From the NCBI GenBank assembly GCA_019704295.1, contig AP024596.1, forward strand, positions 928,001 to 992,000: a stretch of DNA of 64,000 nucleotides, given 5' to 3'. This document shows, in pieces, positions 1 to 64,000 of the stretch; positions within the stretch are counted from its first letter, which is position 1; every line of letters starts with the position of its first letter. A program made the position numbers and the translations under genes. The notes beneath the pieces are model-generated. The model was not told where the DNA came from, made no database searches, and saw only the letters and a program-made list of their open reading frames with translations. This DNA comes from Sulfolobales archaeon HS-7 (GTDB taxonomy: Archaea > Thermoproteota > Thermoprotei_A > Sulfolobales > Sulfolobaceae).

Positions 1-480
1 TCCTTTTTCACTTATTCGCCTCATTACGCTTGCATGATCAAAAGGATCTCCTAAGTAATCTTCTCTGAGATCTAGATGAGCGTCAAAACTTACCACACAT
101 GTTTCCTGTTCAAATGCATCAATTATCCCCTGAGTTATGGTGTGCTCCCCTCCTATGGTTATTGGGAACTTTCCTAGAGAAAGTATGTAACCTATTACAT
201 TTCTTATTCTTTTTAATGATTCCTGTATATTTGACGGATGGAGAATAATATCGCCGAAATCCCTAAAACCTATATCCCCTATATCAATGCCTTGCCTTAA
301 AGAGTAAAATTCTATGTACTGTGCTGCCTGCCTTATAGATGACGGAGCAAATCTTGTCCCAGGTCTATAAGAACTAGTTACGTCTAACGGTGCGCCAACG
401 ATTGCATATTTAGATTCCTTTTTTTCAAAACCCGCGAACTTTAGTGTGTCCTCGTTTAAATAAAGTAAAGCTGATTCCAT
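1..480 (-). CDS. speB: agmatinase (ureohydrolase family), runs off the window's left edge
   Basis: Manual translation from ATG at 480: [18 protein letters not shown]...[18 protein letters not shown]...GGEHTIT...FDAHLDLR; arginase/agmatinase motifs. Confidence 0.9.
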
Positions 481-534
481 AAAGCGATCCTTTTTGATCA
501 AGTTAATAAGCATCACATTGTAGAATATAAGCCG

Positions 535-2226
535 ATGAGTACTGTTGAAGATAAAGTGGAGAGAGTCACGGGAGTCGCCTTAAAGAGGGGACTCTTTTGG
601 CCCTCATTTGAAATATATGGAGGAGTTGCCGGTCTCTACGACATAGGACCTGTAGGTGTTAGAATAAAGAATAGAATTGTAAAATTATGGCGAGATATAG
701 TTATTAGGGAAAACGACGACCTTGTAATGGAAGTTGAGACACCTATAATTACGCCAGAAGCCGTACTCAAAGCTAGTGGTCACGTAGATCACTTTACGGA
801 TCCAGTCGTTGAGTGCATGCAGTGTCACAGAGTTTTCAGGGCAGATCACTTAGTAGAAGAGAAATTGAAGATTAATGCAGAAGGACTTGCCGTTAACGAA
901 TTAACACAGATCATATCAACCAATAAAATAAAGTGTCCTTACTGCGATGGTGAATTAGGCCCGGTTACAACATTTAATCTGTTATTTAAGACAATAATAG
1001 GTCCGTATTCAGGTTCAACCGGTTACATGCGTCCAGAAACGGCTCAGGGAATATTTACCTCATTTAAGAGGGTTTTTGAAAGTAGTAGGGAGTCATTACC
1101 ATTGGGCATAGCACAGATTGGCAGAGTAGGCAGGAATGAAATATCTCCCAGACAGAACCTAATAAGAATGAGAGATTTTACCATAATGGAGCTGGAATTT
1201 TTCTTTGATACAAGTCAGAAGAGGAACATTCCATGGGAAAGAGTAGAAAAAGTGAAGATTAAAGTGCTAGACCTTGATATGAAGAGGCAAGGAGAAAAAC
1301 CTAACGAGTACAAACCACACGAGTTAGCTACCAGTGGGAAGGTTTTGGATGAGTGGATGGCCTATTGGATGGGCGTATCTCAGAAATTCGTAGAAAAACT
1401 AGGCATAAAAAATTCTTATTTTGAGGAGAAATCTCCAGAGGAAAGAGCTCATTACTCCAAGCAGACTTTTGATTTAATGGTTGATATTAATGGAACAAGT
1501 GTTGAAATTTCTGGCATAGCCTATCGAGGAGATTACGATCTTAGCGCACACATGAATGCGACTGGAAAGGACCTAACAGTATTCAAACGTTACGACACTC
1601 CTAAGACTATTAAGAAGGACATTATTTTAATAGATAAGAGTAAATTAATAAAAGCGTTTGGAGAGAGAGGCAAATCAATAATTGAAAAATTAAGTCGTAT
1701 GACAAAAGACGAATTAGAAGGAATTGTACTATCCCGGAAGGCTGTTGACGACGTAATAATAGCCGAATACGCTATAATTAATCAAACAGAAGAGAAGGTA
1801 TCTGGTGAAAGGATAGTTCCTCATGTTATAGAACCCTCGTTTGGAGTTGAAAGGTGTTTTTATTTGTCCTTAATAAATTCATTCAGAATAAAGGAAAACA
1901 GAAATATTCTCTCTCTACCTCCTGAGATAGCTCCTTTTGATTTAGCAGTTTTCCCACTTTTAGAGAGACAGCCGCTAATCGACAAAAGCAAAGAATTAGT
2001 TAGATTAGTTAAGGATTCAGGATATGAAGTATTTTATGACGAAAGTGGAAGTATAGGAAAGAGATATGCGAGGGCCGATGAGATAGGTATTCCCTTGGCA
2101 ATAACGGTAGATCCCCAGACTTTAGATGATAACACTGTTACAATAAGAAATAGGGACACATGGGAGCAGGTCAGGGTTCATGTGAATAACATTTTAATGA
2201 CCTTGGGAGAACTATTACATGGTTAA
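535..2226 (+). CDS. glyS: glycine--tRNA ligase (archaeal/eukaryotic type)
   Basis: [46 protein letters not shown] motifs. Confidence 0.97.
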
Positions 2227-2596
2227 CGTAGTTTGGGGTAAGATCGTTATGTCTTCAGACGAGAATGAGGGAAAAGAAAAAGTTGATATCAAATCGCTAG
2301 TAAACATAATACCACCGGCATCTGCGAGAAAGGAAAAAATGCAATCAATTAAGGAAAAAAGAGTTAAAGTAAAAAAGAATAGCAATTTGGAAGAAGGTTT
2401 TGCTCTCATGTCATCAAGTCTAGCATCCTCACTACAAATTAAGGAGTGCGTAGAACTTTCTATAAAGGGGAAAAGGGTAAGAGTATCAGCGATAATCCAG
2501 GATAATGTAAATGATGAGACGGTTTATATGAATGGAAAGGATATGGAGAAGAATGGTATTAATGACAATAGTGTGGTGACTATTAGGAAGTGTTAA
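2219..2596 (+). CDS. small protein with a CDC48-N-like double-psi beta-barrel domain
   Basis: C-terminal half (GFALMS...IKGKRVRV...VYMNGKDMEKNGINDNSVVTIRK) parallels the CDC48/VAT N-domain; true start may be ATG 2249. Confidence 0.55.
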   Translation: MVNVVWGKIVMSSDENEGKEKVDIKSLVNIIPPASARKEKMQSIKEKRVKVKKNSNLEEGFALMSSSLASSLQIKECVELSIKGKRVRVSAIIQDNVNDETVYMNGKDMEKNGINDNSVVTIRKC

Positions 2597-3015
2597 TTAT
2601 GAACGATATTGACATAGAGTTAGATAGTCGATTAACGCAATTTGGGGAGACTGTCACGGAATACCTTGAGGGAAAAGATATAGTAGAAAGTTTACTACAA
2701 GCTAAGGAGGATCCTGAGGAATTAAGAATTCGTATGACAAAGGTAGCATTATCAAGAAGGAAAATACGGGCCATGTTAACAAGTATGAATAAACTTCTAC
2801 GTTCGGCATCCGATAATTCGGTTAGAGAGCAGGCCATAGCGCTTTTCTCCTTTCTTAATACAATAGGATTAAGAGAAGAACTAGAAGTAATTCAACAAAT
2901 GAGAAAAAGTGGGTTGTTATTCAATAGCAACGAACTCGATAGTTATGAGAGAGAGATTAACTTAATGATTAAACAAATAAGTAGCATATTAGACGAGGTT
3001 GAGAAGAATATATAG
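2590..3015 (+). CDS. hypothetical helical protein
   Basis: 141-aa ORF coupled to the upstream gene. Confidence 0.7.
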   Translation: MLIMNDIDIELDSRLTQFGETVTEYLEGKDIVESLLQAKEDPEELRIRMTKVALSRRKIRAMLTSMNKLLRSASDNSVREQAIALFSFLNTIGLREELEVIQQMRKSGLLFNSNELDSYEREINLMIKQISSILDEVEKNI

Positions 3016-3070
3016 AATTAAATATTGATCAGTTAACTTTCATATATATTAAATGGTCATCTTTTATGAT

Positions 3071-3352
3071 TTATGTTCTTATTGCTAAATATAATAATAT
3101 CAGAGCTATCACGTTCGTAACAATTATCCCTAATGAGGGGAGGGCGTACATAAATCCACTTGTGCTCCACATAAAGAAACTTGAAACTAGTAAGATCTGT
3201 TCTATAAAAATCACTATTGACGTAATAAAAAGCGTAGTAGTAAACCTCGTCTTAACTAATCCCCTAAGTCTTAAGTATTCAACTAATATTAGCAAAGCGA
3301 AAAAGGAAGACAAAAACCCAACGCCAATATCTACGTACCAGAGCTTAATCAT
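3071..3352 (-). CDS. small membrane protein (about 3 TM helices)
   Basis: Hydrophobic 93-aa ORF downstream of tfb. Confidence 0.7.
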   Translation of the reverse strand: MIKLWYVDIGVGFLSSFFALLILVEYLRLRGLVKTRFTTTLFITSIVIFIEQILLVSSFFMWSTSGFMYALPSLGIIVTNVIALILLYLAIRT

Positions 3353-3431
3353 GCTAGCTACACGCTATCCATTCTTTTCAAGAAGGGTATAAAAATTTTT
3401 ACCAAAATTTGTTTGGAAAATTTTACGTAAA

Positions 3432-4349
3432 TTACTGTTGGGGAATATCTATTCTCAATTCTTGTATCAATTCTTTATATCTATTCCTAACTGTAACTTC
3501 TGTAACGCCTGCAAGCTGAGCTATTTCCTTCTGTGTTCTTCTCTCCCCGTTCTGCAGAGCAGCTATATATATTGCTGCGGCAGCAAGTCCGGCTGGATCT
3601 TTTCCAGCCGTTATACCTGTGCTCTTTGCTTTTTCTAATATTTCGGCTGCCATTTTCATAGCACTGCCTGAAACACCGAGTACAGCTCCTATTCTCGTAA
3701 CGTAGTCCCTAGCATCGGTAACGGGGACGTCTATTTGTAATTCCTTCAATAGTAATCTGTAACCTCTTGCTACTTCTTTTCTATTAGCTTTGGTATAAGC
3801 AGCTATTTCATCTAATGTTCTTGCAACTTTCATTCGTCTACATGCGGTGTATATGGACGCTGCAACTACGCTTTCAATGCTTCTTCCCCTTACTAATCCT
3901 TTTTCTACTGCTCTTCTGTATATTGACGAAGCCTCATCTTTTACCGACTTAGGCAACCCTAGATTATTCGCAATTCTTTCTAATTCGTTCATAGCCTGCG
4001 CTAGATTTCTATCAATACTAGTCTGTATTCTTGCTCGGATTTGCCATTTTCTCCATCTTAAGGCTTCAAGTCTCTTCCTAGGTTCTAAAGTTCTTCCCAT
4101 AGCATCTCTATCTCTCCAATCGATTAAAGTCGAAAGACCCCTATCATGTATTGTGTTATTTAGGGGTCCACCCACCCTACTTCTTTTCTCTTTTTCTTCA
4201 GGAGTAAAAGCTCTCCATTCTGGACCCTGATCTACTACACGGTCCTCGATTATTTCCCCGGTCTCTTCACAAATATATTCTCCACGCTCAAAATCGTAAA
4301 CTACCTTATCCTGCGGACAAGGAGTATTAGAACGCGTCTCATCCGTCAT
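3432..4349 (-). CDS. tfb: transcription initiation factor IIB (TFB1 type)
   Basis: Sulfolobales-type ribbon CPQDK...CEETG, B-reader GPEWRAF, two cyclin repeats, [13 protein letters not shown]. Confidence 0.97.
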
Positions 4350-4454
4350 TTATCACACCTACTAACAGAAAACCTTATATATATGTAAGTAGCATCATTA
4401 ATAAAGTTTTCCTATATATACTATATAAGCTTATCGTCATTTCTAACATGAGTC

Positions 4455-4763
4455 TTACTCTATTATAAGTATATTTGATGATGGATATCCCATTTCTTCA
4501 AGTACTTGCCTTACTTTTTCCCTGTGATCCCCCTGTAACTCTATCCTATTATTTTTGGTAGTTCCACCCGTAGCTAACCTCGATTTTAATTCCGATGCTA
4601 TTTCTTTTAGCTTGCTATCGTTTCCTTCTATGCCCTCTATAACCGTTACTTCCTTTCCATATCTCCTTTTTTCCAACCTTACCTTTATAAATTGTTCTTC
4701 TTTATTTAACTGTTCACAAAATTCTGGAGGCAATCCTCCACAGTTATCCTTTTCTTCAGCCAT
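4455..4763 (-). CDS. translation initiation factor aIF1/SUI1
   Basis: [26 protein letters not shown] motifs. Confidence 0.95.
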
Positions 4764-5098
4764 TCATAATGAACATCGTTTTTCCACTATATAACTATAT
4801 CGTTTTAACCAAACGAGTACTTTTCTACTTTATATTGTAAGTTCTGAAAAACTATATGATATATCCCTTTGAAACTGTAAAACCCTTTTTATTAAAAATT
4901 AGGATATATAAGTATAAGAAATTTATTAATATTTTAAAGTAAAATATAAGGGTCTCATCCCATTATTCTCAAAAGTTAAAGACAACTTACTAATGAGGGG
5001 GGACGAAAATGTACATTATATACCATATTTGATTTTGTTCGTCTCTTTACACGCTGATTTAATTAAATAGTCTTATATATTGTCGAGATAAACCATAG

Positions 5099-5416
5099 TT
5101 GTCTATGGAACAGATAGTGGCCTTTTTGAACAAGTTAGACAGAACTCAATTCTTATCGATATATAAAGCATTCATCACAAAATATCCCGACACCGTTATT
5201 CTTTTAGAACCTATTAAGTTCACATTTTCCGCATATGATTGGTCATCAAGTAAGTATGATATAAACGGTTTACTCGATTTTCTATTAGAATTCAGAAAGA
5301 ATCTAAACACTAATGCCAAACTAATAGTATTTACTACGATACCGCTTAGCGCTAACTTCATATCAAGAGACAAAATTGTTTTGCTTAATCCGGAAAACTT
5401 AGATAGAGTTATTTAG
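5099..5416 (+). CDS. hypothetical protein
   Basis: 105-aa ORF in an AT-rich region; no recognised motif. Confidence 0.45.
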   Translation: MSMEQIVAFLNKLDRTQFLSIYKAFITKYPDTVILLEPIKFTFSAYDWSSSKYDINGLLDFLLEFRKNLNTNAKLIVFTTIPLSANFISRDKIVLLNPENLDRVI

Positions 5417-5638
5417 GTCTAACATTTAGTTTGGACCTAAATTTAAGGGTTATTTGCCTTGTAATTTTTATAAATATTGATAGATAAATACAGTATTTTA
5501 ACGGCTCCAAAATAACTATTATATAAAAATCAGTAATAACTATTTAGTATTCAATATAACCTATTATTACTTACTTTATTGATTTATACTATAAATAAAT
5601 TTAAAATATTGACTACTATTAAGTAATTGTTAAATGTT

Positions 5639-6940
5639 TCAATAAGGTAAGTCGGAATCAATATTGTAAATCCTCTTCATTGCATTAATTATTATCTCGG
5701 AATACGTAAAATGAGGGAAAATTGTAAATAGTAACTTACTTATAGGAAGTCTATATTTTACAAACAATGAAATTACTGAAATAAGTTCGTCGCTCTGATC
5801 TCCTACTATCTCTCCATAAACTACTCTGTCCCCTTTAATTCCTAACTTAACATATCCCTCTCTATATCCGGTAATTGCGGCCTTCGATGAAGCAGAGAAG
5901 GGATACTCCACAAACTTTTCAGCTTCCGACTCATTGCCTACGATCCCTATTTTTGGGTCCAAGTAAATAACTTGAGGAATAGATGAATAATCAATTTTAG
6001 TAGGCTTACCAAGTATGTTGAGCGAAGCAATTATCGCTTCTTCGAAAGCCACATGTGCTAATAATGGGGTTGGCTTTTTTGCTACGTCTCCTATTGCATA
6101 GATATTACCCTTTGAAGTTCTCATATTATCATCGATTATTATTCCCCTTACGTCTAGACTGACAAGATTTTCCACGCCTTTAGGAAATACAGGTACACGT
6201 CCCGTAGCTAAAATGATCTTATCAACGTTAATGGTCTCTTGCGTAGTAACTATCACGTTTTCCTCCATTTTGAGAACGTCTCTATTTTCGAAAATTCTAA
6301 CTCCATCCCAATCCAAAATACTTTTTACTTTTTCCCTTACGGTCAAGGGGTACTTTGAGAGCAATTCACCATGCGTTATTAGATAAACATCGGAGTTTTG
6401 CCGTGATATTATTTGGGCAAATTCGACGCCAGCGGGTCCTCCACCAACTATTCCCACTCTCTCCCCACTAAAATTCGCATTAATCCAAGTGTTCTCATCA
6501 AGAACATTTCTTTTTGGAAATTGTTTAATTGGTTCTGAACCCGTTGATATTATTATTTTATTTGCTCTAAGTAACTTTCCGCCCACTTCTACCGTATCTG
6601 CCGAAATGAGCTTCCCTTCTCCGTAATACACGTCAACCCCTCGACTTTTCAGAACATTTTCTCCTACGTTACTTAGGAAATCTATTATTTCTTTCATTTT
6701 ATGTTTATAATCACCTATTGATATTCCTATGTCGACACCTACATAGTTCCCCCATTCCCTATATCTATATATATTTGAGAATAACGTGTTTTCGAATATG
6801 GTCGGCGCACATCCTGTCCTTATGCAAGTACCACCTATAATATCCTTTTCTACAAGAGCTACACTAATATCATTGGAAGCTAACAACGAGGAAGCTACAT
6901 ATCCTCCGGTTCCTCCGCCTATAACTATAACATCATACAC
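5639..6940 (-). CDS. pyridine nucleotide-disulfide oxidoreductase (dihydrolipoamide dehydrogenase-like)
   Basis: GGGTGG FAD motif, GGTCIRTGC redox disulfide, GGGPAG, YAIGD, C-terminal HxTxSE. Confidence 0.88.
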   Translation of the reverse strand: MYDVIVIGGGTGGYVASSLLASNDISVALVEKDIIGGTCIRTGCAPTIFENTLFSNIYRYREWGNYVGVDIGISIGDYKHKMKEIIDFLSNVGENVLKSRGVDVYYGEGKLISADTVEVGGKLLRANKIIISTGSEPIKQFPKRNVLDENTWINANFSGERVGIVGGGPAGVEFAQIISRQNSDVYLITHGELLSKYPLTVREKVKSILDWDGVRIFENRDVLKMEENVIVTTQETINVDKIILATGRVPVFPKGVENLVSLDVRGIIIDDNMRTSKGNIYAIGDVAKKPTPLLAHVAFEEAIIASLNILGKPTKIDYSSIPQVIYLDPKIGIVGNESEAEKFVEYPFSASSKAAITGYREGYVKLGIKGDRVVYGEIVGDQSDELISVISLFVKYRLPISKLLFTIFPHFTYSEIIINAMKRIYNIDSDLPY

Positions 6941-7008
6941 AAGTGACTTTAAAATGGGTGATTAAAATATTATACGTTTTATCAATAGTTATCTTTTTAT
7001 ATAACAAA

Positions 7009-7650
7009 CTAAATAACGTACACAACGATTCGTTCAATAATATTATGCTTACCGAAAATGTTTACAATAATAACTGAACCCCTCTCCAAATTTCCTATAT
7101 GAAATGCGAGATAGAACTGGTAATTGTTTCCTACCTTGCTCATATTAAGTATAGAGATGGAGAAATAAGGCAAATATTCTCCCACATAAATTGTATTACA
7201 GTTAGAGGAAATCCTCACAATTCCAGTAGAGTTTGGTATTATTAATAACAAGCTATTTGAACTGTTACCCGTTTCGGTACTCATTAGATATGAACTAAGT
7301 GACAATTGGACGGGATAAAACGCTAGTGAATACGTGGAACCGTTCCCTTCATAAACAGTATATGTGTTTTCAGGAGAGGTGAGAACAGTTATCACATAGT
7401 AGTCATTCATAGGGGTGATTATAGCTCCTGATATATTATCCAAGTTAATACCTGAGGATTCCGGTGTATAGTAAATAATTGGAACCTCTGAGATTAATGA
7501 AGGAGTGCTAACTGTGTCGTTATATACGGTGTCTTGGTAGACGTACATGACTGGCCCTTCCCCCTTATTAGAATTAACAGCAATGATAACCCCCATTGCA
7601 ATAGCAATGGAAACTATAACACCTAGTATCGCAATTGTTATTTGTCTCAC
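7009..7650 (-). CDS. secreted or membrane-anchored hypothetical protein
   Basis: N-terminal hydrophobic helix; S/T/N/Y-rich body. Confidence 0.75.
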   Translation of the reverse strand: MRQITIAILGVIVSIAIAMGVIIAVNSNKGEGPVMYVYQDTVYNDTVSTPSLISEVPIIYYTPESSGINLDNISGAIITPMNDYYVITVLTSPENTYTVYEGNGSTYSLAFYPVQLSLSSYLMSTETGNSSNSLLLIIPNSTGIVRISSNCNTIYVGEYLPYFSISILNMSKVGNNYQFYLAFHIGNLERGSVIIVNIFGKHNIIERIVVYVI

Positions 7651-8065
7651 GATTCTTTGTCCGCTGAGCTAAATATATAATCTTAATGCTAATACTAGAA
7701 ATTTTTTACACTATTATGCTAAATAATTATAGGAATATTATAAGCAATCAAAGGTTCTCATCTCAATCTACAAATAGGATGAAGGGGGATTACTTCCTAT
7801 CAAATCAAACAGATAGCACTTTCTTGAATTTTGTGTAATTAGTAGATATTTGAATGAACTTCCTGGAATTCCAAGTCTTCAATAGCTTCCTGAAAACGTC
7901 GTAGAATTCCGGACCTCAGAAAAATGCATTAAATACTAATATTTAGATACTTTCTAAAAAAGATAATATAACATAACTTTATTTATAGAAAATTTATGTA
8001 CATATCTTAATTTGCCTAGTATATTAGAAAATATTATTTTCTTTATAATTTCTATATAATAAAAA

Positions 8066-8512
8066 TTAAGGATTCTCATTTTTTATAATCCACTCTATCT
8101 TAGTCTTAACACCTTTTTCGATGGTGTTTTTCATGGGACATTTTTGTGCGGCTAAATTTAAGATATCGGGAACATTCTTGTGATCCGACTCAACTTTGAT
8201 ATGATATCTTATCTCCTTCATTCCTGTATATTCTCCCAGCGATTCCATCGAAGACATATCGATATCTCCTTCTATATATCCCTCAATACTTTTTATATTT
8301 ACACCATGAAGCTTCGCAAAGTACCTTATTGTCAAGATTAGGCACGAAAGAGCACTCGCTAACAGTAACTCCTCTGGAGATAAGTAATCGGAACCAACAG
8401 TTCCGACATCGACCTCATTATCTTTCATCAACACTTTAACGTGTTCGTTATTATATTGTCCTTCTACCGTAAAAGTACTAACTCTCATTATTTTTAGACT
8501 TTCGCTTTTCAA
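8066..8512 (-). CDS. OsmC/Ohr family protein
   Basis: SPEELLLASALSC and CPMKNT conserved cysteines. Confidence 0.88.
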   Translation of the reverse strand: MKSESLKIMRVSTFTVEGQYNNEHVKVLMKDNEVDVGTVGSDYLSPEELLLASALSCLILTIRYFAKLHGVNIKSIEGYIEGDIDMSSMESLGEYTGMKEIRYHIKVESDHKNVPDILNLAAQKCPMKNTIEKGVKTKIEWIIKNENP

Positions 8513-9444
8513 GTAAATTAAAGTTTTTATTAACTATTTCATACAGTGTTTCTATTTTACATTTAATGCTTTGGGAAACTTTGGTTTCTCGATCGTGCTA
8601 TAGGATTTCTATGTTATGATGTGTAAGTTGAGGATACTAGAACCATACCCACCATACTACTCTTCAAAAAGGGGATTAGTATATGCGTTATCTGCCTTAT
8701 TCCATTTTCATAGGTCGTTCTGTCATCGTGAATATTGACTAACATATAGTAGCTCCTCTATCGTTCACTTGATCACGCCTACAAAATGTTACAAATCTTG
8801 GACTTTCCATATGCGATGATTATAATTTGAATGTAGCTAACTATTTCCCTTAATTAGGCTTATCTTGTCTTTCCTCTTAATTAACAGTTTAACGGGGAGC
8901 GTTAAACCCTCCATTCCTCACTTATAACTGATCTGCAGGATTTGATGATGAGTTTTTGTAATTAAGGTGATCCCCAACTTCCTGGTTCTTTACAAAATGA
9001 GATATATAAGAGTAAATTAATAGGTAAAATTGTAAGTCATTCTGAAATGTAATCCTTCTCCTCTATGTTGATAGGTCTACGCAATAATGAACGCTATCGT
9101 TAACGTATACGCAAAGTCACATTTAGATATATACTAGGACTATCCATTACTCACGATAGGAGTATATATTCCTTTTTAAGTATTTATCCAGATGAAATCT
9201 TGTGTGGCTTATTGAAAAATGTTAATCACCTAATTTTATATTAGTAATAACTAAAAATGGGGTATTTCCTGATCCAGCTCGAATACTATTTTATTTAGTA
9301 TTTTCTAATTTTCAGGAGTAATATTCTTACAAATTAAAATTAATAGAGGATAAAAAGTTTACGCCGAGGGTAAACATGGGATCATTTCTAAGATAGCAAA
9401 AAACACTAAATCCAATTTGCTTAATACATTATTGTGTTTAACTT

Positions 9445-9849
9445 ATGGAAAGACCAATAAAGGTTCTTATAGCTAAAGTAGGATTGGATGGACATGATAG
9501 GGGGGCTAAGGTAATAGCACGCGGACTAAAAGACCAAGGGATGGAGGTTGTTTATACGGGCCTACGCCAAACTCCGGAAAAGATAGTGAGAACTGCAATT
9601 CAAGAAGACGTCGATGTAATAGGAATTAGCATCCTTAGTGGTTCGCACATGGAGTTAATACCAAATCTACTCAATAAAATAAAGGAGAACGGTCTTTCTA
9701 ACGTAATTGTTATTGTAGGGGGGATAATCCCCAAAGAAGACGCTCAAACGTTAATCAAAATGGGTGTAGACGCGGTTTATCCTCCAGGCAGTAGTATGAA
9801 AGAAATTGCTGATTTTATTAGGAAGGCAGTTAGCGAAAAAAGGAGATAG
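9445..9849 (+). CDS. methylmalonyl-CoA mutase, cobalamin-binding small subunit
   Basis: GLDGHDRG B12 motif, SILSG, GGIIP. Confidence 0.95.
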   Translation: MERPIKVLIAKVGLDGHDRGAKVIARGLKDQGMEVVYTGLRQTPEKIVRTAIQEDVDVIGISILSGSHMELIPNLLNKIKENGLSNVIVIVGGIIPKEDAQTLIKMGVDAVYPPGSSMKEIADFIRKAVSEKRR

Positions 9850-9852
9850 AAC

Positions 9853-10764
9853 ATGGAGCTACTAGATGAAGCCTTGAAAGGCAAAGAGATGGCAATAGCG
9901 AAAATACTTACACTACTAGAGAGAGGAAAAGGTCTTGATTACCTGGACTATCTCGCAAGTATAGGAGGTAAAGCTCATATTATAGGTATAACAGGACCTC
10001 CTGGAGCAGGAAAAAGCACGCTGATATCGTCCTTAATTGAGAGGTATTACACTACGCGAAAGGTAGGAGTTCTACTTATCGAACCATCGAGTCCGATATC
10101 TTTTGGTTCCTTTATGGGAAACAGAATAAGGATACAGAGGCTGTATCCTGAGGGAAGAGTATTCATCAGGAGCTTAGGAAGTCGAGGCGATTTAGGGGGG
10201 ATCTCACGTGATTCAATTATGATGATTGAGGTATTAGATGGGCTAGGTTTTGATCCTATTATTGTAGAGACTGTTGGAGCAGGACAAATCGATACGGATA
10301 TAACTAGTATAGCCGATACAAATATTATTGTTATTACTCCTGCAAGTGGAGATGACATTCAGATGTTGAAAGCAGGTATCATGGAGATAGGCGATATATA
10401 CGTTATCAACAAATCTGATCTATATAACTCCGATGTTTTTGTAATTTCTCTGAAAAACGTGCTAGGGAGTGCTACCTCACGCTATAGCCTGAGACCAGAA
10501 ATAGTTAAAGTTAGCGCTATAAAGGGAGAAGGAGTAGATGAACTTATAATATCAATTGAAAAGCACTGGTCATTTATTAAGGACAATCATAGAGAGAACG
10601 TTGAAAGGCGAAGGAGGAAACTAATTGAGCTATACTTACGCAATCTAATCTCGCCACTTATAGTGGACACTGCTAAAAAAGTAGGACTATCAAGTATAAA
10701 GGACGCTATTAATTCTTCTCATAACGTTTTGAAAGATGCTTTATGCCATGGAAAGATTCTATAG
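9853..10764 (+). CDS. meaB: MeaB/ArgK GTPase, methylmalonyl-CoA mutase chaperone
   Basis: GPPGAGKST, ETVGAGQ, KAGIMEIGD, NKSD; adjacent to mutase subunit. Confidence 0.93.
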   Translation: MELLDEALKGKEMAIAKILTLLERGKGLDYLDYLASIGGKAHIIGITGPPGAGKSTLISSLIERYYTTRKVGVLLIEPSSPISFGSFMGNRIRIQRLYPEGRVFIRSLGSRGDLGGISRDSIMMIEVLDGLGFDPIIVETVGAGQIDTDITSIADTNIIVITPASGDDIQMLKAGIMEIGDIYVINKSDLYNSDVFVISLKNVLGSATSRYSLRPEIVKVSAIKGEGVDELIISIEKHWSFIKDNHRENVERRRRKLIELYLRNLISPLIVDTAKKVGLSSIKDAINSSHNVLKDALCHGKIL

Positions 10765-11274
10765 GTTCTTTTCTTTCCTCTTCGGGATAATTTCGAACCT
10801 ATTCCTCTTGTTGAGGTAGTCATAAAGACTTATGCTAGCACCCACGGCTAAGATGATAATACTATATATTACCGCAATTTTTGGGGAGTAAAAGAAAAAT
10901 ATTGCGGTAATTAGTATGGCGGTTATGTAAAATGAGGACAGGAATAGAGACTTAGGTATTATTTTACTTTTTATTTTTATGTAATCCTCTAAGATTACCT
11001 TATTTACTATATATCCCTCTGGAACTTCCGTTATATAGCCCTCTTCTTTGAGCTTTCTTATGTGGTAAAGTACAAGAGATGGAGTACTTAATCCTAAATC
11101 CTGCTGAATTTTCCTTATTGATACCGGTCTATTTTGGGTTAATAGATAATAGTAGATCTTCATTCTGGTGCTGCTTTCAATCACAGGAATAATATATCCT
11201 AACCACCTGATAAACTTTACTTTCATATTCCTAAAGGAAATAATTAAGTTGGCAAATACCGAGATATATTCCAA
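10759..11274 (-). CDS. membrane-anchored winged-HTH transcription regulator
   Basis: IRKIQQDLGLSTPSLVLYHIRKL HTH followed by two hydrophobic helices; divergent from the ABC exporter. Confidence 0.8.
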   Translation of the reverse strand: MEYISVFANLIISFRNMKVKFIRWLGYIIPVIESSTRMKIYYYLLTQNRPVSIRKIQQDLGLSTPSLVLYHIRKLKEEGYITEVPEGYIVNKVILEDYIKIKSKIIPKSLFLSSFYITAILITAIFFFYSPKIAVIYSIIILAVGASISLYDYLNKRNRFEIIPKRKEKNL

Positions 11275-11334
11275 TTCTAAGAATCCAAAACTCTTATAGG
11301 TTTACAATAGTCTGGTGTATTATAAGACCCATAA

Positions 11335-13908
11335 ATGAGCTTGCGTCAAGAAACTGATCTATCACATGATCTAAGACATAATCCGGAAATCGTCGAGGTG
11401 TCTAACTCCCTACTAGTTGTAAGGAATAGTAACAGCATCATTGATAAGATTCCTATCTCTGATATTCAAGCCGTATACGTAGAAGAAGGAATAGGAATAG
11501 ATAAACTAATCGTTAAAACTAAAACGGGGGAGGAAATAGAATTAGTATATTTCACTAAATCAAAAACCGAAGATTTCAGGAAATTTGCGTTAAGTGTTGA
11601 GGGAATAATCTCTTCCGAAAATAAATCAATTAATATTATATCCCAAAAATCGAATGACAGGAAATCTACGATAATATGGCTTATGAACTTCATGAAAAAC
11701 TATAGGAAAAATATAGCAATTGGTGTAATTCTTTCAATATTTATAACACTTCTCAATTTGATTCCTCCTTATTTACTAAAAATTCTTATCGATTCTGTTC
11801 TTTTGTCAAAAAGTTCTAATGAAGGTCTTTTCGAGGAACTCACATTTATTCTTATTAGCTCCTATTCTGCATTAGCTGTGGCTAACGTTTTCCAAAACTT
11901 TGTTTTAAATACAGTTGGGCAGAGAATAGTAAACGATCTGAGGGCAAAACTATTTGAACACGTCATAAGGCAGTCATCGGGTTTCATTGATAAGATATCG
12001 ACTGGAAGGATTGTATCTAGATTAACTAGTGATGTTGGAAATACACAATGGTTAATGGTATGGGGACTTCCCACACTTATAGTTAACTTCCTTACGTTAA
12101 TAGGTATAGGCGTTATATTATTTACGATGGACGTGTTCCTTGCAATATACGTCATCATTCCAGCACCATTAATCGCCTATTTATTAGTTAGATATAGAAG
12201 GCGTTCGCATAAGGTATATCATAAAAACTGGAGGAGAAATTCGGATGTAGTATCTACTTTTTCGGACGTAATTCCGAACTATTTAGTTGTTAAATCCTTT
12301 GCGAAGGAGGATTTTGAAAAGGAAAGATTTGACGACCTAGTTAACAGATTATATGAGTCTCAACGTGAGGTGGTAACGATGAATATATCATATTGGCCAC
12401 TCATCGGATTCATTACATCGCTTGCTACTGTGGCAATATGGTGGATAGGAGGACACCAAGTTCTGACAGGAGTAATTCAGATAGGCGTAATAACCGCATT
12501 TATTTCATATCTGGCGCAGTTTTATAATCCGATAAACAACCTTAGCAATGTTATCCCCTTTATTCAACAGGCTATTACCTCGGGGGAGAGAATAAGAGAA
12601 ATCCTTGAGAGCGAAAATCCCATAAAAGATCCTGAAAATCCTAAACACGTCTCGTTCAAATCTGAGATTAGATTCAAAGATGTGTGGTTCGGATACGATC
12701 CATTCATACCCGTAATAAAAGGAATCAACCTATCTATACAGCCTGGGCAGAAGATTGCTTTTGTAGGAAAGAGTGGTTCAGGAAAAACCACTGTGGCTAA
12801 GTTGTTATTGAGACTATATGATGTTAACAATGGAAAGATAACTATCGGGGGTGTAGACTTAAAGGAGATTAGCTTACAGGATATAAGAAGTAAAATAGGT
12901 TACGTTCCTCAAGAAAGCGTACTTTTTGACAATACAGTATATTATAATATATCATATGGTGCAAATAGAAGTATTGAACGCTGGGAAATAATAGCAGCTG
13001 CATTAGCTGCTAGGATACACGAAGAGATAATGGGACTTCCCCTTGCTTATGATACTAATCTAGGAGAAAGGGGGAACTTCTTGTCAGGAGGACAAAAACA
13101 GAGGATCTCTATAGCTCGAGCTATTCTTAAGCAGCCAGAGATAGTAATTTTTGATGAGGCAACATCTAATTTAGACGTTACTAATGAAAGAGAAATCTAT
13201 AACGCGATAATGAATTTGTCACGCGGAAGAACTGCTATTTTTGTTACGCATAATGTTCATGAGGTAGTAAATTGCGATAAAGTTGTAGTAATGAAGGATG
13301 GAAAAATTATTGAGGAAGGTGGTCCATTTGAACTTTACGAAAAAAAGGGCGCATTTTATGCTATGTTTAAGGATCAAATCGAACTTGAGGGATTCAAAAA
13401 GATCAAGGAAGGTAAAGAGGAGTCGCTATTTGATTACGTTAAAAACTACATTATTGATAAGGTAAGCGTTAAGAGGGCTGATAGACCTAGTCGTTTAATT
13501 GTTAGCATAAATGGCATAACTTATTCTGATGTTATACCAAGACTTCCGTTCCCAATAACCGATCCAGAATTTGTAATTCTGTATGATAAAGAGGGTAAAA
13601 TGATAGGCCTGCTTACTTCACTGGATAAAGTGGTTGACGGTAGAGAAATTATGGAGAGAGCTATACGTCTAAATAACCTTATAGTAAACGTCTCTAAGGT
13701 AAAGGATATAATTATTACTGGGGACGAGTTGAAGTGGAATTTAGAGACTATAGAGGGGGACAGTATTAATGTAACTACCAAGGGGAGAAGGAATATAATG
13801 TTCGTAGATAGTAAACTGATTTTAATTGATACTCATGATAACTTATATAAGATAGAACTAAAGAAAATTGATGCAAAGAGTAAATCGGTTATACAACAAG
13901 TACTTTAA
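11335..13908 (+). CDS. fused ABC exporter (TMD+NBD) with N-terminal extension and C-terminal DUF1854-like domain
   Basis: GKSGSGKT, LSGGQKQR, IFDEAT; C-terminal PRLPFPITDPEFV...WNLET resembles DUF1854. Confidence 0.85.
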   Translation: MSLRQETDLSHDLRHNPEIVEVSNSLLVVRNSNSIIDKIPISDIQAVYVEEGIGIDKLIVKTKTGEEIELVYFTKSKTEDFRKFALSVEGIISSENKSINIISQKSNDRKSTIIWLMNFMKNYRKNIAIGVILSIFITLLNLIPPYLLKILIDSVLLSKSSNEGLFEELTFILISSYSALAVANVFQNFVLNTVGQRIVNDLRAKLFEHVIRQSSGFIDKISTGRIVSRLTSDVGNTQWLMVWGLPTLIVNFLTLIGIGVILFTMDVFLAIYVIIPAPLIAYLLVRYRRRSHKVYHKNWRRNSDVVSTFSDVIPNYLVVKSFAKEDFEKERFDDLVNRLYESQREVVTMNISYWPLIGFITSLATVAIWWIGGHQVLTGVIQIGVITAFISYLAQFYNPINNLSNVIPFIQQAITSGERIREILESENPIKDPENPKHVSFKSEIRFKDVWFGYDPFIPVIKGINLSIQPGQKIAFVGKSGSGKTTVAKLLLRLYDVNNGKITIGGVDLKEISLQDIRSKIGYVPQESVLFDNTVYYNISYGANRSIERWEIIAAALAARIHEEIMGLPLAYDTNLGERGNFLSGGQKQRISIARAILKQPEIVIFDEATSNLDVTNEREIYNAIMNLSRGRTAIFVTHNVHEVVNCDKVVVMKDGKIIEEGGPFELYEKKGAFYAMFKDQIELEGFKKIKEGKEESLFDYVKNYIIDKVSVKRADRPSRLIVSINGITYSDVIPRLPFPITDPEFVILYDKEGKMIGLLTSLDKVVDGREIMERAIRLNNLIVNVSKVKDIIITGDELKWNLETIEGDSINVTTKGRRNIMFVDSKLILIDTHDNLYKIELKKIDAKSKSVIQQVL

Positions 13909-14708
13909 TATTCAGCTAGGGTTCCTCTTTTTCTTGCAAGTTTGAATGCATAACTATAGCTACTAACACCAATTATAATGTAAACAATAGCTAATAACGA
14001 AAGTCTCTCAATGTACGGCAATACTTGTGATAAAGACGCGTTTGCTAGCATAGTTTCCCTAAGACCAAGTAAACCCCATGTTAAAGGTATGACATAACTA
14101 ATATACCTTACCGCTAAGGGAAGAACAGAAATGGGAAATAATGTCCCTGCAATTAAAGATGTAAATGTCGAGAAGAAGATAGACACTGGGTTGCCCTGTT
14201 TTGTTATCATTGTTACCGCTCCAGCCATCATTGATATTCCAAGGGTAGATGCCATAAGAACTACGACTAGAAGTATTGTAGCTATCCAGTTAATGGCATA
14301 CCTTACTCCTAATAAATATCCTACTGTAAGGATAACTACAGCACTTAGTGAATTTAATGTAAAGCCCCATACTGCAGAATACACAAGGAATCCAGATACG
14401 CCAGTCTTTGCAATTACATAATATTCAATAGTACCATATAATTGCTCATTTCTTAACCTTTGACTTATCGTGGAAATTATCGAAGAAACATATCCTTGAA
14501 ACGCTAATCCTATCACGAAGAAGGCAGTATAATTAGTTACTCCGATACTAGTAACTATTCTATTTCCTAAAGACGTTCCTACAAAGAAGTAAGTAAATAC
14601 TGGAATTATCCATGAGATTACTGTAAGTACTACATTAGTCCTATATGTTAACCATACTCTGAAGCCACGAAGGTAAATAAATGCGTAAACTTTATCTAGA
14701 ATCCCCAT
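13905..14708 (-). CDS. ABC-2 type exporter permease
   Basis: Six TM segments, GTLFPISVLP...IPLTW motif. Confidence 0.88.
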   Translation of the reverse strand: MGILDKVYAFIYLRGFRVWLTYRTNVVLTVISWIIPVFTYFFVGTSLGNRIVTSIGVTNYTAFFVIGLAFQGYVSSIISTISQRLRNEQLYGTIEYYVIAKTGVSGFLVYSAVWGFTLNSLSAVVILTVGYLLGVRYAINWIATILLVVVLMASTLGISMMAGAVTMITKQGNPVSIFFSTFTSLIAGTLFPISVLPLAVRYISYVIPLTWGLLGLRETMLANASLSQVLPYIERLSLLAIVYIIIGVSSYSYAFKLARKRGTLAEY

Positions 14709-15634
14709 CTTCTGCCACCGCGACCTCTTTCAATTTCCCACCTAGGCTGATTAATGGTATCTAATGCGTGAACGTAAAAGTCCTCTAAAGTGGCCTGCTC
14801 CTCTTTAATTATTTCTCCTTCTACCTGGCCGACTATTCTTTTCGGAACTCTTACTACGTATTCTCTCTCATTACTGGAAATAACGTATTTCTCGTAGCCC
14901 TTTGGTACCTCTTTAATCCTCAATTCCATCACAGTACCTAAGGAATTTACCAATTCTTTAGGACTTCCTTGGGTAACGATTTTCCCTGAACTAATTACCA
15001 TGATGTTATTCGAAAGTTCCTCTACATCTCGCATATTATGGGAGGTCATTAAAATGGATTTATTTCGTGATAGGTATCTTATTGTCTCACGAAACGAGCG
15101 TGAGGATACGGGATCTAACCCTAACGTTGGCTCGTCTAGCAAAATAACTGGCGGATCTGTTAGTAGTGCTCTAGCTAGGGCCAATTTTCGTTGCATTCCT
15201 GTACTATATTTCATATATGGTACGTTGATCCAATCGCCTAATCCTACCATTTCCATTAGGTCCTTCCCCCTTTCTCTTGCTTCACTTATTGATAAGCCGT
15301 CTAATATCCCGTAGAAGATTAGGTTTTCTAAACCTGTTAATCTGAAATAAAAGAGTCTATCGCTTACTGTAACTAATCCTATGGACTCCCTGACTTTCTT
15401 CTCATCGCTTATCACACTATACCCGTTTACGTAAGCCTCTCCCTTGGTAGGTATGATCAGCGTTGAGAGAATTTTTATGAGAGTAGTTTTGCCAGCTCCA
15501 TTTGGACCTACTATTGATGTAACACCGCCCTTTACAGAGAACGTAATACCCTTTAGTGCTTCAATAGTCCTCCCCTTTATTTTATATATTTTTTGTACAT
15601 CTCTGCATTCTACACTCATATTGATAGGTATCAT
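14696..15634 (-). CDS. ABC transporter ATP-binding protein
   Basis: GPNGAGKTT, YSTGMQRK, LLDEPT. Confidence 0.93.
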   Translation of the reverse strand: MIPINMSVECRDVQKIYKIKGRTIEALKGITFSVKGGVTSIVGPNGAGKTTLIKILSTLIIPTKGEAYVNGYSVISDEKKVRESIGLVTVSDRLFYFRLTGLENLIFYGILDGLSISEARERGKDLMEMVGLGDWINVPYMKYSTGMQRKLALARALLTDPPVILLDEPTLGLDPVSSRSFRETIRYLSRNKSILMTSHNMRDVEELSNNIMVISSGKIVTQGSPKELVNSLGTVMELRIKEVPKGYEKYVISSNEREYVVRVPKRIVGQVEGEIIKEEQATLEDFYVHALDTINQPRWEIERGRGGRRWGF

Positions 15635-15664
15635 TGTTATCGGATAAAAGCTTTAACTTAGGCG

Positions 15665-16290
15665 ATTAAGTTGCGGAAGTCCCGTGAGCGATGAGTAGTC
15701 CCTTAATGTTTTCACCTTCATCGGTGTTTTGAGTAATAAACTATATAGGTTCAAAGGGGGCGGAAGATCCGTGAGGGTGGGGATGGATAGCCCCTTTTGT
15801 ATAAGTTAAATAACGGTTCGCAGGCTAATACATCAATAATAGTCACCAATAAAGTAAGCGTCACCGAGACAACTAAGCGAGGATCGATGTGGTACGCTTC
15901 TGCTCCAATTACAGTTCCATAGAGGACATTAACGTTAAGTTTACTCTGGGGTAGGTATGGCCCTCAGTGCCTGCGGAACTACGACCTCTACCACTGGCAA
16001 GGTGAGGTATGAAGTGGGAACCCCCTTTTGTCGAGAAGGAGTGCGTTCTCATAGTAAAAAACCGTAATATCCCTTAGACCTAGACTCTAAGGGCTGGGCC
16101 AAATATCGTAGGTGCTGGAGAAACGCCTATGGAGATAGGACCCTCAGTAACCCCTTTTCCGCACGATGAATTAGAGAGGGGTTAGATGGAACCTGCATGG
16201 TAACTGGAGGATCGAGGTTTCTCTGAGAAGCATAAACTCTACATCACAGCGCAGAAACGCTGAGCCCGTGAGGATGAAGTAATTCGCTAC
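15665..16290 (+). mobile_element. decayed IS200/IS605-type ends and omegaRNA-like modules, no transposase
   Basis: Left-end-like GCGGAAG(T/A)..CC...GATGGATAGCCCC at about 15672 and 15756; right-end-like tracts; 26-nt identity with 17434-17459. Confidence 0.6.
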
Positions 16291-16453
16291 GGTTTTGGTT
16301 AGACACGATTGAAGAAACTAGAAAAATGTAACATTATGAACCAGGGTTACAAGTGAAATAACATATTAGAACAGAAACTAATTTGAAGTACTGTTTTTAC
16401 TTCCGCGAACTAGTATGAAGCTTTAATTGAAAAGTTATGTTCTATTTTTCAAC

Positions 16454-16918
16454 CTAATAATCTTCTAACGTTGTAAACTTTCGCATATACCAAACTATTG
16501 GTTTTCCTTTTCTAACTATACTAGAATTTATTACTTTACCAATAATAATCGAATGATCCGCTATATCTACTGTTTTCTCCATTATGGCCTCTATGAATGC
16601 ATAACTATTTTCTAGAACTGGGACTCCGTTCTGAGTTATTTCCCACTTAACGCTTGAGAACCTTTTATCTAAGCCACTGAAGGCGAAGACTTCGAGAACC
16701 TTTTCATCATCGATAAAATTTACACAGAAACGTTCAGCGTCCTTAAACGGAATGTCATTGCCTTTACTTTTATCGGCCAAAAAGGTTACAAGTTCCGGTT
16801 CTAAGGAAATAGAATTGAATGTATTGGCTGTCATTCCAAACGGTTTTCCATTATCCATTGTAGTAATTATAACTACGCCCATGGGTAGAAGTCTCATGAC
16901 CTCCCTAAGATTAACCAT
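16454..16918 (-). CDS. flavin reductase (HpaC-like)
   Basis: GVVIITT, GMTANTFNSISLEP, DHSIIIG. Confidence 0.92.
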   Translation of the reverse strand: MVNLREVMRLLPMGVVIITTMDNGKPFGMTANTFNSISLEPELVTFLADKSKGNDIPFKDAERFCVNFIDDEKVLEVFAFSGLDKRFSSVKWEITQNGVPVLENSYAFIEAIMEKTVDIADHSIIIGKVINSSIVRKGKPIVWYMRKFTTLEDY

Positions 16919-17039
16919 AATAATCCATTAACGTACCTAGGTTAAAATATATCTATTGTAACACCTAATATTTAATAACAGTGATTAGGAGGCAGAAGTT
17001 CCGCTAAGGTATCTTACGCTTTAATCTATTGGGAGTTAA

Positions 17040-17514
17040 GGGGGCGAAAATCCCCTTCAGTGAGCAAGTGGATGTATAGCCCCGGGTCGTTCACATGTTC
17101 ATTGCGAATTCAGTTTATTTAGAAAAATAAAATGGATTTAATTGAATCCGATCGTATGGACTAGGTGGAGATTCACCCTCTACAATTTCCTTTATTTAAT
17201 CCCTATTTGGAATAATTATGATTCGTATTGGAAATCTGAATCGCCCATAGTCCCCCTATAGAAACGTTTTCATACCTCTTTGTAAAATTTTTGGACTCTG
17301 GCTTTAAGATCTGAATCAGTACCCTCTGGACTGGGGAAACTTAAGCTTGTGGAGAGAAAACCCTCAATAACCTCTCTTCCACACTGGTATCACATAACGG
17401 TTCCAAAAAATGGAACCTCTGCTATGGGTGAATGAGGATCGAGGTTTCTCTGAGAAGCAGAGAATCTCCATCGGGATGCGGAGATGCCATGTTTGTGAGG
17501 ACGGGATAGTTCAC
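17040..17514 (+). mobile_element. non-autonomous IS200/IS605-type element
   Basis: TTAA followed by GGGGGCGAAAATCCCC...TAGCCCC left end; right-end hairpin finishing GATAGTTCAC. Confidence 0.6.
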
Positions 17515-17818
17515 AATGGCAGCGACTGATGGAGTCACCGAGACGTCTAAGCGTTGGTACTTATGTTACGATCTTTTGTTGATTAGCAGTACTGCGTGGA
17601 ATATTATGAACGTGGAACTGAATACAGGTATGTCCGTAGCACAGGTGAGGCCCTTAAGCATGGTAAGGAGTCAGGAAAACCTATTCGTAGGGTAGTGAGC
17701 TTAATGCAAACTTCAGGAAATACTCGTATTTTTGTATTTATTTGGAAAAAGCATAGAAAAGGTATACATTCACGACATCAATCACAGACGTGTTGATCGG
17801 CTTCGGAGAATACCGATT

Positions 17819-19147
17819 TTAACTTTGAGTTATTTTCTTTATCACACCACCTTTAACTAGTCTTTCCATGTCTAGTATTTTGTTAATTTGGTCTTCGCTG
17901 AAGTTCAATTCCCTTAGTGAATCTCTTATACTAACTCCCTTAGCTACTTTTCTTCCGATCTCTGAAGCTTTATCATATCCTATTGTTGGGGAAAGAATAG
18001 TTATGAGTGATGGGCTGCTCTCTGCATATTTAATACATCTTTCTTTATTAGGAACTATTCCACTTAACACGACACTAGATAACTTGTTGAGTACCTGGGA
18101 TAATATTTCAATCTGGCTAATTATATTATATCCCATAACTGGAATACCCATTGATAATTCAAATTCACCATACATAGATAATATTTGATTAGCGTGATCC
18201 AGTCCTATAACTTCTGCAACACCTTGCATTGCCGACTCCACTGTTACCGGGTTAGTTTTCCCAGGCATTATTGAAGAACCAGCAATTTCCTCTTGCGACA
18301 TTATGTCAATTTCTCCTAGTCCAGTTATCGGTCCAGAGAACATTAGGCGAAGATCTTGAGAAAGTCTATACAACTCGACCGAAATTTGTCGCATAGTCGA
18401 AGAAAGTCCAAGTAAATCTGTCAGGAGTCGCATTCCCCTAAACTTGTTTCCCTCAATCAAATTCAATCCAGTGATAGCATTTAGTTCATCAATTATCTTT
18501 CTTGAAAACTCTGGCGGAGCATTGATTCCGGTTCCAACTGCAGTTCCCCCTATAGGAATCTCCCTAACGTACTCCAAGTGATTCCTAACTGTGCTAATAT
18601 CGTGAATTACTGCATCTAAATACGCTGAAAACTCATTACCCATAGTTATAGGCATGGCATCTCTCAGATGGGTTCTCCCCGCCTTATACACATCCTTTGT
18701 TTTCTCTACTACTTCCGAGAGCGAATCAGCAAAACTCTGCAGAGACGGAATTAGCTTGTTATTACTTTCCTTTAACGCTGCTATTCTTATAGCAGACGGA
18801 ACTACGTCATTCGAAGATTGGCTAACGTTTACATGATCGTTTGGATGTACCTTTTTCCCCAGTATCTTTGACGCTTCTTCTGCTATTATTTCGTTTATAT
18901 TCATATTAAGTCCTGTACCAGAACCAGTCTGGAATACGTCAACTACAACTCCTCCGTCATATGAACCGTTCATAACTTCTCTCGCAACTCTTTGAATGGC
19001 GTCACCGATCTCAGGTTCCAACACTCCTAATTCGACATTAACCTTCGCAGCTGCTAGTTTTATTGCCCCTATTGCCCATATTATTGTTCTTGGGAACCTA
19101 TAACCCGTTTCCAAGAAAACCCTTCTAGAAGCATCCGTATATTTCAT
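17819..19147 (-). CDS. fumC: class II fumarate hydratase
   Basis: [33 protein letters not shown]. Confidence 0.93.
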
Positions 19148-19177
19148 ATCTACCTATATCAGCTAAAGGTTAAAGAT

Positions 19178-19495
19178 TTAATCAAACTCTTCCTGTATTT
19201 TAACTGTAGATCGTAATAAATTTTGAGGAAAAGGTATTGCAGTCTCTTTAGTAATTGTTATCCCATCCTTCACTAACTCCGCTACTCCCCTGATTAGATC
19301 ATCCTCAAGTGTAGAATACTGTAATTTTAGCTTAACCTTTTGCAAATCAGGATCGTCTGTTTTGTACCTTTCAGCCGATTCACTTATCCATTTGTTGTTA
19401 ACCTTCCTTATGAAAACAACGTCCTGTATATATCCTGGGATTTCATGGGGAATGCCTGCAATAAAAACGTCCTTATATCTATAGACCTGTACCAT
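19178..19495 (-). CDS. hypothetical protein
   Basis: 105-aa ORF in an operon-like run upstream of fumC. Confidence 0.7.
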   Translation of the reverse strand: MVQVYRYKDVFIAGIPHEIPGYIQDVVFIRKVNNKWISESAERYKTDDPDLQKVKLKLQYSTLEDDLIRGVAELVKDGITITKETAIPFPQNLLRSTVKIQEEFD

Positions 19496-19518
19496 AATAA
19501 GTTCTCAAACGTAATTCA

Positions 19519-20094
19519 CTAAAATTTCTTTCCTTGAATTACCCACCAGTTCTGACGAAATGAAATTTTTTCCAGCTTAAATAAACCCGCTATCATGGCT
19601 ATAACCTTTTCCAAGAAATTCTCCTCGACGTCTTCAACTAAGAAAAAGATGTGCCCACCTGATTTCAGCACCCTTCGAATCTCATACAGAAGATCTAAAT
19701 CTAGTAGGTTACCTAGTGTAACCTCATCAAATGAATTATCCCTTAAAGGAAGGTATAGAATTCCGTCTATTACATCTGTTTTAATATAAGGTAAAACTTC
19801 TGTAATGTAACCAAATACGATTAATGACTCGGTAAACGGAATTCCAATATGAAGTCTTTTTCCCCGTGGGGGAAAGTTTATAGTAGTTACTCTAATCTTT
19901 CCGGTTACAAAGTCGGCTATTTTTGATATGAATATTCTTTCTGTGTCTGAGAACTTTCCTACAGCGAGGATGAAATTTCCATTTAAAATAGATGCTATTT
20001 TTCTGTAAGACAGGCGTACTCCGATCCCATCAATTATCGCTGTATCTGCAGACGAAAGTGATGATGGGACGTTATTTTTAGTAAAAACAATCAT
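19519..20094 (-). CDS. methyltransferase-like protein (degenerate class I SAM fold)
   Basis: LPLRDNSFDEV and EIRRVLKSGG motifs. Confidence 0.6.
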   Translation of the reverse strand: MIVFTKNNVPSSLSSADTAIIDGIGVRLSYRKIASILNGNFILAVGKFSDTERIFISKIADFVTGKIRVTTINFPPRGKRLHIGIPFTESLIVFGYITEVLPYIKTDVIDGILYLPLRDNSFDEVTLGNLLDLDLLYEIRRVLKSGGHIFFLVEDVEENFLEKVIAMIAGLFKLEKISFRQNWWVIQGKKF

Positions 20095-20765
20095 TTATAT
20101 TCCCAAAAAGCTTTCAGCTGAACTTTTTTAGGTTCGCCATTCTCGATCAGATCTGCGAATATTTCCCTAAATTTACTAACCTCTGGAACACCCTTAATTA
20201 ACCATTTATCATTAACTAAAATTGAAGGAACACCGTGTATTCCTAATGCGTGCGCCTCATCCTCATCGAGAACAACTGCGTAGTACGTCTCCTTTCTGTT
20301 AAACTCATTCATAAAAGTCTCCCTGTTATATCCTAATTCCTCTGCAATCGATGCGAGGAATTTCTCGTTTGTGATATCTCTTCCTCTCATGAAAAATTCA
20401 TCGCCAAGTCGTAGAAACATCTTTTCATGACCAGGTTGACCCTCAAACTTTTCTGCCACTTTACATGCCTTTAGAGCGGGAATTGACCAAACATACGAAA
20501 ACTCTCCCTTGTTAACAACTTCATCTGGATTATACTCAGGATAATATCCCTTTAATATTGCCATCTCTTTTTTAAAGAAATCTTTAGCGTCTTCTTCTGT
20601 AGGGGCCACTAACTTGAGGTCCTCCAGGGAAGAAATTATTGCAAAAGCTTTATGAATTACCTCTATATTTCCATCAAACTCCTTTAAAGCCTGCATGAGC
20701 CTTCTTGCAGTGACGTAGCAAAATGGGCAAATCACATCATGAAAGAAGGTTAGCTTCAGTTTCAT
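20091..20765 (-). CDS. DsbA/FrnE family thiol-disulfide oxidoreductase
   Basis: DVICPFCY, GIHGVP; likely start MKLKLTF. Confidence 0.9.
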   Translation of the reverse strand: MKLKLTFFHDVICPFCYVTARRLMQALKEFDGNIEVIHKAFAIISSLEDLKLVAPTEEDAKDFFKKEMAILKGYYPEYNPDEVVNKGEFSYVWSIPALKACKVAEKFEGQPGHEKMFLRLGDEFFMRGRDITNEKFLASIAEELGYNRETFMNEFNRKETYYAVVLDEDEAHALGIHGVPSILVNDKWLIKGVPEVSKFREIFADLIENGEPKKVQLKAFWEYK

Positions 20766-20903
20766 ATGACATTTTTTAATGCCCTTACTTAATAGATTAT
20801 CGGTAAGTGTAAAGCTTTCTTGCATTTGTTAACATATATAAAAATAACAATTTAATTATAGCATGGGGAAAGTTTTAAAGCCAATTACGATATATCTATA
20901 TAC

Positions 20904-21350
20904 ATGTTAAGGGAAGGAGATATCGCGCCTGATTTTGAGGGGATAACAGATAGCGGAGATAGGATAAGACTCTACTCGCTGTTAGAAAAGAGTCCTGTCG
21001 TCCTTTATTTTTATCCGAAGGATGATACTCCAGGATGTACGAAGGAGGCATGTACATTCAGAGATAATTGGGAACGAATATCACAATACGGCGCTACCGT
21101 GATCGGTGTAAGTTCTGATTCTGAGGAGTCGCATAAACAGTTTAAGCGAAAGTACGGCTTGCAGTTTATACTAATTTCTGACAAGAATTCAAAGATAAGG
21201 GAAATCTACGGTGTTAAGGGATTTATACTTCCACCTAGGGTAACATTTGTAATAAATAGTGATAAAAGAATAGTAAGAGTATTTAATTCTCAAACTAAAC
21301 CTGAAAGGCACGTTCAAATAGCGATAGAAACGTTAAAGGCAATGAAGTAA
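20904..21350 (+). CDS. bcp: peroxiredoxin Bcp
   Basis: YFYPKDDTPGCTKEAC. Confidence 0.95.
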   Translation: MLREGDIAPDFEGITDSGDRIRLYSLLEKSPVVLYFYPKDDTPGCTKEACTFRDNWERISQYGATVIGVSSDSEESHKQFKRKYGLQFILISDKNSKIREIYGVKGFILPPRVTFVINSDKRIVRVFNSQTKPERHVQIAIETLKAMK

Positions 21351-21383
21351 ATATTTTATTTAAGGTAGTAATGGGAACTAATC

Positions 21384-21905
21384 ATGGACGACAATCTGAT
21401 TAAAAGGCTCCTTAGCGAGGAGAGGAGAAGTTGGGAAGATCCCGAAAAATTCTTACCCGAATTAATTATGCGCGACGACGTTGTGGCTGATGTTGGATGT
21501 GGTCCTGGCTACTATGCAAGAGTTTTAGTTAGACTTTCGAAGATGGTGTATTGTATAGATAAAAACGAGAAGATGTTGAACTACGCTGCGGGAATAAACT
21601 CTCCTAATATATTATTTCTTAAAGATATATCCGAATTGCCAAACAATTCAGTTAGCGTGGTGTTATTTGCAAACTCATTCCATGACATGGATCGTAAGAA
21701 TATGTATAAGGAGACTATTAGAGTACTTAATTCTAAAGGCAGAGTCATAATCGTGGATTGGAAAAAGGAAAGTCCGATGGGACCACCAAGTGATATTCGA
21801 ATGAGTAAAGACGAGTATATAAAAACATTCTCGTTAGACTTTAGGTTAGACAGGGAGTTTGAAGTAGGTCCTTACCATATAGGTCTAGTGTTCGTAAGAA
21901 AATAA
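21384..21905 (+). CDS. class I SAM-dependent methyltransferase
   Basis: VADVGCGPG motif I. Confidence 0.9.
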   Translation: MDDNLIKRLLSEERRSWEDPEKFLPELIMRDDVVADVGCGPGYYARVLVRLSKMVYCIDKNEKMLNYAAGINSPNILFLKDISELPNNSVSVVLFANSFHDMDRKNMYKETIRVLNSKGRVIIVDWKKESPMGPPSDIRMSKDEYIKTFSLDFRLDREFEVGPYHIGLVFVRK

Positions 21906-22210
21906 TGACGAGACACCGAGCGTAGCCAAGTCAGGTCAATAATTGTAAACTATCTTTGTTTCCTGCGCAGACTCATTTCGTCAAAGGTTCTCGCGTTAGA
22001 AAGATATTATTACTGTAAACTTCTCTAAAACTAGATCCAAGTATTAATTACGGATTGTAATTATTGCCAAGACAGTTTAAATAAAGGGAAGCTATAAGCT
22101 GTGAATCTATAGATAGCCAAATAAGTTTTCGTTTAATTAAATTCGTTTTATTTCTCCAATTTAACTGAATTCGCAGATGACCATAGAATACCCTAGTTAA
22201 GAATTAGTTA

Positions 22211-22825
22211 TTAATTAATTTCTTGAACGAATTTTTTAAATTGCTCCGAGCTTATCGTATTTCCATGTCCTGGCAAAAGGTAATCTAACTTATATGCAGA
22301 CAAAACTAGAAGACTTTTCTTTTCCATTTTCCTGTCCCATGAAAATATGGAGTTTGATAAGGAGGGATTACCTTTCTTTTCGATAACTGCATCGCCCGTA
22401 AACGCAATGTTTTTATAAATGTAGGTTACGCTACCTGGCGTATGACCCGGTGTATGAAGTATAAAAATATCACCGATTTTCTCTCCTTCTTTTACAGTTA
22501 CATCGACCTTTACTTTTTCCTGTCTCATTATTGAACTTATCAACCTCCCTACTATCTTATAGTGTGGCAATTTACCTTCAATTACTCTTGCATCAAATTC
22601 GTGCGCAATGATCTCAGCATTAGTCAAATCCTTTAGTCTTTTCAAGTCAACTATGTGATCTGGGTGCGCATGGGTTATCATTATTTCTTTAATTGTTATG
22701 TTATGGGAGTTCGCGAATTGCAGTATTTTATCAGCCTTAGTTCCTGAGTCTATTAGGTATCCATCGTAAGTTAAATAGGTGTTACACATGCCTTTTAACA
22801 TCCACACGTTATCGAATAACTGCAT
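22211..22825 (-). CDS. MBL-fold metallo-hydrolase
   Basis: THAHPDH, TPGHT, GD, PGHG. Confidence 0.92.
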   Translation of the reverse strand: MQLFDNVWMLKGMCNTYLTYDGYLIDSGTKADKILQFANSHNITIKEIMITHAHPDHIVDLKRLKDLTNAEIIAHEFDARVIEGKLPHYKIVGRLISSIMRQEKVKVDVTVKEGEKIGDIFILHTPGHTPGSVTYIYKNIAFTGDAVIEKKGNPSLSNSIFSWDRKMEKKSLLVLSAYKLDYLLPGHGNTISSEQFKKFVQEIN

Positions 22826-22911
22826 TACAATATGTACTTCATATTAACTTTAAATTAATTTTGCAATTTGTTGAATGTTAAAAGTTACCTAATTGCCGGT
22901 ATCGCTATTCA

Positions 22912-23574
22912 TCATCTAACTTGCATGATAACTCCCTTTAAGTTACCATGAAGACCTAATTGCGCGTTTGCTATTTCTCTTAAATTTCTACTATTCTTAG
23001 TTATTTTTGCTATATTAAGCAACTCTTCTCTATCATCAATAGTATAGGGCCCAGTTCTATAAAGGATATAGACACATTGTAGTGAGGCGACGGAGTTAAT
23101 CATATACCCATTTATGAACGCTTTATCCGACGTCTCAAGATCCTTATGGGACATTAGGCAAACATCAGGATGTGTATGTGTTGCCGATATTCCTCGCGGA
23201 TACGGCGCAGTGACTTTACCTTCCTCTCCCTCTAGAACGAGATACTGTCCATCTGTTAAGACTATCGTTAAAAACTCTGGTCCTCCCCTTCCTGTAGTCA
23301 TAGTGTAAGGCATTACAGTATTAAAGAGGAAATTGAGATGTAACTTTAACAACTCATTAATTAATTCCCGATAATTAGTTGCAGTACCTCCATAAACTAC
23401 TCCTAATGACGATGCAATGTCTTTGTCGCGTACATACAACTTCTCACCATCTGTAGTTGCCATAATACCATATTCGTCTTCTATATCCTCTCCCAATCTC
23501 AGAAGATGGTATAGTTTGCTTATATGAATAGTGGTCTCATTGACATCAAGTCTCTGATGCTTTACATTGTTCAA
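22912..23574 (-). CDS. hypothetical protein with JAB/MPN-like motif
   Basis: HTHPDVCLMSHKD; overlaps the pyrF 3' end. Confidence 0.65.
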   Translation of the reverse strand: MNNVKHQRLDVNETTIHISKLYHLLRLGEDIEDEYGIMATTDGEKLYVRDKDIASSLGVVYGGTATNYRELINELLKLHLNFLFNTVMPYTMTTGRGGPEFLTIVLTDGQYLVLEGEEGKVTAPYPRGISATHTHPDVCLMSHKDLETSDKAFINGYMINSVASLQCVYILYRTGPYTIDDREELLNIAKITKNSRNLREIANAQLGLHGNLKGVIMQVR

Positions 23575-24202
23575 TTCGTTTCACCATCTCTTCATTTATT
23601 TTTTCAATCATAGCTATAGGTTCCTTACTTAGATAAATACTTCTTCCTACTATCTCATAGTCTGCCCCGCTACAGATAGCAGTTCCGGGTAATGCGCCCT
23701 GATATCCAATTCCAGGGGATATAATAACGTTATTTGGAAATGAATTACGCAATTTTCTAATTACTGACGGTCTTGTCGCAGGAGCTACTAATCCAAACGG
23801 TTGGGTTCTCTCAATTACATTATAAATTAGCTCAATATCTAAAAACCATCCTGGATGGGACATGGCGGCTAGGAGGTATATCTTTTTATTTTTTTCATTT
23901 GCATATTTCTTTAATTCATCAAGGGCGTTTTCATAACCTATAAATGCGTGGGCAATAACGCTGTCTCCTAGATCAGAAACTGCCTTAATTACGTTTACCA
24001 TAGTTGAACCAATATCTGCTAGCTTAAGATCCAATATAATCTCACTAAAGTTAGCTCTGCTTAACACTCTCTTTATCTCATCCTTGCCATACTGTAATAT
24101 TATAGGTAAACCGATTTTCACCTTGGGTACCAGTTGGCTCAATGTTATCAAAGTATTCTGGTCAACTAACTGGTCCAAAGCGATAATAATTCTACTGTCC
24201 AA
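23546..24202 (-). CDS. pyrF: orotidine-5'-phosphate decarboxylase
   Basis: DLKLADIG, SPGIG, IVGRSI. Confidence 0.96.
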   Translation of the reverse strand: MDSRIIIALDQLVDQNTLITLSQLVPKVKIGLPIILQYGKDEIKRVLSRANFSEIILDLKLADIGSTMVNVIKAVSDLGDSVIAHAFIGYENALDELKKYANEKNKKIYLLAAMSHPGWFLDIELIYNVIERTQPFGLVAPATRPSVIRKLRNSFPNNVIISPGIGYQGALPGTAICSGADYEIVGRSIYLSKEPIAMIEKINEEMVKRIEQCKASET

Positions 24203-24791
24203 TTATATCCCCTAGGTACTTTAAAATTGAAATAGCTTCGCTATCTGTGACAAGTTTTTCGGTAACTAACTGCTTAAGAATGTTAGATATTTTATATAGT
24301 GATATTAACGTTACTCCCCTCTGTTTAAGCTTTTCAAGCGCGCCTTCTTCTCTATCAATTATTACAAATGCGGACGAGACTCTTCCGCCAGAATTCTCAA
24401 TTTTGTTAATAGCTGAGAGAAGCGATTTCCCGGTCGTTGCAACGTCATCTACAAGGAGAACTTCTTTATCATTAACTACACCCTCTACTAGACTTGCTGT
24501 TCCATGTTCCTTTTTTTCGTTCCTTACATACCCTAAAGGTTTGTTTAGTTTACATGCGATAAATGAAGCTAAAGGAACTCCTCCAGTGGCTATACCGACT
24601 ACGTAATCAAAGTTTATCTTGGATAATATTTTAGCTGACTCTGCTACTACGTCGCTAAACTCTGGGAAACTAGGGAGTTTCCTTAGATCTATGTAATATG
24701 GGCTTATTTTACCTGAGGTTAGGGTGAAAGTTCCTGTTAGCAGAAGACCTCTCTTCACCAGCAAGTGAGCAAATGACATCATGTATAACAA
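24192..24791 (-). CDS. pyrE: orotate phosphoribosyltransferase
   Basis: FTLTSGKISPYYID, VDDVATTG. Confidence 0.96.
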   Translation of the reverse strand: MLYMMSFAHLLVKRGLLLTGTFTLTSGKISPYYIDLRKLPSFPEFSDVVAESAKILSKINFDYVVGIATGGVPLASFIACKLNKPLGYVRNEKKEHGTASLVEGVVNDKEVLLVDDVATTGKSLLSAINKIENSGGRVSSAFVIIDREEGALEKLKQRGVTLISLYKISNILKQLVTEKLVTDSEAISILKYLGDIIGQ

Positions 24792-24821
24792 GGAAGTGAG
24801 TTTAAGTTAAAATTTTATTTT

Positions 24822-25745
24822 TTGTTTAGGAGAGAAGACTGGGCTTGTTTGGATTTAATATCTATTGAGGAGTTAGACAGGGCAAAAATAGATGAAATTT
24901 TTGTGTTAAGTAATAAATTTAGAGAGGGCTACAAAAGCGACCTGCCTAATAGGATTGTAGCGTTAGCTTTTTTTGAACCGAGTACGAGAACTTATTCAAG
25001 CTTTGAGTCTGCAGCGAAGAGGTTAGATGTAAAGGTTATAGGTTTCAGAGGCGAGCAAGGGATATCAACTAGCAAAGGTGAAACATTTTCAGACACGATA
25101 AGAATGCTTGATGCATATGCTGATGCAATAGTAGTCCGTCATAAGTATGAGGGAGCTGCTAAACTGGCCGCGGAAGTGGCTAAAAAGCCGGTAATAAACG
25201 CTGGAGATGGGCGTAATGAACATCCTACTCAGGCCTTGGTAGATTTCTACACTATTTTGGAGGAAAAGGGAAAGATCAACGACCTGAACTACGGAATAGT
25301 AGGCGATTTAAAGTATGGTAGAACGGTAAATAGTTTTCTTCTCATGTTAAATAAGTTTTCTCCGGGAAAAGTGTATCTAATTTCTCCTCCAGAACTCAGG
25401 GCCAGAAAGGAAATTCTAGACAGGCTTAATTTTAACATAGAGGAGATTGATGAATTAGAAGTCAACATCAATAGAATCGATGTTCTATACGTGATAAGAA
25501 TTCAGAAAGAAAGGTACTTAGACGCGGCGGAATACCAAAAAGTTAAGGGTAGCTATAGAATTACGAAGAGGATCGCGGAAAACATGAAAAAAGATGCAAT
25601 TATCCTTCATCCCCTGCCCCGTGTAGATGAGATCGATAGGGAAGTTGATAAAACTGAAAACGCTAAGTATTTTATTCAAGCTCAATACGGCATCCCAGTA
25701 AGGATGTCTATTCTTACGTTAATTCTTGGTGACTCATATGAATGA
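24822..25745 (+). CDS. pyrB: aspartate carbamoyltransferase catalytic subunit
   Basis: FFEPSTRT, HPTQ, HPLP; true start probably slightly downstream. Confidence 0.97.
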   Translation: MFRREDWACLDLISIEELDRAKIDEIFVLSNKFREGYKSDLPNRIVALAFFEPSTRTYSSFESAAKRLDVKVIGFRGEQGISTSKGETFSDTIRMLDAYADAIVVRHKYEGAAKLAAEVAKKPVINAGDGRNEHPTQALVDFYTILEEKGKINDLNYGIVGDLKYGRTVNSFLLMLNKFSPGKVYLISPPELRARKEILDRLNFNIEEIDELEVNINRIDVLYVIRIQKERYLDAAEYQKVKGSYRITKRIAENMKKDAIILHPLPRVDEIDREVDKTENAKYFIQAQYGIPVRMSILTLILGDSYE

Positions 25746-26220
25746 AAAGAAAGAGATTCTAGTGGCAAAGATAGAAAACGGCACAGTTATAGATCATATT
25801 ACAGCGGGCAGAGCACTCGCTGTCCTTAAAATATTAAATATAACTGGAAAGGAAAAGAATAGAGTATCTATATTAATTAATGCAGATAGTAAGAAAATGA
25901 TAAAAAAGGATATTATAAAAGTTGAAGAAAGGGAACTTAGTGCTGATGAGGTTAGTCTAATTAGTCTAATATCCCTTGACGCGACAGTAAATATTGTAAA
26001 GGGTTACGAGATCGTCAAAAAAACTAAGCTTACATTACCGAAAAGAGTGAAAGGACTTCTTCGGTGCAATAGCCACACTTGTATATCAAATCAGGATCCA
26101 GAAGCCACTCCGACTTTTAATGTAATTGAGTCTAAGCCCCTCAAATTATCTTGTGTATACTGTAGAACTTATCTTTACGAGGAGGACGTTCTCTACCAGA
26201 TTCTCGGTGAAAAACAATGA
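25726..26220 (+). CDS. pyrI: aspartate carbamoyltransferase regulatory subunit
   Basis: GTVIDHI and Zn-binding cysteines. Confidence 0.95.
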   Translation: MVTHMNEKKEILVAKIENGTVIDHITAGRALAVLKILNITGKEKNRVSILINADSKKMIKKDIIKVEERELSADEVSLISLISLDATVNIVKGYEIVKKTKLTLPKRVKGLLRCNSHTCISNQDPEATPTFNVIESKPLKLSCVYCRTYLYEEDVLYQILGEKQ

Positions 26221-26753
26221 GGAAAGGTAAGATAGTTACAATGGATGGTGAAGAGGTAATCATATCTGTTAGGATTAAATCGCCTCGTCCTGGACAGTTC
26301 GTGACATTGATTCTACCTGGAATCGGCGAATTCCCTTTTTTAATAGCTGACTACAAAAAGGGAAATCTGAAATTAAAAATACATTCTAGAAAAATAAGAG
26401 AGGAAATTTCAAATAGGAAAGTAGTATATATCAAGGGACCTCTGGGAAGTCCGATAAAAATAGGCAGAAGCGTGTTATTATTAGGGGAAAATGATTCGTT
26501 GTCGGAATTAGAGTTTATCATTAATTATTGTAAAAGCAAAGGTATTAAATTAAGAATAGAAAATAATATGAGCGTTAAAGGAGAAGAGGATACGGTAATT
26601 ATTACTTCACCTGATTATGCAAGAAGGGCAGATAGAAAAAGGGTTTACGTCTATTTTAGAAATGTTAAGATGAATTGCATGCTGGGTGTATGTGGGGAAT
26701 GTTTAGTAGGAGGCAAACTGGTTTGCAAAGACGGGCCGTTTCTGAAGATATAG
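26217..26753 (+). CDS. pyrK: dihydroorotate dehydrogenase electron-transfer subunit (short)
   Basis: PGQF, GPLG, CMLGVCGEC...CKDGP 2Fe-2S motif; pyr context. Confidence 0.8.
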   Translation: MRKGKIVTMDGEEVIISVRIKSPRPGQFVTLILPGIGEFPFLIADYKKGNLKLKIHSRKIREEISNRKVVYIKGPLGSPIKIGRSVLLLGENDSLSELEFIINYCKSKGIKLRIENNMSVKGEEDTVIITSPDYARRADRKRVYVYFRNVKMNCMLGVCGECLVGGKLVCKDGPFLKI

Positions 26754-26762
26754 TAACCTAAA

Positions 26763-27929
26763 ATGGGGTTGAACCTCTTGAGAATACTATCAAACATATT
26801 ACTTGACGACGGTTCCTTCGTCCTCGGATGTGTTGAATTCGACAGAATCATCAGAAGTATAAGAAAAGAATGTAAGCCCGACTTAAACATGGAAAGGGAT
26901 TTTATGGTTCCGGCTGGGATAGATTTACATGTACATATACGAGGTGCTCAGCTTTCATATAAGGAAGACGTCAGGTCTTTCTCTATGGAAGCCGCACGGG
27001 GGGGTATAGGATTAGCCATAGATATGCCTAACACAGAACCTTATATTAACAACAGGGAAAAAATAATTTCCAGATTAGAAGAACTTAAAAATTCTAGAAT
27101 AGACTACGCCCTCTACTCTGGATACCCTGAAGAGTACGTTGAGGATTTACCGATAGCAGGATATAAACTATTTCCTCAGGATCTGGAAAGAAACCTAGAA
27201 CCTCTCATTAATTCGAAAAAACTAAAGATTCTTCATCCAGAATCTCCAATAAGCCTCAAGGAAGATAGACGACTTAGAAATTTATGGGAAGAATATTTTG
27301 GCATTAGGGAGATGTATGGACATGTACACATTACGCATATTACATCAAAATATGGTGTCGAATTATCCAAGCGAATGGGATTTACCACCGATGTAACACC
27401 CCATCATATGTTAATATCCAGGGAGAGAACTTGTATAGAGAAAGTAAATCCACCATACAGAGGAGAAATAGAGAGAAGGTTACTAAACTTGGCACTATTC
27501 GAGGTTGATGCCATCGCTTCGGATCATGCCCCTCACGCTAAATTTGAAAAGAACATGCCATTTTCATTGTGCCCCCCAGGGGTTCCATTAGTTTCATTTA
27601 CTTTACCTTTTGTGTTTTCAATGGCGATTAGGGATATTATATCGTTCAAAAGGGCAATGGAACTTGTGTCAGAAAATCCATCGAAAATTCTCGGCATTAA
27701 TATGGGAACCATTAGAGTAGGGAATAGGGCAAATATCACTATACTGAGTAGAGAAGAATGGAGGTATTCTACGGCGTTCTCAAAAGCTACTACGACCCCT
27801 ATCGATGGATATAAACTATACGTGAAACCAGTATTAACGATAGTAGAGGGTAAGGTGGTATTTGATCAAGAAAACGTATACCCAATTCAGGGTGTAAATC
27901 CCTTTGCTGAAAGTGAACGTTTTCAATAG
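26763..27929 (+). CDS. pyrC: dihydroorotase
   Basis: DLHVHIR, DMPNT, KVNPP, SDHAPH. Confidence 0.95.
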   Translation: MGLNLLRILSNILLDDGSFVLGCVEFDRIIRSIRKECKPDLNMERDFMVPAGIDLHVHIRGAQLSYKEDVRSFSMEAARGGIGLAIDMPNTEPYINNREKIISRLEELKNSRIDYALYSGYPEEYVEDLPIAGYKLFPQDLERNLEPLINSKKLKILHPESPISLKEDRRLRNLWEEYFGIREMYGHVHITHITSKYGVELSKRMGFTTDVTPHHMLISRERTCIEKVNPPYRGEIERRLLNLALFEVDAIASDHAPHAKFEKNMPFSLCPPGVPLVSFTLPFVFSMAIRDIISFKRAMELVSENPSKILGINMGTIRVGNRANITILSREEWRYSTAFSKATTTPIDGYKLYVKPVLTIVEGKVVFDQENVYPIQGVNPFAESERFQ

Positions 27930-28773
27930 AGTGTTAAACAACCCGATCGTTGTAGCTTCGGGGATATTGCCCCCGGTAACCAAGTTAATGAGGGACGTCT
28001 GTAGAAAATATGCACCTGGAGGAATTACTACTAAATCTATGACAATAGAACCCCTTCAACCTCATCAACCTCCCACTTTGTTACAATACGATCATGATAC
28101 ATACATAAATGCCATAGGTCTAGGGAATCCTGGAATAAAGACTCTTAATAAGATTGGCTGCTTTACTATAGTAAGTATTGCCGGGAATAGCGTTGATAAC
28201 ATTACACTTACAGCTAGGGAGGCAGAGAGGATCGGCGACGCAATTGAGATTAACGTAAGCAGTCCCAACAGGGCAGGATATGGGGAGTCGTTATCCTCCC
28301 ATGTTAGTAAAATAGTCAAAGAGATAAAGGGTCTAGTGACGGTTCCAGTTTTAGTAAAACTTGGTCCCTGGGAAAACATTGTAGATATTTCTGGAAAGGC
28401 CTTATCAGCAGGGGCGGACGGTCTCACCCTAACGAATACTATTAAGGGAATGATAATTGACGTTCATTCAATGAAGCCCATACTTAGCTATAAAACTGGG
28501 GGCATTTCTGGGAGAGCTTTACATCCTATAGCTGTTAGAGCCGTCTATGAGGTATACAAGGAGTATCAACCAGTAATTATAGGGACCGGAGGGGTTATTT
28601 CCTGGGAGGACGCCGTGGAATTTATGTTAGCTGGTGCTACTTTAGTGGGAATAGGGAGCGGTATTATAAGTAAGGGGTTTGATGTAATACGTAAAGTAAA
28701 TCAAGGTATAGAAGAATATCTCGAAAGCAAAGGACTTAAATTAAAAGATTTAATTGGATATATAGTAAGGTGA
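27904..28773 (+). CDS. pyrD: dihydroorotate dehydrogenase
   Basis: NAIGLGNPG, INVSSPN, NTIKG, GGISG. Confidence 0.95.
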   Translation: MLKVNVFNRVLNNPIVVASGILPPVTKLMRDVCRKYAPGGITTKSMTIEPLQPHQPPTLLQYDHDTYINAIGLGNPGIKTLNKIGCFTIVSIAGNSVDNITLTAREAERIGDAIEINVSSPNRAGYGESLSSHVSKIVKEIKGLVTVPVLVKLGPWENIVDISGKALSAGADGLTLTNTIKGMIIDVHSMKPILSYKTGGISGRALHPIAVRAVYEVYKEYQPVIIGTGGVISWEDAVEFMLAGATLVGIGSGIISKGFDVIRKVNQGIEEYLESKGLKLKDLIGYIVR

Positions 28774-29096
28774 ATGGACTGTCCACCAGGCCAGAAATGA
28801 AAGGTCGTGATTTAGAGACTCTTCTATATTTAGGCAAAATAGAAGATTCGTGGATAGAATATTGTAGTGATGATAAAGCAAATGCGCGTGTTGTTGCTAG
28901 AATTAATACTGGAGAGGAGGTATCGACTTTCTGCATACCAATAAGAGCCGCAGGTAAGATAAATACCGTCATAAAACATTACCTAAGAATGGGTATTACC
29001 AAATATCTCGTTACTGATGATTCCATTTCAAAATCTAATGTGGATACTGAGGGTGGTGAAGACGAAGTTCGAGAGGATGAAAATTCCAAAGAATGA
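28770..29096 (+). CDS. hypothetical protein
   Basis: Coupled to pyrD; acidic tail. Confidence 0.65.
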   Translation: MNGLSTRPEMKGRDLETLLYLGKIEDSWIEYCSDDKANARVVARINTGEEVSTFCIPIRAAGKINTVIKHYLRMGITKYLVTDDSISKSNVDTEGGEDEVREDENSKE

Positions 29097-29376
29097 GAAT
29101 GATATAGAGGAAATAGAAAGGGAAATAAGTCAGAAAACTCATCATGAACATGAGCCTACTATTGAAGACCTGTTAGCTGATATTTACTCAAGAGTCCAAA
29201 ACTTAACTTCTGAATCTGCAGATATTAAGCGGAAAACATACAATTTAGAAAGAAATATTTCCATAATTTATGGCATTTTAGCTGAGATACTACTACTTTT
29301 TAATTCTAAGAGTGATGATGAGAAGAAAATTCATCTAAACAATATACATAATTTGCTAAATGATAGAAATGAGTGA
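29077..29376 (+). CDS. hypothetical coiled-coil protein with a His-rich patch
   Basis: Likely start MKIPKNE; THHEHE. Confidence 0.6.
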
Positions 29377-29980
29377 AATAAGTTCAATTTTTATAATAGC
29401 GATAAAGCTTTTTGCTATAATGGATCCATTTTCTATAATTCCATATATATTGTCTGTCTTTAATCAATATGTTCAAGAGACAAAAGATACCATAACGTGG
29501 AGCACACTTACAAATAAACTCCTTATTGTAATAATAATATTACTGTTTTTATTTTCATTAGTAGGGCGGGCCCTTTTAGATTTTCTAGGTCTTTCTCCCG
29601 AGTCTTTAGAAATAGGAGGAGGTATTATATTGATGTATTTAGGGATTGATACAATGGGAGGATTTGGTCAGCTAAGATTTTTAGGAAGGAAAATCGAAGA
29701 GGCTTTAGTTACGCCAATAGCTACTCCGCTCATAGTAGGACCTGGAACTTTAACTGCCCTAGTATCGCTTTCTGTAAGTTATTCTCCACTTCTTTTGATA
29801 CTTGGCAGTCTAATAGCTGCCGCATTAACATATATTTCTTTACTTTCTGCACCATTACTTGTAAAACTTCTGGGGAATACGGGTACAATGGCTGCGGGAA
29901 GATTCACAGCTATTATAATAGCTGCTTTTGGTGTTCAACTAATTATTACAGGCTTACAGCAGCTTCAACTCGTTAAATAA
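29360..29980 (+). CDS. MarC family membrane protein
   Basis: [18 protein letters not shown], six TM helices. Confidence 0.92.
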
Positions 29981-30236
29981 CTGAAAACTGAACCAAGTTT
30001 TACGACTGTAGCTTTTTAATAGTTTTAACTACATCTCATACCTTCCTGGACTCTAAAGATCACAAAGTCTATCTTTAACCCCTTAACATCGACTCTATTC
30101 TAAGGAACGACTCTAATGATGAGAGATAGGGTCTTATCCCTTGAAGTAGCAAGAATTACAACTGTGATGACTGTTTTTCCCTTAACTATCGGTTTATAAA
30201 TTTGAGCATTTGCCTCGAATTTTACGTGAATTGAGT

Positions 30237-31279
30237 TGTATTCCGTCAGGCTTTAAAGGACAAGGGAACTTCACTCAGTATTGACGTCTGGGGTTCACCA
30301 CACCTTTTCACACTGTATACGAGGTCACCTACTCTCTTGGATATCGAACGTAGAAACCTTCTTGCGTCTCACGTTAACGTCTCGAAGTCCGTGTAGATCT
30401 TGGAGTAGAGCTTTCTCTTGAGGATCGCCCAAGGTCCCTCAGCTGGGCTCTTGTCTGGGGAGTAGGGCGGTAAGTAAACGAAATCCACGCCGTTCTCCTC
30501 AAGGAATTTCCTCACTCTATTTCCTTGGATTCTGGTGTTGTCCATTATCACCACGACCTTCTCGTCCTTTATCACCTTTCTCAAGTATGATATCCTCGGA
30601 ATTCAACGAGGGCTTCTTGTAGGTCGAGTAGGTAAAGGTTATTCCCGCTTTGCTTATCATTATTCCTCCTATTACTGCAAACCTCTTCCTCTTGGGGTTA
30701 ACTTTTACCCCTGCTCCTGCCTTCATCCAACCCTTGTTTACGGGCGACACGACAAAGACGTGTACCTTGTATCCCTCGGCTATTTTTTTAAAAAGTCTCT
30801 CCCCTTGTTCCCTAACCCATCCCTCCACGGCCTTCTCGTCCCTTACGTAGGTTCTCTTGACCTTCTTGTACTTGAAGTCCAACTTGTTGAGGACTGGGCC
30901 CAAGCTCCTTGGGTTGTACTTTACCCAGAACTCCCTCTCAAGCACGTAGGCTACGAGCTTCAATGTCCAAAAATCACAGTTCAACCCCAAGTCTCTAGGA
31001 CTCTTTTCCAAGATCTTGACGAGTTTTTCCTCGTCCTTTATTTTCATGACTCCTCGGTTTCGCGCTCGGATCATCCCTCCCCAATCACTTGTATACGGTG
31101 AAGATGGACACGTCGTACTTCCTCGCGACATCCCTTATCCCGTCCCTCACGTCTTTCACTGCGTTAATCCTCCTCTTGCTTCTTGTTAAGCCTTATTCCG
31201 TGCATGCTGGATTTCGAAATAACAATTTCATATTACTCACGAAATATAAATCTTGCTCTTTAAGGTCTGACCAAGTATA
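30237..31279 (-). mobile_element. IS630-family element with frameshifted transposase pseudogene
   Basis: HTH part (FWTLKLVA) and DDE part (IMDN...YLPPYSPDKSPAEGPW) in different frames; imperfect 20-bp terminal inverted repeats with TA ends. Confidence 0.88.
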
Positions 31280-31579
31280 ATAGTTATAATAAGCTAAACC
31301 GTAACTGAAAACTTCGAATTGCTTCTTGCTAGGTATTAATAAACCTCTCTAAACTTGAGAAAGTGCTGAAATTCTTTTTAAATAGTTGAGGTAATGATTG
31401 TATCATTTATCCTTATTATTAACAAAGTTGTCTCTCTACCTCAGTAACTGCTCACCTTTTCTTGCTATTTTGTTGGCGAAAAGGTTCCCCAGAATAGGTA
31501 TAGCAGATCCTGTAGATAGCTTTAGGGGTTAGGATAGGGTAGGAATATATTTCTTAAAAAGCATGTTATACATTAGGTC

Positions 31580-32077
31580 ATGGTAAGATATGGTCTGTAC
31601 GAAAGTCCCCTCGGACTAATCACAGTGGCAAAAACAAGTAAAGGTTTGGTGATGTTAGACTTTTGCGATTGTGTGGAGAAGGAATTAGTAGATAACAACG
31701 CGTTCACCGATTTATTTGAGCTTTTAGATAGATACTTTGCAGGGGAAGAAGTAGAGTTTAAGGTCGATATAGACTGGGGGTTTTATGATAAAAGGACTCA
31801 AATACTAAGAGAACTGACCAAACTTAAGTGGGGCGAAACGAGAACATATGAGGAAATTGCTAGAAATGTAGGAAGTTCTCCACGAGGAATAGGTTCCGCC
31901 ATTAGCAAGAATAACGTTTTAATTATTATTCCTTGTCATCGCGTTATCGCAAAATACGATATAGGAGGCTACTCAAGAGGGATCGACCTAAAATTAAAGC
32001 TTCTTGAGATAGAAGGGCATAAATTTCAAAAAATAGTTAGTAGAACGGGAAGAACTAGATACGTTTTGCTTGAATGA
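31580..32077 (+). CDS. ogt: methylated-DNA--protein-cysteine methyltransferase
   Basis: IPCHRV active site, SPLG. Confidence 0.95.
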   Translation: MVRYGLYESPLGLITVAKTSKGLVMLDFCDCVEKELVDNNAFTDLFELLDRYFAGEEVEFKVDIDWGFYDKRTQILRELTKLKWGETRTYEEIARNVGSSPRGIGSAISKNNVLIIIPCHRVIAKYDIGGYSRGIDLKLKLLEIEGHKFQKIVSRTGRTRYVLLE

Positions 32078-32098
32078 CATTTGAAAGGAATAGATGTC

Positions 32099-32938
32099 TT
32101 ATAATAATACAAATACATTCTCATATATCAAATACACTGCAACTATGATGATGATGACGGAAAAAATTCTTCTCAGAGTTATTCTTGGAAGCGAAGTAGC
32201 CACTCTAGTACCTGCATAACCCCCAAGAACTCCACCAATAAAATACAGCAAAGCTACAATTACGTTTATATCTCCTGCAATAGCATATCTCAGCGCGCTG
32301 ACCACGCCGAAAGTTCCTACAGAGATTAGCGAGGTACCTACTGCTTGAATCATATTTAATCCTGCACTGTATATGAGACCAGGAACTATCAAGAATCCTC
32401 CGCCAATACCAAAAAATCCAGAGAGCAGTCCTACTACAAATCCCGTTGGAATTATACGTCCATATTTTATTTTACGTATGGTTGTTCCATTACTACTTAT
32501 ACTTGAATTTATTTGCTCTTTGCCTCTTAGCATGTTGACCCCTATTCCGATCATAAGGAAACCAAATAGGATGAGCAAATAAGGTCCGCCAACTGAGAGT
32601 CCAATCGATGCCCCCAGTAGAGATCCGACAACTCCTGGTAATGCAAATGTAATACCCTCTTTCGTTCTTACGTTTCCCTTTCTATAATGGAGATAAGAAT
32701 TAGCATAGGCGTTTATTCCAACGGCAAGGGCGGTGGTTCCTATTACTAGGTGATCAATATAACTTGCTGTTTGTGTTCCAGGCGGTGCAATAAAACCAAG
32801 ACCCACGAAATAGAGTAAAAGAGGAACTGCAAGAATTGAACCTCCGCCTCCAATTAAACCCAAACTAAATCCTACTATCGAACCGGCGATTATTGATAAG
32901 ATATATTGGTAAGTTGTTAATTCGATCATATAGATCAT
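32099..32938 (-). CDS. TauE/SafE sulfite exporter family
   Basis: Duplicated GxxGxGGG motifs, about 8 TM helices. Confidence 0.92.
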   Translation of the reverse strand: MIYMIELTTYQYILSIIAGSIVGFSLGLIGGGGSILAVPLLLYFVGLGFIAPPGTQTASYIDHLVIGTTALAVGINAYANSYLHYRKGNVRTKEGITFALPGVVGSLLGASIGLSVGGPYLLILFGFLMIGIGVNMLRGKEQINSSISSNGTTIRKIKYGRIIPTGFVVGLLSGFFGIGGGFLIVPGLIYSAGLNMIQAVGTSLISVGTFGVVSALRYAIAGDINVIVALLYFIGGVLGGYAGTRVATSLPRITLRRIFSVIIIIVAVYLIYENVFVLL

Positions 32939-33225
32939 ATGTAGGAATATTTAGTAAATAGTAATAAAACTTTCTTATATAAAAACGACTATAACAGGTT
33001 TTAAATGCTGAAGTGAAAATGATTATGAGGACCGTGTTATTTCGCTAATAATCAACAGCGGGAAAGGTTTAGTCAATATCCCTAATATTATTTAGGTAAA
33101 TACCGTGAAACATGGTAGGTCCTGAACTTCTTTCACGAGTTAACAGTGATAAACACAATCTAAAATTTTCTTAAAGTTGTTATAGTAAGTGATATTTTCA
33201 ATATTCTATAGGGCTTCGGAGTTAT

Positions 33226-33453
33226 TTACTCATGAGAAGAAGTTTTGTCTAATTCCTTATTCTGACGCTTCTTCTCATTAATAACAGTCTTCACCCTGGC
33301 TATGTCTCTCTTTGTAGTTCTAATGAGATGATGATTCTTAAGTTGTCCGTTAGCCCATTTCATTCTGTACTGAAATAGTTCCCCTCGCAACTCTTCTAAT
33401 TTCTTTTGTAACTCCGCTAAACTCATTTCCCTTAGTTCCTTAGTCTCAGGCAT
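33226..33453 (-). CDS. rpl29: 50S ribosomal protein L29
   Basis: ELREMS...KRDIARVKT; start MPETK. Confidence 0.95.
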
Positions 33454-34135
33454 TTCCTGTTTCACCCTCATCAAATTTAACATTAGTTACAACAACTTCT
33501 GAAGCAGAAGGACCGGTTTCTTCACTCGTCCTCATTTCCTCCTCAGTCTTAAACCTTAATCCAAGTTCCTTAGATGGAGGTTTCGCAATTACTATTTCTA
33601 CTCCAAAAATTCCTGGAGTCAACTTGGCTTTCGCTATAGCCCTATCCACGATAACATCTAGTTGTTGACCTGTTTTATAGACTTGACCCTCCTTTAGTTT
33701 CTCATAGCGAGCCCTCTCACTTGTTAGCTTTCCACTAACTATTACCTCAGCTCCAAGGGCACCTGCGTTTATTATTTTTCTAATTATGAAGAAAGCCGCT
33801 CTTCTGAAATGAATGCCTTTTTCTAAAGCTGTAGCTAAAGAAAATGCCATCACGCGTGCACTTAACTCAGGTTTTTCAACTGGTATTACCGTTATCTGTG
33901 GATTCTCCAGACCATAATCTTTCTCCAGGATTTCCTTAAGTTGTTTAATTGTTTTTCCACCCCTTCCTATTATCATTGCAGGTTTCTCGGCTCTTATAAT
34001 AACCCTTACACCTAGTGGCGTCTTCTGAATATCAACACCTTCATAACCCGCCCTGTAAAATTGAGTCGCCAGATACTCATCAACTTTTACTCTTGTAAAT
34101 GATTTTTGTAAAAAGTGTTCTTTTATTTTGACCAT
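33446..34135 (-). CDS. rps3: 30S ribosomal protein S3
   Basis: KH domain [19 protein letters not shown]. Confidence 0.97.
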
Positions 34136-34136
34136 T

Positions 34137-34604
34137 TCATCCCCTCACTATAACCTCGATATGAGATCTTGCTTTATTCTTTTCCGTTGCTCTTCCGAAG
34201 GCCCTTGGTGTAAACCTCTTAATGTAGAATCCCTTATGTGCTGACATATGAACTATTTTGAGACTGTCTGACTCCATTCCCTTATTTATTGCATTATTTT
34301 CTGCGGCTTCAATAGCTTTTAAAACGTATTTCACTGCTTTCTTGGGATACCTCCCCTGTTTAATCTTCCATTTCTTGGAGATATCTCCCCTATGACCTGT
34401 CCCCTTTGTGTATCTATAAAACGGTATGCTCTCTTTCCCTTCGAGAACCCGATTCAAATACTCCTTTGCCTTGCTTACTTTCATTCCTCTTACTGCTCTG
34501 CAGACATTATACAAATCCCTTACGGAAACATCTACGTTCTTCAATACTGCCTTACCTAACGAAATCTCGTCGATTCCTAATAAAGGATATTTCCACTTAC
34601 TCAT
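34137..34604 (-). CDS. rpl22: 50S ribosomal protein L22
   Basis: [15 protein letters not shown]. Confidence 0.97.
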
Positions 34605-34607
34605 AGT

Positions 34608-35027
34608 TTATCCCTTCATTGCCATAAATAGACTAGATTTAGTGGCTTTTAGTCCAGGTTCTCCATGTTCTACCTTCTTCGTAGTTACGGAGAACTCACC
34701 AAGGTAATGACCAAGCATCTCTGGCTGCACTGTAAACTCGACGAACTCCTTTCCGTTATAAACTGACATCTTCAATCCTATCATTTCAGGAAGTATTATC
34801 ATATCCCTTACATGTGTTCTAATCGGCTTAGTTGTATTTGCTCTCCGAATTTTCCTTATTCTAGTTAACAACCTTCTTTGTTGCTCAGTGAAACCCCTTT
34901 TAAGAGTTCGCCTTTGTCGTGCTGGAAGCATCTTTATAAACTCATCCAGTGGCATGTTTACAATCTCGTCTAGTATTTTCCCCCTATATCTAAACTTCTT
35001 CCATTCTGGTGGTATTTCACTGGACAT
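34608..35027 (-). CDS. rps19: 30S ribosomal protein S19
   Basis: [19 protein letters not shown]. Confidence 0.97.
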
Positions 35028-35037
35028 AATTACTCAC

Positions 35038-35754
35038 CTACTCCTTCCTCCTCCCTGTTCTTCTAGAAGCTATATGTCCTACTTTCCTCCCTGGAGGGGC
35101 ATTCCTCGACACTGTACTGGATCTACTAACGGACCTATGATGTCCGCCACCGTGAGGATGATCGACCACATTCATTTTAACCCCATTAACCCGCGGCCAC
35201 TTTCTTGCCTTTACTCTATACTTATGGTAATTGTTTCCAGCCTTTAACAATGGTTTTTCCTTTACTCCTCCACCGCTCACCTTTCCAACTGTAGCCCTAC
35301 ATTCTTCAGGAAAATCCCTAACCTTGTCTGACGAGAGTTTAAGCGAGACTTTCCCGCCCCCACGTCCCAATATTATTGCATATGTTCCGGCGCTTCTAGC
35401 TATCTTACCTCCGTCACCTTTTGCAACTTCAATGTTACATACCATTGAACCGTCAGGAATGCTTTGTAATGGTAAAATATTACCGGCCTTTACTTCAGCT
35501 TTTTCACCAATAAGTATCTCTTGGCCCACTCTTAAACCTTCTACTGCCACGTTATAAAATTCGTTACCGTCATCTAACTTAATCTTAGCTATTGGCGCCT
35601 GTGAGCCTGGATTATGTACGATTTTCACAACTTGTCCACGGGATGTTACATTTGAGATAGAAGGGTACCTTACTTTACCCTTTCTAGTCCACCCAGGATT
35701 TCTGAAATTTATGTTACCTCTTCCTGCTCGTTGCTGTAATAGGCTTTTCCCCAT
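35038..35754 (-). CDS. rpl2: 50S ribosomal protein L2
   Basis: DHPHGGG, PPGRKVG. Confidence 0.97.
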
Positions 35755-35764
35755 CAGATCACCA

Positions 35765-36016
35765 TCATACTAAACCCATTTTACTTAAGATATCATCTAC
35801 TTTAAATTCTTTTGCGAATGTTACATATGCCTTTTTCTCGCCTTTCGGTGTTATCAATGTATTTACCCTTACCACCTTTACATTGAATACATTTTCAACT
35901 TCCTTTTTAATATCTGCTTTGGTAGCCCTTCTTTCAACTCCCACTATTAAAACGTTCTTTTGAACTCTTAGATTTGTAGCCTTTTCTCCACCAATAACCC
36001 TTTTTATGACGCTCAT
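35765..36016 (-). CDS. rpl23: 50S ribosomal protein L23
   Basis: [15 protein letters not shown]. Confidence 0.96.
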
Positions 36017-36795
36017 ACCTCTAGCCTCTCCTTTATCTTATCTATCGAACTGACTGAATAAATTGTTAACCTACCGGGTTCGCCACCTGGTGCTAGATGA
36101 ATTACACTTAATGCATCTGCATATATTACTGATACGCCTAATAAGTTCCTCGCTGCTTTAATTAACTCGCTCGTACTTTTAGACACTACCACTAAGGGTC
36201 CTACAGGGACTTTATACCTCCTGCCCCTCATCTTCCCTTTTCCAGGCCTTATCTTCTTGCCCTTTTCCACCCTTATTAGATCTTGATAAACTCCTATCTT
36301 TTTCAATGTCTCGACAAACTCTGCCGTTTTATTGACTTTCTCAATTTCATCCTCCATAACGATTGGAAGACTTTTAACTTCGAATAAGTGACCTCGTCTT
36401 GTCACATATTCCCTGATTCCTGTTGCACTTATCGCAGACGTAATCGCCTTTCTCATTTCCTTCCTGTTAATCCTTTCCTCAATTTTTCTATCCACTGATG
36501 GTGGAAAAGCCAATCTACCTCCTACTACCATGGGAGCTAATCTCGCTTCTCCACTCTCTATTCTAGGAACTCTAGCTCTTCCTAATCCTATCCCGAAACT
36601 TTTAGCTGGAGTTCTTTTCCCTGCTAGTGAGTCCCTTCCTTTAGGCTGTATAGATTTTGAGAATGAGGAGAAAAAAGCCCTTCTGATCAAATCCCTTCTC
36701 ACCGGATAAGAGAAGAGCAAGGGTAATTCTATATCCCCTCGTTCCTCCCCGTTCTTCGATAAAATAACAGTTTTCCTTTTTTCAAGCTCTAACAT
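36013..36795 (-). CDS. rpl4: 50S ribosomal protein L4
   Basis: GRARVPR, GKGKMRGRR, LAPGGEPGRL. Confidence 0.96.
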   Translation of the reverse strand: MLELEKRKTVILSKNGEERGDIELPLLFSYPVRRDLIRRAFFSSFSKSIQPKGRDSLAGKRTPAKSFGIGLGRARVPRIESGEARLAPMVVGGRLAFPPSVDRKIEERINRKEMRKAITSAISATGIREYVTRRGHLFEVKSLPIVMEDEIEKVNKTAEFVETLKKIGVYQDLIRVEKGKKIRPGKGKMRGRRYKVPVGPLVVVSKSTSELIKAARNLLGVSVIYADALSVIHLAPGGEPGRLTIYSVSSIDKIKERLEV

Positions 36796-36799
36796 TTTA

Positions 36800-37804
36800 T
36801 CACCCTTGTTTACTAGAAAGATCTATTGATATTACTTTAGGCTGTTTAATTTCATCCGTAGTTTTTCTTATAGGATATCTTAGGAAGAGTGGTCTTTTAA
36901 CAGAACCGGGTACGCTACCTTCTACTACAATATACTGAGATCTGACTACTCCGTATCCAACAAAGCCCCCGGCCACATTAATCTTTGTAGGATCATTTCC
37001 TATTAGCATAATTTTTTTATTATAATCTGTTCTCCTATGGAATCCCATTTGTCCAGGCTGCGGTGTGTAACTTTGAGAAAAAGGTCCTCTCGTCCCTACC
37101 TTTCTACTTCCCTTTCTATGTTTATGCCACCTTGGGAGTTCTTGCACATGAAATCTTTTTACCGCACCTTGGAATCCCTTGCCCTTTGTAACCGAAATTA
37201 TGTCAATTTCTTGGCCCTCTTTGAAAACTTGGTCAATTGTTATTTCTTTACCTATCATGGGTTTAATAAACTCAAACGCGTCTTTTGAATTCCCACTTAT
37301 TTGGATTTCTACGGCTTCAGGTTTCTTTTTACCAAGAGATTTCGCTAACCGCGGCTGCGTTACAGTAATTGCCCTTAAATACATAATTTTGTCCAAATTC
37401 TCTGTTATTTTGCTTAACTTTTTCTCCTCATTCTCCTTGTCAACAATCAGTTTGTTTAGTAATCTATTAAGCTGAAGCTCCTTGGGTGGTTCAACGATAT
37501 ATGAAGTAAAAGACATTGGTTCATCATCCTTAATTATATACGCCTTAATGCCTAGAATAAATACAGGTGGGGTCTCAATAACAGTTACTGGTGTAAAGAC
37601 TTCCTTTCCGAATGTTGGAGAACCCGGAGTTTGATCAATGGCGAAAGCGTGAGTCATGCCCACTTTATAACCCACGAAACCTAAGAGCGTAGGCTTCTCT
37701 ACATGAGGCCACGTTCTAGGTCTAGGTAAGAATTTCACTGATCTTTTTCTAGGGCGCATTCCACTAGATCCTTTACGAGGCGATGCAAGCTTACGATGTC
37801 CCAT
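36800..37804 (-). CDS. rpl3: 50S ribosomal protein L3
   Basis: GYKVGMTH, TKGKGFQG, GQMGFHRRT. Confidence 0.97.
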   Translation of the reverse strand: MGHRKLASPRKGSSGMRPRKRSVKFLPRPRTWPHVEKPTLLGFVGYKVGMTHAFAIDQTPGSPTFGKEVFTPVTVIETPPVFILGIKAYIIKDDEPMSFTSYIVEPPKELQLNRLLNKLIVDKENEEKKLSKITENLDKIMYLRAITVTQPRLAKSLGKKKPEAVEIQISGNSKDAFEFIKPMIGKEITIDQVFKEGQEIDIISVTKGKGFQGAVKRFHVQELPRWHKHRKGSRKVGTRGPFSQSYTPQPGQMGFHRRTDYNKKIMLIGNDPTKINVAGGFVGYGVVRSQYIVVEGSVPGSVKRPLFLRYPIRKTTDEIKQPKVISIDLSSKQG

Positions 37805-37896
37805 TCCTTTACCCTAGATGTTTAGAAACAGGTGGAATAAAAGAGTTATTGGTTGCCCTTATTTACACGAAGTAACTCGAAACCAGTAAAAAACGG

Positions 37897-40542
37897 TTAA
37901 TGTGGTTTGAGCCATTTGGAGATGAAAGTTATGGTTAATACGAAAAGCATTAGGATAGAGAGTGTTAGAATCAATTCGTAGTTTATGGTCGGAACGAGTC
38001 TTTCGAAAATTGGCGATGTAACAATTATTGTAATATTATTGCCGTTATATGTACCCTCAAAATAGTAGTCATATAAAATACTCCCTCGGCGATATAGTAT
38101 TAGGTGTTGACCATATGTATGCCAGGATTTCGTTACATTATTCCCGTACACTATTGTTACTAAATATTGATATGAGGGATGAATCGTAATTAACAAAGGT
38201 TCTCTAACCTCGAATGTCTGACTTGTATTAATTATTTGCCTTACTGAAGAGTTTACTGCAAGTAACGAGGGAATGGTTATATTAGAAGAAATATTATAAT
38301 AACCTGTAGTAATTAGCTGCTCCTTTCCGTTTACATAACCATGTATAGGATACGAAACGTTTACTAGAAATTGGCGATAATATTGTATTGAGATATTTAA
38401 CGGATACGTTAGTATGACTTCCGTAGGTGAGTATATTACAAACCTAGAGTCATTGACATATACTAATTGAGAAGGTATATATATTGTAGACATGTTGTAA
38501 TACCCCGATGTAATATTAGCGGGTTTCCCATTGACGAATCCCTTTACGGGTAAGGGAGTATTAATGTAATATTGAACATAATACGAGGGGGTTATCGTTA
38601 GCGGAGCTGCTACCAAAATTGACTCCTCGCTTATTACGTACCTGAATCCATTTTCCGATATATTTTGTGCAGGAATTATGAACACTGAAGCAGGGACCCA
38701 AAATGAGGTACTATTATACGTTTTTCCATTAACTATAGTGGAAATGTTGTAGGGAAAATTCAGACTGAACCTATATAAGATATTGTATTGTATAGTTATA
38801 TTTATAGGCGAGGTTATGATGAAATGTTGAGGAATTACCTCATATAACTCGTCATTTGTGGTTATGTTTTGCGGCATGATACTTATTTTAGTCCCGTTTC
38901 TGTAATAGCCAGAATGAAGACTAGTTATTTTATTGTTAATATATACTTTTATAGAATAATTGAATATAAAATTAACATAATAGTATTTAACTATCCCATG
39001 GGTATAGTTGATTGGCTTCCTTAAAGCGAAACTAGTTTGCTGTACTGCGTTTAATGTAAGATTGTCACTAATATTTTGAGAAGGGACTAATACGAGACTA
39101 CCTGACGGATAAAACCCTCCTCTTCCGTAATATTTAGTCCCATCAACGTAATAAGTGAGGTTGAAAGGAAAGGATAGTCGATAGTATGCCCTGTAAATAG
39201 CGGTTACGTTTATTCGCCCTGTAGAATTTAATAATATTGAAAAATTATGGGTTGGTTTTCCATTTACCAGAAGAGTGGTTAGTAAGTATTCTGCATTAGA
39301 AGTATTGTAAGAAATTGGGAAAATTAGAATTCCTGGGATGGACAAGTTATAGATTCCTGGGCGCAGGGTAACGTTATCAACACTAAATGGAGTAACTGAG
39401 CTTATATTAACGGTTGTAAACTTAGTTGAGTACGTTGAATTAAAAGTCTTCTGATAAACTATTACGTTACCTATTTTAAGAAATATCCGTATCATGTAGT
39501 TTCCTACTGGTAAACCCGTCATGTTAATGTAGTTGGGATCGCTAACGGTTTTGTAGAACGAAATACCGTCAGGCCCTGAAACATTTACATACCACTGCGC
39601 ACCGATTGGTTGCACTTTAGGGATGTAACTATTATTAACAAATGTTAGGGTGGCATTTATATTCCACAGAAATTGCTGACTATCAATTCCAGATTCCTCC
39701 ACTACTAATCCGACTGTATTATTCCAGTACTCACGTATTCCTTGCGTTGGATTTACGCTCTCCGCAGTATCGTAGGAGTAAGTCACAGCAGAGGGAAACG
39801 TGTAATACCTCCCTTTAAACATGTATTTGCTAACCGCAAAAGCCTTCCAACTATATATTGTGGCCTGTGCTCCATCTCCCATTCCGCCAACTACCCATTC
39901 AGCGTCGCTGAATAATCCAGAAGGGGTACTGCCTCCTACTACTAAAGAGAAGTTACGCTGATTTGGTATAATGATTTTATCATATGTGACGTTTTCTGAG
40001 TAAGTGTAGTTGGAAAAGTAAAAGCTGATTAGGAATTTTACCTGATTGTTGTAATTTGCAACAGTCGCATTAGCAAATATTACAAAGGGGGATTTAGTGA
40101 TTACGCTATGAGGGTAAACGTAAACGTAAAAGCGTGTATCGCCGTATTCACATATCTTTCCGTTTCCTATTACACGGCCTATCTGAGAGCCTATTGACGT
40201 TAAGTTCCATAAATTGTCGAGAAAAGTTATGTTGTACCTATTGACTCCAATATTACAGATCACCGCTACGTCCTGAATCCAATAAAAATAGTATCCATTT
40301 GATGCAACAACGTTTAGTTGAATTGAAACACCCGGCACTTCATTGCCGTCTATATCTGACGAAAAGTTTCCATAAAAGAACTTCAAATAGCCCACTATTG
40401 AATTAGTCCTAAGGATATATGGAGTTACTTGATTTCCTATTAGTACTTCTCCATTGTTTACTACTCCTATTGCACTACTGCCTACTACTATCGACATAAT
40501 AATAGATACTAAGACTAATGTCCCCACTATCTTTCTAATCAT
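37897..40542 (-). CDS. thermopsin-family membrane-anchored protease
   Basis: Signal peptide, SIQLN..YWIQDV..DNLWN thermopsin motifs, N-x-S/T-rich repeats, C-terminal TM helix. Confidence 0.88.
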   Translation of the reverse strand: MIRKIVGTLVLVSIIMSIVVGSSAIGVVNNGEVLIGNQVTPYILRTNSIVGYLKFFYGNFSSDIDGNEVPGVSIQLNVVASNGYYFYWIQDVAVICNIGVNRYNITFLDNLWNLTSIGSQIGRVIGNGKICEYGDTRFYVYVYPHSVITKSPFVIFANATVANYNNQVKFLISFYFSNYTYSENVTYDKIIIPNQRNFSLVVGGSTPSGLFSDAEWVVGGMGDGAQATIYSWKAFAVSKYMFKGRYYTFPSAVTYSYDTAESVNPTQGIREYWNNTVGLVVEESGIDSQQFLWNINATLTFVNNSYIPKVQPIGAQWYVNVSGPDGISFYKTVSDPNYINMTGLPVGNYMIRIFLKIGNVIVYQKTFNSTYSTKFTTVNISSVTPFSVDNVTLRPGIYNLSIPGILIFPISYNTSNAEYLLTTLLVNGKPTHNFSILLNSTGRINVTAIYRAYYRLSFPFNLTYYVDGTKYYGRGGFYPSGSLVLVPSQNISDNLTLNAVQQTSFALRKPINYTHGIVKYYYVNFIFNYSIKVYINNKITSLHSGYYRNGTKISIMPQNITTNDELYEVIPQHFIITSPINITIQYNILYRFSLNFPYNISTIVNGKTYNSTSFWVPASVFIIPAQNISENGFRYVISEESILVAAPLTITPSYYVQYYINTPLPVKGFVNGKPANITSGYYNMSTIYIPSQLVYVNDSRFVIYSPTEVILTYPLNISIQYYRQFLVNVSYPIHGYVNGKEQLITTGYYNISSNITIPSLLAVNSSVRQIINTSQTFEVREPLLITIHPSYQYLVTIVYGNNVTKSWHTYGQHLILYRRGSILYDYYFEGTYNGNNITIIVTSPIFERLVPTINYELILTLSILMLFVLTITFISKWLKPH

Positions 40543-40607
40543 TCACATCTAAGTCTATTGATTTACTACCTGATATGTTTTGCTATTTGTCTTGATAAGG
40601 TTTTGAA

Positions 40608-40910
40608 AGGCGGAAGATCCATCCGGAAGGCATGAATAGCCCACTTTTAGTTAATCTCAAATACGAAATAAGGACTTATTTCCATTAATGACACTCATTG
40701 ATGGGGTAAACGTTAAAAAGATGCCTAAGCAAGGGTCTGTGTGATACACCTCTCCTTCAACTAATAGTCTGCAGGTACCATAATGTTAAATTCGAGGCAG
40801 GTGTGACCTTCAGAACATGTGGAACTTTCATGACAAGGCGAAGCTGTGAGGTAAGAAATCCCTACCATTAGGTGGGGAGAATCGTGTTTATTAGAGCAGG
40901 GTGAGTTCAC
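40608..40910 (+). mobile_element. about 300-bp non-autonomous IS200/IS605-type element
   Basis: GGCGGAAGATCC...ATAGCCC left end; right end GGGTGAGTTCAC. Confidence 0.6.
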
Positions 40911-41001
40911 TACATTCGTAATATTCCTATTAATTGTCAAACCGGATATACGAACTCTATTAGTTTAAAGGATATGGTATCTTCGTAAATAGGAAGTGAA
41001 G

Positions 41002-41466
41002 TTATGCACTTCCTCTACAGAAGCTATTCCATAATTCATCTGAGATGTGATGGATATTTTCGGCAAACTTGCCCTTCTTGTTTGTTCTAACTTCAGGTGC
41101 ATTAGGCACTACCCGTAATATCGATAGTGGACGATCGTTGTATTTTGCCAAAATAATCTCCCCAGGTAAGCATTTACATTGATAATCTCTTATTCCTGGT
41201 GCGAATAGATCAGCTCCTCGTATCAGGGCTTTAGCTGCTCCTTCATCGACAGTTACGTAGCCAATACTTAGTGGGTATTTCATTGCTGTACATACTAGCG
41301 GGATCATTTCCTCTGAGAAAAAAAGAACGGAACCGTCAAAAATATAAAAAGTCTGCTTTTTCTCCTTTCCAATCTCTAGTTTCCCTTCTAAGTTTAAACC
41401 ATATTTCTCCTTAATACTCTGTTGAATTTTTCGCTTATCTTTTTCAGACGCCATGTACTTCTGCAA
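41002..41466 (-). CDS. PUA-domain RNA-binding protein
   Basis: VDEGAAKALIRGADLFAPGI, HHISDELW. Confidence 0.9.
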   Translation of the reverse strand: MQKYMASEKDKRKIQQSIKEKYGLNLEGKLEIGKEKKQTFYIFDGSVLFFSEEMIPLVCTAMKYPLSIGYVTVDEGAAKALIRGADLFAPGIRDYQCKCLPGEIILAKYNDRPLSILRVVPNAPEVRTNKKGKFAENIHHISDELWNSFCRGSA

Positions 41467-41564
41467 TCTTCCTTCGCCCTAACGATACTTTTCTACATCA
41501 TTTAAAAACGTTGCTTCCTCCTTTAAAAAAAATGAGATAAAATTTATTCCTGAAAAATAAGTAA

Positions 41565-42059
41565 GTGGTAATGTCAGTAAAGTTAGACGTAATAAGGGTA
41601 GACATACCGGAAGGATGTAACATAATATTGGGTCAATCGCATTTCATAAAGACTGTAGAGGACCTTTACGAAGCAATGGTTACCTCCTCCCCTCATTTAA
41701 AATTCGGGATTGCCTTTGTTGAGGCCAGCGGTAAGCGTCTAATAAGGAAAGATGGAAACGACGAATCTCTGATCAACAAAGCTGTTGAAGAATTAAAGAA
41801 AATAGCGGCAGGACATACGTTCATAATATTCCTGAAAGAGGGGTATCCTATAAACGTCCTTAACAGAATAAAAGAAGTTCAGGAGGTAGTTCGAGTATTT
41901 GCAGCAACGGCAAACCCGCTTCAAGTAATAGTGGCCGAGACTGATCAAGGGAGAGGTATTCTAGGAGTTGTCGATGGATATACACCTCTCGGGGTAGAGA
42001 GTGCTCAAGACGTTGAGGAGAGAAAGGGAATCCTCAGGAAGTTCGGATACAAGAGATAA
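41565..42059 (+). CDS. adenosine-specific kinase family (DUF355)
   Basis: [23 protein letters not shown]. Confidence 0.9.
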
Positions 42060-42455
42060 GGTTGACGATATGAGTTTATCCGCGATAATCTCATTACCTT
42101 TAGTGTATTTTATCATGGAGGCGGCTAGCAATATCAAGGCTTGTTCAATCTTTTTCCTCTCCTCATCTTTTTCGGTTCTCCATATACTTTCCACTTTTTC
42201 ATGTACCTCCCAAAATCGCATATCGTTAAAAAGTTCCCAAACTGTTTCTGAATTCTTCCCAACGGAAACGTAACTTATCACATTAGAATACTTTCCAATA
42301 TAATCTAAAAAGGGTGTATCGTTAGACGCTATCAGGTCAATTTCAATTAACTTGCCCTTTCTAATGTCTATCACGTTTAGACCTTCGGACCTCAGTAAGT
42401 TTTTTAGTTTATCCAAGGATAACTCACATTTTACAAAAACCAAGTACCTGTTCAT
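41961..42455 (-). CDS. DUF309-domain protein
   Basis: [17 protein letters not shown] motif. Confidence 0.82.
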
Positions 42456-42565
42456 TACACTATTTAGTATTTGTTAAGTAATTACTGTTATTCTCCGAAG
42501 ACTCACATACTCTAAGGACTAAATTCACATTAACGGTTTTAAGTTGATTCGACGTAAAAAAATTC

Positions 42566-43288
42566 GTGACTAGTAAAGAAGAGATAAGACAAAAGATTTG
42601 GGAGATTATGGAACGGAATAATATTGCGGCGTTCCCTCGACCTGTATACGGTAGAATACCCAACTTTAAGGGTGCCAAACAAGCAGCTACTAACTTGATG
42701 GGACAGAAAGAGTTAATTAATGCGTCAGTCATTAAGGTGAATCCAGATTCCCCTCAAAGACCTTTAAGAGAGATGATATTAAGGAAAGGGAAGACTCTCG
42801 TGGTTCCAACTCCCCGCTTAAAGGGGGAATTTTATTTAATAGAACCGGGAAAAATCAACGATCCTAAACTTGGCTCTACCATTTCATCACTTGAAACAGT
42901 TGGCGAAAGGATAACCCTTGAATTACTTCCGAAAATAGACGTAATTGTTATGGGTTCGGTTGCAGTGACGACAAGCGGAGATAGAATTGGAAAGGGTGAG
43001 GGATATAGTGAGTTAGAATACGCAATTTTACTCGAGACAGGGATAATAAAGAAAGATGTACCGATATTTACCACAGTACATGAAATCCAGATTGTAGATT
43101 ATATTCCAGTGGAACCATTTGATGTAACAGTTGATGGGATATCAACGCCCTTAAGAACGATACGAGTTAACGGAAATAAAGCAAGACCGAACGGTTTACT
43201 TTTAAATTACTTAACTCCCGAGAAGATAGAGAGAACTCCATTTCTTAGGGATTATTTAGAAAAAACTAGACATCTCTCTCGACTATAG
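42566..43288 (+). CDS. 5-formyltetrahydrofolate cyclo-ligase family
   Basis: GRIPNFKG, NPDSPQ, RIGKGEGY. Confidence 0.9.
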   Translation: MTSKEEIRQKIWEIMERNNIAAFPRPVYGRIPNFKGAKQAATNLMGQKELINASVIKVNPDSPQRPLREMILRKGKTLVVPTPRLKGEFYLIEPGKINDPKLGSTISSLETVGERITLELLPKIDVIVMGSVAVTTSGDRIGKGEGYSELEYAILLETGIIKKDVPIFTTVHEIQIVDYIPVEPFDVTVDGISTPLRTIRVNGNKARPNGLLLNYLTPEKIERTPFLRDYLEKTRHLSRL

Positions 43289-43289
43289 T

Positions 43290-44798
43290 TCATTCCTTGA
43301 GCTTAGACTCAAGCAAGGCCTCAACTTTCTTCATTCTGCTCTTAGCGTTTCTCAGGAACAGCTTTAGCGCCGTCCTTACTGGAAAATAAAGCGGCCCCTT
43401 TAAATAATAACGACTTAATATATCCTCCGCCCAGTATACGTCGTGCCAAAATGCTTTTTTATATAACTCAATGTGAGAATCTGAGAGCTTTATTTTGGTA
43501 AACCAATCTTTGTTCTTAAAATAGCCCATCGGGACAAAGAACATTGGGACCAAAATACTTCTATATTCCCTTAAACTGTCAACTAACTCTATTGTTCTAA
43601 TTACATCGTCTTCATTTTCCTCAGGCAGACCCACTATCATAGTACCGGCTGGAACTATGTTATGTTCATGCATTATCTTGAAGGCTTCCTCTACGGTTTC
43701 TGGATACTGTTCAGGCTTGTAAGGAGATGATTTGGCAGGCATTATTTCTTTTGCTAATCGTGGTGAACCAGTTTCAACTCCTACTTCAACACCCAATAGC
43801 CTTTGTTCCTCATTTGAGAAAATTATCTCAGACAACTTGGATATTAACCCGTACTTCTCTTCCGCATATCTGATTGCGGCAAGACTTGCATGACTCCACG
43901 CTATAGTTCTATAGTATTTCTTTGCTAACTGGTGAAGTTTTATTAATGGCTCTGGTTTAGGAAAAATTCCTAACGCACCATAAAATAGTACGTCATCACT
44001 ATGAAGAATTCCGTCTTTAATGCCAGCTTTAACATTTACTTGAATCTCCCTTTCGATTTTTTCTAATGGGTAGTATCTTGTAGGTCTTAGCGTTACGGAG
44101 CAAAATCTGCACCCTCTCGCACACCCCCTCATAATCTCTACCATTCCATTAACGCTGCCTCCTCTTATTTCAGGTATTTCATCGAGATCCGGAGTATCTG
44201 CACCACCTACATACATATACTTCGGAAGCGGTTCACCATCAACTATTGCTTGTGCAATTTTTGGGAGGGCATGTTCAGCTTCCCCATCAAACATTAAATC
44301 TACTCCTACTTGTTCTAACATATCCTCTCTCCATAACCACTGCCACGTTGAAGGACCCCCAACTACTATTTTCATTCCCCTTTGTTTATTTTCCTTAATT
44401 TCTGGCTTATTTATTAACTCCTGGAAACTTTTGTAATTAATTGGTTCCTGTTTAGTTATGCCCCACCACGTGGATGAAGGAGGTCCGAATGCAAAGTAAT
44501 CGTGATGGGAGAGAAAAAGAGCTTTAGCACTTTTTAAGTGCTTTTCAAGATGATCTGGATCAATAATGGCAGCATTAAATCCCGAATCTAAAAGTTTCGC
44601 CTCAACCTTCCTAAGTCCATAGGGGGCTTGCCATGGTTTTCCCTCATTATCGACCTTCATCTTTGGGCAAGCTAGCCATTTCCAGACAGATTCTGGAATT
44701 CCAATACTGGGGCCTGTTCCTAAAAAACCTAAGAACTCTCTCCCATGATGATTTGTCATCAAACACCTGTCAGTTGTTAGTACGAAGTCATAAGGCAA
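43290..44798 (-). CDS. radical SAM protein (B12-binding-like N-terminus)
   Basis: [10 protein letters not shown] CxxxCxxC motif. Confidence 0.9.
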
Positions 44799-44833
44799 CT
44801 TAAACCACCACTATATTACACAGTTGACACTAT

Positions 44834-45070
44834 CTATTTTAACTTCATCTTCCTTAAGGCTCTTCTTATATCGTTAGGAAGTTCCTTATATTGTACCTTC
44901 TTTAGTTTATCTGGGTCTGGTTCCCAATATTCGCTATCATTTACCTTGAAATTATTTATTCTATAGTAGCTAATTAGCTTTTCTCCTTTCTCATTTACCA
45001 TTTCTTCTATAACTATACGTCCACTCCTATTTTCTATGAGGTAAGTATTATCGACGCTCTTAATACGCAT
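44834..45070 (-). CDS. hypothetical protein
   Basis: 78-aa ORF upstream of the radical SAM gene. Confidence 0.65.
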   Translation of the reverse strand: MRIKSVDNTYLIENRSGRIVIEEMVNEKGEKLISYYRINNFKVNDSEYWEPDPDKLKKVQYKELPNDIRRALRKMKLK

Positions 45071-45150
45071 AGTTTTTTTCTACCTTTTTCTCATATAAGT
45101 TTTTCTGTGAAACACTGTATACAAATAATTGGGAGAGTCTTAATTTGACT

Positions 45151-45305
45151 AATTCACGTCTCCCTTGTTAATTCAGTTTATTTAAATAATTGTAACAAAC
45201 TTAATTCAATACTACAGTGTTAATTGGGGTTTAAACTTAAGAATTTCCTGTATTCTATTGCCTTTTTCCATAAATTACAATCCGCAAAAGAACATTGAAT
45301 GGGCC
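45151..45305 (+). repeat. dispersed repeat family B copy (left arm of an inverted pair)
   Basis: Aligns with the reverse complement of 46300-46460 (23-bp perfect core) and with about 51198-51345, 17089-17250 and rc 22030-22190. Confidence 0.8.
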
Positions 45306-45423
45306 TTAGTGTTTAGTGGACGATCTCTTATGAGGTGTATACTGATTTAAGCGTCAATCAATACCTAAAACTACGCCCTTAAATCTATATCGGAATATAA
45401 GTATTTCTACCAGGTTTTTAGAA

Positions 45424-46185
45424 TTACACTTCCCTTACCGCATCTTTTGAATTATTTACGCTCTTATCGGAATGAAGTATGGAGTTCTTTATCTCTGAAA
45501 CGATTGACATGTGTAGCTGATTTGCTTTTAGCTCATCAATATATCTTGCAGAAAAATAATATTTCCCGAAGATTGCGGTATTATTAAGTAAGTTAACGAA
45601 CCTCTTGAAGTCTGTATTAAGGAAATCATAAACGTCAGCTTCTACGTCACATCTAATTCCCGAGATTAGCGTTTCATAACACTGAGTGATAACCATTGGA
45701 TTCTGTTCGGGAAACTTCAGTTCGTATAATTTCTCAGCATAGATTTTCACTTGTTTCTCTAAATTATTTTCCCCAAAATTTACTGTTGCTGAAATCTCCA
45801 TAGTTTTACTTATGTAAGAGTAGTATTCAATGTAATGCTCGTTTCCCATTCTCCACTCAATTGCCATGCCTATGGGAACTTTATTCGTTATTAGATAAAT
45901 GCCATCAATATCTTTTTCATATTCGCTTAACGGTATATTTGGACCTATCTTATGGAAAGTGGAGCATAATAACCTTAACGCGAAGGAAAGAATAGAATAC
46001 GCTTTCTTTCTATCATTACTGCTATTAGCTATTTCCTGTAATTCGTTACAGGTTGCTATGGATAACTCGAATACTAAATCTTTAGGTGTATTACCAATAG
46101 TCGCTGTTATCCAGACTCTCCTTCTAAAGTTAACATTTATCAGTTTCAATGATGTTATTGCTATTGACATTGCAATTCTCTTCAC
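45424..46185 (-). CDS. hypothetical protein
   Basis: 253-aa ORF, no recognised motif. Confidence 0.7.
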   Translation of the reverse strand: MKRIAMSIAITSLKLINVNFRRRVWITATIGNTPKDLVFELSIATCNELQEIANSSNDRKKAYSILSFALRLLCSTFHKIGPNIPLSEYEKDIDGIYLITNKVPIGMAIEWRMGNEHYIEYYSYISKTMEISATVNFGENNLEKQVKIYAEKLYELKFPEQNPMVITQCYETLISGIRCDVEADVYDFLNTDFKRFVNLLNNTAIFGKYYFSARYIDELKANQLHMSIVSEIKNSILHSDKSVNNSKDAVREV

Positions 46186-46299
46186 TCTTAACCTTTAATC
46201 CTTTATTCTATTTGTTTTTACACCGCCTTAGAAATTAGCTAAAAGGAAATGTCCTGTTTTAACCAGTGAAAAGACCTGCCTTATTTCTCCTACGTAATT

Positions 46300-46460
46300 G
46301 GCGCCGTTTGTGCGTTCATTGTGAATTGTAATTTATGAGAAAGCATAATAAAATACAGTAAATTGCTGAGTTTAAATCTCCTTTCAGTGAGTACGGTAGT
46401 ATTGAATTAAGTTTGTTATAGTGACTGAAATAAACCGAATTCGTAAAGGATACGTGAATT
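46300..46460 (-). repeat. dispersed repeat family B copy (right arm)
   Basis: Reverse complement of 45151-45305. Confidence 0.8.
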
Positions 46461-46713
46461 GCTGCTCCGGCTATGTTGAATAACGTTTTTAGATACAAAC
46501 GAAGGTATAATATTGAATGCTCAGAGGAACAATGAAATTAGAAGAGGTGACGGAAAGGACGATATACTCTAGGTCACTAATTACGGATATTCCTAAAATG
46601 AAAAGAAAAGAACGGAGGGATTCAAAACGAGTCTTGAGTACGTTGAGTGCAAACCCATTTCCTTAGCAAGTTTACAACAATTATACGATGGAGTTGAATA
46701 CCTTAAAGCCTAC

Positions 46714-47457
46714 GTGGATACTGTAAAGAAATTAGGGGGAAATATACCGACGCGTCCTGATTCGATACCCCAACAACTTTACAATGAAATAGTTAAAGGG
46801 GGAAGACCCAGATTAGGTCCTATACCTATTAAAGGGGCAGATCCATATACTTTGGAAGGTATCGGCGCAAAAGTAATATGTAATAAGAGAGGTGTAGCCA
46901 TTCATGCAATAGTAGATTTCTCTAGTGGCATAAAGATCTTCCTTGCATATCAAAGGGACAAAACTATAGTCGGGGTAGACATAGGTATGAGACATGTTGC
47001 AACAGTTGTCGCGATTAAGGGGACAGATATATACGTCTCGAAATCATTCGGTAATAAGGAAATAATGGGAAAATTAATGAGGTATACAGGCGAACCGCAA
47101 GGTTTGGGATCTAGCGATGAAATAAGAAGGATATTAAAGCCTATTATTAACGATATAGTTAACTATATCGTGGAATTGAATCCTAAAGTGGTCGTTATGG
47201 AAGATTTGCGGAAAGTGAATGGTAGAATAGGGTATGCTCTCAGAACGGTGCAAGATATGCTAATTAAGTCTCTATATGAAAGGGGCGTAAAATACGAGAG
47301 GAGAAGTGCCTATAGTACAAGTAGGATATGTTCAAAATGTGGATATAAGGGTGGAGAACTAATAGGGTCGTTATTTGTTTGCCCAGCATGTGGTTTCACC
47401 GCTGATAGGGACTTTAATGCTGCGTTAAACCTGGCAACAAAAGGGTATTATTCCTAA
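46714..47457 (+). CDS. compact TnpB-like RuvC/zinc-ribbon protein
   Basis: GVDIG (D89), MEDL (E163), CSKC/CPAC, ADRDFNAALNL (D233); frame is open upstream to 46597. Confidence 0.85.
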   Translation: MDTVKKLGGNIPTRPDSIPQQLYNEIVKGGRPRLGPIPIKGADPYTLEGIGAKVICNKRGVAIHAIVDFSSGIKIFLAYQRDKTIVGVDIGMRHVATVVAIKGTDIYVSKSFGNKEIMGKLMRYTGEPQGLGSSDEIRRILKPIINDIVNYIVELNPKVVVMEDLRKVNGRIGYALRTVQDMLIKSLYERGVKYERRSAYSTSRICSKCGYKGGELIGSLFVCPACGFTADRDFNAALNLATKGYYS

Positions 47458-47476
47458 AAAAGGGTATTATTCCTAA
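47439..47476 (+). repeat. perfect 19-bp tandem duplication at the TnpB-like stop
   Basis: AAAAGGGTATTATTCCTAA twice. Confidence 0.95.
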
Positions 47477-48037
47477 AGTGAAGTAGATTAATAGTAATTT
47501 TAATTCTTCGTAAATTCTCGTCTATTGACATAACCAAACCGTTTTCGAAAAAGCGTTTACCCATAATAGTCATTTATTTTGTGTTTATACCTAGTTACTA
47601 ATAATACAACAGTACAACCGACTTCATTAACTATAGTGTTATCAAACATCAGAGGAGCTAATTATTCTGTCCTACTATAAAGCTTCCCACTTCTCAGTTG
47701 CGCCCTAGGGGTTCTATAAAGTTACTAAAGGTACCAACTCTATATTGAACTTCGTATTCATGGTATATCATACGTAACTGCCAGGAGGAGCAAAAGCTTG
47801 TTACATTAACTCTAGCTTAAGCGTTTCGAGGACACTCATTCCGTTTACAACTATCATCAATACGTCCATAAGAAATTTACTTTAAAGTAGGGAGGACGTT
47901 TATCCTCGCGTGCCATCGTCCCCTTAACCCCAGTTAAGATAAAGGACATATCAGTATATACCCAAAGGACTAGCTACATTCACTCAACGAAAAGATGATT
48001 TTTTAGACTTCTAGTTTATTATAGATACTGAAAGATT

Positions 48038-48766
48038 ATGGCGTTTGGACCAGCTGCTATGGGATATGATAGAGCAATTACTATATTCTCCCCTGATGGC
48101 TCTCTTTATCAGGTTGACTATGCTTTTGAAGCGGTAAAAAAAGGGTGGACATCTATTGGAGTTAAAAGTAAATCTGGCGTTGCAATAATAGTTGAGAAGC
48201 GTAAAGTCACTCCATTACTTGATATAGAGGGAGTAGAGAAGATTTTTATAATCGACGATCACGTTGGATGTAGTTTTGCTGGATTGGCATCAGACGGAAG
48301 AGTTCTAATAGAGTATGGAAGGAACTCGGCCCTCCAGCACAGGCTAATATACGACGAACCTATAAATATAGATTACTTAACAAGGGAAATTTCCGATGTA
48401 AAACAGGCCTACACTCAACACGGGGGAGTTAGGCCATTCGGCGTTGCCATGATTATAGCAGGAGTTGATAAAAAGGTACCAAAACTTCTGATGACAGAAC
48501 CTAGTGGTCAGTTCATGCCCTACTACGCTATTGCCATAGGTTCGGGGGGATATGCTGCGACGGATTATCTAGAGAAAAACTATAAAGAGGATATAAGCCT
48601 ACAAGATACGATTCTGCTTGGACTTAAGGGGTTACAGGCTACATTCAAACAAAATGAAAAAATATTACCTTCCTCAGTGGAAATTGGATACGCGTCAACA
48701 GACGAGGGCAAGTTCATTAAGATGAGCGTCGAGGAAAAGGCAAAATACATTTCAATGTTAGGTTAG
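48038..48766 (+). CDS. psmA: proteasome alpha subunit
   Basis: GYDRAITIFSPDGSLYQVDYA, GVRPFGV. Confidence 0.97.
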   Translation: MAFGPAAMGYDRAITIFSPDGSLYQVDYAFEAVKKGWTSIGVKSKSGVAIIVEKRKVTPLLDIEGVEKIFIIDDHVGCSFAGLASDGRVLIEYGRNSALQHRLIYDEPINIDYLTREISDVKQAYTQHGGVRPFGVAMIIAGVDKKVPKLLMTEPSGQFMPYYAIAIGSGGYAATDYLEKNYKEDISLQDTILLGLKGLQATFKQNEKILPSSVEIGYASTDEGKFIKMSVEEKAKYISMLG

Positions 48767-48871
48767 TAATGCTCGTAAGCTAATGCTATTCAGCTTAAAT
48801 ATGTTTTTTACGTGAGTAGGGCAAAGTATATAGTACACAAGCGTTAAACTTTACTAATACGTAAGTAGACT

Positions 48872-49780
48872 ATGCTGTATAGATTACTAGTTTTCGGTTA
48901 TGGTAAAGTAGGTCGTGCTTTTGTTAACGAACTGTCCTCCAGGAAAAATTTACTAGAAGATGATTACCTCATCAGTGGAATCGTAACCACTAAAGGGGTG
49001 ATGAAAGAAGTAAGAGAGCAATTCTCTGTAGACTATCATGCCGATCCTTTCACTGCATTGAATAAGGAGAGTCCCGATATAATTGTCGACGCCATGCCAG
49101 GGAATTACAGCGACGGCGAACCTTCTAAAAGCTTATACATAGAGGCTCTTAAGAATGGAATTCACGTAATTACATGCAATAAGGCTCCTTTGGCTTTATT
49201 TTATTGGGATATAGTAAGATATGTCGGAAAAGGTAAATTAGGTTTTCAGGCTACGGTAATGAGTGGAACTCCTTCGGTGAACCTTTATCGTATAGTCGGA
49301 CCATTAAAGGTTCATAGTATAAGAGGAATCCTCAATAGTACTACCAATTTCATTTTGACTAAGATGAGTGAGGGTTTATCATACGATGAGGTACTGAGAA
49401 TGGCGGTAGAGTTAGGTTTAGCTGAACCTGAACCCTCCTTAGATATCTCGGGTATAGATGCGGCCGCTAAACTTGCTATCCTCTCTAACTTTATTTTAAG
49501 GAAAAAAATAACAATAAATGATATTCATGTAGAGGGCGTACCCAAGAATCCCCGTGGTAAGATGAAGTTAATAGCATATGCTGACAGAGATACCGCCTAT
49601 GTAAAGCCCGAGGAAATAGAATCGCATGACATATTTTTTAATGTAAATGATAGTATGAATGCTCTTACATTGAAAGGAGATATTCAGGATATAACGATTA
49701 TTGGAGTCGGTGGAGGGCCTAGAAGCGCTGCTTTGGGAATGTTATCTGATCTAACATTAATTACACGGTATAGAACCTAA
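48872..49780 (+). CDS. hom: homoserine dehydrogenase
   Basis: GYGKVG, TCNKAP, GILNSTTN, DISGIDAAAK. Confidence 0.93.
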   Translation: MLYRLLVFGYGKVGRAFVNELSSRKNLLEDDYLISGIVTTKGVMKEVREQFSVDYHADPFTALNKESPDIIVDAMPGNYSDGEPSKSLYIEALKNGIHVITCNKAPLALFYWDIVRYVGKGKLGFQATVMSGTPSVNLYRIVGPLKVHSIRGILNSTTNFILTKMSEGLSYDEVLRMAVELGLAEPEPSLDISGIDAAAKLAILSNFILRKKITINDIHVEGVPKNPRGKMKLIAYADRDTAYVKPEEIESHDIFFNVNDSMNALTLKGDIQDITIIGVGGGPRSAALGMLSDLTLITRYRT

Positions 49781-49966
49781 AGTGAAATGTCCTGCCCTAC
49801 CGATAAAGCTCTCTATTCCCATATTTTAAAAGTAGAATTTTATGGGACAGTGCGCAATGTGTAATTAATATGAATATCTGAATGAACTAAAAGTTATAAA
49901 ACATGTCTCTGTAGATAAGCTACGAGTACTACTTTTTATATTAGTGAGGAATTCGCTCCTTCGTCA

Positions 49967-50273
49967 CACTATCTAATGTACAAAATCTTATGTTATTTAT
50001 TTTAAAAACTAGATTTTGAGGATGTAGGAATAACCCACCTTATGTTACTCAATTATGAGATAGTACAGGGGAATTAGGAGAGATTAAACTCCTTTGCTGG
50101 CTTCCTAAGCTTAAGAAATATCTAGCTTTACTCTCTACAAACTTCGAACTTGTTACGCTGAAAACCTCTCTTTACCCAAGATTCTAGAAAAATACGTGAT
50201 TACTTGTCACTATACTAAATAAACTTACTTTATATTATCCCCCTCCTCGTAATTAAGCGAATTTAATTCTGGA
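49967..50273 (+). repeat. family A repeat, right end missing
   Basis: 36-nt identity 50001-50036 = 59217-59252; begins with arm CACTATCTAATGT; an inverted right-end fragment lies at 49848-49910. Confidence 0.85.
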
Positions 50274-50293
50274 ATGTAAATCACATTAGCCTA

Positions 50294-50614
50294 CTATTTT
50301 AGATACTTAATCCCCCATTTTTGTATCTCTTCAAACGCTCCCTTCAGCTCTTTACCTTTCTCCGTAAGCTCGTACCTTACCTTAAATGGTCTGTCTGAGA
50401 TTATTATCCTTTTTATAACGTCATATCTCTCCAGTTCTTTCAGTGTAGAAGACAAAGTCTTAGAACTTAGTTTCGTCAATCTCTCCAGTTCATTAAATCC
50501 TTTTCCTCCATCTAATAAGTACCTTAAAACAAGTAACTTACGTTCACTACCTATTATTCTAATGGTCTCGACAATTGGGCAAAATGTTTCCTCAACTTTC
50601 TTCAAGGTAACCAA
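50294..50614 (-). CDS. HxlR family transcription regulator
   Basis: CPIVETIRIIG, FNELE, VRYELTEKG. Confidence 0.92.
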   Translation of the reverse strand: MVTLKKVEETFCPIVETIRIIGSERKLLVLRYLLDGGKGFNELERLTKLSSKTLSSTLKELERYDVIKRIIISDRPFKVRYELTEKGKELKGAFEEIQKWGIKYLK

Positions 50615-50669
50615 ATTTAGTTATATTCACGTAGTGTATATATACTTTACTTTCCACACTTACTTTGCA

Positions 50670-50876
50670 ATGGTTAGGTTAGTAAGACACGACCGGAATA
50701 AACCATATGAAATAAAGGCAGATAACGGACAAGTTTTTTACGTATGTGCATGTGGGCTATCTAAACATAAACCATTCTGTGATGGCTCCCACAAAAGAAC
50801 TCTAGATGAGGAAGAGGGAAATGTATATATATACGACGATGAGGGAAAAATAAAGTTAAATAACTTTTATCCGTAA
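50670..50876 (+). CDS. CDGSH iron-sulfur domain protein
   Basis: CACGLSKHKPFCDGSH; start MVRLV. Confidence 0.93.
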   Translation: MVRLVRHDRNKPYEIKADNGQVFYVCACGLSKHKPFCDGSHKRTLDEEEGNVYIYDDEGKIKLNNFYP

Positions 50877-50887
50877 AACTCTTTTTT

Positions 50888-51025
50888 ACTAGGAGACAGC
50901 CGAAGGTCCTTGATCTCTGGTAATCCGCATTAAGTATTATCCCCTTAATTGAGCTTGCGTGTTATGGCTATATTCCAAGAATTTAATTTTTAAAGTAAAT
51001 AACATTTATTGCGCATTGTATACTG
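50888..51025 (-). repeat. family A left-end copy (inverted)
   Basis: Reverse complement begins CAGTATACAATGC GCAATAAATGTTATTTACTTTAAAAA, matching the other copies. Confidence 0.75.
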
Positions 51026-51508
51026 TTACATGAAAAACTAACAAGTTTACGCACTTTTTCTAGAGACAAAGGTTGATCCTTACCCACTTAACGGAAATTT
51101 TGTAAATTTTTACTCTCATCCACTAGATTTTTCTCATATTTTCGAAACTCTCTCATTTTAGTAAAAAAATTGGCGTGAAAGCACCTATTAAGGGAACAGT
51201 TCACGTCTCCATTTGGAATCCCGTTTATTTAAAGTATTGTAGCAAATTTTATTGAATATTATCGCAATGCGTACGGAGATATTTACGCTTAAAAGTTTAC
51301 TTCATTTCATTTATTTTTCTCGTAAACTACAATTTGCAACTGACGCCTTAATCACTCGGTTAGGGAGTCAGATTCTTCTATAGAATGGAAAGCTCGCAAG
51401 CCGTATTACAATAGAGACCTTAACCTTATAGTAAAACCGATTTTTTCCACAGCACAATCTAGATAGGAAAAAATATAATGAGACGAGATAGAATATTATC
51501 TAATTGCT

Positions 51509-51592
51509 GCCGGGGTGCCCGAGCGGTCCAAGGGGCCGGCCTTGAGAGCCGGTAGGGACAACCCTGCGCGGGTTCGAATCCCGCCCCCGGCG
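51509..51592 (+). tRNA. tRNA-Ser(TGA)
   Basis: GCCGGGG/CCCCGGC acceptor stem, CCGGC-CT-TGA-GA-GCCGG anticodon arm, long variable arm, GGTTCGAATCC; no encoded CCA. Confidence 0.97.
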
Positions 51593-51639
51593 TTTCCACC
51601 TTTCTAGTAAATTTTTACATTAAACTTCGAGTTCAGAAA

Positions 51640-53230
51640 GTCGAGTTGAGGAGCCCCACAGGCTTTGCCTCTACCACTCCTGGGGGAACTGCGAATTCGT
51701 GAGAGTCAAACAATTGCTACGTCACTCTTATAACTGTAATACCGTTCTTTCTTGTACTTATTAATTACCTATAGCACCTAGAGTAATTTCTTCACAACCT
51801 CGTGGGTATTGCCCATTTGTTATATCGACCTAAGGGCGTTATAGCCTCTTGAATAGTGTTTTATCCCCTCGTTATACCTGGGCTTAATATTGTTTATCCC
51901 TTCACTTACTTGTTTGTTACCTTCTTGCAATACTTGGTTTTCCCCTAGTTTTGCGTAAATTCCTTCCTAGGAGTTCGCAAGTTAGTCTCGCAGATAGGAA
52001 ATTGAGGGGATTACTCCAAGGCGCTACATGCTTCGCCTCTAACATAGCTATGGGAACAGCGAGTCCAGAACGTTGCCTACATCAACATCGCAATGGATCG
52101 CTATCTTCATCCATAGTATTACGTTTTCTCCCCGTGCAAGGTATTTTATAACTGAATGGCAAGTAAAACTTGTCCTTTTTGTTCACGGGTTTTCCGAGTT
52201 CTAGTTCTCTAACCCTTTTCGAGAACCAGGTACGGCACCTGGAAAAGGTAATCTACTCCGTGATGTTTAACAGTTACCCTCACCCTTTCTCGCTCAACTT
52301 TTCTCAACGTCGATTTCACCTCTTACGTACACTATGTTAAGTACCGGTTTCCTAGATGAAGCTTATCCTCCTCTCGATCCTCCTCTTCCACCACTTTAGT
52401 ATCGATAACGCGACGCATACAGCGCTGTCAGCGTAGTGGAAAGTAAACTCGTTTAACTTCTTCAGTTCATCCCTCAACCCCTTATACACTTCCTTTATCC
52501 TTGGTAACGTTTTCTTGACCCTTGTAAAGACCTTCCCCTTTTTAACTTCCTTCCCCTCGACTTTACTCCTTTCCACAACCAGTCTAACGCGTTCCGTAGT
52601 AATCTCTTGTTCTCTAATAACACCTCGCTTTCCTCCTTCTTTTCGTTATTCACGGAGTAAGTTAGGTAAACGTACTCCCCTTCAGGTGTGAAAGTCTTAA
52701 GCCTTAAGCTCTTCTGCATATTTCTTTACCTTTTCATACTATGACTTATACTATATAGCTCACTGAATGACACTAGGATCGAGATGAGGTCTTAGATTAG
52801 CTCTTATTCTTGCGTCTTGTCATCTTTGTTTACCACAACTATTTCTCGGTTATGTGCTTTGCATATTTCTTCTACTATTTCCAGACCGAACCTTATTAGT
52901 CCCTCTGGACGCGCTATAACAATTTTTGATACTTCGTTTTTAGTATCATCCTGAACAGTTTGAGTAGTCCTTTTCACGTTCAATCCCTAACTCACATACG
53001 TTATCGCTTGGTCGTAACCATTAATCTGTTCCTCAGAGTGTTTTACTTGTTTTATCAATTCGTCCTCTTGCGTGTTGAGACGTAACGTATTACACTACTT
53101 TCCTCTTCCTAACAATATCCATCAAACTCTCCAACTTTTCCTTTCCGAACCTCCACTTTTCCCAACTACCGTTAGTTTAATGTAGCCCTTCTTTACTTAT
53201 TCCCTAAGCGTGGCATACGAGTTCCCTAGA
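51640..53230 (-). mobile_element. decayed IS607-family element (serine-recombinase tnpA and tnpB pseudogenes)
   Basis: Broken tnpA (SYATLRE..KKGYIK; RFGLEIVEEICKAHN) and tnpB fragments (EYVYLTYS, HYADSA); boundaries approximate. Confidence 0.82.
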
Positions 53231-53236
53231 CACTGT

Positions 53237-53380
53237 TATATTTACTCAGACCTCAAGGGAAAATCTCTCATTAGGCAGTGTATAACACACCTAACTCTGT
53301 AGAACACTAGAAATCATAGCTTCGGAAGATGTTATTGTATATGAGATAATCACTTGCTTTTTAAGGTCTGACCAAGTATA
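53237..53380. mobile_element. 144-bp IS630-type MITE
   Basis: Right end TTAAGGTCTGACCAAGTATA identical to 31260-31279; left end is a 16/20 inverted match. Confidence 0.85.
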
Positions 53381-53433
53381 ACTCCTTTAGGTCTTAGAAT
53401 CGTATAAGATTATACGATCAAGTAATGTAAACT

Positions 53434-53925
53434 TTACGGTCTATCGGAAACTGTCAGTAACGGCTTTTTCCTGACGTGACCTCCGCATACTTTACATCTT
53501 TTAATGGGTTCGCTAAACCTTTTTTTACAGCTATTACACACATATTCAAACCTTCTTGCATCTTTTATTCCAAACATCCTCACCGGATTAAATCTTATTT
53601 TAAAAATCTTGAGAATGTTCTGTAGTGAATAATCATCAGTAAACACTAACGAGTTATTAAAATCTAGAGCGAGCGCAGCAATAGAAATATCTGCATCTGA
53701 CAGGCTGAATTCCCCTATTCTTTTACACGTATCTTGGATTTTTGCTACTCCCTCTTTGCTGGGAGTTAATATTACTATTTTATTAGCGCTCAGACCTAGT
53801 TCTAAATTTGTCGAAGATCTGATGTCTTTAATCTCCTCAATAACTAGTTGCGTGGTAAATACTAGGCTGAAAAAGTTTTCCAGCCCCGCTATAAATGCGC
53901 CTGTGTCAAATATTACTTCGTCCAC
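53434..53925 (-). CDS. nob1: Nob1 family rRNA endonuclease (PIN domain and Zn ribbon)
   Basis: FDTGAFI, LSDADI, TDDYSLQN, CxxC..CxxCG. Confidence 0.93.
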   Translation of the reverse strand: MDEVIFDTGAFIAGLENFFSLVFTTQLVIEEIKDIRSSTNLELGLSANKIVILTPSKEGVAKIQDTCKRIGEFSLSDADISIAALALDFNNSLVFTDDYSLQNILKIFKIRFNPVRMFGIKDARRFEYVCNSCKKRFSEPIKRCKVCGGHVRKKPLLTVSDRP

Positions 53926-54638
53926 GTTAACTTTCTCCTCTCATTATAAAACCTAAGGATTTTAGCCCTTTTATTACTTCTGTTTATTAATATTTCAGTA
54001 TCTTCATCTACAGTCCCAATAATGTTACCGTCAACGAAAGTTCTGGCTTGCCCCGTATGAAATATTGGCTTAACTCTTGCCACAATAGGATAGTTATTTA
54101 CAACATAAGATCTTACTGGAGCCAGGATCGGATTCAGTAAAGTTATTACGGTAGCATCAACGCCCCTTCCTAAATAAGGACCTAACGCCGATAAGGACCA
54201 TCCAGTACTGCCTTGCTGAGTCGATATGACCACACCGTCTCCCTCAAATTCCACTTCTATCTCGCCCGAACTTATGTTAATAGTTATGGTTTTTCCGTTA
54301 TTCGCCATAATCGCAAAGTCATTAAAAAAGTCATATCCATTCACATTCAGCATAGAATAGTCTTCTATCAAGTATTCAGAATTTTTAAGCCTGTCTAGAC
54401 AATCTTCAACTTTATCGGGCTCCACGTCAGCTAAAAAGGATCTCCTCCCTGCCTTGAAAGCCACTATAGGCTTTCCAAATCTTACTGCTCTTAAAAGCGT
54501 TCCGTCTCCTCCTATCGAGAAGACGACTTCGGGTTCATTCTGATCCTCGATAAATCCCCTTTTTTTGGCTTCAGTTCTTATTTTAGCCACAAGTTCAGAT
54601 ACGGATGAAGAGGGCTTATTCACTATGGCAAACTTCAT
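53913..54638 (-). CDS. NAD kinase
   Basis: GGDGTLL, ND, DG...STQQGSTGW motifs. Confidence 0.93.
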   Translation of the reverse strand: MKFAIVNKPSSSVSELVAKIRTEAKKRGFIEDQNEPEVVFSIGGDGTLLRAVRFGKPIVAFKAGRRSFLADVEPDKVEDCLDRLKNSEYLIEDYSMLNVNGYDFFNDFAIMANNGKTITINISSGEIEVEFEGDGVVISTQQGSTGWSLSALGPYLGRGVDATVITLLNPILAPVRSYVVNNYPIVARVKPIFHTGQARTFVDGNIIGTVDEDTEILINRSNKRAKILRFYNERRKLTWTK

Positions 54639-54996
54639 TACGATCTACCTCTTATGGGATTAAGGTTTTATCATTATTGGGACTTGCTGTAAGGATGAGA
54701 CAGAACATTATACCTCTTTAGACTCTAATCGTCAATACGTCTTCCTTTAAGTACTCTAGCTTTAACGCTATTTAAGGAATCTCTAACTGGAAAACGCAAG
54801 TCATGTTATTTAGAATAAATTTATTTCAACTAATAAGATAATTCGATCTGTTGGGAACATAGCGAAAAAATCCTAAAAAATACGTTATTTTAAAGACATA
54901 TCATGAAAAGATTAAATATGAGTTGATATGTTTCGTAAGAGTTAGTAAAATGAAAGGTGATAGAAAATTAACTGCGAAAAAAACAAGGTTTATGCA

Positions 54997-55815
54997 ATGG
55001 ACTGTTTAGAAGGTATGCGTAAGTGTCTTGAAGATAAGTCTGTGGATGTCGTCGTAACTTCTCCCCCTTATAATATAGGTATTAAATATAACAAATATAA
55101 TGATACAATTCCTAGGAATCATTACCTAAATTGGATTGAAGATGTAGGGTTAGAGATTAGGCGTGTTTTAAAGGATGAAGGTTCTTTCTTCCTTAATATG
55201 GGTCACAAGCCATCAGATCCGTGGGTTCCATGGGAAGTGGCGTTTAGACTAAAGAAGTATTTTGTATTGCAAAACGTGATTATTTGGGTTAAAAGTATTG
55301 CAATACAAAAAAACGATACAGGGAATTATCCCAGTATTAGCGGAGACATTGCAGTAGGTCACTTTAAACCAATCAATGGTAAGCGATTCCTAAATAGTAA
55401 TTATGAATATATCTTTCATTTTACAAAAAGTGGAAAAGTAGAGCTTGACAGATTGGGGATCGGTGTCCCTTACCAGGATAAAACAAACATTGGACGATGG
55501 AATTCCGCAACTAAAGATTTAAGGTGTAGAGGAGATACGTGGTTTATTCCATATGAAACAATCCGAAGTAGGGAAAAAGAGAGGCCGCACCCTTCTACTT
55601 TTCCCCCTAAACTCCCAGAAATGTGTATACGACTTCACGGTTTGAATAAAGTGAACCTTGTCTTGGATCCCTTTATCGGAATAGGGAATACAGCACTTGC
55701 GTGTATTAGACTTGGATTAGATTGGATTGGTTTTGAAATAGATGAGTATTATGCGGATATTACAGAAAAAAGAGTTAAGGAGTACTTGTTACGGTCTGTT
55801 GAAAATGATCGATAA
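54997..55815 (+). CDS. beta-class N4-cytosine DNA methyltransferase, orphan
   Basis: TSPPY motif IV before DPFIGIG motif I; HPSTFP. Confidence 0.9.
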
Positions 55816-55935
55816 AGTATATATGTTTGTTTTTATTTATAATAATAATTAGTTTTACTATAAATGATACAGTTTCAAGTAGAGGTGTAGATTTTCCGTC
55901 TTACGCGAAAATTATACACTTTCTTCGACTCTAGA

Positions 55936-56300
55936 TAGCATGTAATGTGTAATACTATTTAGTTAATTTATTAACTAAATTTTTATAGTAAGAGTAAGCA
56001 ATACGTAGCTCAGTTAGAGAGGTAACATTCTTGATCAGGATCACGAGAGATTAAACTCCTTTATCAACCTCTTATGTTTATAATATCTTGTGGTACCCTT
56101 GGTAAACAATGATCACAATGGACTAAAAAGGTCTTACTTAGCCTTGATTCTCGAAAAATACGTGATTACTCACTAATACTTAATAACTGACTTTATATAA
56201 TTTCTCATTTTATAATTAAATCTATTTCATTCTTAATATATCTATTCTATAATTTATTATTTTATTTAGCTATTTATCTTTATTATATACTAATGTATTA
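55936..56300 (+). repeat. family A repeat (diverged)
   Basis: TTTATTAACTAAATTTTTAT, GAGAGATTAAACTCCTTT and CTAGCCTTGATTCTCGAAAAAT shared with other copies. Confidence 0.8.
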
Positions 56301-56439
56301 TTACTTAATTAATCTCCTAAAATAGAAGTCAATGTTTCCCTACTTTAATCGAAATTTGGTTAATTTCTAACTCTCTTGAGCGAGATTTTTCCATATTTTA
56401 GAAATTGTCCCATTTTTAGTAAAATTGATTAAGCACGAA

Positions 56440-56568
56440 AGCAAGGGAGTTTAATCTCTTGTAATTTTCTTACATTACTGTTTTAATTATATGTAATAAG
56501 ATGAATTATTCCTATATACCAAAGTTTAGTTAATAAAGTAAATAACATTTACTCTACATTAACACCGC
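56440..56568 (-). repeat. family A left-end copy (inverted)
   Basis: Reverse complement contains TAAATGTTATTTACTTTATTAACTAAA and AATTACAAGAGATTAAACTCC. Confidence 0.75.
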
Positions 56569-56719
56569 CACTGTTTCCTAAATTGTCCTATCTTTAAAAA
56601 TAACGTAATACCATCAATTACATCTACAGCAAGGGGCTTAAAGCAATCCTACTCATGTGCTGATAACTGTAATAGCTTTTATAGAGGTTAACCTTCCTTA
56701 TATTTGTAGAATATTTGGC

Positions 56720-57475
56720 CTACTTATGTCCGCGATTTTCAGAACCAAACATGCTAACTATCTTATTTAAGGCGTTTCTCATATTCTCTATACCACTTAG
56801 TTTAGTTGCGAACTCATCGGCCTCACTTTCCATTGTTAGATTTACCTCTTTGAATATTGCATACGAGAATGGGTTTACTGAATAAAGGGGGAGGAATATA
56901 TACAGCATCATTTTCTTCCTGGTATGATGAAGTCTTATATGGGCATATTCGTGAAGTATGACTGCCCTTACTTCCTCTTTTTCCATTGACTCCAGTAAAC
57001 CTACCGAGAGAATAATAATTGCTCTCCCTAGTAACGAAAACGAGTAGGCCAACGGCTTTCCACTATTTATTACTCTTATACTTACTTTGTCGAGATCTTG
57101 ATTAATCACGTCCTTAACATAAGCCGAAGTTGAAGGGTCTCTAATCATAACATTAAGTAGGGTAACTCTAAATATTATCAACCTTGTTATGAGAGATATC
57201 CCAACAACTACCGCTAGTATAAAGGCTGGATCGTGCAAATATACTCGCCTTATAAAAATCTGTGCCCAAAGGTATTCGTTTATTTTTCTCCCTATTATGT
57301 TGAGTATAAGGAAAATAGGTTTAAACTCCTCGGTTAGGAGAGGTAACGAGGATACTATAAACGAAAAAATTGTGAAAATATGCCTCTTAATAAAATAAAA
57401 ACCTAAAAAAATCGAGACTACATATGCAATGATAAATTGGGGTGGGAATATGTGTAGGAAAAAACTAGGGTGCAA
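56720..57475 (-). CDS. BlaR1-like membrane zinc peptidase (M56/M48)
   Basis: TM helices, AVILHEYAHI, ESEADEFA. Confidence 0.88.
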   Translation of the reverse strand: MHPSFFLHIFPPQFIIAYVVSIFLGFYFIKRHIFTIFSFIVSSLPLLTEEFKPIFLILNIIGRKINEYLWAQIFIRRVYLHDPAFILAVVVGISLITRLIIFRVTLLNVMIRDPSTSAYVKDVINQDLDKVSIRVINSGKPLAYSFSLLGRAIIILSVGLLESMEKEEVRAVILHEYAHIRLHHTRKKMMLYIFLPLYSVNPFSYAIFKEVNLTMESEADEFATKLSGIENMRNALNKIVSMFGSENRGHK

Positions 57476-57824
57476 TTTTTTCTAACCTCCTTCTCAATTC
57501 CTCAATATCCTTACTACCTAAGATAGAAGCGATCAATGGATCTTCTAATTTTTCAATAACCCCCTGGACAGCCTTTCTTAGTAACTCTTTAGCAAATTCT
57601 TCCTTACTGATTCTGGGATAATACACGTATCTCAATCCACCGTCCTTAGTCAGGTACCTCCCTACTAAGCCCTTGTGATAAAGTCTATCAAGTATCGTTG
57701 ACACAGTTGTGGGAGCTATATCCCTCTCTTTCTTCAACTCATCATAAACGTCCTTAACGTATACCTTGTTTTTTTGCCAAACTACATCCATTATCTTTTT
57801 CTCTAAATCCCCTAGTTCACTCAT
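57465..57824 (-). CDS. BlaI/MecI/CopY family repressor
   Basis: LGDLEKKIMDVVW, TTVSTILDRLYHKGLV. Confidence 0.93.
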   Translation of the reverse strand: MSELGDLEKKIMDVVWQKNKVYVKDVYDELKKERDIAPTTVSTILDRLYHKGLVGRYLTKDGGLRYVYYPRISKEEFAKELLRKAVQGVIEKLEDPLIASILGSKDIEELRRRLEKIAP

Positions 57825-57911
57825 GTTTTGATGTACTCCAGTCTCTTTCCACAGTATTATATCTTACCTTTGAGAATATACTAAGTTCGATTTGATCGTT
57901 TCATCTCGTGA

Positions 57912-59177
57912 CAGTGTCTAATGCACAATAAATGTAATCTACTTTATTAACTAAATTTTTATGAGAAAGACAAATTCAAAGAACTTACATGGAAGGGTAA
58001 TACTTAAGGGGGATTACACCTAGATTATACCGTGGTTCAGATTTATTCCGACGTAATCCCCCAAGAGTTGGGTTGGAAGAGTAAATATCTTTTGGAGTGC
58101 GAGGAAATCCTGAGTGAGTTAGAGGACGTAATTGAAAGGGAGTTCAAGGATCACGAGTTCTCCAAGTACTAACGTGGTCTACTTGAAGATGATGATCGTG
58201 AGAGTGCTTTTCAAAGAGTCGTATAGGGGAGTAATTGTGCTAGCGGTTACCAATGAAGTGGTCAAGGTTTTCCTCGGCGTTAAAGAGGTTCCCTCGAGGT
58301 CCTCTTGAACTGGTTTGCGTACGAATACGAAGATAGAATAAGGGATCTGCTCCTCAAGGTCTTCAGGCGATTAGAGTCGCGAGTTAACGAGGAGCAACTT
58401 CCACCACTTCCCAGCGAAGGAGAAGTTCGGAAGGCAAAGGTTGATAGCTTTCCCGTGGAGCCTCCTCACGGGGAAAAGAGCGTGGAAACGCACAGAAACT
58501 TGTACTGGATCTCAGGGAAATTGATCCAAGGAGGAAACCTCATGAAGTACTTGCGACGCTCGATGAGAGGAAAAGGGATCAACTCTTTTCTCTCATTTCC
58601 GAGAAATTACACCCTTGGGGACATGAGGGAAGCTGGGGAAAGAAGTGAGGCAGAACTTGGTTCGGAGGGAAGTGCTTCGCCGGGTTCTCCTTAAGACCCT
58701 CATGGTTTGCAAGGTTAAGATAGTTCCAGCCAAAGTTTCAACTTTAAGTCTCCCGTCTGCAACGTGATCACGCTTGTAGACAGAGGGTTTGTAGAGAAAG
58801 GCAAGGTGATCAGAGTCAAGAGGGGCTTGGAAATACTGAGAGGTGGTGTAGAGTTCTTTGACACTTTCCTCAGAACATGAGGCCTTACGCGAGGAGCATA
58901 AGGGATTGAACGTCTTTGCCAACCTCTTGGGCCTAGCCTACAATATTCAGCGATTTAGGTCCATTAACAAACGTTAAAATCTCCACTTAAAACCCGGCTA
59001 GAGAAGCTCGTCCCTAGCCTTGATTCTCGAAAAATCGAGATTACTTGCAAGTGTACTTAATAAACTAGTTTTATATTGTTTCTTCACTAGTAATTAAGCG
59101 AATTTAATTCTAGATCTACGTGTTTTATAACTTTTTACTTTATTTAGTTATTCACTTTAATTATATATTGGACACTG
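57912..59177 (+). repeat. family A repeat interrupted by an IS
   Basis: Starts CAGTGTCTAATGC, ends ATATTGGACACTG, both flanked by TCTCGTGA. Confidence 0.8.
58004..58990 (+). mobile_element. decayed IS5-like (ISC1234/ISC1290-type) element
   Basis: Higher-GC frameshifted transposase (ELGWKSKY, YLKMMIVRVLFKESYRG, VDSF), TTAA at both ends; family assignment tentative. Confidence 0.65.
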
Positions 59178-59185
59178 TCTCGTGA

Positions 59186-59545
59186 CACTATTTAGTATGT
59201 AATTAATGTTATTTACTTTAAAAACTAGATTTTGAGGATGTAGGAATAACCCCCTTACACTACTCAATTATGAGATAGAAGAGAATTACAAGAGATTAAA
59301 TTTCTCTGCCAACTCCCTAAGCTTGAAATATCCAGTGTTACACTCTGTAAACTTTGAACTCATCGTAGAGGAAATTTAGATGTTAGTTTTGATTCTTGAA
59401 AGATATACAATTACTTTTGATTATATCCAATGTAATAATTTTATATTATTTCCTTCATTTAGTGAAGCGAATTCAAACCTAGATAGACGTGCTTTAAAAC
59501 GTTTAACTTTATCTAGTTATTTATATTAATTACGCATTAGACATT
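59186..59545 (+). repeat. full family A repeat (360 bp)
   Basis: Arm CACTATTTAGTAT to GCATTAGACATT, followed by TTCGTGA. Confidence 0.85.
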
Positions 59546-59755
59546 TTCGTGAGACTGTAATTGGAGCAGGAGCATATCATATCTACCTTCGCTTAGGAGC
59601 CTCGGTAATGCTTACTATCTCAGTGAGTCTCATCTACATATTTAGCTGCGGGTCAACTTAGACTTAGGCAAAGAGGGAAATCATCCTCGCGGATCTTCCG
59701 CTTACTTAATCACCTATTAAGATAAACTATTATTTACTTTCATAGCAAGAAAAAT

Positions 59756-60019
59756 TCATTGTATTAAACGGAGGATCTCCTCTAAAACTGATTGCGGAAA
59801 GTTTTGGACTCTCTTTACGATCTCTACAACCGAATCAAAGGATGTAAATGTATAAACTTCCTTTCTCCCGCCGTCCTCAATTACCTCCAAAACTACCTCC
59901 TTCATTGAGTTTTCAGTTAAAATTCTATACCCTATCAAATATCCATCCTTTATAGGATATTCCTTCTTTACACCAGACTGGTCAAAATACTCCTTCTTAA
60001 ATCCCTCAACCGATATCAT
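59756..60019 (-). CDS. hypothetical protein
   Basis: 87-aa ORF with an upstream TATA-like sequence. Confidence 0.65.
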   Translation of the reverse strand: MISVEGFKKEYFDQSGVKKEYPIKDGYLIGYRILTENSMKEVVLEVIEDGGRKEVYTFTSFDSVVEIVKRVQNFPQSVLEEILRLIQ

Positions 60020-60547
60020 AGTATAGTATATGTCTGTACTCCGGTATAAGCTTGTTTATTAATGTATTTGACTACAATTAAAATAACTTAAACTTCTAGC
60101 CGAACTGATTTGATAAATACCTTTTTCCACAGCTTAAATTATTCAAGAGTAGTAAAGGTCATCATTCAAACTAAATTACTTGCATTCAAAGAACATTCCT
60201 CCCCGGTTCATGATTATATATGTTCCAATAAGAAGGAGGCAAAGCTCTATTAACATTAAGGAGGGCTCTATTGCTATCTATTTTAGAATGCCTAATGCCG
60301 TTCTAGAGTGTAAGGAATTAAGTAAATACAAGCACATCCCAAAGTCGACGCATAATCTTAAGGTATGTACCATTAATTCTAAATTAAATCAAAGCGTTTT
60401 AAGATACAGTTTATCTTTATATGATTTCATTAATAAAAACTTTATGGATACAGGGTTATTTTTTATTAACATTTTACAAGTCTAAACCATAAAATACTTT
60501 CGCACATGCCTCATTTTATTTTAGGAAAGTCTCAGTATCGAAGAAAC

Positions 60548-61018
60548 ATGATTAAGAAATGTAGAAAAAGTAAAAATAGGTTCGGTATATCCTCTATCCT
60601 TGGAACGATTATAGTGATAGCGATTACTGTAGCTTTAGGAGGTCTTCTATATACATATAGTAAGGGATTATTTCAATCAATGTCTCAGAATTCTCTATAC
60701 GAGGCGTCGGCGCAAATAGTAGTAAATCCAGACTCAAATGTAGCTTTGCTAGAATATAGTATTCAAAATACTGGAAATACTCAGTTTTACTTACAGAAGA
60801 TAGTGATATTAAGCACCTCGTCTGGTTCACAATCATCCTCTAACGTTTCCGTTAAGATCACTCCTCAGGTTATTCAACCAGGTCAGACTACGGAAAACGT
60901 TACAACGATAGTCGGGAACGTAACGGCGGGTAATTATTATACTGTCATATTTTATATAACGATGCCTAATGGAAAAACCCTAACCTCCACTGAGAACGTA
61001 TTAGCTACAATAAGCTAA
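60548..61018 (+). CDS. type IV pilin, UpsA-like
   Basis: Class III signal peptide KNRFG/ISSILGTIIVIAITVALGGLLY. Confidence 0.85.
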   Translation: MIKKCRKSKNRFGISSILGTIIVIAITVALGGLLYTYSKGLFQSMSQNSLYEASAQIVVNPDSNVALLEYSIQNTGNTQFYLQKIVILSTSSGSQSSSNVSVKITPQVIQPGQTTENVTTIVGNVTAGNYYTVIFYITMPNGKTLTSTENVLATIS

Positions 61019-61037
61019 CTAACGGGAGGAGTAATTA

Positions 61038-61421
61038 GTGAAAGGGGTTTCTGAAGTTCTAGGAAGCATCATAACACTAGCCGTACTATTAGCACTACTC
61101 TCACCATTATTATATTATTTTTTCTCATATACAAATATTACTAGTGTTGCAATAAACAATGATATAAGTATTGATAGATCGGCAATATTAACATGTCTCT
61201 CCATAATAGTTTTGGGAAATACCTCTAGCGAAGTGTTTCTGTATAACTATGGAAATATAGAAATACATATAACTAGAGTCGTACTAAATGATCGCCTCCT
61301 TACTACCGATTACACTATCCAACCACATAATATCGTCAGGTTATCATCAATGATAGGAGATATGAAAATATCGACCCCAATAATAATATATGCAAACAAT
61401 ATAATTATTTCCTCTAATTGA
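61038..61421 (+). CDS. type IV pilin, UpsB-like
   Basis: MKG/VSEVLGSIITL; YNYG motif; RBS GGAGG. Confidence 0.82.
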   Translation: MKGVSEVLGSIITLAVLLALLSPLLYYFFSYTNITSVAINNDISIDRSAILTCLSIIVLGNTSSEVFLYNYGNIEIHITRVVLNDRLLTTDYTIQPHNIVRLSSMIGDMKISTPIIIYANNIIISSN

Positions 61422-61433
61422 ATTTTTTAATTA

Positions 61434-62315
61434 CTAAGTTATTAGCTGAAAAGTTATCCTTTCTGCTCTGTCTAAGTTAATCTCCATCATGTTTTCCCTT
61501 TCGTATAATCTACCCTTAATGAAAATCCTTGTACCTTCCTTTAATTCTGAATACCTAATTCTATAAGACGTGAGTAAATAATCTCCAGCTTTATAAATAA
61601 GGGGCATAGAAAAAGGGCGTAAACTCTCATCGATATTAACGATCCCCTCAAATTGATAACTCCTTAATACGGGTTTAAAATGCACGCATTGCACTATTTT
61701 GAAAGTATAAGGTGTTTCTTGATATACTCCTTCCAAATATCGTTTTCTCTTGAGAAATAACATGTCATCTTTACCCATTCCCTCTATTTCATCATATCTA
61801 ACATAAGATAGGGGTGACGTGATTCCCATTTCCCTCAATCTCACTAGTTTGTTATAATTTTCAGGATTAAATGATATTAAATCAATATCATTTCCTTCTC
61901 CCTTGTATAACAGACTTCCGGTTATTCCCACGTCTTTAAAATACATTGTAAACTCCGTCCTTGAAGTGATTTCGAACGGATCGAGAACTTCAGCATCTGC
62001 TGTAGGTACAGCGGGTACGTATTCTCCTATATCATCGAAATACGTTACCAACTTAGGATACTTTATCCTCACGATTTTCATTCCATCTGCTAAGGTCTTA
62101 ATTTTCTCTCCAGTAGCAATATTGTACCTTGGCATACCTATTATGTAGTCATCCGGTTGAAAGCATCCCTTTACCGCCCATATATATTTGTCATATTTTA
62201 TCATGTAACCTTCTACAGGCTTATCATTTGGATACACCCTATAACCACACCTGCTCAAATCTGTCTTCAAACGCGTGTTTAGAAAGCTTTCCCTCAATTG
62301 GTATCTTGTTATCAC
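61434..62315 (-). CDS. predicted nucleotidyltransferase-like protein
   Basis: GITGSL...DIDL motif; start uncertain. Confidence 0.65.
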
Positions 62316-63297
62316 AGAACTTACACCGCATGTCCTCGGTTAAGTTCCATGATAAGATTCTAAACCCGTTCCTTCTAATTACTTCTCTTCCGCAGTTATG
62401 ACAATAGGTGTTCTCGAACGGGTGGCCGGGAACATTTCCAAGGTATACGTAATTAAGACCTTCCTCCTTAGCAACTTTATAATGTGCTTCCAATAAAGGT
62501 ATGGGAGTATGGGGGATTCCCATCAACTTATAATCTGAATGAAACCTCAAGAAATGTAATGGTGTATCAGGACCTAATTTATCTACTATAAACCTTGCAA
62601 GTCTTCTGGCGTTTTCTAAACTGGCTCCTATCTCAGGTATAACAAGATCGGTTATTTCAACGTGAATTCCAGCTTTCTTTAAACCCTCAGCCGTTTCGAA
62701 TATAGGCTCCGGCCCAGAAGCACCGACATATCTTTTCAAGAATTTTTCATCTCCATTACCCTTAAAATCGATTGTTGCCGCAGATAGGAATTCCCTTAAA
62801 TAGCCTACTAACTCTGGAGTTCCGTATCCATTAGTTACGTATATTGTAAAAATATTATATTTCCTCGCAATTTTCGAAACATCCTGTGCAAATTCCGAAA
62901 ATATTATTGGTTCATTATAGGTGAATGCTATACCATCACTTTCATACGCTCGTGCCATGTCAACTATTTCACTAGGATCAAGCTCTACACCTTCTACTTT
63001 TCGTCGCTGACTTATTTCATAGTTTTGACAGTATGCACACATCCAGGAACAGCCTGTTGTAGAAAAGGAAAATATACGACTACCAGGATTAAAATGAACA
63101 ACTGGTTTTTTTTCAATAGGGTCTATGGCTACAGAAGCTACTCGGCCGTAAACGTCCAAGTATAGACTGCCGTTAATGTTGGTCCTAACTCCGCAGAATC
63201 CTGTTTGCCCTTCCCTGAGAAGACATCGCCTAGCACAGGCAACACACCTCAAAGCGTTTCCTTCACCTCTAATATAAAGTGATGCCTCCTTCCCCAT
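62239..63297 (-). CDS. amrS: AmmeMemoRadiSam system radical SAM enzyme
   Basis: [35 protein letters not shown]. Confidence 0.92.
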
Positions 63298-63421
63298 ATC
63301 TACTCTAATATTGTATCTTGATAATTAAGTACCTTACGTATTACAATTCAAAGTAAAGTGTGTCTTAAGTGGTTAAAAAGCTCAACAGCACTGTTTAGAT
63401 GAAGACATATAAGACTTGAGA

Positions 63422-63786
63422 TAGTGCCCAACGCGTAATTAATGTGGATAACTAGATAAACTAAAAAGTTATAAAACTCATTAGTCTAGAATTAAATTCG
63501 CTTAATTATGTCGAGAGGGAAAATGTAAAATAAGTTTATTAAGTCCAGTCATAAGTAATCACATATTTCTCGAAAAATGAGGTTAAAGAGAGCTTTTCAG
63601 TGTAATGGGTCAGAGATTAACTGAAGGTACCACCTGATGTCTCAAGGTAGGAAAGCTAACAAAGTGGTATAATTACTCCTTGATTGCTCTCTATTATCGT
63701 CATAAATGACTACTATTAAGTGGGTTATTCCTACATCTTAAAATTTAGTTTTTAAAGTAAATTACATTATTACACATTGAAGACTC
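63422..63786 (-). repeat. full family A repeat (365 bp, inverted)
   Basis: AGAATTAAATTCGCTTAATTA and GGGTTATTCCTACATC match other copies; flanked by ACTTGAGA/ACTTGAAA. Confidence 0.85.
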
Positions 63787-64000
63787 ACTTGAAACCACAT
63801 ACCCCTTCAACGTTTTCCGAAGTTTTAAAGAAACTAGTATTAATAGACGTTGAAATGGGCTTGCTTGAATTAAGAGCCCTATATTACCTTCCGATAAATG
63901 GCAAAGAATTCCCTAAATTTCAGGGTATTCTTTATCCTGGTTTGGAACTTGATGTCGGCTTTCTAGAAAAGTCTGTTAAATGTACTTTGTTTAGCGAAAG

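Follow-up and report, generated by a model that had tools for sequence, protein, structure and literature searches.

What are the short repeats that crowd the end of the 64,000-nt stretch of the Sulfolobales archaeon HS-7 genome analysed here (contig AP024596.1, positions 928,001 to 992,000; hereafter the window)? The original prediction listed eight full or partial copies and took them either for an unannotated mobile element family of the MITE type or for sites of a site-specific recombinase. We assign a probability of about 0.93 to the reading that the family is a MITE, derived from an ISSto3-like IS of the IS5 family through one internal deletion of ~880 bp, moved in trans and now extinct. 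An nhmmer profile of 365 bp, built from 19 full MITE copies, matched at all eight listed positions, which thus represent one repeat family. Seven of these are MITE copies, while the supposed copy at 57912 proved to be the left end of a full-length, broken IS (57910-59179). Of the MITE copies in the window, just two are complete, one (55938-56288) is decayed yet nearly full, and the others are truncated. The copies sit between accessory genes. One of them (49969..50276) ends at a distance of 18 bp from the stop codon of an HxlR-type regulator gene, another (63423..63785) separates a radical-SAM gene from the gene that follows. The exact blocks said to be common to several copies were recovered: 50001-50036 is identical to 59217-59252, and TAATTAAGCGAATTTAATTCT is present three times (50250, 59091 and, on the minus strand, 63488). 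In agreement with the claim that the repeats contain no ORF, the two full copies in the window are devoid of any ORF of at least 50 aa, and the coding remnant in the MITE profile corresponds to roughly the last 30 codons of a transposase frame.

The genome-wide search that had been suggested yielded further copies (117 profile matches, 35 full-length MITE copies), dispersed over the 2.15-Mb genome. The clustering noted in the window is also real: nine profile matches fall within its final 13.9 kb as compared with 0.76 expected from 117 matches per 2.15 Mb (Poisson P ~1e-7), all window copies reside in the last 14 kb, and the profile found no family member in the rest of the window. Among the 19 aligned full MITE copies, pairwise identity has a median of 69% and reaches 85% in the best pair; the median for the IS copies is 86%. 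In these last 14 kb, decayed mobile DNA of several families has piled up between ordinary genes.

Table 1 Copies of the MITE and of its parent IS in the window, with target duplications.
Feature	Position	Strand	Basis
MITE right-end fragment	49848..49915	-	nhmmer profile 297-365, E=4e-10
MITE truncated on right side	49969..50276	+	nhmmer profile 3-305, E=8e-68
MITE left-end fragment	50890..51025	-	nhmmer profile 1-138, E=4e-15
MITE nearly full, strongly decayed	55938..56288	+	nhmmer profile 3-354, E=7e-37
MITE left-end fragment	56432..56565	-	nhmmer profile 3-137, E=2e-20
TCGT, putative left 4-bp target duplication of the IS	57906..57909	+	sequence reading
Dead full-length parent IS (ISSto3-like, probably IS5 family)	57910..59179	+	end alignment; 71% to ISSto3 copies, full length
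IS ends matched by the MITE profile	57912-58017 and 58886-59177	+	nhmmer
Transposase frame remnant in the IS	58035..58877	+	ISSto3 transposase residues 3-292, E=4e-48
TCGT, putative right duplication of the IS, also left flank of the adjoining MITE	59180..59183	+	sequence reading
Full-length MITE abutting the IS	59184..59546	+	nhmmer profile 3-363, E=1e-76, matched span 59188-59544
Full-length MITE	63423..63785	-	nhmmer profile 2-364, E=1e-83

The origin of the repeat is evident from its colinearity with the IS. It had been stated that no IS in the window has the ends of the repeat, yet the dead full-length IS has exactly these. MITE positions 1-105 correspond to positions 1-105 of the ~1266-bp IS and MITE positions 99-365 to IS positions 980-1266. 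BLAST aligned MITE 1-48 with IS 1-48 at 83% and MITE 202-365 with IS 1103-1266 at 86% identity, and profile alignments stretched the match to MITE 1-107 and 99-365. The repeat is thus a colinear internal-deletion derivative of an IS, and the proposal of an unannotated MITE family holds. The transposase remnant of the window IS is interrupted by six stops (one TGA, one TAG and four TAA) and by frameshifts. About eight further full-length IS copies in the genome are 85-95% identical to it, and one more is 73% identical. In the single-contig genome, which has a completeness score of 91%, no intact transposase of this IS family was found: all long matches carry stops, and stop-free matches are short fragments. 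The suggested search for an autonomous element with the same ends thus led to full-length IS elements in the genome and intact copies in Sulfurisphaera tokodaii, but every copy present here is broken.

No useful match came from Pfam and NCBIfam scans of ORF fragments taken from dead IS copies, and the IS family was identified solely via the intact S. tokodaii homologue. There, the 330-aa ORF is named "IS5-like element ISSto3 family transposase" by NCBI (Sulfurisphaera tokodaii str. 7). This protein matches Pfam DUF772 above the cut-off (2e-8) and DDE_Tnp_1 below threshold (E=0.12), and it stays far under the cut-offs of the NCBIfam IS5 and ISNCY models. All of its best neighbours in the ESM Atlas combine DUF772 with DDE_Tnp_1, and its predicted structure resembles IS5-family transposases over the whole length with a TM of 0.72. 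The window IS shares 71% identity with the S. tokodaii ISSto3 copies over its full length, and the IS consensus shares 74% with ISSto3, values that would make it a separate IS by usual ISfinder naming practice. Both elements have the same layout, i.e., a 5' untranslated region of ~117 bp, one ORF and a 3' non-coding end of ~200 bp. They also share a near-identical target context (TC-WCGW-GA) and near-identical terminal repeats, GA-CAGTGTCCAATGTGTAAT here and GA-GAGCGTCCAATGTGTAAT in ISSto3. They differ in that S. tokodaii ISSto3 is ~1313 bp long and encodes an intact transposase, whereas the IS described here is ~1266 bp long with all copies broken.

In the most probable course of events, one internal deletion of ~880 bp would have turned the ~1266-bp ISSto3-like IS into the MITE and removed nearly the whole transposase gene. 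The MITE retains 105 bp of 5' untranslated sequence, ~30 codons from the end of the gene, the 3' non-coding end of ~200 bp and thereby both terminal inverted repeats. We infer that the DDE transposase of full-length elements then moved the MITE copies in trans. Four dispersed dead IS copies have two 4-bp frameshifts in common, which argues that they spread after inactivation and hence that a trans-acting source once existed. This source, together with the genome completeness of 91%, also speaks for the strongest of the alternative explanations, according to which the MITE family is still mobile, with a related transposase supplied in trans either from a plasmid or virus or from a gene that the assembly lacks. 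We nevertheless consider this highly unlikely, because the single-contig genome lacks an intact homologue and because, with the closest pair among the 19 aligned full MITEs at only 85% and the median at 69%, there has been no recent burst. A search of a plasmid collection with the IS gave no match. The family is judged extinct in this genome from transposase copies that are all broken and from MITEs that have drifted to ~69% mutual identity.

The ends of the repeat carry further information on how it inserted. The terminal arms, originally given as 13 bp, are indeed inverted but longer: they follow the consensus CAGTGTCCAATGTGTAAT(A/T)AA, the two ends of the MITE consensus agree in 21 of 22 bases, and weaker subterminal similarity reaches ~50 bp. 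The reported 8-bp flanks ACTTGAGA and ACTTGAAA do border the 63422 copy, and TCTCGTGA is identical on either side of the window IS. These flanks appear, however, to be better read as 2-bp tips (GA...TC), a duplicated 4-mer that is mostly WCGW, and two bases of target context. A 4-bp target duplication is typical of the IS5 group. In the present genome a perfect 4-bp flank match was seen in 5 of 41 elements versus 2.0 expected (a weak signal, p ~0.04-0.07), with a target that is itself palindromic and tip-like, and the excess of direct flank matches is confined to those four positions. A duplication of only 2 bp (CG) with variable 3-bp tips would be a less likely alternative, because the preferred target is palindromic and similar to the element tips. 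The copy at 63423 is bordered by a direct repeat of 6-7 bp (ACTTGA), which fits the 4-bp register only with a postulated slip of 2 bp. A duplication of 8 bp was considered and rejected: among the 41 elements, T occupies position -8 in 20 and position +1 in 37, A occupies position -1 in 39 and position +8 in 20, and it is the mirror positions that agree.

For the parent lineage, target duplication is clear from the comparison of S. tokodaii with S. ohwakuensis. ISSto3 sites filled in the former are empty in the latter, with AGGT and ACGT as the duplicated cores, and two recombined ISSto3 copies have reciprocal flanks that both read ACGA. The S. ohwakuensis empty sites fit a duplication of 2-5 bp, of which 4 bp suits the symmetric tips and accounts for the variable third base. 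One of them (CACGTT) is incompatible with a duplication of 6 bp, of 8 bp or of zero length. For further S. tokodaii copies (L010, L030), no empty sites were found in other Sulfurisphaera genomes. In the HS-7 genome, the search for paralogous empty sites yielded none; searches with flanks or joined flanks returned self-artefacts of tandem elements or flanks ending at other repeats. Filled and empty sites were thus seen for full-length ISSto3 in the sister genus only, and with all copies here lacking an empty counterpart, the mobility of the MITE in this genome is an inference.

The window IS and a full-length MITE abut with one common 8-nt spacer, TC|TCGT|GA (59178-59185). Only two such pairs exist genome-wide, and the spacer is exactly 8 nt in both. 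Insertion would occur at the preferred palindrome TC|WCGW|GA, the four central bases of which would be duplicated, and with tips of GA...TC each insertion would rebuild the preferred site at both borders, which would explain two elements abutting with one common duplication. Tentatively, and with the odds somewhat against it, we propose that this IS5 lineage is markedly selective for TC|WCGW|GA and that its insertions recreate targets and so seed neighbouring insertions. If true, head-to-tail arrays with one common 4-bp duplication should result and would add to the pile-up at the end of the window (last 14 kb). It may interest students of archaeal IS elements that element tips and target preference mirror each other.

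In principle, the inverted pairs of ends could also delimit composite transposons with captured cargo. Outward-facing left ends (49969-50276 on the plus and 50890-51025 on the minus strand) do surround a two-gene unit encoding the HxlR-type regulator and a CDGSH protein, and a comparable inverted pair is present at 55938 and 56565. However, the bracketed 613 bp are single-copy in the genome, the flanking 4-mers are unequal (TCGT versus ACAT), and both bracketing copies are truncated fragments, as would be predicted by decay rather than design. No second copy of the HxlR/CDGSH unit with a matching duplication was found. We reject this reading for the HxlR/CDGSH unit and regard captured cargo as even less probable than continued mobility.

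The second half of the original prediction took the repeats for sites of a site-specific recombinase. Spelled out, the enzyme would be a tyrosine or serine recombinase, the repeats would bracket gene cassettes, and the junction at 59165-59198, where two inverted arms surround the 8-nt TCTCGTGA in a 13-8-13 arrangement, would be a lox/FRT-like crossover site. This geometry is real, and the location of the copies between accessory genes would suit such a role. The arms are, however, the ends of two separate transposons, the IS and the MITE, which appear to have one target duplication in common, and in S. tokodaii a DDE-transposase gene lies between the same ends. In addition, a scan of 18 ORFs (minimum length 50 aa) between 48 and 64 kb detected no recombinase domain, and comparison of filled with empty sites in the relative shows insertion with a duplicated target. 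Given that an internal deletion in a colinear IS with a DDE transposase accounts for the repeat, recombinase sites are hardly tenable. What had looked like a "lox-like" junction with "8-bp flanks" is a false lead, made up of two transposon ends with a putative common target duplication. Equally hard to maintain is a structured non-coding RNA or cis-regulatory element selected in each copy: the right-hand 135-165 bp are ~87% identical between genera as opposed to 74% for the whole IS, but transposase binding would be expected to conserve subterminal sequence, RNAalifold on the 19 full copies found a consensus structure on neither strand (energy 0.00, not below that of alignments with shuffled columns), an Rfam scan of 48-64 kb matched one tRNA only, and the copies, many of them truncated, have diverged to 69% identity.

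The value of identifying the repeat as a MITE lies mainly in annotation: it names an unannotated repeat that contributes to the mobile-DNA load in this member of the Sulfolobaceae, and it provides a parent, an ISSto3-like IS5 element, for a family which as a whole is extinct here. The original prediction had made novelty dependent on the absence of a match to a known Sulfolobales MITE or IS end. Identity to ISSto3 is 85-87% at the ends and in the right-hand 135-165 bp, and by that measure most of the novelty is lost. In the literature searched, no mention of ISSto3 was found. With the MITE as query, 42 of the 46 other Sulfolobaceae genomes searched gave no match, and the eight-genome genus g9 gave one fragment in one genome.

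Close counterparts are ISSto3-derived MITEs of ~325 bp in S. tokodaii and S. ohwakuensis, for which we know of no name. They belong to the same IS lineage and are 82-84% identical to the MITE described here at both ends. Note that they retain positions 1-118 and 1136-1313 of ISSto3, whereas the MITE in the HS-7 genome retains IS positions ~1-105 and 980-1266. The differing deletion breakpoints argue that the MITEs arose independently in the two genera and that MITE formation is recurrent in this IS lineage. Among MITEs of the same archaeal family, SM1-SM4 are known from Sulfolobus/Saccharolobus (Redder et al. 2001, as cited in PMC3718332), and SMN1 (320 bp) and SM3A (164 bp) are mobilised by ISC1733 and ISC1058, respectively (PMC3718332). 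Like the MITE studied here, they are short, lack ORFs and are bounded by inverted repeats of a resident IS. The SM MITEs depend on the transposase of the resident IS and are concentrated in variable regions with IS elements, and are thus of the same kind (PMC3718332). Compared by description only, the MITE of the HS-7 genome differs from them in having an ISSto3-like parent, not ISC1733 or ISC1058, and a length of 365 bp. A more distant parallel is offered by eukaryotes. Tourist-type MITEs derive from PIF/Harbinger transposons, the eukaryotic relatives of IS5, and are likewise deletion derivatives of IS5-superfamily DDE elements that insert at a short palindromic target; they differ in their eukaryotic hosts, in a 3-bp TWA target and in a parent that requires a second, Myb-like protein.

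Family A, a repeat of ~360-365 bp predicted in the Sulfolobales archaeon HS-7 window from the sequence alone, proved real and lies where it had been placed. A repeat search of 48-64 kb linked the predicted places by many matches, both direct and inverted, the exact block 50001-50036 recurs at 59217-59252, and TAATTAAGCGAATTTAATTCT is present three times. With a profile built from 19 full-length genomic copies, the matches in the table were the only ones found in the 64-kb window. Just two copies there are complete, the others being truncated or heavily decayed. The HS-7 genome, a single contig of 2.15 Mb with 39.6% G+C, holds 117 profile matches, including 35 of full length (~365 bp). Against an expectation of 0.76 from this genome-wide density, 13.9 kb of the window contain nine (Poisson P ~1e-7).

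Family A matches and associated direct repeats in the window
Feature	Position	Strand	Basis
Family A match	49848-49915	-	profile
Family A match	49969-50276	+	profile
Family A match	50890-51025	-	profile
Family A match	55938-56288	+	profile
Family A match	56432-56565	-	profile
Two ends of the window IS	57912-58017 and 58886-59177	+	family A profile
Complete MITE copy	59184-59546	+	profile (match 59188-59544)
Complete MITE copy	63423-63785	-	profile
TCGT on both sides of the window IS	57906-57909 and 59180-59183		read from sequence

One supposed repeat copy, at 57912, does carry a family A end but is actually the left end of an element of ~1270 bp (57905-59185). This window IS has about eight other full-length genomic copies at 85-95% identity, plus one at 73%. 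In a BLAST comparison of consensus sequences, MITE positions 1-48 correspond to IS 1-48 (83%) and MITE 202-365 to IS 1103-1266 (86%), and profile alignments widen the colinearity to MITE 1-107 versus IS 1-105 and MITE 99-365 versus IS ~980-1266. The MITE is thus the parent IS minus one internal stretch of ~880 bp. What it retains is the 5' untranslated region, ~30 codons from the end of the reading frame and ~200 bp of 3' non-coding sequence. A GGGGATT-like motif is present at both breakpoints, which are resolved to ~10 bp, and coincides with the profile overlap of the two retained segments. It hints at an origin by deletion between short repeats.

Fragments of the broken IS reading frames gave no match in Pfam or NCBIfam. 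Full-length relatives with 71% identity were found in one of 40 related genomes, where they encode an intact 330-aa ORF, on record for Sulfurisphaera tokodaii str. 7 as "IS5-like element ISSto3 family transposase". This protein matches DUF772 at 2e-8. DUF772 is an N-terminal domain typical of IS5/IS1182 transposases. All nearest clusters in the ESM Atlas combine DUF772 with DDE_Tnp_1, and the predicted structure aligns over its full length with IS5-family transposases (TM 0.72). Based on the record name, DUF772, the ESM Atlas clusters and the structural match, we file the parent as a putative ISSto3-like IS5-family element, the assignment of its catalytic domain resting on structure prediction and naming, since the DDE_Tnp_1 match is weak (E=0.12) and not significant.

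The inverted repeats at the ends are genuine but longer than the 13 bp originally claimed, reading CAGTGTCCAATGTGTAAT(A/T)AA with weaker subterminal similarity. Outside them, most of 41 elements have TC-W-CG-W-GA on both sides, a palindrome, so that it could reflect a duplication, a continuation of the inverted repeat, or a combination of the two. A plain 8-bp duplication was rejected, because base frequencies in the 41 elements agree at mirror and disagree at direct positions (-1 A 39/41 and +1 T 37/41; -8 T 20 and +8 A 20). Most of the answer comes from the sister genus, where S. ohwakuensis has empty sites that correspond to ISSto3 copies of S. tokodaii. At the first, ...cc(T/A)GGTggg in S. 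ohwakuensis is filled as ccAGGT-GA[IS]TC-AGGTggg in S. tokodaii. At the second, the empty site ggaaaCACGTTtaat has the filled halves ...acACGT-GA[IS and IS]TC-ACGT-Tcaat, which now reside on two separate ISSto3 copies of the S. tokodaii chromosome, at ~885 kb and ~1165 kb, while the S. ohwakuensis counterpart (1206320-1206400) is contiguous. The reciprocal halves of these two copies both read TC-ACGA-GA. This arrangement indicates recombination between the two copies, by which the S. tokodaii chromosome was rearranged.

These filled and empty sites rule out duplications of 6 bp, 8 bp and zero. They fit a putative 4-bp duplication in which the element has 2-bp tips, GA...TC. Duplication of 2 bp (CG), with variable tips, is a possible alternative, which leaves the third-base variation among near-identical copies unexplained. 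In HS-7, direct flank identity exceeds that of shuffled pairings by ~0.25 matches per element, wholly in the four positions of this putative duplication, and perfect 4-mer flank matches number 5 against 2.0 expected (p ~0.04). The first complete MITE begins directly after the second TCGT of the window IS, and a further TCGT follows at the other end of this MITE (59547-59550), where it lies 2 bp nearer than expected. The flanks ACTTGAGA/ACTTGAAA reported for the second complete copy are present, but could be read in the 4-bp register only by assuming a 2-bp slip at a decayed tip.

The original prediction offered sites for a site-specific recombinase as an alternative. A scan of 18 ORFs (>=50 aa) in 48-64 kb detected no recombinase domain. 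The neighbouring genes are ordinary: proteasome alpha, homoserine dehydrogenase, an HxlR regulator, CDGSH and PIN proteins, NAD kinase, a DNA methylase, an M48 peptidase with its repressor and a radical-SAM enzyme. Elements abut at just two places in the genome, and at both the pair is separated by exactly 8 nt. A new element would have inserted into the duplication flanking a resident one, a position that may be favoured since the tip, the duplication and the flank jointly restore the preferred site. Such insertion would explain the "13-8-13" junction in the window without a recombinase.

Continued activity of family A in trans is contradicted by the absence of an intact transposase and of young copies from the HS-7 genome. 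In a search with the ISSto3 protein, all long matches contained stop codons and stop-free matches were short fragments. Two 4-bp frameshifting deletions are common to four dispersed IS copies, including that in the window, and absent from two others. As the flanks of the four differ, IS copies kept spreading when already dead, which implies a transposase source at that time that the genome later lost. Pairwise identity has a median of 69% among the 19 full MITE copies that were aligned, with 85% as the highest value, and of 86% among the IS copies; on these values, the MITE burst is old and the family extinct in HS-7.

Genes for an HxlR-type regulator and a CDGSH iron-sulfur protein lie between outward-facing MITE left ends (49969-51025). 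Against a composite transposon, the DNA between these ends occurs once in the genome and the 4-mers on its two flanks are unlike; truncated copies seem to have come to lie on either side by chance. A structured RNA is contradicted by the lack of a consensus fold on either strand and of Rfam matches in 48-64 kb apart from a tRNA at 51509-51592 (56.6 bits). This tRNA, ~480 bp from a MITE left-end fragment, spans 84 nt against a 71-position model and may have an intron.

The repeat region of the window is a mixed graveyard of repeats. The 143 bp between two family A fragments (56289-56431) belong to a different dispersed family with ~23 other genomic matches (78-89% identity), probably another MITE inserted into or beside family A copies. 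A short dispersed repeat at ~52016-52140 (~60-125 bp) has >30 genomic matches at 80-92%. Positions ~52138-53075 resemble HS-7 genome 664149-665083 (72% over 963 bp), and 53236-53381 is 94.7% identical to 1912438-1912589; the ORF-poor stretch ~52138-53381 looks like more decayed mobile or duplicated DNA.

Outside HS-7, family A was detected in only four of 46 Sulfolobaceae genomes searched, namely both ISSto3-bearing Sulfurisphaera species and, as fragments, two others. A separate MITE of ~325 bp, derived from ISSto3 with other breakpoints (ISSto3 1-118 plus 1136-1313), is present in both S. tokodaii and S. ohwakuensis (in the latter, e.g., 898809-899133 and 2204966-2205281), so MITEs arose at least twice from the ISSto3 lineage. 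In S. ohwakuensis, the searches revealed several such MITEs, but of the IS itself only one ~470-bp internal fragment. In S. tokodaii, a truncated ISSto3 copy carries another one inserted 121 bp in from its left end (L010 1385-1505), so that the IS is nested in its own 5' region. MITEs of Sulfolobales are well documented: SM1-SM4 are known from Saccharolobus solfataricus, and S. islandicus carries SMN1 (320 bp, ISC1733) and SM3A (164 bp, ISC1058), concentrated in variable regions beside IS elements (PMC3718332). By their descriptions rather than by sequence, these differ from family A in parent IS and size. Family A is thus a real but ordinary feature, a fossil family of MITEs whose ISSto3-like parent is dead, unnamed and new within a known type of element.
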